A stretch of 34,618 bases of DNA from a virus (lineage: Duplodnaviria; Caudoviricetes), in the IMG/VR virus record IMGVR_UViG_3300005805_000251, positions 1-34,618 of that record. One strand, written 5' to 3'. Position numbers and translations under genes: made by a program. Of this stretch, positions 1 through 34,618 are shown one piece after another (position 1 is the stretch's first letter; every line of letters starts with the position of its first letter). The notes under the pieces were generated by a model that was not told the origin of the DNA, did no database searches, and saw only the letters and a list, made by a program, of their open reading frames with translations.

Positions 1-201
1 CCAAATGAAGTAAGAATTAGAAAAGGTATGGTTCCTATGGAGGGCGGAGATGAAGTGGTAATTTTGAAGCCCCAAGACCAAGCAGAGCAAAGATCTCAAG
101 CTGGAAATACCAGGGCTAGGGGCCAGGAAAGATCAAACAATTCCCCAGACAATTCTGGGGAAGCCAGAAATCCACAGGGTGAAGGCAGACAAGTCGAGTA
201 A
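1..201 (+). CDS. Portal protein, C-terminal fragment (5' truncated by window)
   Basis: Frame 1 is open from base 1 to TAA at 199-201. It reads PNEVRIRKGMVPMEGGDEV..., matching the '(T)PNEVR...P.EGGD' C-terminal motif of HK97-like portals, and lies directly upstream of the prohead protease. Not in the supplied ORF track. Confidence 0.8.
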   Translation, partial: PNEVRIRKGMVPMEGGDEVVILKPQDQAEQRSQAGNTRARGQERSNNSPDNSGEARNPQGEGRQVE

Positions 202-219
202 TATTACTCAACTGATTAT

Positions 220-248
220 TTGCCTTTTTATATATAAAAATTTATAAT
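220..248 (+). promoter_or_regulatory. Sigma70/SigA-type promoter, probably giving a leaderless mRNA
   Basis: TTGCCT (220-225), 17-nt spacer, TATAAT (243-248). The ATG at 256 is 7 nt downstream and has no Shine-Dalgarno (SD). Confidence 0.75.
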
Positions 249-255
249 TAAGCAT

Positions 256-1566
256 ATGAATATTGAGAAATCTTTGTGGTCGTCTAATGGCGACGACATA
301 AGCCTTTCGGTACCCTTTACTAAGGTCAACCGTGAAAAACGTACTGTTTCGGGTTTTGCAACATTAGATAACCTAGATCAAACTGGCGATGTAGTGACTC
401 AAGAAGCGTCAGTAAAAGCATTTGAATCTTTCCGTGGAAACATTCGTGAAATGCATGGATCTAATGCTGTTGGAAAAATGGTTTCCTTTAAGCCAGAAGC
501 ATATTATGATGTTAAAAGCGGAGAATTCTATAATGGAGTTTATGTAGATGCTTACATTTCAAAAGGCGCACAAGATACATGGGAAAAGATTTTGGACGGA
601 ACTCTAGCGGGATTCTCAATCGGCGGAAAGATTATTGATTCAGAAAACGAAGTCAACAAGTCTACAGGTAAGCCAGTAAGATTTATTAAAGAATACGCTT
701 TAATGGAACTATCAGTAGTAGATTCCCCAGCGAATGAACTCTGCAATATTTTGTCAATTCAGAAAATGAACGGGCAATTAATGTTCAAAGGAATAGCAGC
801 AGAGACAAAAGTAGAAAATATTTTTTATTGCGAAGACAGCGATTCTGTTTTTATGTCAACAGAGGCAGAATATGTTTCCCCAGTATCTGGAAGACTAGCT
901 ACATTAATTGGCTGGGTAGAGTCTAATGATGTTAATAAAGCAAAAGAAATAAATAAGATTCTTGATTCGTACAAGCAATCAAGATTGACGTTGCCTGATA
1001 CACAAACAATTGCAAAACAGGCAAACGCAGAAGGAGGTAATGAAGTGTCAGAAAACATAGAAACATTAGCAGCAGTCGAAGAGACTCCTGTTGTTGAAAA
1101 ATCAGCTTCTGTTGAAGAAGCAGCACCTGTTGAAGCAGTAGCGGAAACAGTAGCAGACGCTTCTGCCGAAACTCTGGAAAAAGCAGCCGACGTATCCGAA
1201 GTTGAGGTTGATGAACCTGATTTTGCAAAGATGCTTGGCGATCTAAAAGGCTTTTTCTCTGAGACACTGAACAAGGCTTCTGAGGCAAATGCTGCCCAGG
1301 TTTCCGCAATCAAAGAGACTGTAGAAACTTTCAGCAAGAGCGTAGATACCAGAATTTCAGAATTGGCAGAACAGCATGCAGTCCTATCAAAGGCTGTAGA
1401 AGATATCAAGGGCACGATTGATGGCGTAGAAAAGCGTGTCGGAGCGGTAGAATCAGAAACCGCAGTTAAGAAGTCCTCTGACCTTGGCGGGTCACAGGAA
1501 GTAACAATAAAGAAATCAAAATGGAACGGTTCTTTCCTCGGTTCCGTGAATGAACTTATTAAATAA
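256..1566 (+). CDS. Prohead (capsid maturation) protease fused to a C-terminal scaffolding region
   Basis: N-terminal HK97-type protease motifs (VSGFAT..NLDQTGDVV, IREMH, LAGFSIGG, LMELSVVDSPAN), then an acidic Ala/Glu-rich linker and a coiled-coil C-terminus. Located between portal and capsid. Confidence 0.88.
   Translation: MNIEKSLWSSNGDDISLSVPFTKVNREKRTVSGFATLDNLDQTGDVVTQEASVKAFESFRGNIREMHGSNAVGKMVSFKPEAYYDVKSGEFYNGVYVDAYISKGAQDTWEKILDGTLAGFSIGGKIIDSENEVNKSTGKPVRFIKEYALMELSVVDSPANELCNILSIQKMNGQLMFKGIAAETKVENIFYCEDSDSVFMSTEAEYVSPVSGRLATLIGWVESNDVNKAKEINKILDSYKQSRLTLPDTQTIAKQANAEGGNEVSENIETLAAVEETPVVEKSASVEEAAPVEAVAETVADASAETLEKAADVSEVEVDEPDFAKMLGDLKGFFSETLNKASEANAAQVSAIKETVETFSKSVDTRISELAEQHAVLSKAVEDIKGTIDGVEKRVGAVESETAVKKSSDLGGSQEVTIKKSKWNGSFLGSVNELIK
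1045..1566 (+). CDS. Putative nested scaffolding protein (internal in-frame start in the protease gene)
   Basis: Strong SD AAGGAGGT (1031-1038) lies 6 nt before an in-frame GTG (1045), exactly where the acidic/coiled-coil region begins. Would give 173 aa. Confidence 0.65.
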   Translation: MSENIETLAAVEETPVVEKSASVEEAAPVEAVAETVADASAETLEKAADVSEVEVDEPDFAKMLGDLKGFFSETLNKASEANAAQVSAIKETVETFSKSVDTRISELAEQHAVLSKAVEDIKGTIDGVEKRVGAVESETAVKKSSDLGGSQEVTIKKSKWNGSFLGSVNELIK

Positions 1567-1585
1567 AGGTAGGTGAAAAAATATA

Positions 1586-2638
1586 ATGAGCAATGAAAAC
1601 TTAGAAAAAGCAGTTGCAGCAAATACAACTTTGACAACGGCGATGACTGGATCAGCTACGGCTACTTCAGGAATCCACGTTGCAGCAGAAGGAGAAGGTG
1701 GTCTACTCAACCCTGAGCAGTCCGCACGTTTCCTTGATTACATGTTTGATGCAACCGTAATTGGTAAGGTGGCTCGTACTGTTCGCATGCGAGCAGACAC
1801 CACAGAGATTGATCGTATTGGCGTTGGTGAGAAGCTTATGGTTCTCGCTTCTGAGGCAGATGATGCACAGGCAGCAAACAAAGCAGTATCCTTCTCCAAG
1901 ATCTCTCTCACAACAAAGAAGCTTCGCTTGGATTGGGAGCTTTCAACCGAGTCTCTAGAGGACAACATCGAGGGTCCAGATCTAGAAGACCACATTGCCC
2001 GCATGATGGCAACACAGGCAGGTAATGACATTGAAGATGTAATTCTCAATGGTAATACAGCACTAACTTCAGATAACCTATACAAGGCATTTGATGGTGT
2101 TGTAAAGAAGGCAAAGGCTTATGGTCATGTTGTTGATGCAGCAGGTGCTAACGTATCTCGTGCAATCTTCAATAGCGCACTCAAGGCTCTCCCACGTAAG
2201 TACAAGCAGCGTCGTTCAGACCTTCGCTTCCTCACTGGTTCCAATTTGATTCAGGACTTCCTGTACGCAAATAGCATTGGAACACAAAACACAATCCCAC
2301 AAGATATCGCTTCAAGCATTATCCGTGGAGATGTTCAACCACTAGGTGGTCCAGCAGGATATGTAGCTCCATACGCATTTGGTATTCCAATCGTTGAAGT
2401 TCCACTTCTTCCTGAAGCACAAGATGGAGATTATTCAGGCGAAACTGGCAACCATGGAGATATCCACTTGACATTCCCAAATAACGTAGTTATTGGTATC
2501 AAGCGTGATGTAACCGTATACCGCTTCTTCTGGCCAAAGAAGGATGCTATCGAATATACAATGTATACTCGTGTTGGCGTTCAAATTGAGCAAGCAGACG
2601 CATGGGTTGTTGTTAAGAACGTTAAGGTCGCTTCCTAA
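1586..2638 (+). CDS. Major capsid protein (HK97 fold)
   Basis: 350 aa with GGLLNPEQSARF, ELSTESLEDNIEG, EDVILNG and FGIPIVEVP motifs. SD AGGTAGGTG, codon usage typical of highly expressed genes, and a terminator follows. Confidence 0.93.
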   Translation: MSNENLEKAVAANTTLTTAMTGSATATSGIHVAAEGEGGLLNPEQSARFLDYMFDATVIGKVARTVRMRADTTEIDRIGVGEKLMVLASEADDAQAANKAVSFSKISLTTKKLRLDWELSTESLEDNIEGPDLEDHIARMMATQAGNDIEDVILNGNTALTSDNLYKAFDGVVKKAKAYGHVVDAAGANVSRAIFNSALKALPRKYKQRRSDLRFLTGSNLIQDFLYANSIGTQNTIPQDIASSIIRGDVQPLGGPAGYVAPYAFGIPIVEVPLLPEAQDGDYSGETGNHGDIHLTFPNNVVIGIKRDVTVYRFFWPKKDAIEYTMYTRVGVQIEQADAWVVVKNVKVAS

Positions 2639-2657
2639 TTTAGGATTTAGATCTGCT

Positions 2658-2687
2658 AAAAGCCCCCAATTAATTTTGGGGGCTTTT
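2658..2687 (+). terminator. Intrinsic terminator, likely bidirectional
   Basis: AAAAGCCCCCAA-TTAATT-TTGGGGGCTTTT hairpin 20 nt after the capsid stop. Confidence 0.85.
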
Positions 2688-2703
2688 CATTTAAATTTCT
2701 TAA

Positions 2704-2712
2704 TGCTATAAT
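2704..2712 (+). promoter_or_regulatory. Extended -10 promoter
   Basis: TGCTATAAT immediately after the terminator, followed by SD AAGGAG and ATG 2738. Confidence 0.6.
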
Positions 2713-2737
2713 TGAATTACCTAGCTAAGGAGATAAA

Positions 2738-3133
2738 ATGTCATTTGATACACTTAAAGTATCTGAATTAAAAAAAATAGCAGAAGATTTTGCTGTTGAT
2801 ATAGATGGCCGAAAAGGGAAATCTGATATCGTAGCGGCCCTCGCAGAAGAGGGTGTAACATGGTCAATATATAAGAAGACCCTAGACACTAAAGAGGAAG
2901 AAGATATGTCAGTAGAAGTTTTACCAAAATTTGATCCAAAGAAAGAACTAAAGGAAGACAATGTTCTTGTTAGAATGACCAGAGCAAACTTTAGATATGA
3001 TATTATGGGATTTACCTTTACAAGGGAACATCCTTTTGTGGCTATGAGCAATGAAAAAGCTCAGGCAATTTTTGACAAGGAGGAAGGTTTCAGATTGGCT
3101 ACTCCTAAAGAAGTTCAGGAGTTTTACAACTAA
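2738..3133 (+). CDS. Hypothetical protein with N-terminal Rho_N/HeH-like helix-extension-helix domain
   Basis: TLKVSELKKIAEDFAVDIDGRKGKSDIVAAL resembles Rho N-terminal/HeH domains, which are common after phage capsid genes. Confidence 0.6.
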   Translation: MSFDTLKVSELKKIAEDFAVDIDGRKGKSDIVAALAEEGVTWSIYKKTLDTKEEEDMSVEVLPKFDPKKELKEDNVLVRMTRANFRYDIMGFTFTREHPFVAMSNEKAQAIFDKEEGFRLATPKEVQEFYN

Positions 3134-3142
3134 GCCTATTAA

Positions 3143-4129
3143 ATGGCAGAGATATACTTAAACTCAAGTTCACCAGTAACGCATCAAGTATTCTGGCAAG
3201 GAGTGGCATCTGACGTAGACTCGTCTTTGCCTACTGTAAAAATTTACGATGTTACTCAAGACCCTATGGTTAATCCACTAATTAGTCCAACATCAGTCAT
3301 AGGCTCGCTAATAGCTGAAAAAGATGAAACAAATACAGGTCTATACGTAGTTAATTTACCTTACTCAATTACAAATAGAAATAGAACTCTTAAATTAACT
3401 TGGGAATACACAGTTGGCGGCACAGCTATATCAAAAGATCATATAATATTTATAGTAACGCCTTACACAGATCTAACTCAATCTTCACAAGAATTAGGAC
3501 TAAGTACAGATTTTACAGATCCAAACTATGTTACTTATAAAGAACTGGTTTCGGCAGAAAAATATGCAAGAAAAATTATTGAAGATTATACTGGTCAAGA
3601 ATTTTATTTATATGATGATACTTTTACAGTATATGGTTCCGAATCAGATATATTGCCGTTACCATATAAAATAAATAATTTACATAGCCTTCATGCCAAT
3701 GATATCTTGCTTGTTAATAATCTTACAAATGTAAATAATTGGAACTACACAACACAAATATCTGAATCTGGTTTTGGAATAAGAGTTAACCGTGCAAGCA
3801 TGCTAGATAATACAGTTTATACTGCTAATGGCATGGTACCACCATCAATAAATGATACTTATTATGGAGTCTTTAGAAAAAATGTCCCATATCTTGTATA
3901 TGGAAGATTTGGTTGGAATAAAGTCCCAGACAATGTTGAGCTTGCTTGTATAGAGCTAATGAAAGATTATTTTGCTAAAGATAAAACTTGGAGAAATAAA
4001 TATATTAAAAATATACAAACATTTGACTGGCAATTTGAATATTCAGACGATGCTACAAAAGGAACTGGAAACTTGTACGCAGATCAATTATTGTCACCAT
4101 ATATAATTAATAGCATGGTAGTGGTCTAA
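3143..4129 (+). CDS. Head-tail connector (adaptor) protein with N-terminal Ig-like domain
   Basis: AEKYARKIIEDYTGQEF and VYGRFGWNKVPDNVELACIEL...ADQLLSPY are typical of gp6/gp15-type adaptors; synteny agrees. Confidence 0.72.
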   Translation: MAEIYLNSSSPVTHQVFWQGVASDVDSSLPTVKIYDVTQDPMVNPLISPTSVIGSLIAEKDETNTGLYVVNLPYSITNRNRTLKLTWEYTVGGTAISKDHIIFIVTPYTDLTQSSQELGLSTDFTDPNYVTYKELVSAEKYARKIIEDYTGQEFYLYDDTFTVYGSESDILPLPYKINNLHSLHANDILLVNNLTNVNNWNYTTQISESGFGIRVNRASMLDNTVYTANGMVPPSINDTYYGVFRKNVPYLVYGRFGWNKVPDNVELACIELMKDYFAKDKTWRNKYIKNIQTFDWQFEYSDDATKGTGNLYADQLLSPYIINSMVVV

Positions 4130-4130
4130 A

Positions 4131-4559
4131 ATGCATGATCTTATAGATTCCATATTGTCTATGAGAATGGATGTATATCGACAAAGAGAAACTCAAGACG
4201 AATATACTGGAGCCATCAAAAGAGAGTGGATGTATTATAAAACTGTTGATTGTCACGCCAAAGGTATAATAAGCAATTCGGCAACCACTAGAAGTAGCGA
4301 CAAGCAAATATTTGACAATAGATATATAAATGATCAAATGATACAAGTTAGAACTATTGAAAAAATTACAGGCAAAGAAAAAGTTACTAACATAAGAAAT
4401 GCTAGTGGGGAATATATTTGGACTGAATTAAATTATCCTCAAGAAACTCCAACTGTATTTGAAGTAGTGGGCACTACGCCAATAACAGATCCTTTCGGTA
4501 GAACAGTAGGGTACAACTCAGCATTAAAGAGATCGGAGAATCAAGGAATTGGAATCTAA
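4131..4559 (+). CDS. Putative head closure (stopper) protein
   Basis: Size, position after the adaptor, and the 'MDVYRQ...QDEYTGAIKREW' N-terminus resemble SPP1 gp16-like proteins. Confidence 0.55.
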   Translation: MHDLIDSILSMRMDVYRQRETQDEYTGAIKREWMYYKTVDCHAKGIISNSATTRSSDKQIFDNRYINDQMIQVRTIEKITGKEKVTNIRNASGEYIWTELNYPQETPTVFEVVGTTPITDPFGRTVGYNSALKRSENQGIGI

Positions 4560-5319
4560 CGTTTTAGTTCAAGCAACAAGTTCTTTACAAAAACTTATGT
4601 CGTCTAATAACTCTGGCATGTTTAGAAATAGCATTATTGCTCAAATAGCTGCTTATGTGTACTACAATGCTGAGGTAATGACATCGGTAATGAATAATCC
4701 TGGATTTAAAAATAAATTTAATACAATTATATTTAATCAGATAGAAAAAGACTTTAGCGATTATATTGATGCAAAAGCTAGAACGTCGCCAAAATCATTG
4801 CACCATGTTTATGAATGGCAAAGATCTGGAGATTCTGGAGCCAGATTATTTAAATTAAATAAAATTGAAGGAAACGATATATCGTTTAAAATAGATTATG
4901 ATTTTTTACCATCAAAGTCATTTGCAAAGGGAGATTCTAAAAGAAGACATGTATTTGTAAATAAAGCATCCGTCATGGAATCTGGAATGCCCGTTAAAAT
5001 TGCTCCACGCTTCTCAGAGAGGCTAGTATTTGAAAGTAATGGTTATACTGTCTATATGCCAAAAGGTGCCTCTGTGACCGTCAGAAGGCCAGGAGGAGCT
5101 GGTGTAAAAAATGCATTTCAAATGGCATATTCACATTTCTTTAAAGGTAATTTGGTTAATGAATCAATTAAAAGATCTGGATTTCAAAACCTATTTAATT
5201 CTTCTATATCAAAAGCTTTAAATTTACCAGCGGATATAAAGCGTGTTAAATATACATTTAGCCCTAATGCTTTGAAAATGCAGGCCAATGCAGCAGTCGC
5301 TACGGCGTTTGGAGTATAG
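4549..5319 (+). CDS. Putative neck/tail completion protein
   Basis: Basic 256-aa protein (TTG start) between stopper and tail terminator; the 'LVF...G..VY...V..PG' motif resembles neck proteins. Mostly a synteny-based call. Confidence 0.45.
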   Translation: MESNVLVQATSSLQKLMSSNNSGMFRNSIIAQIAAYVYYNAEVMTSVMNNPGFKNKFNTIIFNQIEKDFSDYIDAKARTSPKSLHHVYEWQRSGDSGARLFKLNKIEGNDISFKIDYDFLPSKSFAKGDSKRRHVFVNKASVMESGMPVKIAPRFSERLVFESNGYTVYMPKGASVTVRRPGGAGVKNAFQMAYSHFFKGNLVNESIKRSGFQNLFNSSISKALNLPADIKRVKYTFSPNALKMQANAAVATAFGV

Positions 5320-5321
5320 CC

Positions 5322-5852
5322 ATGGTTGATTATAAAAAAGATGCAGCAGTAGAAATAAGAAATTATCTTTGGTATAAGTTAAAACAAGACAATATATTGA
5401 CAGCATCAGATTATACAGACGGAAATGCCAACACCATAGTTCCTATTATCCCTGTCCAACAGGTCCCAGAAATGACTAATTTCTTTTTAGGTCCAACTTC
5501 TGCGACTTCAGATAATAAAACTCATATTGTATATGACAAAATAGGAATATCGTATGAAGAAAACTGGGTCATATGCTGTGAGCAAATAGTGTTTACTGTA
5601 TATGCAATAGATTATGAAAAGATAACTACAATTAGAAACTTTATGATGGACTTATTTAGAAGAATGGATGAGTCAGCTAGAGACGTAAACTCATGGTCAG
5701 GAAAGTCCCCAGAGTTTAAGTTCCATAGCATATACATAGCAGACATATCGCCAACGCAGCCCTCTGAAGAAATACAGGGTTTTTTAGCAGAAGAAATTGT
5801 TTTAGAGATAAAATATTCAAGAGATGCAGATAAAAACGGCAGATTTGTGTAA
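5322..5852 (+). CDS. Putative tail terminator protein
   Basis: Acidic 176-aa protein immediately before the major tail gene. Synteny-based call. Confidence 0.55.
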   Translation: MVDYKKDAAVEIRNYLWYKLKQDNILTASDYTDGNANTIVPIIPVQQVPEMTNFFLGPTSATSDNKTHIVYDKIGISYEENWVICCEQIVFTVYAIDYEKITTIRNFMMDLFRRMDESARDVNSWSGKSPEFKFHSIYIADISPTQPSEEIQGFLAEEIVLEIKYSRDADKNGRFV

Positions 5853-5853
5853 T

Positions 5854-5882
5854 TTGCCTTATGACCCTTTATCACCTAAAAT
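5854..5882 (+). promoter_or_regulatory. Promoter for major tail protein
   Basis: TTGCCT (5854-5859), 17-nt spacer, TAAAAT (5877-5882). Same -35 hexamer as the promoter at 220. SD AAGGAGG at 5944-5950. Confidence 0.7.
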
Positions 5883-5960
5883 TGGATATAGAGGAAAGGG
5901 CCTAGCCAGCCACACTAAAACATATATATATATATTTTAACGTAAGGAGGAAAAAATAAT

Positions 5961-6671
5961 ATGGCAAGAGTAGGTTATAACTCAGCTAAAAATATTATCG
6001 TTGGTGCTTCACCGCTTTGGATTAGCAAGACCTCAACAGATCTTGATCCAACCAAGACATCACCAGCACACGCATTTGTAACTGGCACGTCTTATGCAAC
6101 AACACTAGATGCATCCACCACAAATTGGCGAAATGTTGGTTACACCAACAATGGTCTTCAAATTACTTACAACCCAACATACGGTTCAGTAACTGTAGAC
6201 CAATTGCTTGACTCCGCAAAACTCTTTAAAGAGTCTATGGAAGTTATGCTAATGACTGAAATGGCAGAAGGAACTCTAGAAAATATTCTAGTTGTTTTCG
6301 GACAGCCAGGAGGAAGCTCAGGAGTTACTTCAATCAGTGGAAATGAAACTTTGACATCAGCAGAACCAACTTCTACAACTACACAACAGTTGGGTCTAGC
6401 AGCAGGTGCATTGCTTTCAGAGCCAACAGAGCGTCAGCTCTGTGCAGTCGGTCCAGCCCCAGACTATTCTGGCGCTTCGGCTAATACAGGTTATACAAGA
6501 AATGAGCGTGTATATTATGGACGCCGAGTTTTGTCTGTTCAACAGTCACAATTCTCGTTGGCACGTAATACACCAACCACATTCCCAGTAACCTTCCGTC
6601 TTCTACCATCTGGTGACACAGCTCACGTAGGTGCAGAGTACGGTAAGATTATTGATCGTTTGTACTCGTAA
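5961..6671 (+). CDS. Major tail (tube) protein
   Basis: NIIVGA, WRNVGYTNNGLQITYNP...TVDQLLD and FPVTFRLLP motifs of siphophage tail tube proteins. Strong SD, followed by a terminator and the chaperone gene. Confidence 0.85.
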   Translation: MARVGYNSAKNIIVGASPLWISKTSTDLDPTKTSPAHAFVTGTSYATTLDASTTNWRNVGYTNNGLQITYNPTYGSVTVDQLLDSAKLFKESMEVMLMTEMAEGTLENILVVFGQPGGSSGVTSISGNETLTSAEPTSTTTQQLGLAAGALLSEPTERQLCAVGPAPDYSGASANTGYTRNERVYYGRRVLSVQQSQFSLARNTPTTFPVTFRLLPSGDTAHVGAEYGKIIDRLYS

Positions 6672-6685
6672 TTAATTATTAGTTA

Positions 6686-6716
6686 GCAAAAGCCCCTAGA
6701 AATAGGGGCTTTCTGC
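6686..6716 (+). terminator. Intrinsic terminator
   Basis: GCAAAAGCCCCTA-GAAA-TAGGGGCTTTCTGC hairpin with a GNRA loop after the tail gene stop. Confidence 0.82.
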
Positions 6717-6745
6717 TTGTGTTAATAAATTCTTTTTGTTATAAT
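6717..6745 (+). promoter_or_regulatory. Promoter for tail chaperone/tape measure operon
   Basis: TTGTGT (6717-6722), 17-nt spacer, TATAAT (6740-6745), with a TG extension at 6737-6738. Confidence 0.68.
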
Positions 6746-6771
6746 GATTTAGAATCCTAAAGGAGGATAAA

Positions 6772-7104
6772 TTGGCAACTACAGTATACGACGTAGAAGA
6801 CATTAAGCTACAAAATGGCTCAACGGTTCAATTAAAGCCACTATCAATTAAGCAGCTGCGTAAATTTATGGCAGCAATGAATAAGGCTTCCGAGGCCACA
6901 ACAGAAGATCAATCGCTAAGCGTACTTATTGATGCTTGTGCAATTGCATTAGAAACACAACTACCAGATTTGGTTAAGGATAGAGATAAGCTAGAGGAAG
7001 CTCTAGATGTTCCTACCATTAACAGAATTCTTGAAGTTTGTGGGGGAATCAGGCTTGATGACCCAAACCTAGTAGCGGCAGCGGTACTGGCTGGTCAGAA
7101 CTAG
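6772..7104 (+). CDS. Tail assembly chaperone (lambda gpG equivalent)
   Basis: 110 aa, TTG start with SD AAGGAGG, located between major tail and tape measure genes; LKPLSIKQLRKF motif. Confidence 0.82.
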   Translation: MATTVYDVEDIKLQNGSTVQLKPLSIKQLRKFMAAMNKASEATTEDQSLSVLIDACAIALETQLPDLVKDRDKLEEALDVPTINRILEVCGGIRLDDPNLVAAAVLAGQN

Positions 7105-7430
7105 ACTTAGCCGCTTTATTAGGTAGAGTTTTTCTTTTAGGCTCTTGGAAAACTTACCAAGATCTAGAAGAAAGCCTATCAATGCCAGAACTCTTGCAAA
7201 CAATAGAATCAATGCAAGAAAAAGAAAAAGAAAATAGAATATTCTTGGCTTCTCTACAAGGTGTAGATCTAAGAGAAAATCAAGAACAAGAGACTAAAAC
7301 CTTTGAAGATATTCGAAGAAAGGCTCTGGGAATAAATGCCAGTGGAGATGATGTAGTTTCTCTGCAAGGTGGTTTAGCTGCAGAGGCAGGATTCGGAATT
7401 GGAATGGGATTAGGGTATTCTAAGGAGTAA
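6772..7430 (+). CDS. Tail assembly chaperone, frameshifted long form (gpGT equivalent, about 219 aa)
   Basis: The -1 frame from 7062 reads ...PSSGSGTGWSELDLAALLGRVFLLGSWKTYQDLEESLSMPELL... and includes the annotated 7182..7430 ORF, whose ATG lacks an SD. Confidence 0.78.
7062..7068 (+). other. Programmed -1 ribosomal frameshift slippery site C CCA AAC
   Basis: X XXY YYZ heptamer in the correct phase. The -1 frame opens exactly here (TGA at 7059-7061) and stays open to 7430. Confidence 0.82.
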
Positions 7431-7439
7431 TATAGTTAA

Positions 7440-10400
7440 ATGCCTGATCAACAAATAGTAACTAGTATAGTTGCTAAATCTGATTTCTCAGATCTCCTTG
7501 CAGATTTGCAAAGAGTTAGCGGAAGCCTATCTAGATTACAACAGGAATTTGCTGGAGCCAATAGAGCTTTGGCTGGACAAATTTCTGCTACTAATGAAAT
7601 GTTTAAGCAGTCAATGCTTAAAACAGGACAATTTTCTTCACACTTCGTAAGCTTAACTTCAGATGTAGAAAAGTTTGGAAGAAATTTAGATAGTGGCAGA
7701 CTAAAGCTAAAAGATTATTTTAGAGTCTATCAGGACCATGTAAGAACGCATGGCGGCTTAGTAAGAGATCTTGCTAAGCAGCAGGTACAACTACAAAACG
7801 CAGTGCTACAGCCCCTAGGCAGAAATGCTCAGGGGCTAATGCAGTATAACGTACACATTCCAAGAGGATTAGATTTAACAAAAAATAAAACAGCTTTGCT
7901 AAAACAAGAATTAGCAATTATGAATAAAGTTATTCAAGACGGTGGAGTACAATTAATTAACTGGGGTAAAAATACACAATGGGCTGGTCGTCAGTTAACG
8001 GTAGGATTAACTTTACCACTTGTAGCATTCGGTAAAGCAGCATCTGATGCATTCAAAATAGCAGATCAAGAATTAACAAGATTAACAAAAGTTTATGGAG
8101 ATATAGCTGGAACATCTTCACAAGAATTAACAAGAATTAGAAAAGAAGTTGCAACAACAGCAAAAGAATTATCTTCTGCTATGGGAGTTAATTTTGGAGA
8201 AACTATAGCTCTTGCTGCCGACATTGCGGCAACAGGTAAAACGGGAAATGAATTACTAGCTTCTGTTTCTGAAACTACAAGACTTGCAGTCCTCGGTGAA
8301 GTTGATCGTCAAGAGGCTATGAAAGCAACTCTTGCAATACAATCAGCATTTAAACAGAATACAGATGAATTAGCACAATCAATTAACTTTTTAAACGCAG
8401 TTGAAAACCAAACATCAACCACTCTTAATGATTTAGTGGAAGCTATTCCAAAAGCTGGTCCTGTTATTAAAGGATTGGGTGGTAGCGTAGAAGATTTAGC
8501 CCTTTATCTTACTGCTATGCGAGAAGGCGGAATCAATGCATCAGAAGGTGCAAATGCACTAAAGTCTGCACTCGCATCTTTAATTAACCCAACAGATGTT
8601 GCAGTTGCAAAATTTCAAAGCTTTGGAATAGATCTTCTTGGCATTGTAAATAAAAATGCTGGCGATGTAACTGGAACCTTGATGTCTTTGCAAGGAGCAT
8701 TAGACAGGTTAAACCCGCTACAGAAACAACAAGCAATCGAACAGCTATTCGGCAAATTCCAATTTTCAAGACTTAACGCTTTGTTTGAAAACTTAGGTCG
8801 TCAAGGAAGTCAAACCCTTCAAGTTTTAGATCTAATGAAAGCAAGCGCATCAGAACTTGAATCAGTAGCTAGTCGAGAGTTAGCCGCAGTAACAGAGTCA
8901 GCATCTGGTAGATATAAAAGAGCGGTAGAAGGATTAAAAGCCGAGCTTGCAGGAGTTGGAGACGGGTTTTTAGATATAGGAACAAAACTAATAAATGTAT
9001 TAACAAAAATAATTGATTTCGGTCAAAAGCTACCAGACCCAATTAAAAAGCTAATGACATTCAGCGCAGTGTTTACAGCAATCATTGGCCCAGTAATTAT
9101 GCTCACTGGTGTTCTTGCAAACTTTTTTGGATATATTATAAAGGGTGTTGGACACTTCAAAGCATTATTTAAAGGTGCAGAAGGATTTAGATTACTAACC
9201 CCAGAAATAATGGCAGCAAAAAATGCTAGCTCAATGCTAGGAGATGAATTCTATACAGATGCATTGGCGGCAGATACTCTTAGAATTGCAATAAGAAAAC
9301 TTTCTGAAGATTTAATTTTGTTACAAAAGAATGCAATATCTGCAAAGACTGCTACATCTGGATTAGGTCAAACAATGACTACATCTGCTGGAGCTCCAAT
9401 AATGGTGATGGGTGGAGGAAGAGTAGCAGACCCAAACAATCCTTTAATAGGTCCACGATCTAGAGCAGCAGCACATTTAAATCCTAGAAACCCAAATGAC
9501 CCCGCAACCATATTTGGATTAACCTTGCAACCAATTCCAGTCAACAGAAGGATAGGTGCAAATCCTCAAATATTAATGGAGGATAGACTTGACGATATAG
9601 AGGGACTTACAACAATTGGAGGAGTCTCTACTGGTGTCGTAGCTGGAGAACATGCTAAATATCAAGCATTAATGGCAACACTTGGACTACAAAGTAAAAA
9701 AGAGATAGCAGACTTAAAGAAAACAATTAGAATGGGCGGATCTGTTTCTTCTGATTTTATGGCAACATTTGATGACATATTGCCAATTACTCAAGAGCTT
9801 ACGCAAAATGCTGCTAGACAGTCCGCTCAGATTGTCGCAGAATTACGTGCTGGAAAGATAAGCGTACAGCAAGCAAGAGATGCAATTATTGCAGTAAATG
9901 CTCAGTTGGAAAGAGATCTTGGAGTTAGAGTCTCTACATACGGAGCTGGCGTAGGAAGAACCATAGACCTCACAAAAGCACCTCTAATAGATCAGCCAGT
10001 AGTAGATGCCTCTGGAAAACCAAATACCCGTGGAATGTACCGCAAAGGAATTTTTGGAAAAATTATGGAGGCTGTTGGACGGGCAACAAAAACAAAAACA
10101 TTAGGCGGACCATATAGTATAGAAACCACTCGTAGATTAAATAAAGGTGGTGGAGTATTTTATAACAATGGAGATCAAGTCCCTGGTCCAAATGTAAACG
10201 CAGATGTAGTTCCTGCAATGCTTACCCCAGGAGAATTTGTAATTCGTAGAGATATAGCACAGCAAGATCCAGAAGGAATGAGAGCCCTAAATGAAGGAAA
10301 TGCAGTTGTAGTCCCTGTACAAAATAAAAATTTAGGTGGAGTAATTTTAAGAGCTTTACAAAAAAGAGCTAGGCAGATAGGCGCATCAAGAGCAAGATAT

Positions 10401-13400
10401 AAAGGTAGCGGAAGTGGGCCATCTACAAGAGATATAGCAGAGCCAGGATCTGGCTCTGTAAGATATGGTCAAATATATAAATCTGATTCGGCTAAGTGGG
10501 ACGATTTAACAGCTTATGGACTAAATGCTCCTAGCAGCTCTTCAGCCTTACTTCATGGAGCAGCAGCACCATTTAGAAAGAGAACTGCACATCTTCCAAA
10601 AGGACAATCAGAAACTGGAATTGCAACAAGATCTGAACTTAAAAAATTAGGAGTAGATGTATCTGGCTCTAAATATGAAGAGTTTATAGTTCTGCCAAAT
10701 AATTTTGTTATGTATACTGCAAGAAATTCTAAGGTGTGGAATAGCAAATTAAGAAATGGAACTGCTTTAGGAAGAGATTTCAAGGGACTAAAGCCAGGAG
10801 ATATGACATCTCTTGGCATAGCTTTAAAAGATGCAGGAGTTTCTCCCAAAGAAGCTGCGATTATTATGGCAAAAGCAGCAAAAGCATTCAATGCAGAAAT
10901 TAAAAGAAAGAAAAATGTAGATGCTGATTTTTTTGGAGACACTCTAGATAGAATTCAAAGAGAAACAGTAGCAAAACATTTTAAGATTTCTTTAAATCGT
11001 GGAGGAAGAATCCCTGGTTATAACCTTGGCGGAATGGTTCCAGGATATAATCGTGGAGGAAGAATCCCTGGTTATTTTAGAGGTGGCGGAATACGTGGCA
11101 TGGGAATGGGATCAATGTTGGCGTCCATGGCCCTTGGAAGCCTGGGCTACTCAGTAGGATCTAGATTTGGTGCAGCGGGCTCAATGATTGGATCTATGGC
11201 TGGCTCAATGCTACCAATGATGTTCTCAGACATGCGTATGGGTCGTATGGGTGTAGGACCAACACTAGAGCAAAGACTCGGAAGACCCTCAGCTATGGTA
11301 CCAAATCCAAATTTTGCATTTGGTTCTCCTATTTCTGCAACAAATCAAATGTATGCTTCATCTGCAATAGATCCAATTGCTGGAGGCAAAAAATCAATAT
11401 TTGCACAAGGTACACCATTTTTTGGTAGATATACAGACAGCGTTCAAAAAGCCGCAGGTTCATCAAGTAAATTTACGGCAACATTAGGAAAAATGGCTGC
11501 TGCATTATCAAGAACAAATATTGCCATAGGAACAGTTGTTACGGTAGCAGCATTAGCTAAAAAAGCATTTGACAAATATAATGATACTCAAAGAGTAAGC
11601 GCAGCAGAATTCGGATTCACAGCAGAGTCAGCGGCAAAGGCAGGAGTAAAATTTACTGACTATGGCGACAAGATAAAAGAAGCCGTTCAAGCTCAAAAAC
11701 TATTCATACAGCAAAATAAGCTAACTTATCAAAACTTAGCTTCTGCTGGCACTCCTTTTAAAATGTCAATAACAGAATATAAGGCGTTGAAAAAAGAAGT
11801 AAAAGAAACAATGCAGGCTCAAATAGAAATGTTAAATGCTGTTTCTAGATCTGATGTATCAAGAGTAGCAGTTCAATTAAAAGAACAGTTTATTGCAGCA
11901 GGAATGTCTGCAGAAGAAGCAACTAAAAAAATATTTACCTTGTTTCAAGTTTCTAATAAATCTCCACTGACATTTTCAGCTACGGGCACTTCAGCATTTA
12001 CAGATATTGTAGACGCACAAACAGCAGCAATAAGTGCTTTAAAAACATTTAATTATGCAAAGAGTTTTGAAAATGCAAAAGACGGAGCAACACAATTAAA
12101 CACAGCACTTAATGCAATAAATGCTGCTATTGAAGAAACTTATTCTAAAGCAGAAAAAGCTGCTAAGAAAAAGAATCAAATGTTTGATTCAACTAATGAA
12201 AAATATGAAGCGGAAAAGAAGGCCTTAGATCAAATTAATTTAAAGGTTAAAAATCAAGAAGCTCTTGGAGAAGACATATTCAATACATTAGCAGCTCAAG
12301 ATCCTTTAATTAGACAATTTGCTAACTCTCAAGATACAGTGGTAAGTCTATTCCAGAAAATGAGAATTCAAGCTAGAGGATTTACTGGAGACCTTGAAAA
12401 TTTAAATGCAACACAGACCAATAGATTATATGACTTTATAAATGCCACAGCTCAAGCAGTAGAAGATACTAATAAAAAAGGATTATTAAAGTCACAATAC
12501 GCTGAATATAATAGACTCTATGCATTACAAGAAAAAATGTCTAAAGCTGCCAAGGGACAAAGCGTAAAAGAACAAATAAGTACAAGAGATGCAATTCGTG
12601 CGATAGATGAGAAAATTAAGAAAATTAATGAAGAGGCTGATGCAAGAAGAAAAGCGTTAGAGGCTGCATATGATCAAGAAGATTACGACTTGCAATTACA
12701 ACAAGAGCAATTGGCTTATCAACAAGCAGTTGCTACAGGAGACATGACCTCTGCAGCAGAAGCTCAATTAAGAATACAAGATATTGTAAATCAAAGACAA
12801 AAAACTTTAGCTTTAGATCAAATAGAAGCAGATAGAGCATCTCAAGTTAAACCTCTTGAGGATAAAAAATCTGGAATTGAAAAGAAAGCTCAAGATCTAG
12901 CAGACGCAGCTGCATTAGCTGGAGAAAGTTTGCAATCTGTAAATGAAAAATTAGAAAAACAAAAAACAGCAATTGATAAAGTAAATTCTGCAATGACAGC
13001 CTATTTAGTAGGCCTTGAAACTGGCGCGAAGAATCTTAAAGGTTTGGCTGCAAATTTCTTGGCTGAAGCTAAAGCTGCTGGTGTAGCTACCCCAGAGTAC
13101 GTTTATACAGATGGTGGGAAGCCTATAAAATTTGATGATGCCTCAATTCTTCAACAGGCAAAAGCATTAAGTGATCAATTTGGTAAATTGCTTGATAAAA
13201 ATTTACAAGCTAATGGAGTCAATATTGAATCTGATGGAGACATATATATAAATGGTAAAAAGTTAGATCTATCAGATTCAAGACAGAACAAGGCAACTCC
13301 AGCTGGAACGACTTTTGGTGTCGATAGAAGAACAATAAAAGCAAAAACATTAGCGGAGGCCGCAAAAGAAGCTGAAACTGGAAAGAAAACTCAAACTTAT

Positions 13401-15014
13401 GTACCAGCGACTGGAGGACCTGGTTTTGATGTATTTGAATGGAACGGTAAGACATACGCAAGAGATAAGATGACTGGCGTAGTGTACCTGTTTAATCCAG
13501 ATACGAATACATTAGGCGCTAAGCAGAAATTAGCTAAAGGCGGAAAAGTAAAATATTTTGGTCCAGGCGGAAACGTAAGTGGCCCAGGAACATCAACTTC
13601 CGATTCAATTCCAGCAATGCTTTCAGATGGAGAATACGTAGTACGAGCTGCCGCCGTCGAGCATTATGGAGTAGACACCTTTGAAGCTATGAATGCTAAG
13701 AAACTAAAAGACGGTGGACCAATTTCTCCATATGATAGAAAAGGTAGGCCTACAGGAAGTCCTTATGGTTCTCGTTGGGGAGAACTTGTAAGAGACATTC
13801 ACGGTCTTGCCTATGGTAGAGATATTTGGGGCGGTACAGAAATTCCTGGATTAAAGTTTACTGGTAAGCACCCTCAGCATTCAGACTACTGGCATCAAAT
13901 GCAAGAACAGCCTAGAAAGCCTTTAAAGGGTAGTAGTCTAGGTATAGCAAAAGATGTGATGTCTCTATCAGGTTCCGTTCCATTTGAAGGACTTTTTGGT
14001 GGAGGAATTGGTTTTGGCGGAATGCTAACTATGAAAGACGGCGGAGAAGTAAAAAAACAAAACTGGTTCCAAAGATATGTTTCAAAATTAACAGAAACAC
14101 AAGATAAACTACCATCATTTGCTAAAGATCCATTTGGAATGGGACAACTATTAAGAAAATTTTCTGGACAAGGAAGAAGTGGAGATAATCCTGCTTTAGC
14201 TGCTGCTCTACTTCCTTTAAACTTTACTGGGCTAGGTCAAGGTGCTAAAGTTGGAAGTTTTGCCACTAAATTTAAAGATTTTGATATAAATTTTACTCCT
14301 GGAACAGTGCCTTCTTTAGATACAGTAATCGCATATCATAAAAATGCCCCAGTAAAATTAAAAGATTATTTTGATGCTATTAAATCTGGTGCTAAGTGGC
14401 CAAACATCACAGAGCATCCAGCCTATGAAGCAGGAGGATCTCTTAACGCCCTTAGAGCATATGTTGCTGGATCAAATAAGCCAGTTGGTGAATTATCATG
14501 GGATCCTTTTAGCGGAACAGTATTAAGCCTGGGTGTTGACAGTGCATTTAGAAGACAAGGTCTTGCTAGTAAGTTTTGGGAAATTGCTTCAGGATTAGGA
14601 CCGATATCTCACTCAGCAGTAAGATCTCTTGAGGGTGACGATTGGGCAAGAGCTGTAGGAGGCAACTTGCCAGACCTGCAACATTTAGTTCCTAAAATGG
14701 CAGGCGGAGGATATGTAAATCCTACATACTCTGCTAATATGAGTATTCCATCATTTGACGACGGAGTAAATAATATATATACTGATATGATAGCTAAGGT
14801 TCATAAAAACGAGGCAGTAATCCCAGCGGAGTTTAATCCATGGAACCCCTCAGCATCAAATCCACTGGGCGGAACCTATACGATAAACAACCAAGTATCA
14901 GTACAAGCAGCACCAGGAATGAATGAAGAAACACTAGCTAATTTAGTTGCACAAAAAATAGAAAATGCTAATAAGCAAACTATGGCTAAGATAGGAATAA
15001 ATAGGAGTAGATAA
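7440..15014 (+). CDS. Tape measure protein (2524 aa) with C-terminal accessory domains
   Basis: Longest ORF, directly after the chaperones. TP901-type core (GKNTQWAGRQL..., ASEGANALKS), Ala/Gly-rich helical stretches, hydrophobic segments, and GPGTSTSDSIPAMLSDGEYVVR motifs. Confidence 0.93.
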   Translation: MPDQQIVTSIVAKSDFSDLLADLQRVSGSLSRLQQEFAGANRALAGQISATNEMFKQSMLKTGQFSSHFVSLTSDVEKFGRNLDSGRLKLKDYFRVYQDHVRTHGGLVRDLAKQQVQLQNAVLQPLGRNAQGLMQYNVHIPRGLDLTKNKTALLKQELAIMNKVIQDGGVQLINWGKNTQWAGRQLTVGLTLPLVAFGKAASDAFKIADQELTRLTKVYGDIAGTSSQELTRIRKEVATTAKELSSAMGVNFGETIALAADIAATGKTGNELLASVSETTRLAVLGEVDRQEAMKATLAIQSAFKQNTDELAQSINFLNAVENQTSTTLNDLVEAIPKAGPVIKGLGGSVEDLALYLTAMREGGINASEGANALKSALASLINPTDVAVAKFQSFGIDLLGIVNKNAGDVTGTLMSLQGALDRLNPLQKQQAIEQLFGKFQFSRLNALFENLGRQGSQTLQVLDLMKASASELESVASRELAAVTESASGRYKRAVEGLKAELAGVGDGFLDIGTKLINVLTKIIDFGQKLPDPIKKLMTFSAVFTAIIGPVIMLTGVLANFFGYIIKGVGHFKALFKGAEGFRLLTPEIMAAKNASSMLGDEFYTDALAADTLRIAIRKLSEDLILLQKNAISAKTATSGLGQTMTTSAGAPIMVMGGGRVADPNNPLIGPRSRAAAHLNPRNPNDPATIFGLTLQPIPVNRRIGANPQILMEDRLDDIEGLTTIGGVSTGVVAGEHAKYQALMATLGLQSKKEIADLKKTIRMGGSVSSDFMATFDDILPITQELTQNAARQSAQIVAELRAGKISVQQARDAIIAVNAQLERDLGVRVSTYGAGVGRTIDLTKAPLIDQPVVDASGKPNTRGMYRKGIFGKIMEAVGRATKTKTLGGPYSIETTRRLNKGGGVFYNNGDQVPGPNVNADVVPAMLTPGEFVIRRDIAQQDPEGMRALNEGNAVVVPVQNKNLGGVILRALQKRARQIGASRARYKGSGSGPSTRDIAEPGSGSVRYGQIYKSDSAKWDDLTAYGLNAPSSSSALLHGAAAPFRKRTAHLPKGQSETGIATRSELKKLGVDVSGSKYEEFIVLPNNFVMYTARNSKVWNSKLRNGTALGRDFKGLKPGDMTSLGIALKDAGVSPKEAAIIMAKAAKAFNAEIKRKKNVDADFFGDTLDRIQRETVAKHFKISLNRGGRIPGYNLGGMVPGYNRGGRIPGYFRGGGIRGMGMGSMLASMALGSLGYSVGSRFGAAGSMIGSMAGSMLPMMFSDMRMGRMGVGPTLEQRLGRPSAMVPNPNFAFGSPISATNQMYASSAIDPIAGGKKSIFAQGTPFFGRYTDSVQKAAGSSSKFTATLGKMAAALSRTNIAIGTVVTVAALAKKAFDKYNDTQRVSAAEFGFTAESAAKAGVKFTDYGDKIKEAVQAQKLFIQQNKLTYQNLASAGTPFKMSITEYKALKKEVKETMQAQIEMLNAVSRSDVSRVAVQLKEQFIAAGMSAEEATKKIFTLFQVSNKSPLTFSATGTSAFTDIVDAQTAAISALKTFNYAKSFENAKDGATQLNTALNAINAAIEETYSKAEKAAKKKNQMFDSTNEKYEAEKKALDQINLKVKNQEALGEDIFNTLAAQDPLIRQFANSQDTVVSLFQKMRIQARGFTGDLENLNATQTNRLYDFINATAQAVEDTNKKGLLKSQYAEYNRLYALQEKMSKAAKGQSVKEQISTRDAIRAIDEKIKKINEEADARRKALEAAYDQEDYDLQLQQEQLAYQQAVATGDMTSAAEAQLRIQDIVNQRQKTLALDQIEADRASQVKPLEDKKSGIEKKAQDLADAAALAGESLQSVNEKLEKQKTAIDKVNSAMTAYLVGLETGAKNLKGLAANFLAEAKAAGVATPEYVYTDGGKPIKFDDASILQQAKALSDQFGKLLDKNLQANGVNIESDGDIYINGKKLDLSDSRQNKATPAGTTFGVDRRTIKAKTLAEAAKEAETGKKTQTYVPATGGPGFDVFEWNGKTYARDKMTGVVYLFNPDTNTLGAKQKLAKGGKVKYFGPGGNVSGPGTSTSDSIPAMLSDGEYVVRAAAVEHYGVDTFEAMNAKKLKDGGPISPYDRKGRPTGSPYGSRWGELVRDIHGLAYGRDIWGGTEIPGLKFTGKHPQHSDYWHQMQEQPRKPLKGSSLGIAKDVMSLSGSVPFEGLFGGGIGFGGMLTMKDGGEVKKQNWFQRYVSKLTETQDKLPSFAKDPFGMGQLLRKFSGQGRSGDNPALAAALLPLNFTGLGQGAKVGSFATKFKDFDINFTPGTVPSLDTVIAYHKNAPVKLKDYFDAIKSGAKWPNITEHPAYEAGGSLNALRAYVAGSNKPVGELSWDPFSGTVLSLGVDSAFRRQGLASKFWEIASGLGPISHSAVRSLEGDDWARAVGGNLPDLQHLVPKMAGGGYVNPTYSANMSIPSFDDGVNNIYTDMIAKVHKNEAVIPAEFNPWNPSASNPLGGTYTINNQVSVQAAPGMNEETLANLVAQKIENANKQTMAKIGINRSR
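10995..11099 (+). repeat. 27-bp (9-aa) tandem repeat within tape measure
   Basis: AATCGTGGAGGAAGAATCCCTGGTTAT is identical at 10995-11021 and 11049-11075, with diverged units between and after (NRGGRIPGY NLGGMVPGY NRGGRIPGY FRGGGIRG). Confidence 0.9.
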
Positions 15015-15451
15015 TGCCAGCCTTAATACTGCCAGTAGGATCACTTATTACAATGAATGGTAATAATCTATCAGAGCATAACCGTGCTCCAGTTACAGTA
15101 TCAATTAATAGAATTGAAAAAGTTCAAAGAATGAGTAACGGTACGCTACGCAAATTTAGCATAGCTGATAAAAAAATAATTAGTGCTTCTTGGTCAAATT
15201 TGCCATCAAGAAGTAATTACACTGTAGATGGTTTTTATGGAGCAAGGGATATTAAAGACTTTTATGAAAGCTCTGCTGGCAAAGGCACATTTGCTTTAAC
15301 GGTTAAATATGGCAGCACAGCAAATGCAGAAAATTTAATTGTTGTTTTTAATTCTTGTTCTTTTGAGTTAGTAAGAAGAAATGCTAAAGTATTACCAACA
15401 GATACTCCGCAAGAATTGTGGAATGTATCCCTTTCGTTTGAAGAGGTATAA
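15014..15451 (+). CDS. Putative distal tail (Dit-like) minor tail protein
   Basis: 145 aa, coupled to the tape measure stop. 'RMSNGTLR...K..ISASWSNL' and a C-terminal 'VSLSFEEV' resemble lambda gpM-like distal tail proteins. Confidence 0.6.
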   Translation: MPALILPVGSLITMNGNNLSEHNRAPVTVSINRIEKVQRMSNGTLRKFSIADKKIISASWSNLPSRSNYTVDGFYGARDIKDFYESSAGKGTFALTVKYGSTANAENLIVVFNSCSFELVRRNAKVLPTDTPQELWNVSLSFEEV

Positions 15452-17547
15452 TGATTCAGGCGCCAGATGCATTAAAGAATAAAATAAATCAAAGTAGTAA
15501 TATTCAAATTGGAATAGGCGCTACTCTTGATATTAACTGCAATACTTTGCTATCGTTTAGCGACGATGATTTTACTGGTGCAAATTATTATTCTTCGTCA
15601 ACTGGATCACAACCATTTAAACTTTTATTCCCTATAGATTCAATAGTAAAGCCTTTTAGACCAGAAAGATATGGCATCAAATACGGAATATTTGGAGATG
15701 TAGGCAGATGGACATATAACAATCCAAGAGCAACAAAATATAAGGTGCAAGTTTCTCCAGTCGCTACTAGGGATGCTTTATACAGAACATATTGTCCATC
15801 AAAAAATTTATATTATAAGTATTATGTAACTCAAAAAAATGCAAATGCTGATATATCTATAAGATATTACAATTCGGCAGAAGCAATTTCAAAAAACAAT
15901 AGACCAGTTCCTGCAAATAAAGTTGTATTAAAATTTGAATTATCTCATTGTACTCCAACATCTTGGTCTATATTTGTTAATGGAACAGACGTAACTGCTT
16001 CAATGTCCAAAACTATACCAGCAGATGGAGTTATTTCAATATATTATAACGGCACAACTTGGAGTAGAACTGAGTCAACCTTAAATTACGATGCACAAGT
16101 AAATATAAATACTTTAAGAGTAACAGCAACCAACCCAGGAGACAATAATTATATTGGCATTATAGAGGTTGCTCCACACTGGATAAAAGATTTAACAGAT
16201 AGAATGGTTTCTTTTGGAATACAAAAAGAAGCATCTTCTCAAATTCAGGACATACTTCCAGTAGGAAATGCAACAGCAAACTCTTTGGAAATGGAACTGA
16301 ATTCTTATGGCAATACAAATATACTTTTTAAGTCGTACAGCCCAGAAGAAACAATTGCAATAAATAATAATTATATTTACATGGTAAAAAAAGCAGAGAT
16401 AAAGCCTTATTATAAAATATATGATGCTGCAGGGACTTCAACTGACTCTAATGGAAATTATTTTAAAATTTTACAAGGAACATATTATTTAGACAATTGG
16501 AAGATAACAGAAACTGGTGAGGTTAATTTATTTGCTTTAGACGCTGCAAAATTTTTACAAGAAATAGTTTGCCCAGACATCTTGTGCGATAATTATTCTG
16601 CTACTGCTGTTTTAAGAAGAATTTTAGATTCAGTAGGATTCACTACATACAATTTTAATCTAGCAGATGAAGATTACTCTATTGCATCATTTGATTGGTG
16701 GTGGAGCGACGGTACAAAAACAGCATGGTCAGTTATTCAAGAAATTTGCAACGATATACAAATGTCAGCAGTTTTTGATGAGAATAATATCCTTCAGTTC
16801 TATAGTAGAGATTATATATTTAAAAAGAAACCAACTCAAGAACATGACTGGATTTATAGAAATAAAATAGACGGAAGCAATTTGCCAAATATAGTATCTT
16901 TAGAATCTGATTTCATACCTGCTTCAAACAATATTAAAGTTTTGTACAATTCTGCTTATGTTGCTGGATATGAGCAAAGCAATAAGTCTTTAGCTGAAAT
17001 AGATAAAACTTCTTTAGCAGCAGCATTTTTAACAGCAGATTTACCAAGCACTGCAACTGCTGGATCGTATATGTCTCTGGAACCAATTTCTCCTTCATTT
17101 AAACCAGAAGAAGTTAAAATAAGGGAAGTTTTGCAAAGCTATTCTGGGTATTTGTTAATAAATGAAGAAATAATAGAATATGATGCTATTGAATACGAGT
17201 ACAACGGAATAGACGGAACTGGCAGAAAAATAGCAGTAATAACCAGTCAGTCAGATTTTTTAAAGTTTAGAGGAGAAGCACAAGTTTTGGAATCACAAAT
17301 AGCATTTGTGCCAACAGGAAGATATAGAATTAAAACAAGAGGAGCCTTTGGAACTAAAATTCCAAGTGTCCATTCAAAAACTCCAGATGGAGTACCACAC
17401 GGATGGGTCGGATATCAAGACGCCATACTAGCGCCCTCAGTAGTTGGCGGAAATAATCAAGGATCTGGGAATTATGGAAATCAAAATGACTCTACCGAGT
17501 TGGCGTATCTACCAGCATATGGAGTAATTAAAAGGATTCCAGTATGA
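15451..17547 (+). CDS. Minor tail protein / baseplate hub, N-terminal part
   Basis: Position after the Dit-like gene. 'VNLFALDAAKFLQ...AVLRRILD...TAWSVIQEIC...AVFDENNILQF' resembles the N-terminal half of hub (Tal/gp27-like) proteins. Confidence 0.6.
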   Translation: MIQAPDALKNKINQSSNIQIGIGATLDINCNTLLSFSDDDFTGANYYSSSTGSQPFKLLFPIDSIVKPFRPERYGIKYGIFGDVGRWTYNNPRATKYKVQVSPVATRDALYRTYCPSKNLYYKYYVTQKNANADISIRYYNSAEAISKNNRPVPANKVVLKFELSHCTPTSWSIFVNGTDVTASMSKTIPADGVISIYYNGTTWSRTESTLNYDAQVNINTLRVTATNPGDNNYIGIIEVAPHWIKDLTDRMVSFGIQKEASSQIQDILPVGNATANSLEMELNSYGNTNILFKSYSPEETIAINNNYIYMVKKAEIKPYYKIYDAAGTSTDSNGNYFKILQGTYYLDNWKITETGEVNLFALDAAKFLQEIVCPDILCDNYSATAVLRRILDSVGFTTYNFNLADEDYSIASFDWWWSDGTKTAWSVIQEICNDIQMSAVFDENNILQFYSRDYIFKKKPTQEHDWIYRNKIDGSNLPNIVSLESDFIPASNNIKVLYNSAYVAGYEQSNKSLAEIDKTSLAAAFLTADLPSTATAGSYMSLEPISPSFKPEEVKIREVLQSYSGYLLINEEIIEYDAIEYEYNGIDGTGRKIAVITSQSDFLKFRGEAQVLESQIAFVPTGRYRIKTRGAFGTKIPSVHSKTPDGVPHGWVGYQDAILAPSVVGGNNQGSGNYGNQNDSTELAYLPAYGVIKRIPV

Positions 17548-18785
17548 AAAAAGTATCAGCAAATCTTTCTAAATCATTTTTAATTGTTACTTCACAACAA
17601 ACTGACCCAAATAAATTTGCATGCGCCGTTAAAGATACTGGTTTAGATATGTCTACACGATATTATACATTTGGAACTACTTTATTTTTTCAGCCAAAAA
17701 GTACAACAGCAAGGCAGTCTGCTGGCATAGCATTTTTTACAGACCCTACATCAAAAACTGGATACTTTATTAGAATAAAAACATCCCAAACCGCTGGCAT
17801 ATTCGGAGATGAATTCAGGATATTTAAATTAAAAAATGGCATAGTTGAAAAAACATTTAATGATAATGTAGACGTTACAAAAAATACAATAGCAATTCAA
17901 GAAGGAAAATCTTATAAGCTAGATGTATTTGTAAGTCATGATGGTTCTACTGTAAAAATAAATGCTTTCATAAATGGAATACTTGTGCAGGCGGAAGATG
18001 CTACATCTGTTTTGCCTAAAACTTCTAACATGTCATTATTTACAAATTTAGGATCTGGCTATTTTGATTACGCATATGCAATAAAAATAACAGACAAACA
18101 ATTCGACGCTCCCGTGCTTACAGATATTTACGATTCTCAATTTTTAAAAAGCATGATAACTTTAAATTATGGAGAATTTTTTACAAATGGAATATCACAA
18201 ATTCCTTCAAATACAAAAGATGTATATGTTGAAGAATTTGGCTCTATTGCAAGAGAGATTAGATATGTTAAAAAGAGATACGATACTCCTCCATCTATAC
18301 CAAAATTTACGTTTGAAAATTTAAATACTTCTGTAAAAGTCCTTGCTGCAAATCTTATGCCATTTGAAGCTGAACTTTACGTAATAAACAATTCTGGAAC
18401 TTCTAATTTAATAGATTCTTCCAGAGGGACTCAGATAAATGTAGTCGGAAATAATTTAATAAAAAATAGCGGAATAATATATCAAGATGATACTATTAAT
18501 AAATACGATGCTCAAGAGCCAATTGTATTCGAATCTCAGTGGATACAAAATGCTGCCGATGCAGAAGAGCTGTCTAGATTTATAAAAACTCAATGGAGTA
18601 AAAGTTCAATTATTTTGGAACTGTCAATTTTTGGTAATCCATTGATATCAGTCTATGATATTATAAAAATAGATCATCAGTTCAGCGAAATAAGCCCTGA
18701 TCAAAAGTTTGTAGTGACCAGCGTAAGACACTCATGGAATGATGGATTGGAGACCAGTATAACAGCTAGATCAATAGTTGCTTAA
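17544..18785 (+). CDS. Minor tail protein: ConA-like lectin domain plus hub C-terminal domain
   Basis: The N-terminal beta-sandwich pattern (SAGIAFF...GYFIRI...EGKSYKLDV...INAFINGILV) is lectin-like. The C-terminus 'ESQWIQN..DAEEL...IFGNPLISVYDII...FVVTSVRHSW' is hub-like. ATGA overlap, SD AAAGGA. Confidence 0.58.
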   Translation: MKKVSANLSKSFLIVTSQQTDPNKFACAVKDTGLDMSTRYYTFGTTLFFQPKSTTARQSAGIAFFTDPTSKTGYFIRIKTSQTAGIFGDEFRIFKLKNGIVEKTFNDNVDVTKNTIAIQEGKSYKLDVFVSHDGSTVKINAFINGILVQAEDATSVLPKTSNMSLFTNLGSGYFDYAYAIKITDKQFDAPVLTDIYDSQFLKSMITLNYGEFFTNGISQIPSNTKDVYVEEFGSIAREIRYVKKRYDTPPSIPKFTFENLNTSVKVLAANLMPFEAELYVINNSGTSNLIDSSRGTQINVVGNNLIKNSGIIYQDDTINKYDAQEPIVFESQWIQNAADAEELSRFIKTQWSKSSIILELSIFGNPLISVYDIIKIDHQFSEISPDQKFVVTSVRHSWNDGLETSITARSIVA

Positions 18786-18786
18786 A

Positions 18787-18795
18787 TGGTATAAT
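18787..18795 (+). promoter_or_regulatory. Extended -10 promoter, probably leaderless
   Basis: TGGTATAAT, then six A residues and ATG at 18802; no SD. Confidence 0.6.
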
Positions 18796-18801
18796 AAAAA
18801 A

Positions 18802-19155
18802 ATGGCTAAAGATAAAGTAAAAATATCTAAAAATGAGGTAGACAGTAACCCTCCATTATTTGCTGCTTTTGGAGACCCTAGAACAGAAACTATAGATCCA
18901 AGAGAGTTAAGATATAGCAATTTGGTATCTAAAGCTGCTTTTGCTTTTGGTGTTGGCCAAGAAGAATTTAATGACCCAGGCGATCCAGAAGAACCAAGTT
19001 TATCAAAATTACTACCACAACTTTCAGATATATCTATAGTTTCAGAAGAATTTGATTACAGCACCACCCCAGCAACAATTAAACTTAAACTTAAAATAAC
19101 TGATTCTACTGGAGAGGTTGTAAAAGGAATAAGAGGAAGGGTTCCACCATTATGA
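18802..19155 (+). CDS. Hypothetical tail-module protein (start revised from 18778 to 18802)
   Basis: ORF within the tail module. ATG 18802 is preferred because the upstream extension runs through the promoter. Confidence 0.6.
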   Translation: MAKDKVKISKNEVDSNPPLFAAFGDPRTETIDPRELRYSNLVSKAAFAFGVGQEEFNDPGDPEEPSLSKLLPQLSDISIVSEEFDYSTTPATIKLKLKITDSTGEVVKGIRGRVPPL

Positions 19156-20027
19156 TAACAAAATTTGGGAAAAGATTTTTGACTACATGTATAGCTGGAA
19201 TGAATTCTTTTAATAGACAAACATTGGCTATAGGAATAGATTCAACAGCAGTTAATTCAAGTGGAAACGACACAAGGCTCGGATTTGAATTTTATAGGGT
19301 TCCAGTTTCTTACGGCGGCATCGACATACAAACTTCTGGAGGCATTACAACTTATGCCGTAGTTTACAAAGCCACTATTCCTCAAGATGTTGCTGGGACT
19401 ATTACTGAGATTGGTCTATATCCACAAGCCAGAACTTCTGTAAACAACTATGATAGTAAATTTTTAGCAGACTTTGAAGATAATTTAACATGGACCGATT
19501 CTTCTGGTGGTTTCCCAGGAACAGCGACATCCCCAACTCCAAGAATAGGTGCCAGCACAGTTTCAGTTACTTGCACGGCTAACTCAATAAAAGAATATAA
19601 GTCCTCAATCCCACTTATGGATATAGGAGGTTATAGCGGAAACGACACATTAACTCTTGCAATTAATCAAGCGGATTCAAATTTAGATTACATAAATGTA
19701 AGACTATATTCTTCAGACACAGCATACTATCAAGTTTCTTTTGATGGATCAGAAATAGATACTGGAACTGGAAACAAAATACTATCCAGGGCTTTATCTA
19801 CAATGACTTCGGTAAATAGTCCAGGTGCATTGATATCAAAAATTTCTATAGTAGTAGCAGCAAAATCTTCTGGCACATCTGTAGTTTATTTTGACGGGAT
19901 AAGAATAAATGATGAAGATACATTTGATCCAACATTCGGAATAATAGCTAGATCAACAGTATCTCCAATTACAAAAATATTTGGTAGACCATTAGATATA
20001 GAATATAAATTAGGAATTAACTTTTAA
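19152..20027 (+). CDS. Minor tail/baseplate protein (tail-collar fibre N-terminal-like)
   Basis: MITKFGKRFL...LAIG...DTRLGFEFYRVPV...YKATIP...GTITEIGLY resembles DUF3751/tail-collar-type N-termini, with an inserted beta-sandwich domain. Confidence 0.55.
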   Translation: MITKFGKRFLTTCIAGMNSFNRQTLAIGIDSTAVNSSGNDTRLGFEFYRVPVSYGGIDIQTSGGITTYAVVYKATIPQDVAGTITEIGLYPQARTSVNNYDSKFLADFEDNLTWTDSSGGFPGTATSPTPRIGASTVSVTCTANSIKEYKSSIPLMDIGGYSGNDTLTLAINQADSNLDYINVRLYSSDTAYYQVSFDGSEIDTGTGNKILSRALSTMTSVNSPGALISKISIVVAAKSSGTSVVYFDGIRINDEDTFDPTFGIIARSTVSPITKIFGRPLDIEYKLGINF

Positions 20028-23000
20028 TGTCAAAACCACAAGATCTTAAGTTTAATCCAAGTGAACCAGATAAAAATAACGAATATATTTTTATTGATAT
20101 AAGTCCTCTTAAAGTTGGAACTCCATACAAGTTTCAATTTCAATGGATTTTTGAAAAAGACGAACTTAATGATTTTGTAGGGGACAATTGGTCTGCCACA
20201 TATAACTACACTTCTAAAAGCGCCGCAGGACCCACACCAGTTACAAATTTAACTGCAAATTGGAAAGATGATTCAAACAATAAAACAAAAAATTTATATG
20301 TAAGATTTAATCATGATAATGATTTAAATAATGGAACAAATAATAATACTGGAGTAGATAGATATAGAATAGAGCTATATCATGCAAAAGATACTCCACA
20401 ACAATTGTATAAAGTTTATTACTTAACTAATTTTAGTAAAACAAGTAATAGTAAAGTATTTATCTTAGATGAAGAAACAAATTCAAGAGATTTCAATTTT
20501 AAGACACAGTTTACCGTTGTTGTAACAGCAGTAGATCCAGTAAATAGAACAGAGAGCACACCAGTCAGCGTATTGTCTGAAATTTATGAAATACAACTAA
20601 GTCCTCCACAAATAACCGCAGTAGCAGGGGTATCTTCATATTCAATCACTTGGAGCAATCCAGAGGCTGATGTTAACCTTGGATGGAAGGGGCAAATTCA
20701 TATATTTGAAGATGTAGACGGCGTCCCAGTACAATTTAATGGAGTTGGACAAGGAAATACAAAGCCTGTTACTATTTTTACATTAGAAAATAATAAAAGA
20801 TATGTAAAGGCAAAATTTTCAGATGGTAAAAATACCTTTACAGACTTTGGAAATACTGTGGAAGTTACACCTAAATCTGGAGACCCTACAGACGAAACCC
20901 CACCAGCAGTACCAACAGTAAATTTTGTATCTTCAACTTCTACATCTATAACTGTTAACATTGTAAATGCAGACACAGACGCTAAAGGACATAGGCTTAG
21001 ATTTAAAGAATCTGGATCTGGCTCTGTTGCTTATCAAACAGATGTTGTATATTCTATAGGAACAACTACTCCTTATACATTTGGCAATTTAAAACCTAAT
21101 ACAACATATAATATTTCAGCAGCATCATTCGATAATGCAAATAATTTAAGTGCATTTTCTTCTCCAGATATTAATGGGACTACTCAAACTTTAGTAGTAA
21201 ATCCTCCAACTGGAGTTACTTTAACTGCGACAGCTTCTGGAGTACTTGGATCTTGGACCGCACCAGCAGTACAACCTGCAAGAGTAGATAAATATAAAAT
21301 AGAATTATGGCAAGATTTAGCAACAGATGTTTTATTAACTACTGAATTTGCCTTTAGCACGAATATATCATTTGGCGGCCTTGCAGCAGGAACATATTAT
21401 GTTAAAGTACAAACTCAAGATATTTATGGAACATTAAGTACTGCTGTTCAAAGTAACAGTGTATCTGTAACTGGAACTAGCCCCACAGATGGTTTAGTTC
21501 CAGCAAGCTCACCAGCAGCAATAGTTAATCCTTTATATGGCGCCCTTGAAGTTAAATGGACAGGAATTTCTAATGCAGACCCAGTAACATATGAAATTCA
21601 TTTATCTACAACAAATAACTTTACTCCATCACCATCAACATTAGCTCTTCAATCGGCTGGAACATTTGCAATAATAAAAACTTTACCAGGAACATCTACT
21701 GCATTAACATATGGGACAACCTACTATATAAAAATATTAGCCAAGGATGAAGATGGCCCTGCAACCTCTTACGGATCTCAGGGGTCAGGAGCGCCTTCTG
21801 CAATTGATAACGGGGACATTGCTGCAAATGCAATACGTGCAAATGTTATAAGAGCTGGCGAAATAACAGCAGATCAAATAAACTCAGCAGCTTTATTAGC
21901 AAATAAAATTATTACTGTCGGAGGAAGATCCGCAGTAGTTACGTCGGCTTTGGTATCTGGTGGCAACATAACATATACAACATCTGGGACTCATGGCTTT
22001 GGAATTGGCACATTGGTATCAGTAGATGGAATGTCCACTGCAGCATTTAATATTACAAATTTTGCGATACAGTCCACAACAGCAAACACATTCGTTGTTG
22101 TGGTAGGAGGATCTGGTGCTTCTGGGTCTTTATCAAATCAAACTGGCGTAGCCACTTCTACTGTAAGTTCTGCAATTAAAATAGATGCGTCTGGTACTGG
22201 TCTTTCAGGAAGTCCATTTAAATTTTACAGCGGAACAGGGACTTATTCAGACGCTGGAACAAGCCCAGGAACTCCTTTCTATTTAGATACAAATGGAAGA
22301 TTTTCTTTAAGAGATAAACTTTATTTTGATGGATCTGCTCTCACAGTCAATGGAACTATAAATGCTTTAGCTGGAGATTTTCAAGGCGCAGTAAAAGTAA
22401 ACAATGGAACAATGTTAATAGGTAAAGGTGTAAATGCAGTAAATGTCCCATCATCTGGACAATCTGCAGGGTCTTTAGATGGAATATATATAAACACAAA
22501 TAACTATTGGTTTTCAAATGGATTATTTTCTGTAGGTGGTGCAAACAGTACTGCATCTTGGAATGGCACTACGTTTAGAGTACAAGGCGAAATTAATGCT
22601 GCCTCTGGAACAATTACTGGAAATCTAACAATGACTAGCGGAGGATCTATAATAGCCAGAACTGTTGCAAATTCATTAAATTATGTAACGTTAAGTTATG
22701 CTGGTCTTTTTGCATATGGATTAAATGCAGGAGGAACTGCCGCTGAGGTTACAACTCAAATAATTTCAAACGCTGGAGCAAATTCTCCAACATTTACAAC
22801 AACCAGAGCGCTAATTGGAAACTGGACTGTAAATGCTTCAACTATATCTTCAACAGCAGGCAGTGGCGGGAATATCACATTAAATTCAGCAACGCCAATA
22901 ATAACTGCAAACAATGGAAATAATTACGTAGGAATTAAACCAAAATCTACATCAGATTCAGATATAGTTTTGTGGGCTGGTTTGTCATCAGATGGAACAG

Positions 23001-23512
23001 GAACTCCAAACTTTAGAGTAGATGCGCTAGGCAAACTAGATGCAAGAGATGCAAATATCAGAGGAAAGATAAATGCTGGAAGCGGAGTTACACTAATAAC
23101 AATTGGAGAAAACGTTTCTGGAACAAATCATGGAATACATATAGCAAATAATAATGACTATATATATAGTAGCGGAGATTTTAAATTAGGCAATGGAAGA
23201 TTGACAAATACATCAACTGGTTTAACAATTGCAGGAGCTACTACAATTAATGGTGGAGATGTAACTTTTCAAGTTACTAGTACCCTAGAATCAGATAGTA
23301 ATAGCTTTGCAGGAGACCCAACATTTACTTTAAACACAAGCAATAAGGTGACTCTTGGAAGAAGATTTTTATTTAACGGAACAAACAATGTGCCAAATAA
23401 TCCTACTAATTTTGGAATAAGTCCAAATCGTTCTGATGAAGGAAACTGGACAACAACTAGTGGAACAACGTCCACCAAAGTTAAAGTTGGCGATATATGT
23501 TTCATCTACTAG
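20027..23512 (+). CDS. Large FN3-domain tail fibre / host-specificity protein (1161 aa)
   Basis: Multiple fibronectin type III signatures (FGNLKPNTTYNISAASFD, FGGLAAGTYYVKVQ, LTYGTTYYIKILAKD), then GEITADQI-type beta-helix segments and a Gly/Asn/Thr-rich C-terminus. Confidence 0.8.
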   Translation: MSKPQDLKFNPSEPDKNNEYIFIDISPLKVGTPYKFQFQWIFEKDELNDFVGDNWSATYNYTSKSAAGPTPVTNLTANWKDDSNNKTKNLYVRFNHDNDLNNGTNNNTGVDRYRIELYHAKDTPQQLYKVYYLTNFSKTSNSKVFILDEETNSRDFNFKTQFTVVVTAVDPVNRTESTPVSVLSEIYEIQLSPPQITAVAGVSSYSITWSNPEADVNLGWKGQIHIFEDVDGVPVQFNGVGQGNTKPVTIFTLENNKRYVKAKFSDGKNTFTDFGNTVEVTPKSGDPTDETPPAVPTVNFVSSTSTSITVNIVNADTDAKGHRLRFKESGSGSVAYQTDVVYSIGTTTPYTFGNLKPNTTYNISAASFDNANNLSAFSSPDINGTTQTLVVNPPTGVTLTATASGVLGSWTAPAVQPARVDKYKIELWQDLATDVLLTTEFAFSTNISFGGLAAGTYYVKVQTQDIYGTLSTAVQSNSVSVTGTSPTDGLVPASSPAAIVNPLYGALEVKWTGISNADPVTYEIHLSTTNNFTPSPSTLALQSAGTFAIIKTLPGTSTALTYGTTYYIKILAKDEDGPATSYGSQGSGAPSAIDNGDIAANAIRANVIRAGEITADQINSAALLANKIITVGGRSAVVTSALVSGGNITYTTSGTHGFGIGTLVSVDGMSTAAFNITNFAIQSTTANTFVVVVGGSGASGSLSNQTGVATSTVSSAIKIDASGTGLSGSPFKFYSGTGTYSDAGTSPGTPFYLDTNGRFSLRDKLYFDGSALTVNGTINALAGDFQGAVKVNNGTMLIGKGVNAVNVPSSGQSAGSLDGIYINTNNYWFSNGLFSVGGANSTASWNGTTFRVQGEINAASGTITGNLTMTSGGSIIARTVANSLNYVTLSYAGLFAYGLNAGGTAAEVTTQIISNAGANSPTFTTTRALIGNWTVNASTISSTAGSGGNITLNSATPIITANNGNNYVGIKPKSTSDSDIVLWAGLSSDGTGTPNFRVDALGKLDARDANIRGKINAGSGVTLITIGENVSGTNHGIHIANNNDYIYSSGDFKLGNGRLTNTSTGLTIAGATTINGGDVTFQVTSTLESDSNSFAGDPTFTLNTSNKVTLGRRFLFNGTNNVPNNPTNFGISPNRSDEGNWTTTSGTTSTKVKVGDICFIY

Positions 23513-23520
23513 GATAGAAC

Positions 23521-26472
23521 ATGCCAAAAATTTATAGACTTAATGCTTCAGGACAATGGACTCCTCTATCAAGAATTTATCGATTGAATTCTTCAGGCCA
23601 ATGGGTTCCTTTAAAAACAGTATATAGGCTTAATGCTTCAGGTCAGTGGCTACCAGTATTTACTTCACAGGCCACCCCAGCTAAAACAACAGATCCAGTT
23701 CTACAAAATCAAATTAGTCGTCGTGATGATTTTTATAGCGAAGATGTTTTAACTTTAACTAGGGGAGCCTATACAAATACTACTGCAAATACAAATACTA
23801 CATATAGAATGACTATCTATAAAAGTATAAATTCAACAGTAGCTTTGTCTTCATGGACTGTTGCTTCAAGATCAACATTTAATGGTTCAAACTCCACAGC
23901 AACTACATCAATAAATTATACAATAACAGATCAAGATGCAAAAGATGGCTACTACTTTGCAGCAGAGGTAAGAGTTGACAATGATGCTTCTAATCCTAAT
24001 TCAGACAAATTTGATTTTGAAACACTATTGTCTGGGGGCGGCCAACAAAGAGTTTTATCTAGAATGTTTTTTGAAACGTCATCTTTTACAGCAACTACTA
24101 CTGCCACTGGAGCTACGCTTAGCTGGTTCACAAGTGGCGTACCAGACTCAAGTTTTATATATCAAAATCTATCAAATTCAGCTTCTATAGTTAGGATAAC
24201 CGTTGCTGCTGGAGGAGCATTTGTAGTCGATGTTCCAGCATATTATAGCAATTTTAGTAATGGAAACGCAACAGTGCCAGTTGGCACACTAACTCCATCT
24301 ACAGTATACAGGGCGGATCTAATATTAATTGGTAATGATGGATGGAAAACTACTAACAGTCAGACTAAAAGTAATAAAGGGGCAGTGACTTCTGGGGTTA
24401 CATTTATAACATTTACAACAAAAGATCCCGCTCCAATCAATTCAGTTCCGCCAACTATAAGTCCTTTAAATAGCAGAGGTAGACCTCCAGTATCAACAGT
24501 GTTAACTCTAAGCCAAGGCACATGGACAAATGTTAATGCAGGCACAGTTTATAGCTATAAATTTTATTTGCAAGAACCTACTTTTACTCTGCCACCACAA
24601 CTTGTAAGCTCATCAAACATTTACACAGCGGCTTCTGATAAAAGTAATCATGAAATATTTGGAAGAGTTGGAGCAAAAAATACAAATAGTAATGAGACTT
24701 TGGTAACAACACAAACATACATTTTAGACCCCGCCGTGACAGTAACTGGAGTAACTCCAACAACTGCAACTCTAAATGTTGCAACAAATTTTACTTTTAC
24801 TGTTTCAAATTATCCAACACAATATACTGTAGATTGGGGAGATGGTACATCAACAAATTCAGGAGCATTGACTGCTGCAAGCGTTTCTCCAACTTTATCA
24901 AAAACATATACTTCGAGTGGAACTAAAATTGTAAAGGTTACGGCACAACCAGGAAATATTCAAAGCACTACAAATGTTATTGTAAGCGTGCCAGCACCTA
25001 GTGCTTCTGGATTTGCAAAATCAGACGGCACAATAATCCCAAGCCAACCAAGTACTATATCATTTTCTTCAAGTAATAATATAGTTACCTCTAGCTGGAC
25101 AAATGGAAGTCCGATAACTTCTGTAAATTTTGCAGGATCTGGTGCTGGTGTTAATACTAACTATACAGATACCACAGATCCATTCATGACTTCAGACATG
25201 TCTAACTATTCTTCTAGCGGCACATATACTGCAACAGTGACAAATTATAATAATTCAAGACAGGTTAATGTTTCCTGGAATCAATCAAATGCTCAAAGCT
25301 ATACTATTACTTATAATAGTAATATTTTTGGAGATGATTTTGTTAGTGCTAATAATAGTGGAAGTAGTGTTTCTGTTAGTATCCCCTGGTCAAGTGGAAT
25401 GGGAACTTTTTCTTGGAAAGCTTTAACTTTATATTCTGGACAAAATCAAACTGGAACGTCTACATTTTACTCCAATCCTTCCCCAGGTGGAGTAATTCCA
25501 CAACAACAGTCGTCCGAAAGAACAAATACAACATCTTTAACCTACATAGCTCCCAGTGTTCAATTTACTGGGTCTCAAAGAAGAACCACTCTCCCGTCGG
25601 CCTTTTCAAGCGGTACAATTATTTTTATCACAACAAATGGATATATAGGAATTGGTGCATCGTCTAATCCTGGAACAAGTGGAAACTATGTTGTTCCAAA
25701 TTCGGGACTGTACTTGATGCCACTCTCAGAAGATTTAGTACAAACAGAATTGTATACCTATACAGACGTTAATAATTTTTATGTTAGGTGGAGGGGTTAC
25801 GCATACGGGGCTCCAGCAGAAACAGTAGATTATCAAGTTAAATTCTGGTATAACTCTACAAGCGTAGATGTTCATTTTGTTCAAAATTTATTAAGTGCAG
25901 CTAATGCCCCAAGTACAACAGCAGTTAAAAATAGTGGATCTGAATTTAGAAATTGGTCTAGTTCAACATCTCAATCTTCCAGCCTAATATCTTTAGGCAG
26001 TATGACAAGAAATACATCAAGAGATAATTTTGATGACAACTATACTCAAATTACCGCAAGCGTACCAGCCGCACCATTCTTCCCGTTCTTCCCACCATTC
26101 TTCCCGTTCTTCCCGCCATTCTTCCCATTCTTCCCACCCTTCTTCCCGTTCTTCCCACCTTACTTCCCAACATTTGGTAGCGTACTAGCCGCACCTACAA
26201 ATGTTCAAGTAAGTGGTTCGGGATTAGTAACTTGGACTCATGCTGGAGCAAGCACATTTAATATAGAGTTCTTTACAGCAGGCAATAGCACTGGTTCGGG
26301 AGCTGCTGGTCCTTATACTCAATCTACTACAGTAAATGGTTCATATCAATTGGTAAGTCCATATGGAGGATCAGGTGCTAACTGGGCTAGGGCAAGGGTA
26401 AGAGCAAGTAATGGAGGAACAAACGTTTCAGCATACTCGGCATGGTTCCCATCAGAGACAACTTATGTATAG
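23521..26472 (+). CDS. Putative tail fibre/adhesin with Ig-like, PKD, NIDO-like and FN3 domains and a Pro-Phe repeat (983 aa)
   Basis: Ser/Thr-rich; YTVDWGDGT..SKTYTSSGTKIVKVTA (PKD); APINSVPPTIS..TLSQGTWTN (Ig-like); C-terminal AAPTNVQVS..VTW..RVRASN (FN3). Confidence 0.72.
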   Translation: MPKIYRLNASGQWTPLSRIYRLNSSGQWVPLKTVYRLNASGQWLPVFTSQATPAKTTDPVLQNQISRRDDFYSEDVLTLTRGAYTNTTANTNTTYRMTIYKSINSTVALSSWTVASRSTFNGSNSTATTSINYTITDQDAKDGYYFAAEVRVDNDASNPNSDKFDFETLLSGGGQQRVLSRMFFETSSFTATTTATGATLSWFTSGVPDSSFIYQNLSNSASIVRITVAAGGAFVVDVPAYYSNFSNGNATVPVGTLTPSTVYRADLILIGNDGWKTTNSQTKSNKGAVTSGVTFITFTTKDPAPINSVPPTISPLNSRGRPPVSTVLTLSQGTWTNVNAGTVYSYKFYLQEPTFTLPPQLVSSSNIYTAASDKSNHEIFGRVGAKNTNSNETLVTTQTYILDPAVTVTGVTPTTATLNVATNFTFTVSNYPTQYTVDWGDGTSTNSGALTAASVSPTLSKTYTSSGTKIVKVTAQPGNIQSTTNVIVSVPAPSASGFAKSDGTIIPSQPSTISFSSSNNIVTSSWTNGSPITSVNFAGSGAGVNTNYTDTTDPFMTSDMSNYSSSGTYTATVTNYNNSRQVNVSWNQSNAQSYTITYNSNIFGDDFVSANNSGSSVSVSIPWSSGMGTFSWKALTLYSGQNQTGTSTFYSNPSPGGVIPQQQSSERTNTTSLTYIAPSVQFTGSQRRTTLPSAFSSGTIIFITTNGYIGIGASSNPGTSGNYVVPNSGLYLMPLSEDLVQTELYTYTDVNNFYVRWRGYAYGAPAETVDYQVKFWYNSTSVDVHFVQNLLSAANAPSTTAVKNSGSEFRNWSSSTSQSSSLISLGSMTRNTSRDNFDDNYTQITASVPAAPFFPFFPPFFPFFPPFFPFFPPFFPFFPPYFPTFGSVLAAPTNVQVSGSGLVTWTHAGASTFNIEFFTAGNSTGSGAAGPYTQSTTVNGSYQLVSPYGGSGANWARARVRASNGGTNVSAYSAWFPSETTYV
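23527..23661 (+). repeat. Three 45-bp (15-aa) tandem repeats at fibre N-terminus
   Basis: KIYRLNASGQWTPLS / RIYRLNSSGQWVPLK / TVYRLNASGQWLPVF. Confidence 0.88.
26074..26169 (+). repeat. 21-bp tandem repeat encoding (PFFPFFP)x4 + PYFP
   Basis: CCNTTCTTCCCRTTCTTCCCR occurs four times plus a partial unit; nearly pure pyrimidine. Confidence 0.95.
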
Positions 26473-26480
26473 GATATATT

Positions 26481-26630
26481 ATGACAAATGATAAAAAGAT
26501 ATCTATTATAAATGATAGAATAAGGTTTTATGAGGAAGAAAAGTCTTCTTTGCAAGACCAGGATAAAATTAATAATATAAATAAAATAATTGAAGCTTTA
26601 AACCAACATCTATTGACTATAGGTCAATAA
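26481..26630 (+). CDS. Small coiled-coil hypothetical protein (49 aa; start revised to 26481)
   Basis: ATG 26481 follows AGGA and avoids overlap with the fibre gene; MTNDKKISIINDRI... Confidence 0.6.
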   Translation: MTNDKKISIINDRIRFYEEEKSSLQDQDKINNINKIIEALNQHLLTIGQ

Positions 26631-26640
26631 ATGATATAAT
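26613..26640 (+). promoter_or_regulatory. Promoter with an overlapping inverted repeat
   Basis: TTGACT (26613-26618), 16-nt spacer, TATAAT (26635-26640), with a TG extension. TATTGAC-N5-GTCAATA (26611-26629) covers the -35 element. Confidence 0.68.
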
Positions 26641-26656
26641 ATCAAAGGAGGAAAAA

Positions 26657-26872
26657 ATGGCATACGAGTTAACGCAAGACGAAAAGGCTGGCATTATAAA
26701 CACCCAATTTAGAAATGTCTCATATAGAAAATATGCACATGAGATAGATCTAATTGTAGAAAATGCTGCCCCCACACCAGACGCATCAAGAATATTAGAA
26801 ATTAATGCAGAAATTGCAAAATGTGATAGCCAACTAAGCGCTCTTACAGCAGAACTAGAAAGTCTATCTTAA
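26657..26872 (+). CDS. Small helical hypothetical protein
   Basis: 71 aa, SD AAGGAGG, coiled-coil C-terminus. Confidence 0.75.
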   Translation: MAYELTQDEKAGIINTQFRNVSYRKYAHEIDLIVENAAPTPDASRILEINAEIAKCDSQLSALTAELESLS

Positions 26873-26874
26873 TA

Positions 26875-27054
26875 ATGGAAAAAGCAGACCTTGTTATAAC
26901 TGCCCTACAGCAAAGAATTGGCGAAATAGTTTCAAACTATGAAACACAAGTTGCAATACTTAGGGCAGAAGTGACCACACTTATTAACGAAAAAGAGGAA
27001 CGTGAAAAAGCTATTCAAGACTACAAAGACAGTCTTAATATCGAGTCCAACTAA
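26875..27054 (+). CDS. Small coiled-coil hypothetical protein (59 aa), absent from the ORF track
   Basis: ATG 26875 to TAA 27054 reads MEKADLVITALQQRIGEIVSNYETQVAILRAEVTTLINEKEEREKAIQDYKDSLNIESN. It fills the gap and starts 2 nt after the previous stop. Confidence 0.75.
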   Translation: MEKADLVITALQQRIGEIVSNYETQVAILRAEVTTLINEKEEREKAIQDYKDSLNIESN

Positions 27055-27400
27055 TTTTCCATCTGGTCTTGCAGTAAAAACCGATAAGGCTACTTACTGG
27101 ATAAAAGATGGAAAAAAATATAGGCTTATTTCAGATAGGGCTGCCGACTCATGGTCCTTCTCTACAGTAAATGCACTTGAGTCTGCATTGTCTGGTTTTA
27201 AGCTGGCAGGCAAATTAGGTTTTCGTGACGGCACTTTGATAAAAAATATATCAGATGGTAAGATATATTTAATATCTCAAAATAAAAGAAGGCACGTAAC
27301 TAGCCCAGACATATTTGATAATTTTGGATTAGATAGGTCTAAGATTATTGAGGTCGGAGAAGAAGAAGTAAATATGCATGATTTGGGAGAAAATTTATGA
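27002..27400 (+). CDS. Hypothetical protein with two internal repeats (possible cell-surface-binding module)
   Basis: SGLAVKTDKATYWIKDGKKYRLIS aligns by eye with DGTLIKNISDGKIYLISQNKRRHVTS. Confidence 0.6.
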   Translation: MKKLFKTTKTVLISSPTNFPSGLAVKTDKATYWIKDGKKYRLISDRAADSWSFSTVNALESALSGFKLAGKLGFRDGTLIKNISDGKIYLISQNKRRHVTSPDIFDNFGLDRSKIIEVGEEEVNMHDLGENL

Positions 27401-27849
27401 CACAAGAATACAGTTTAGCATTTAATGAGGGAGAACCAATTGATGCTACTAAATTACAAAAATTAGTTACATTTTTAAATGAAGTAAATGCTGCTGCCCT
27501 TAAAATGCCAAGCGGAACAGACATAGCCCAAGACGTAGTGTCAGCAGTTATGACTATGGGAGTAAGCCCTAATAATGAAATAAAGTTTTCTGCAGATGCA
27601 GTACCAGTTTCAGTTAAATTCGATCCACCATTAAACAATAAGCCAAGATCGGTTATAGTTACACTAGAATGTCCAAGTGATGATATGGACCTTCTTTGCT
27701 ATTTAAAAAATTATGATAAAAACGGATGTACAGTTATGATCAATAGAGTTTCTGGCGCAGAATCGGCAGGAAAAGCTGGAGTAGCCAAGGATAGAGTCTA
27801 TAACGTTAAAATACATTATTTTGCAATAGCACAAAAAACAATCGCTTGA
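27397..27849 (+). CDS. Hypothetical protein, possibly a short tail-associated protein with an H-type lectin-like C-terminus
   Basis: N-terminal FNEGEPIDATKLQ resembles fibre attachment motifs; the C-terminus reads VSVKFDPPLNNKPRSVIVT...IHYFAIA. Confidence 0.45.
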   Translation: MTQEYSLAFNEGEPIDATKLQKLVTFLNEVNAAALKMPSGTDIAQDVVSAVMTMGVSPNNEIKFSADAVPVSVKFDPPLNNKPRSVIVTLECPSDDMDLLCYLKNYDKNGCTVMINRVSGAESAGKAGVAKDRVYNVKIHYFAIAQKTIA

Positions 27850-27873
27850 CAGACAGAAATTTTATGTTACACT
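27846..27873 (+). promoter_or_regulatory. Promoter at the start of the non-structural module
   Basis: TTGACA (27846-27851), 16-nt spacer, TACACT (27868-27873), with a TG extension. Followed by the hairpin GTAGCA-N6-TGCTAC (27881-27898). Confidence 0.68.
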
Positions 27874-27918
27874 TACCAAAGTAGCATAAGGTTGCTACAC
27901 ATATTGATAGAAAGAATT

Positions 27919-28608
27919 ATGAGTAGCGAAACTATTGCACCAGGTATAGTTAAATTTAATATAGATAAAAATTTAGCTACAAAAATACTAGAAGATCTTA
28001 AGTCATGCGACAATGATTATTGGGTAAAAGCTTCTACTATAGGAGAAGCGCTTGAAAACCATAGTCACAAATATTTAATTAGAAACTCAGATATTTTAAA
28101 TTTCTTAGAAAAATTTCCAGATTTAAATAGACAATTAGATTTTGAAATGAACAATATTTTGTTTAAATATAAATTACAATATATGGATACTGAAGTTCAA
28201 ATGAATTCTAAAGAAATTTTTTCTGCATTAAGATATTCTCCTGGTGGATTTTATAAAATGCATTGCGATACTTCTCCATACATGTACAGAACAGTATCAT
28301 GTTTGGTTTATTTAAATCCAGATGAATATGAAGGTGGGGAAACATTTTTTAAATATTTTGATTTAAACTATAAGCCAAAAGATGCTAGCATCTTAATTTT
28401 CCCAAGCAATTATATCTATGCACATTCTGCAATGCCAGTATCATCTGGAATTAAATATGTATTGACAAACTGGTATAGTGATTTATTACCTATGAATGAA
28501 AAAGGAATTGGTTTTAAAAACATATCAATATTAAATAAAGAAAATATAGTCGAAATCGACGGAAAAAAATATTTTAAGTTTCCTGTAGGAGGACACATTG
28601 TCAAATGA
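27919..28608 (+). CDS. 2OG-Fe(II) dioxygenase, prolyl 4-hydroxylase-like (start revised to 27919)
   Basis: RYSPGGFYKMHCD (HxD at 28261-28269), RTVSCLVYLN..EYEGGETFF, and ILIFPS...HSAMPVSSGIKY (distal His plus 2OG-binding Lys). Confidence 0.9.
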   Translation: MSSETIAPGIVKFNIDKNLATKILEDLKSCDNDYWVKASTIGEALENHSHKYLIRNSDILNFLEKFPDLNRQLDFEMNNILFKYKLQYMDTEVQMNSKEIFSALRYSPGGFYKMHCDTSPYMYRTVSCLVYLNPDEYEGGETFFKYFDLNYKPKDASILIFPSNYIYAHSAMPVSSGIKYVLTNWYSDLLPMNEKGIGFKNISILNKENIVEIDGKKYFKFPVGGHIVK

Positions 28609-29401
28609 TTTAAAGTGGATGCTCTCATCCGATCAGCAGTTCCCATATCAAGACGATAAAATGATTGAGCTATGGTTTAAAGTAATGAAATGGTTCAAGC
28701 CAGATGTTGTAGATTATCTTGGAGATACGGATGATCAAGCATGCTACAGTAAGTATACAGAAGGACGATCTGCAGAATTTTTAAATCTATATAAAACTGA
28801 CAGTGCTGATTTAATTATTCCAACGATGAGGCATGAAGCAAAAGGCGCAAGAGATTTTTATACTAAAACCCGTGAGATGTTGCCAGATGCACAGCTGTTC
28901 TCTGCTTTAGGTAATCACGACATTAGAGTTTTTAATTATGTAGACGCAAAATTACCAGACTATATATCAGAAGTAACCCCAGAAGCTTTGTGGAATCTAG
29001 ACTCATTAGGATACGAATACATATTCTATGACTCACTACCAAAGCGTAGATTTGGAGATATACATGTGCACCATGGAATTTCTATTACCGTTACAGGATC
29101 AGTTAGAAAAGATATGGAAGATATGCAAGTGTCGTTGATACGTGGACATTCACATAGAATTGCATCTCACATGGTTACATATGAACTTAGAAATAACGGC
29201 GCAGGAGAAACACTGCGTGGTTATGAGATTGGGCATATGTGTGATGAGAAGGGTCCAGGAATGAAGTACACTCAACACCATGACTGGCAAAAAGGATTTG
29301 CAATTGCTCATATTGAAAATGGAGAATATCCACATATTCAAATGATTCACGTTTCCCCAGATTATTCATGCGTAGTAGACGGAAAACTTTTTAAGCTATG
29401 A
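28598..29401 (+). CDS. Calcineurin-like metallophosphoesterase
   Basis: Motifs SDQQ, LGDTDD, GNHD, HHG and GHSH in the canonical order. TTG start with SD AGGAGG. Confidence 0.88.
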   Translation: MSNDLKWMLSSDQQFPYQDDKMIELWFKVMKWFKPDVVDYLGDTDDQACYSKYTEGRSAEFLNLYKTDSADLIIPTMRHEAKGARDFYTKTREMLPDAQLFSALGNHDIRVFNYVDAKLPDYISEVTPEALWNLDSLGYEYIFYDSLPKRRFGDIHVHHGISITVTGSVRKDMEDMQVSLIRGHSHRIASHMVTYELRNNGAGETLRGYEIGHMCDEKGPGMKYTQHHDWQKGFAIAHIENGEYPHIQMIHVSPDYSCVVDGKLFKL

Positions 29402-29586
29402 TGATATGTGAAAGATGTGGAGGAAGAATATTTGTAGATAGAGTATTCTCTCAAAAACTTCATATTGAACTATTTTGCCTCATGTGCGGTAAAAGGTGGA
29501 TGTTAAATAAGGATACTAATAGGTTGGGCAAATGGTTGGAAAACAGAGAAAAAGAATATCAAAAAGATTTCTCTATTTCTTCTTAA
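29398..29586 (+). CDS. Small Zn-ribbon protein
   Basis: CERCGG...CLMCG (two CxxC pairs); ATGA overlap with the upstream gene. Confidence 0.75.
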   Translation: MMICERCGGRIFVDRVFSQKLHIELFCLMCGKRWMLNKDTNRLGKWLENREKEYQKDFSISS

Positions 29587-30014
29587 ATGGTAAGATCCAT
29601 AAAGTTTTAAGAAGCAATAGGTCCAAAGATGAAGTAATTGCTTGGTGTTACCCAGAGAATAAAAGAATGTTATATCCATATTCTCAAGTAAAAAAGTATA
29701 TGGAAAATGCATACTCGGTTGCTGAGGTTGCCAAGATATTAGATAGGCATAAGGTTACTATAGAAGAATATATTCTGGAGGGCAAAATAAAAATGCCCCA
29801 AAGAATATATCCAATAAGTAATCCTGAAAGCTCTTGGTCTAAATTTATGTTTAGCGAATCTGATATATTAGACCTGCATCAATTTATATTAGATTCAGGA
29901 TATGTTAAAGAATTGCCATCAAGAAATGAATTAAAGGCTCTTCTCAAAAATAATGTTATATTGTATACTAAGGTTGAAGAAGGAAAGTTTGTCCCAGTCT
30001 GGAAGGCGGAATAA
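29532..30014 (+). CDS. Helix-turn-helix DNA-binding protein (excisionase/MerR-like HTH)
   Basis: YSVAEVAKILDRHKVTIEEYILEGKI...FMFSESDI. Confidence 0.72.
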   Translation: MVGKQRKRISKRFLYFFLNGKIHKVLRSNRSKDEVIAWCYPENKRMLYPYSQVKKYMENAYSVAEVAKILDRHKVTIEEYILEGKIKMPQRIYPISNPESSWSKFMFSESDILDLHQFILDSGYVKELPSRNELKALLKNNVILYTKVEEGKFVPVWKAE

Positions 30015-30220
30015 TGGATACAAAAGTAAAGGTAGATTTATCGTTTACTAGAAACTTAGGTAATTACGAAAGCATAAAAATTGGAGTAGGTGTTGAAGAT
30101 TGGGTTCGTGATGGAGAGAATGTAGACTCTGCTACGGAACGTGTTTATAAATTTGTAGAAGATAAATTAGTACAAAAAACTCGTGAGATAGAAGAGGAAT
30201 TAAGTGGCGGTAAAAAGTAA
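30014..30220 (+). CDS. Conserved-type phage hypothetical protein
   Basis: 68 aa, translationally coupled. The 'TRNLGNYESIKI' motif recalls small phage proteins of unknown function. Confidence 0.65.
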   Translation: MDTKVKVDLSFTRNLGNYESIKIGVGVEDWVRDGENVDSATERVYKFVEDKLVQKTREIEEELSGGKK

Positions 30221-30527
30221 AGAGCCATACGTACTGATTACTATGTATGAGACATTATACTTTCAAAAATATAACAAAAAGCCACGCCTAAATAAGTTTC
30301 GTGAGAAATGGGCTATGCAAGATGTAATAGATAGTGTAGGATATGATCGTGCCAAAGAACTGTTGGAATATTATTTTAAGACCAGCAAATCTGGGCACCC
30401 ACTTAATTTCTTTTTCTATAACTTTGATAGGATAGATCAAGTAGAATCAGAGGCAAGGCGAGATAAAGCAAATAGGGCTATGCTACGAGAGCAGACCAAG
30501 AAGTTAGTAGAAGGCGGACAAGAGTGA
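30204..30527 (+). CDS. Hypothetical protein (replication module)
   Basis: 107 aa, GTG start after GAGGA, overlapping the helicase start (GTGA). Confidence 0.65.
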   Translation: MAVKSKEPYVLITMYETLYFQKYNKKPRLNKFREKWAMQDVIDSVGYDRAKELLEYYFKTSKSGHPLNFFFYNFDRIDQVESEARRDKANRAMLREQTKKLVEGGQE

Positions 30528-31777
30528 ATATAGAAGCAAAAGTAATTACAGCAGTATGTAAGAATAAAGATATAAGCACATTGCTTGCCGCAAATGTAGA
30601 TGAACTTTTTACAGCATATCGTGATGTATGGGAAAGCTTAAAAAGTTATTATTATAAGTTTAAAGCTGTACCAGAAATTGGAATCATTATGGAAAGGCAT
30701 AAAGATTTCGAGCCAGTAAATGATGTTAAAGCAGAAACTGGTTATTATTTAGATCAACTTAAGAATGAATATATTGCAAGCAGACTAAAGACAATTATTT
30801 TACAAGCAGGCGCATCATTAAAAGAAGATTCAGCAGCTAGAGTGTTAGCAGATATCCAAGGAAAGCTTGCTGGTTTAAGCAGGCATACCAATAATATTCG
30901 TGATATTGATTTAACAGATATAGAGCTAGCTGAGCAACATTTTGCTAATGTAAAAGATAGGTCTGCTGCAATGGGAGGAAGTCCAGGAATTACTACTGGG
31001 ATAGAGGCAATTGATAAAGCATATCCTACAGGAATGGCTCCAGGACATTTAATTGTCGCTATTGGTTGGCCAGGCAAAGGAAAGACATGGTTTACTTCTT
31101 ATCTTGCATGCAAGGCGTGGGAGCAAGGATTTAAGCCTATGATTATATCTCTTGAAATGTCGCCAGAAAATATGCGTGACCGTATTTATACAATCATGGG
31201 ATCTGGATTATTTCGTAACAGCGATTTTTCAAAAGGCGATATTAATATTGATGACTTTAGGTCTTGGGGAAAGAAAAGATTTGAAAATAAAAATGGATTT
31301 ATTTTAGTGTCTAACGAAGGTCTTGCTGACGTTACACCAGCAGTCGTACAGGGTAAAATAGATCAGCATAAGCCAGACTTAGTAATTTTAGATTACCACC
31401 AGCTATTTAACGATAATAAGCGAAGCAACTCTGAAGTTGAGCGTAACCGTAATATCTCTCGTGAATTCAAATTGCTTGCTGTTTCAAACAACATTCCGAT
31501 TGTCGATATCACCGCTGCAACGGCAGACGACATATCGGACCAAGACGAGCCGCCAATGATGAGTCAAGTTGCATGGTCTAAAGCTATTGAATATGATGCT
31601 GACATGGCTATGGCTATTCATAGATATCCTAATACAAATATGATTGAGGTGGTAAGCAGAAAGAATCGACATGGACATGAGTTTGACTTCTATCTAGATT
31701 GGGATATCAACAGAGGTATTATCAAGCCTATCTATGAAAATCTACCAGATATGAAGAATGATACACAGGCCAATTAA
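30524..31777 (+). CDS. dnaB: Replicative DNA helicase, DnaB-like (SF4)
   Basis: Walker A GWPGKGKT, ISLEMS, Walker B LVILDY, ISREFKLLA, AIEYDAD and KNRHG. Confidence 0.93.
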   Translation: MNIEAKVITAVCKNKDISTLLAANVDELFTAYRDVWESLKSYYYKFKAVPEIGIIMERHKDFEPVNDVKAETGYYLDQLKNEYIASRLKTIILQAGASLKEDSAARVLADIQGKLAGLSRHTNNIRDIDLTDIELAEQHFANVKDRSAAMGGSPGITTGIEAIDKAYPTGMAPGHLIVAIGWPGKGKTWFTSYLACKAWEQGFKPMIISLEMSPENMRDRIYTIMGSGLFRNSDFSKGDINIDDFRSWGKKRFENKNGFILVSNEGLADVTPAVVQGKIDQHKPDLVILDYHQLFNDNKRSNSEVERNRNISREFKLLAVSNNIPIVDITAATADDISDQDEPPMMSQVAWSKAIEYDADMAMAIHRYPNTNMIEVVSRKNRHGHEFDFYLDWDINRGIIKPIYENLPDMKNDTQAN

Positions 31778-32057
31778 AAGATTTCAGGTAAAGGTGCAAT
31801 TCGCTGATGACTCTGATATGATCAGAGTTAAAAATCAGTACGATAACTTATTAACTCATGATATGAGAATAAAAGGTTATGCTAGGGTGCTTGACATAGA
31901 CACAGCTTTTTCGGTAGAATTCACAGGTGAGACGTGGAAGTTTATAATGACTATCCATGGAATTTATGTAGGAAAGAAGAAAGCATGGCAATCAGAGGGG
32001 ATTACACAGGGCAAGCTGATACCTCGCTCTATACACCAAGCCACATCAAAGCAATAG
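31758..32057 (+). CDS. Hypothetical protein between helicase and primase
   Basis: 99-aa ORF filling the gap and overlapping both neighbours. Confidence 0.62.
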   Translation: MIHRPIKRFQVKVQFADDSDMIRVKNQYDNLLTHDMRIKGYARVLDIDTAFSVEFTGETWKFIMTIHGIYVGKKKAWQSEGITQGKLIPRSIHQATSKQ

Positions 32058-32983
32058 TAAAAGGTCTAGGCCTAAATATTGTTGGCGAATCTAATGATAA
32101 CCTTGTTTTATTTTGTCCATTTCATAACAATACCCACACCCCATGTTTCTACATCAGTGAACGCACAGGTGCTTGGCTATGCTTCAATCCCGCATGCGGT
32201 GAGTCTGGGGGTGTAAAAGAATTAGTAAAAAAAATATTGGGTAAAAATGAGTTTGAAGTTTTAAGATTTATATTGTCTAAAAAAACCGAAGCTGACAATG
32301 CTTTTGAAGACACATTAAATTCTTTATTTGAAGAGAAGCCAGACTTTGAAGAGTTCCCACAATTAACTTTAGATAACCTATATAATGAATTAGGACAATC
32401 AAAATTAGCTAAAGAGTATTTTATTAATCGTGGCATTAACGAGGAATCCATGCATTACTTTAATCTAGGATATTCTAGCAAAATGGATATGGTAATCGTT
32501 CCCGTGCACAGTCCAGACGGAGTTCCAGTAGGATTAGTAGGAAGATCAATAAAAGAAAAAAGATTTAAAAATAGTACGAACTTGCCGAAAAATAAAACTA
32601 TGTTTAATATTCATAGAGCAAAGAAGATAGGCGAGAACGTTGTAATAGTGGAATCTAGCTTCGATGCAATCCGTGTGCATCAGGCTGGGTTCTCTAATGT
32701 AGTAGCAACTTTAGGTGGACATTTGTCTAAAGAAAATATTTCTTTGTTAAATAAATACTTTAATAGAATAATAATTATGACGGATGCAGATTTAGCTGGC
32801 AGAGAATTAGGCTTAAGCATAGCTAATAGATTAAGAAATAAAGACATCTTGTGGGCCTCATATGAATATGGTAAGATATATCCACATGATGCAAAAGATG
32901 CAGGCGATATGTCTGAAAAAGAAATTATTGCATGTATCAAAAACGCAGTTTCCGATATCGAATATCGATCTTGGAACCCATGA
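31985..32983 (+). CDS. dnaG: DNA primase (Zn-binding + Toprim); start revised to ATG 31985
   Basis: CPFH...TPCF...WLCFNPACG zinc domain, YFINRGI, VGRSI, IVESSFDAI and MTDADLAG Toprim motifs, and KDAGD. Confidence 0.9.
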   Translation: MAIRGDYTGQADTSLYTPSHIKAIVKGLGLNIVGESNDNLVLFCPFHNNTHTPCFYISERTGAWLCFNPACGESGGVKELVKKILGKNEFEVLRFILSKKTEADNAFEDTLNSLFEEKPDFEEFPQLTLDNLYNELGQSKLAKEYFINRGINEESMHYFNLGYSSKMDMVIVPVHSPDGVPVGLVGRSIKEKRFKNSTNLPKNKTMFNIHRAKKIGENVVIVESSFDAIRVHQAGFSNVVATLGGHLSKENISLLNKYFNRIIIMTDADLAGRELGLSIANRLRNKDILWASYEYGKIYPHDAKDAGDMSEKEIIACIKNAVSDIEYRSWNP

Positions 32984-32989
32984 TATAAT
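32981..32989 (+). promoter_or_regulatory. Extended -10 promoter upstream of SSB
   Basis: TGATATAAT overlaps the primase stop; SD AAGGAG precedes ATG 33037. Confidence 0.58.
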
Positions 32990-33036
32990 GAAAGAACAGA
33001 CGGATATATACCGTCAACTATAAAGGAGAAATAAAT

Positions 33037-33705
33037 ATGGGTATCGTAAAAGGTCTAAAAGACTTAAATAAGGCTTTAGATAAGCCTCACTCATCTGGAG
33101 ATGGGTCAAAGGCAAAGTGGGTAAAGCTAGAAGACGGAGAAAGCGTAAAGATTCGTTTCCTTCAGGAGCTAGATCCAGATTCGCCAAGCTATAATGAAAA
33201 ATTAGGACTAGGATTTATTGCAGTAGAACATACAAATCCTAAAGATTATCGTCGCAAAGCTCTTTGCACAATGGACGATCAAGGTAAATGCTATGGATGC
33301 GAGCAGCATCGTAAGGACTATAAGGCTGGATGGAAAGGTCGCTCACGACTTTATATTAATGTTCTTGTAGATGACGGCAAAGAAGATCCCTATGTAGCAA
33401 TACTTTCGCAGGGATCCAGCGGCAAGACTGTTACACCTACACTAATTGAATACGCAGGAGAAATGGGATCAATCACAAATCTTATGTGGCGTATTAAAAG
33501 AACAGGCGAAAAAACAGATACAAGCTATACAATAATTCCTCTTGCAAAAGATGAAACTAAATTTGATACTTCATCACTATCTCTATATAAATTAGAAGAA
33601 ACTGCTGTACGTGATTTGCCATACGCAGATCAAGAGGCTTTTTTTAATGGGGAAAGTGCACAAGGAGAATCTGAGTCTGCAACTAGCAGCAACTTAGACT
33701 GGTAA
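33037..33705 (+). CDS. Single-stranded DNA-binding protein, T4 gp32-like
   Basis: KLEDGESVKIRFL, a H..C..CxxC putative Zn site, IKRTGEKTDTSY, and an acidic C-terminal tail ending LDW. Located between primase and polymerase. Confidence 0.75.
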   Translation: MGIVKGLKDLNKALDKPHSSGDGSKAKWVKLEDGESVKIRFLQELDPDSPSYNEKLGLGFIAVEHTNPKDYRRKALCTMDDQGKCYGCEQHRKDYKAGWKGRSRLYINVLVDDGKEDPYVAILSQGSSGKTVTPTLIEYAGEMGSITNLMWRIKRTGEKTDTSYTIIPLAKDETKFDTSSLSLYKLEETAVRDLPYADQEAFFNGESAQGESESATSSNLDW

Positions 33706-33711
33706 AATTGT

Positions 33712-33731
33712 TGGGGGTCTTCGGGCCCCCA
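33712..33731 (+). terminator. Stable cUUCGg hairpin (terminator/attenuator or mRNA stabiliser)
   Basis: TGGGGGTC-TTCG-GGCCCCCA between SSB and dnaE; no U-tract follows. Confidence 0.55.
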
Positions 33732-33745
33732 CATAAAAGGCGGTT

Positions 33746-34618
33746 ATGGATTTCATACATTTGCATGTACATTCACATTATTCTATGATGGATGGACTCA
33801 ACTCACCAGAAGAATTAGTAAAGCAAGCTAAAATAATAGGCATGCCAGCAATTGCTATAACAGATCATGGCACATTGTCTTCTCATCGTGAAATGCAAAT
33901 TGCCTGTGAACAATATGGAGTAAAGCCAATACTTGGTGTCGAAGCGTATATATCTCCCACAGATAGATTTGATAGATCTGCTTTCAAAGATAAAAGCATA
34001 CAGGCATATAATCATATAATTCTTCTTGCTAAAAATAAAAAAGGCTTACAAAATATACATAGGCTTCAAGAAATAGCGTGGACAGAAGGATTTTATTCTA
34101 AGCCACGAATAGACAAGGAGGTTCTTAAACAATATGCTGAAGGTATTATTATTCTTTCTGGATGTCTTAATGGCCTTGCTGCTAAAGCTATCGAAAGAGG
34201 TGAATTGGAAGAAGCCAAACTTATACTCAAGGAATTTAAACAATCTTTTGGTGAAGACTTTTATATCGAAACGCAAGCTCACAACCCGCCTGAGATCAAC
34301 TCAGCGCTACTACAAATAGCAGATGAACTTGAAATTAAGCCAGTTGCCACAGCTGATGCACACTACGCAAAAGAGGAAGACAGACTTTTAGAAGAAGCAT
34401 TATTAATTATTTCTACTAATCCTAAAGTAAATAAAGAGGCTGACTTTGAAATATCTAGACAGATGAGAGATTTGGGCGACAGGTTCGATTACTTATACCC
34501 AGATAGAAGAATGACATTTAAGGGAATGAATTTATTTTTACAGACTAGAAAAGAAATTGAGGCGGATTTTAAAAAGGTTGGCATAAATAGAACTGACATA
34601 TTTGATAATACCCTAGAG
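33746..34618 (+). CDS. dnaE: DNA polymerase III alpha subunit (PHP domain; 3' truncated by window)
   Basis: MDFIHLHVHSHYSMMDG...AIAITDHG...GVKPILGVEAY...HIILLAKN...GFYSKPRID...LSGCLNG...VATADAHY; open to the window end. Not in the ORF track. Confidence 0.95.
   Translation, partial: MDFIHLHVHSHYSMMDGLNSPEELVKQAKIIGMPAIAITDHGTLSSHREMQIACEQYGVKPILGVEAYISPTDRFDRSAFKDKSIQAYNHIILLAKNKKGLQNIHRLQEIAWTEGFYSKPRIDKEVLKQYAEGIIILSGCLNGLAAKAIERGELEEAKLILKEFKQSFGEDFYIETQAHNPPEINSALLQIADELEIKPVATADAHYAKEEDRLLEEALLIISTNPKVNKEADFEISRQMRDLGDRFDYLYPDRRMTFKGMNLFLQTRKEIEADFKKVGINRTDIFDNTLE

What the first reader, a model, noticed from the sequence alone, without database searches (positions are those of the whole stretch)
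14046..14700. GNAT acetyltransferase-like domain embedded in the tape measure protein behind a pre-toxin-like linker
Seen: at about 14451-14663 the protein reads LRAYVAGSNKPVGELSWDPFSGTVLSLGVDSAFRRQGLASKFWEIASGLGPISHSAVRSLEGDDWARAVGG. Established: 'V-x-x-x-F-R-R-Q-G-L-A' matches GNAT motif A (R/Q-x-x-G-x-G/A, acetyl-CoA binding), preceded by the expected beta strands. Tape measure proteins are ejected into the host envelope at infection. About 70 aa upstream, 'GDNPALAAALLPLNFTGLGQGAKVG' resembles the hydrophobic/Gly-Lys linkers that precede toxin domains in polymorphic toxins. Inference: the phage may use its tape measure to inject a pre-made acetyltransferase (host takeover or anti-defence) before any gene expression. 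This is my best candidate for an undescribed system here.
Basis: partly seen in the sequence, partly recalled or inferred. Interest (0 to 1): 0.82.

Follow-up and report, generated by a model that had tools for sequence, protein, structure and literature searches.

The report
Swappable acetyltransferase cassette in phage tail
The tail-length "ruler" protein of an uncultured lake phage contains a domain with the sequence motif and predicted fold of an acetyltransferase, inside a 222-residue module that related phages gain, lose and swap at a short repeated peptide, so the tail likely carries a ready-made protein-modifying enzyme that would be cut free and pushed into the host cell at infection.

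Summary
Confirmed and extended. Residues 2273-2419 of the 2,524-aa tape measure protein (TMP) are a GNAT domain: model pLDDT 85, structure matches almost all GNAT-fold, motif A and family residues intact. It belongs to a phage family distantly related to the polyvalent-protein GNAT Alice gp113. It lies in a 222-aa cassette fenced by a bulky-x-x-G-G-x-V/I peptide. One relative shares the cassette at 90% from fence to fence on a divergent backbone, and one contig lacks exactly these 222 codons. The fence resembles the mapped cut site of T5 pb2. All 17 leader-bearing cassettes carry a GNAT, ADP-ribosyltransferase-like or kinase-like payload (the last two labels are motif readings); none of 23 wall-enzyme cassettes has one. 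Activity, cutting, delivery, target and host are untested. This scan already noted GNAT-in-TMP and the fence motif on other genomes; I found no paper describing either. New variant of a known kind.

The parts
7440..15014 (+). Tape measure protein gene, 2,524 aa
   Evidence: PF10145 E 5e-29; phrog_10030; nearest cultured TMPs are Streptomyces Stanwilliamsviridae at ~33%
13557..13703 (+). Conserved TMP 'hook' module (aa 2040-2088) that opens the C-terminal cargo slot
   Evidence: matches Douge gp16 (E 7e-14) and JBD30 TMP; family profile hits JBD30 1020-1067 at E 4e-16, the region called a predicted hook in PMC11445458
13704..13724 (+). Joint motif at aa 2089 (LKDGGPI)
   Evidence: the 98% block with P0001 ends at aa 2093; contig pieces end at 13719 and 13724
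13704..14030 (+). 109-aa cassette of unknown function, present in 6 of 182 TMPs
   Evidence: cluster 8; no Pfam or NCBIfam hit
14031..14051 (+). Joint motif at aa 2198 (MKDGGEV), left fence of the GNAT cassette
   Evidence: the P0004 block starts at aa 2201; loose ends at 14045 in X5, X6, X8, X13 and piece starts at 14040 in X12, X13
14046..14255 (+).
   Evidence: found in 7 of 182 TMPs in front of GNAT (2), ART-like (4) or kinase-like (1) payloads; net charge +5, max 19-aa hydropathy 0.99; no Pfam family
14256..14696 (+). GNAT-fold payload (aa 2273-2419; core 2336-2411)
   Evidence: its left edge is a second crossover point
14535..14567 (+). GNAT motif A (V2366 to A2376, R-R-Q-G-L-A), predicted acetyl-CoA pyrophosphate loop
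   Evidence: R2372 94%, G2374 99%, A2376 90% conserved in 98 rows; aligns to RimI-type and Nat structures
14610..14672 (+). Family signature H2391-S-x-x-R2395-x-x-x-G2399-x-x-W2402-A ... G-G-x-L-P2411
   Evidence: H 99%, R 96%, G 100%, W 96%, P 99% in the family; all kept in the window
14697..14717 (+). Joint motif at aa 2420 (MAGGGYV), right fence
   Evidence: the P0004 block ends at aa 2425; piece ends and starts at 14690-14713
14697..15014 (+). C-terminal 105-aa piece, inferred tail-tip plug (like T5 pb2C, 92 aa)
   Evidence: position and size; role inferred from PMC10038345
10326..10991 (+). Second (middle) cargo slot, aa 963-1184, fenced by the same motif; unassigned domain
   Evidence: weak Atlas leads to HNH-type toxin nucleases (score 0.86); no Pfam or PDB support

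Best explanation
The tape measure protein contains a 222-residue exchangeable cassette (a ~70-residue leader plus a domain with GNAT motif A and a predicted GNAT fold) between two copies of a short Gly-Gly peptide, and it likely works as pre-packed cargo: threaded into the tail, probably cut free at those peptides, ejected near the front of the tail contents, and likely carried by the leader into the host cytoplasm, where it would acetylate a host protein to favour the phage. Shown: the sequence, the family, the fences and the swapping. Predicted: the fold. Inferred, with my odds for each step: catalytically active 0.75; inside the virion tail 0.9; cut at the joints 0.55; reaches the cytoplasm with the leader's help 0.5; target is a host protein (takeover or counter-defence) 0.55. 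The reason to place its action in a cytoplasm is established knowledge: acetyl-CoA is a cytoplasmic metabolite.
For: Fold and site. Against L014 the core has 13 synonymous and 3 non-synonymous codon changes. Cassette: P0004 shares aa 2201-2425 at 90%, while its N-terminus is 70% and its middle 26% identical. P0001 is 98% identical up to aa 2093, then carries a different cassette, of the CHAP cluster. An X18 contig lacks a net 666 nt = 222 codons, joint to joint. The 7 GNAT carriers need 6 changes on a 56-row tree, at least 3 forced by strong branches. Joints: 989 motifs in 182 TMPs against a mean of 109 in 30 local shuffles; 85 of 316 block ends lie within 10 aa of a joint against 9.3% at random. 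T5 pb2 is cut after R1127 (PMC10038345), which is position 1|2 of R-A-E-G-G-M-M. Leader: 17 of 17 leader cassettes carry GNAT (7), ART-like (8) or kinase-like (2) payloads; 0 of 23 wall-enzyme cassettes have a leader. Leaders and payloads recombine: GNAT occurs behind leaders A, B and C. Precedent: P23-45 gp96; TM4 motif 3 counts toward tail length.
Against: No step after the sequence was measured. T5 is cut after Arg; the window's joints have Leu, Tyr, Lys or Met there, and Arg is 15% of family motifs. My first motif pattern missed the T5 site because its seventh residue is Met. A profile of 20 family modules scores the T5 site at only 6.6 bits against 5.6 for the best of 500 shuffles. The GNAT's own family-conserved end (R2404-A-V-G-G-N-L) fits the motif, so a cutter reading only the motif would clip the enzyme. 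231 of 316 block ends are not near a joint. The leader has no transmembrane-strength stretch (hydropathy at most 1.34 in 8 leaders). The leader/payload table rests on queries I chose by eye, on related phages, and on ART and kinase labels read from motifs: the best library support is Arr-ms E 1.6e-4, under its cut-off, and PDB profile searches gave nothing relevant. 2 cytoplasm-type cassettes have no recognised leader. The tree is a quick tree, and the label is not more clustered than shuffles (95 of 500 as low).
Confidence: 0.45

Rival explanations
1. The GNAT is delivered but stays attached. The Gly-Gly peptides are only flexible hinges and recombination points, and the enzyme acts while tethered to the TMP channel at the membrane.
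For: DNA breakpoints pile up at the joints (7 of 27 listed loose ends within 15 nt against 6.9% expected), which explains their position without cutting. The P23-45 polymerase is proposed to work at the TMP pore. The first joint residue varies, and a motif copy lies inside the GNAT.
Against: The joints are conserved as protein while their DNA differs, so they give only short DNA homology. The one mapped TMP cut falls on such a motif. Bare 9-aa tandem copies of the motif (aa 1185-1212) do not separate any domains.
Confidence: 0.22
2. The GNAT acts in the cell that builds the virion, for example acetylating the fresh N-termini of TMP fragments, other virion proteins or a host factor late in infection. 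It is cut out or inert afterwards.
For: Acetyl-CoA is at hand in the producer cell. The profile's PDB hits include RimI-type and Nat N-terminal acetyltransferases. Solo family members of about 110 aa exist.
Against: An assembly function should be conserved, yet 175 of 182 TMPs lack the domain. It alternates in one slot, behind the same leaders, with ART-like and kinase-like domains. A nascent TMP is expected to be held unfolded by tail chaperones (general knowledge).
Confidence: 0.13
3. The domain is not a working transferase. It is a stripped-down GNAT that binds CoA or a host defence protein as a decoy, or a near-neutral passenger tolerated as extra tail length.
For: The family is short and scores below Pfam cut-offs in the window. 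Structural Z-scores are middling (best 9.3). The cassette is dispensable. No catalytic residue is proven.
Against: Motif A and a His/Arg/Gly/Trp signature are 94-100% conserved across 98 rows and kept in the window. Changes in the core are mostly synonymous. The cassette has spread among divergent backbones.
Confidence: 0.12
4. The cassette is a weapon against other cells or phages (polymorphic-toxin style) rather than a takeover tool: it kills or poisons non-permissive or already infected cells.
For: Conserved leader plus variable enzyme is the polymorphic-toxin layout. GNAT toxins AtaT and TacT3 appear among fold matches, not above other GNATs.
Against: No immunity gene: the next ORF overlaps the stop codon and is the conserved tail gene. 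No known pre-toxin domain. A phage gains little from killing a cell it cannot use.
Confidence: 0.08

Closest known systems
Polyvalent proteins and their GNAT domains (Iyer et al. 2017, PMC5512222; passages and the GNAT section read)
   Same: Virion-associated polypeptides that combine GNAT, ART, kinase, peptidase and wall-lytic domains, proposed to be injected with the DNA. The window's GNAT profile hits Alice gp113, the paper's example of its second GNAT family (E 6.6e-7). Long relatives combine this GNAT with Arr-like ART, NUDIX, SprT and 2H domains.
   Different: The carrier here is the tape measure protein; 'tape' occurs 0 times in that paper's main text (figures, supplement and FTP tables not seen). 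No MuF, ArdC or ParB Pfam domain is detected in the window's TMP. Fenced cassettes and leaders were not seen in the passages read.
Thermus phage P23-45 gp96, TMP-fused virion RNA polymerase (PMC10770324; abstract and passages)
   Same: A cytoplasm-acting enzyme built into a TMP, present in some relatives and absent in others.
   Different: N-terminal, one large enzyme that transcribes phage genes, proposed to stay at the pore. Here it is a small C-terminal swappable modifier with a leader and fences.
T5 pb2 maturation to pb2* + pb2C (PMC10038345; passages) and lambda gpH to gpH* + gpHC (PMC12617516; passages)
   Same: T5 is cut at position 1|2 of an R-A-x-G-G-x-hydrophobic string, releasing a wall-lytic C-terminal piece. 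Lambda has the motif at 733 and 778; a cut at 733 would give 12.5 + 79.8 kDa against the reported ~14 and ~78.
   Different: One cut in those phages against 10 strict motif matches in the window. The lambda site is unmapped and the paper places it nearer 690-710. The protease is unknown. The T5 cargo is a wall enzyme.
Mycobacteriophage TMP motifs 1-3, TM4 motif 3 (PMC1796659; passages)
   Same: Dispensable, mosaic enzyme inserts in actinophage TMPs that add to tail length (114 aa, about 20 nm). Relatives here carry CHAP, lysozyme, LysM and OmpA cassettes.
   Different: Those act on peptidoglycan; a GNAT needs acetyl-CoA.
phiKMV-like phage GNAT Rac (PMC7552054; abstract only)
   Same: A phage GNAT that alters host transcription; a model for what a delivered GNAT could do.
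   Different: A separate gene product, not part of a TMP; no sequence relationship was tested or seen.

Membership tests
GNAT superfamily | Motif A (R/Q-x-x-G-x-G/A after the central strand) | tested here: met
   R2372-Q-G2374-L-A2376, conserved 90-99% in the family; aligns with RimI-type 9mto, E 1e-4
GNAT superfamily | GNAT fold | tested here: met
   model pLDDT 84.8; Foldseek PDB best E 1.9e-4; VIA best Z 9.3, rmsd 3.4, 96 aligned (ESCO1); BFVD best E 1e-6
GNAT superfamily | Acetyl transfer from acyl-CoA to an amine | not testable with these tools
   needs an assay
Polyvalent-protein GNAT family 2 (Alice gp113) | Sequence relationship to Alice gp113 | tested here: inconclusive
   profile hit E 6.6e-7 over 65 positions in a small ORF set; could reflect shared motif A; gp113 lacks the H-S..W-A signature as printed
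Polyvalent proteins | Several unrelated catalytic domains in one polypeptide | tested here: inconclusive
   met in relatives (e.g. P0004 lysozyme + OmpA + GNAT); in the window only the GNAT is assigned, two other cassettes are not
Polyvalent proteins | Encoded among late virion genes | tested here: met
   the TMP lies in the head-tail operon
Polyvalent proteins | Typical carrier domains (MuF, ArdC-N, MPTase, ParB) | tested here: not met
   Pfam finds only PF10145 in the whole protein at E<=0.05; Pfam may lack some of these models
Polyvalent proteins | Injected with the DNA | not testable with these tools
   inferred from TMP biology
Polymorphic toxins | Variable enzyme domain behind a conserved pre-toxin segment | tested here: met
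   leader A precedes GNAT, ART-like or kinase-like domains
Polymorphic toxins | Known pre-toxin domain such as PT-TG (family name recalled) | tested here: not met
   no Pfam hit up to E 5 for 5 type-A, 1 type-B and 1 type-C leaders; no NCBIfam hit for the 2 scanned
Polymorphic toxins | Adjacent immunity gene | tested here: not met
   the next ORF (15014-15451) abuts the stop and is a conserved tail gene
T5-type TMP maturation site | x-A/N/K-x-G-G-x-hydrophobic string at the cut | tested here: met
   T5 R1127|A-E-G-G-M-M; window joints at aa 2089, 2198, 2420
T5-type TMP maturation site | Arg before the cut | tested here: not met
   the window's fences start with Leu or Met; Arg in 15% of family motifs
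T5-type TMP maturation site | Cleavage in the mature particle | not testable with these tools
   needs virion mass spectrometry

The most novel reading that the evidence does not exclude
These lake siphophages use the tape measure protein as a two-tier, programmable injection polyprotein. Multiplied T5-type cut sites release each cassette, and an undescribed class of basic amphipathic leaders sorts the pieces: leaderless cassettes stay in the envelope and open the wall, while leader-tagged ones (GNAT, ADP-ribosyltransferase, kinase) cross the membrane and modify the host before any phage gene is read. The tail tube would then be a general effector-delivery route in non-contractile phages.
Probability: 0.3. 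Interest if true: 0.88.

Novelty: new variant of a known kind. Interest (0 to 1): 0.67.

Why it matters
TMP inserts in print are mostly wall enzymes, plus one RNA polymerase. A family in which a protein-modifying enzyme is swapped in and out at a fixed peptide would extend pre-expression host manipulation to the tail of non-contractile phages, the group in which NAD/ADP-ribose system genes are rarer (16% against 60% of myoviruses, PMC9503650 passage). It makes an old question testable: where and how TMPs are cut (the lambda site is still unmapped, PMC12617516), since the motif predicts exact sites. The leader/payload split predicts a membrane-crossing tag that can be tested with reporters in cultured Streptomyces relatives.

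Tried and rejected
Single-sequence folding gave a poor model (pLDDT 53.9) and was not used. A word-indexed search for solo homologues of 79-254 aa found none; the full HMMER search then found many, so that blank meant nothing. PHROGs: no family for the domain, and 1 of 98 family members hit an acetyltransferase PHROG. Leader as PT-TG or any library domain: no hit. Leader as a transmembrane helix: rejected. A leader search of viral contigs gave 3 loci; L182 is the same TMP as P0021, and L183 and L184 are chance matches in 104-aa frames, dropped. Profile searches of the ART-like, kinase-like and middle-slot alignments against PDB gave nothing relevant. An internal translation start for the cassette: the only ribosome-site-like match was out of frame. 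Host: 4 prokaryote-bin loci name Bacteroidia (2), Rhodobacteraceae and Aquiluna; inconsistent, not used. No RNA holder listed; no evidence either way. No complex prediction was run, since no partner is proposed. Rows dropped before counts: 229 candidates became 182 after removing proteins under 1,700 aa and near-duplicates; 88 of 182 had no pattern-recognised hook, so that count was not used. Hook-region loose ends were left out, and the tool listed only part of the loose ends (10 and 58 not shown). Literature: 10 searches listed no paper on a GNAT inside a TMP or on the joint motif; I saw most hits as listings only. The phrase 'tape measure' may miss the hyphenated spelling. A paper on freshwater actinophage genomes that I recall mentioning ADP-ribosylating domains was not held, so whether it places them in TMPs is open.
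Full report
Setting. The window is a 34.6-kb fragment of a phage genome (about 32% complete), 36% G+C, held by lake-water runs. It runs from the prohead protease through head, tail and replication genes. The nearest cultured relatives are Streptomyces phages of Stanwilliamsviridae: major capsid protein 62-63% identical, TMP N-terminus about 33%, similar gene order. An actinobacterial host is likely but unproven (one search is inconsistent).

Observation. One X1 contig covers 13000-15300 without a difference, though it may be the source.

The domain is a GNAT. Pfam alone is weak (E 0.01). HMMER over 1.84 billion representatives gave 253 hits at E<=0.001: many solo proteins of about 85-135 aa, and giant proteins with several copies. 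Of 30 scanned, 24 hit GNAT Pfams, and several also carry Arr-like ART, NUDIX, SprT or 2H domains. A 98-row alignment gave a model of pLDDT 84.8. Its matches are GNAT-fold proteins with few exceptions: Foldseek best E 1.9e-4, VIA best Z 9.3 to ESCO1, BFVD best E 1e-6 to lake-phage proteins. These fix the fold, not the substrate. The window keeps motif A and the family signature H2391, R2395, G2399, W2402, P2411. Against L014 the core shows 13 synonymous and 3 non-synonymous changes. The profile hits Tonenili gp97 twice and Alice gp113 at E 6.6e-7, the example that Iyer et al. give for a RimI-like GNAT family of polyvalent proteins.

It is a cassette with fences. A peptide bulky-[ANKRS]-x-G-G-x-[VILM] recurs: 10 times in the window against 0.66 in local shuffles, and 989 times in 182 non-redundant TMPs against 109. 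The pattern was drawn from the window and T5, so the window count is partly circular. Copies at aa 2089, 2198 and 2420 fence a 109-aa cassette and the 222-aa GNAT cassette. A motif-blind block search shows P0004 sharing aa 2201-2425 at 90%, although its N-terminus is 70% and its middle 26% identical. P0001 is 98% identical up to aa 2093, carries a CHAP-cluster cassette instead, and rejoins at aa 2273. Over 49 long TMPs, 85 of 316 block ends lie within 10 aa of a joint against 9.3% at random; the majority do not. At DNA level, an X18 contig skips 703 nt with 37 other letters between, a net 222 codons, fusing the left fence to the C-terminal piece. Contigs from four runs leave the window sequence at 14045, the last base of the fence's Gly-Gly. 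The GNAT is in 7 of 182 TMPs. Six of these were first found by GNAT-based searches, so the share is inflated; 4 of the 120 proteins listed by the N-terminal search carry it. On a quick tree of 56 N-termini the 7 carriers need 6 changes, at least 3 forced.

What the fence may be. T5 pb2 is cut after R1127, mapped by mass spectrometry (PMC10038345). The T5 record shows this as R|A-E-G-G-M-M, position 1|2 of the same kind of string. I saw this before reading the scan's earlier notes, which say the same for other genomes; they are not independent support. Lambda gpH has the motif at 733 and 778; its cut site is unmapped. The module after the motif at aa 2040 is the JBD30 'hook'. Against cutting: the first residue varies (Arg only 15%), profile support for homology with the T5 site is thin (6.6 bits against 5.6), and the GNAT's own conserved end fits the motif. 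I put cutting at 0.55.

It is the end of a 70-aa leader (aa 2203-2272), found in 7 of 182 TMPs. It is basic (+5), amphipathic, without a transmembrane-strength stretch, and matches no library family. It precedes the GNAT in 2 TMPs, ART-like domains in 4 and a kinase-like domain in 1. Three other leader types exist, and the GNAT occurs behind three types. The leader/payload border is a second crossover point (aa 2272-2274). Among 52 C-terminal cassettes counted in 24 TMPs, all 17 with a leader carry GNAT (7), ART-like (8) or kinase-like (2) payloads; none of the 23 with wall-related domains (CHAP, lysozyme, M15-like, LysM, OmpA) has one; 2 ART-like cassettes have no recognised leader, and 10 are unassigned. 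CHAP, lysozyme, LysM and OmpA are Pfam-confirmed in representatives; the M15, ART and kinase labels are my motif readings, with only Arr-ms at E 1.6e-4 in support. The queries were chosen by eye and the phages are kin, so the nominal Fisher value overstates the case. The pattern still suggests that leaders mark cargo bound for the cytoplasm.

Mechanism. Most likely the cassette is translated within the TMP and threaded into the tail, as TM4 motif 3 is (PMC1796659). It is probably cut at the fences and leaves the tail right behind the C-terminal plug, since TMP C-termini sit at the tip. The leader would help it cross the membrane, and the refolded GNAT would acetylate a host protein; Rac shows what a phage GNAT can do. 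Whole chain 0.45. Rivals: tethered delivery without cutting 0.22; action in the producer cell 0.13; non-catalytic or passenger 0.12; toxin against other cells 0.08.

Comparison and novelty. It works like a polyvalent-protein effector carried by a TMP. It is a GNAT by motif and fold. It is not a polymorphic toxin by membership (no immunity gene, no known pre-toxin domain), and not a typical polyvalent protein by carrier. Known in print: TMP-borne wall enzymes, one TMP-fused RNA polymerase, GNATs in polyvalent proteins. Ten literature searches listed no description of a GNAT in a TMP, of the multiplied joint motif or of the leaders; 'tape' has 0 hits in the main texts of PMC5512222 and PMC9503650. 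Their figures and supplements were not seen and could bear on this. The scan itself has noted GNAT-in-TMP on other genomes (5 notes) and the motif (8 notes); no look-alike of this locus was on record, and the few lines shown do not mention leaders. Verdict: real, new variant of a known kind, interest 0.67.

Noticed in passing
window 10326-10991 (TMP aa 963-1184): Middle cargo slot with a highly variable domain; 114 TMPs fall in one loose cluster. Atlas leads point to HNH-type toxin nucleases (Tox-GHH2, Tox-SHH, AHH) at 0.86 or less, lead level only; no Pfam or PDB support.
   Followed up: partly
window 10992-11075: Tandem 9-aa copies of the joint motif with no cargo between them; such runs are common in relatives.
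   Followed up: no
window 13704-14030: 109-aa leaderless cassette of unknown function, 58-84% identical over the queried part in five other TMPs.
   Followed up: partly
window 14649-14672 (aa 2404-2411): The GNAT family's own conserved end fits the joint motif; unexplained if the motif is a cut site. A looser look-alike lies at aa 2329, just before the GNAT core.
   Followed up: partly
L001:5189-6058; L064:13574-14473; P0004 aa 1289-1581: Middle-slot cassettes in relatives with an R-S-E ADP-ribosyltransferase-like pattern (15 TMPs) or a kinase-like pattern (5 TMPs); labels by motif reading, best Pfam E 0.073. They were not part of the leader count.
   Followed up: partly
P0125 (3,303 aa), P0127, P0129, P0142: Giant proteins with up to 10 matched copies of this GNAT family, some with Arr-like ART, NUDIX or SprT domains; polyvalent-like, context unknown.
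   Followed up: partly
L180:4431-6686 (Mycobacterium phage Tonenili BI081_gp097): A cultured phage protein with two copies of this GNAT family; a ready source for biochemistry.
   Followed up: partly
L179:8058-14324 (Streptomyces phage Muntaha TMP aa 1622-2004): Motif-fenced segment holding hook plus what look like wall-lytic domains (by eye, not scanned); a cultured test case for cutting.
   Followed up: no
window 6772-7430: Two small ORFs before the TMP at the position of the frameshifted tail assembly chaperones of Yaboi; slippery site not checked.
   Followed up: no
window 27892-28608: 2OG-Fe(II) oxygenase gene (PF13640 E 1e-14) between the tail and replication genes.
   Followed up: no
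L186, L187, L188, L189: Related TMP genes sit in genome bins labelled Bacteroidia, Rhodobacteraceae and Aquiluna; probably phage contigs binned with cells.
   Followed up: no
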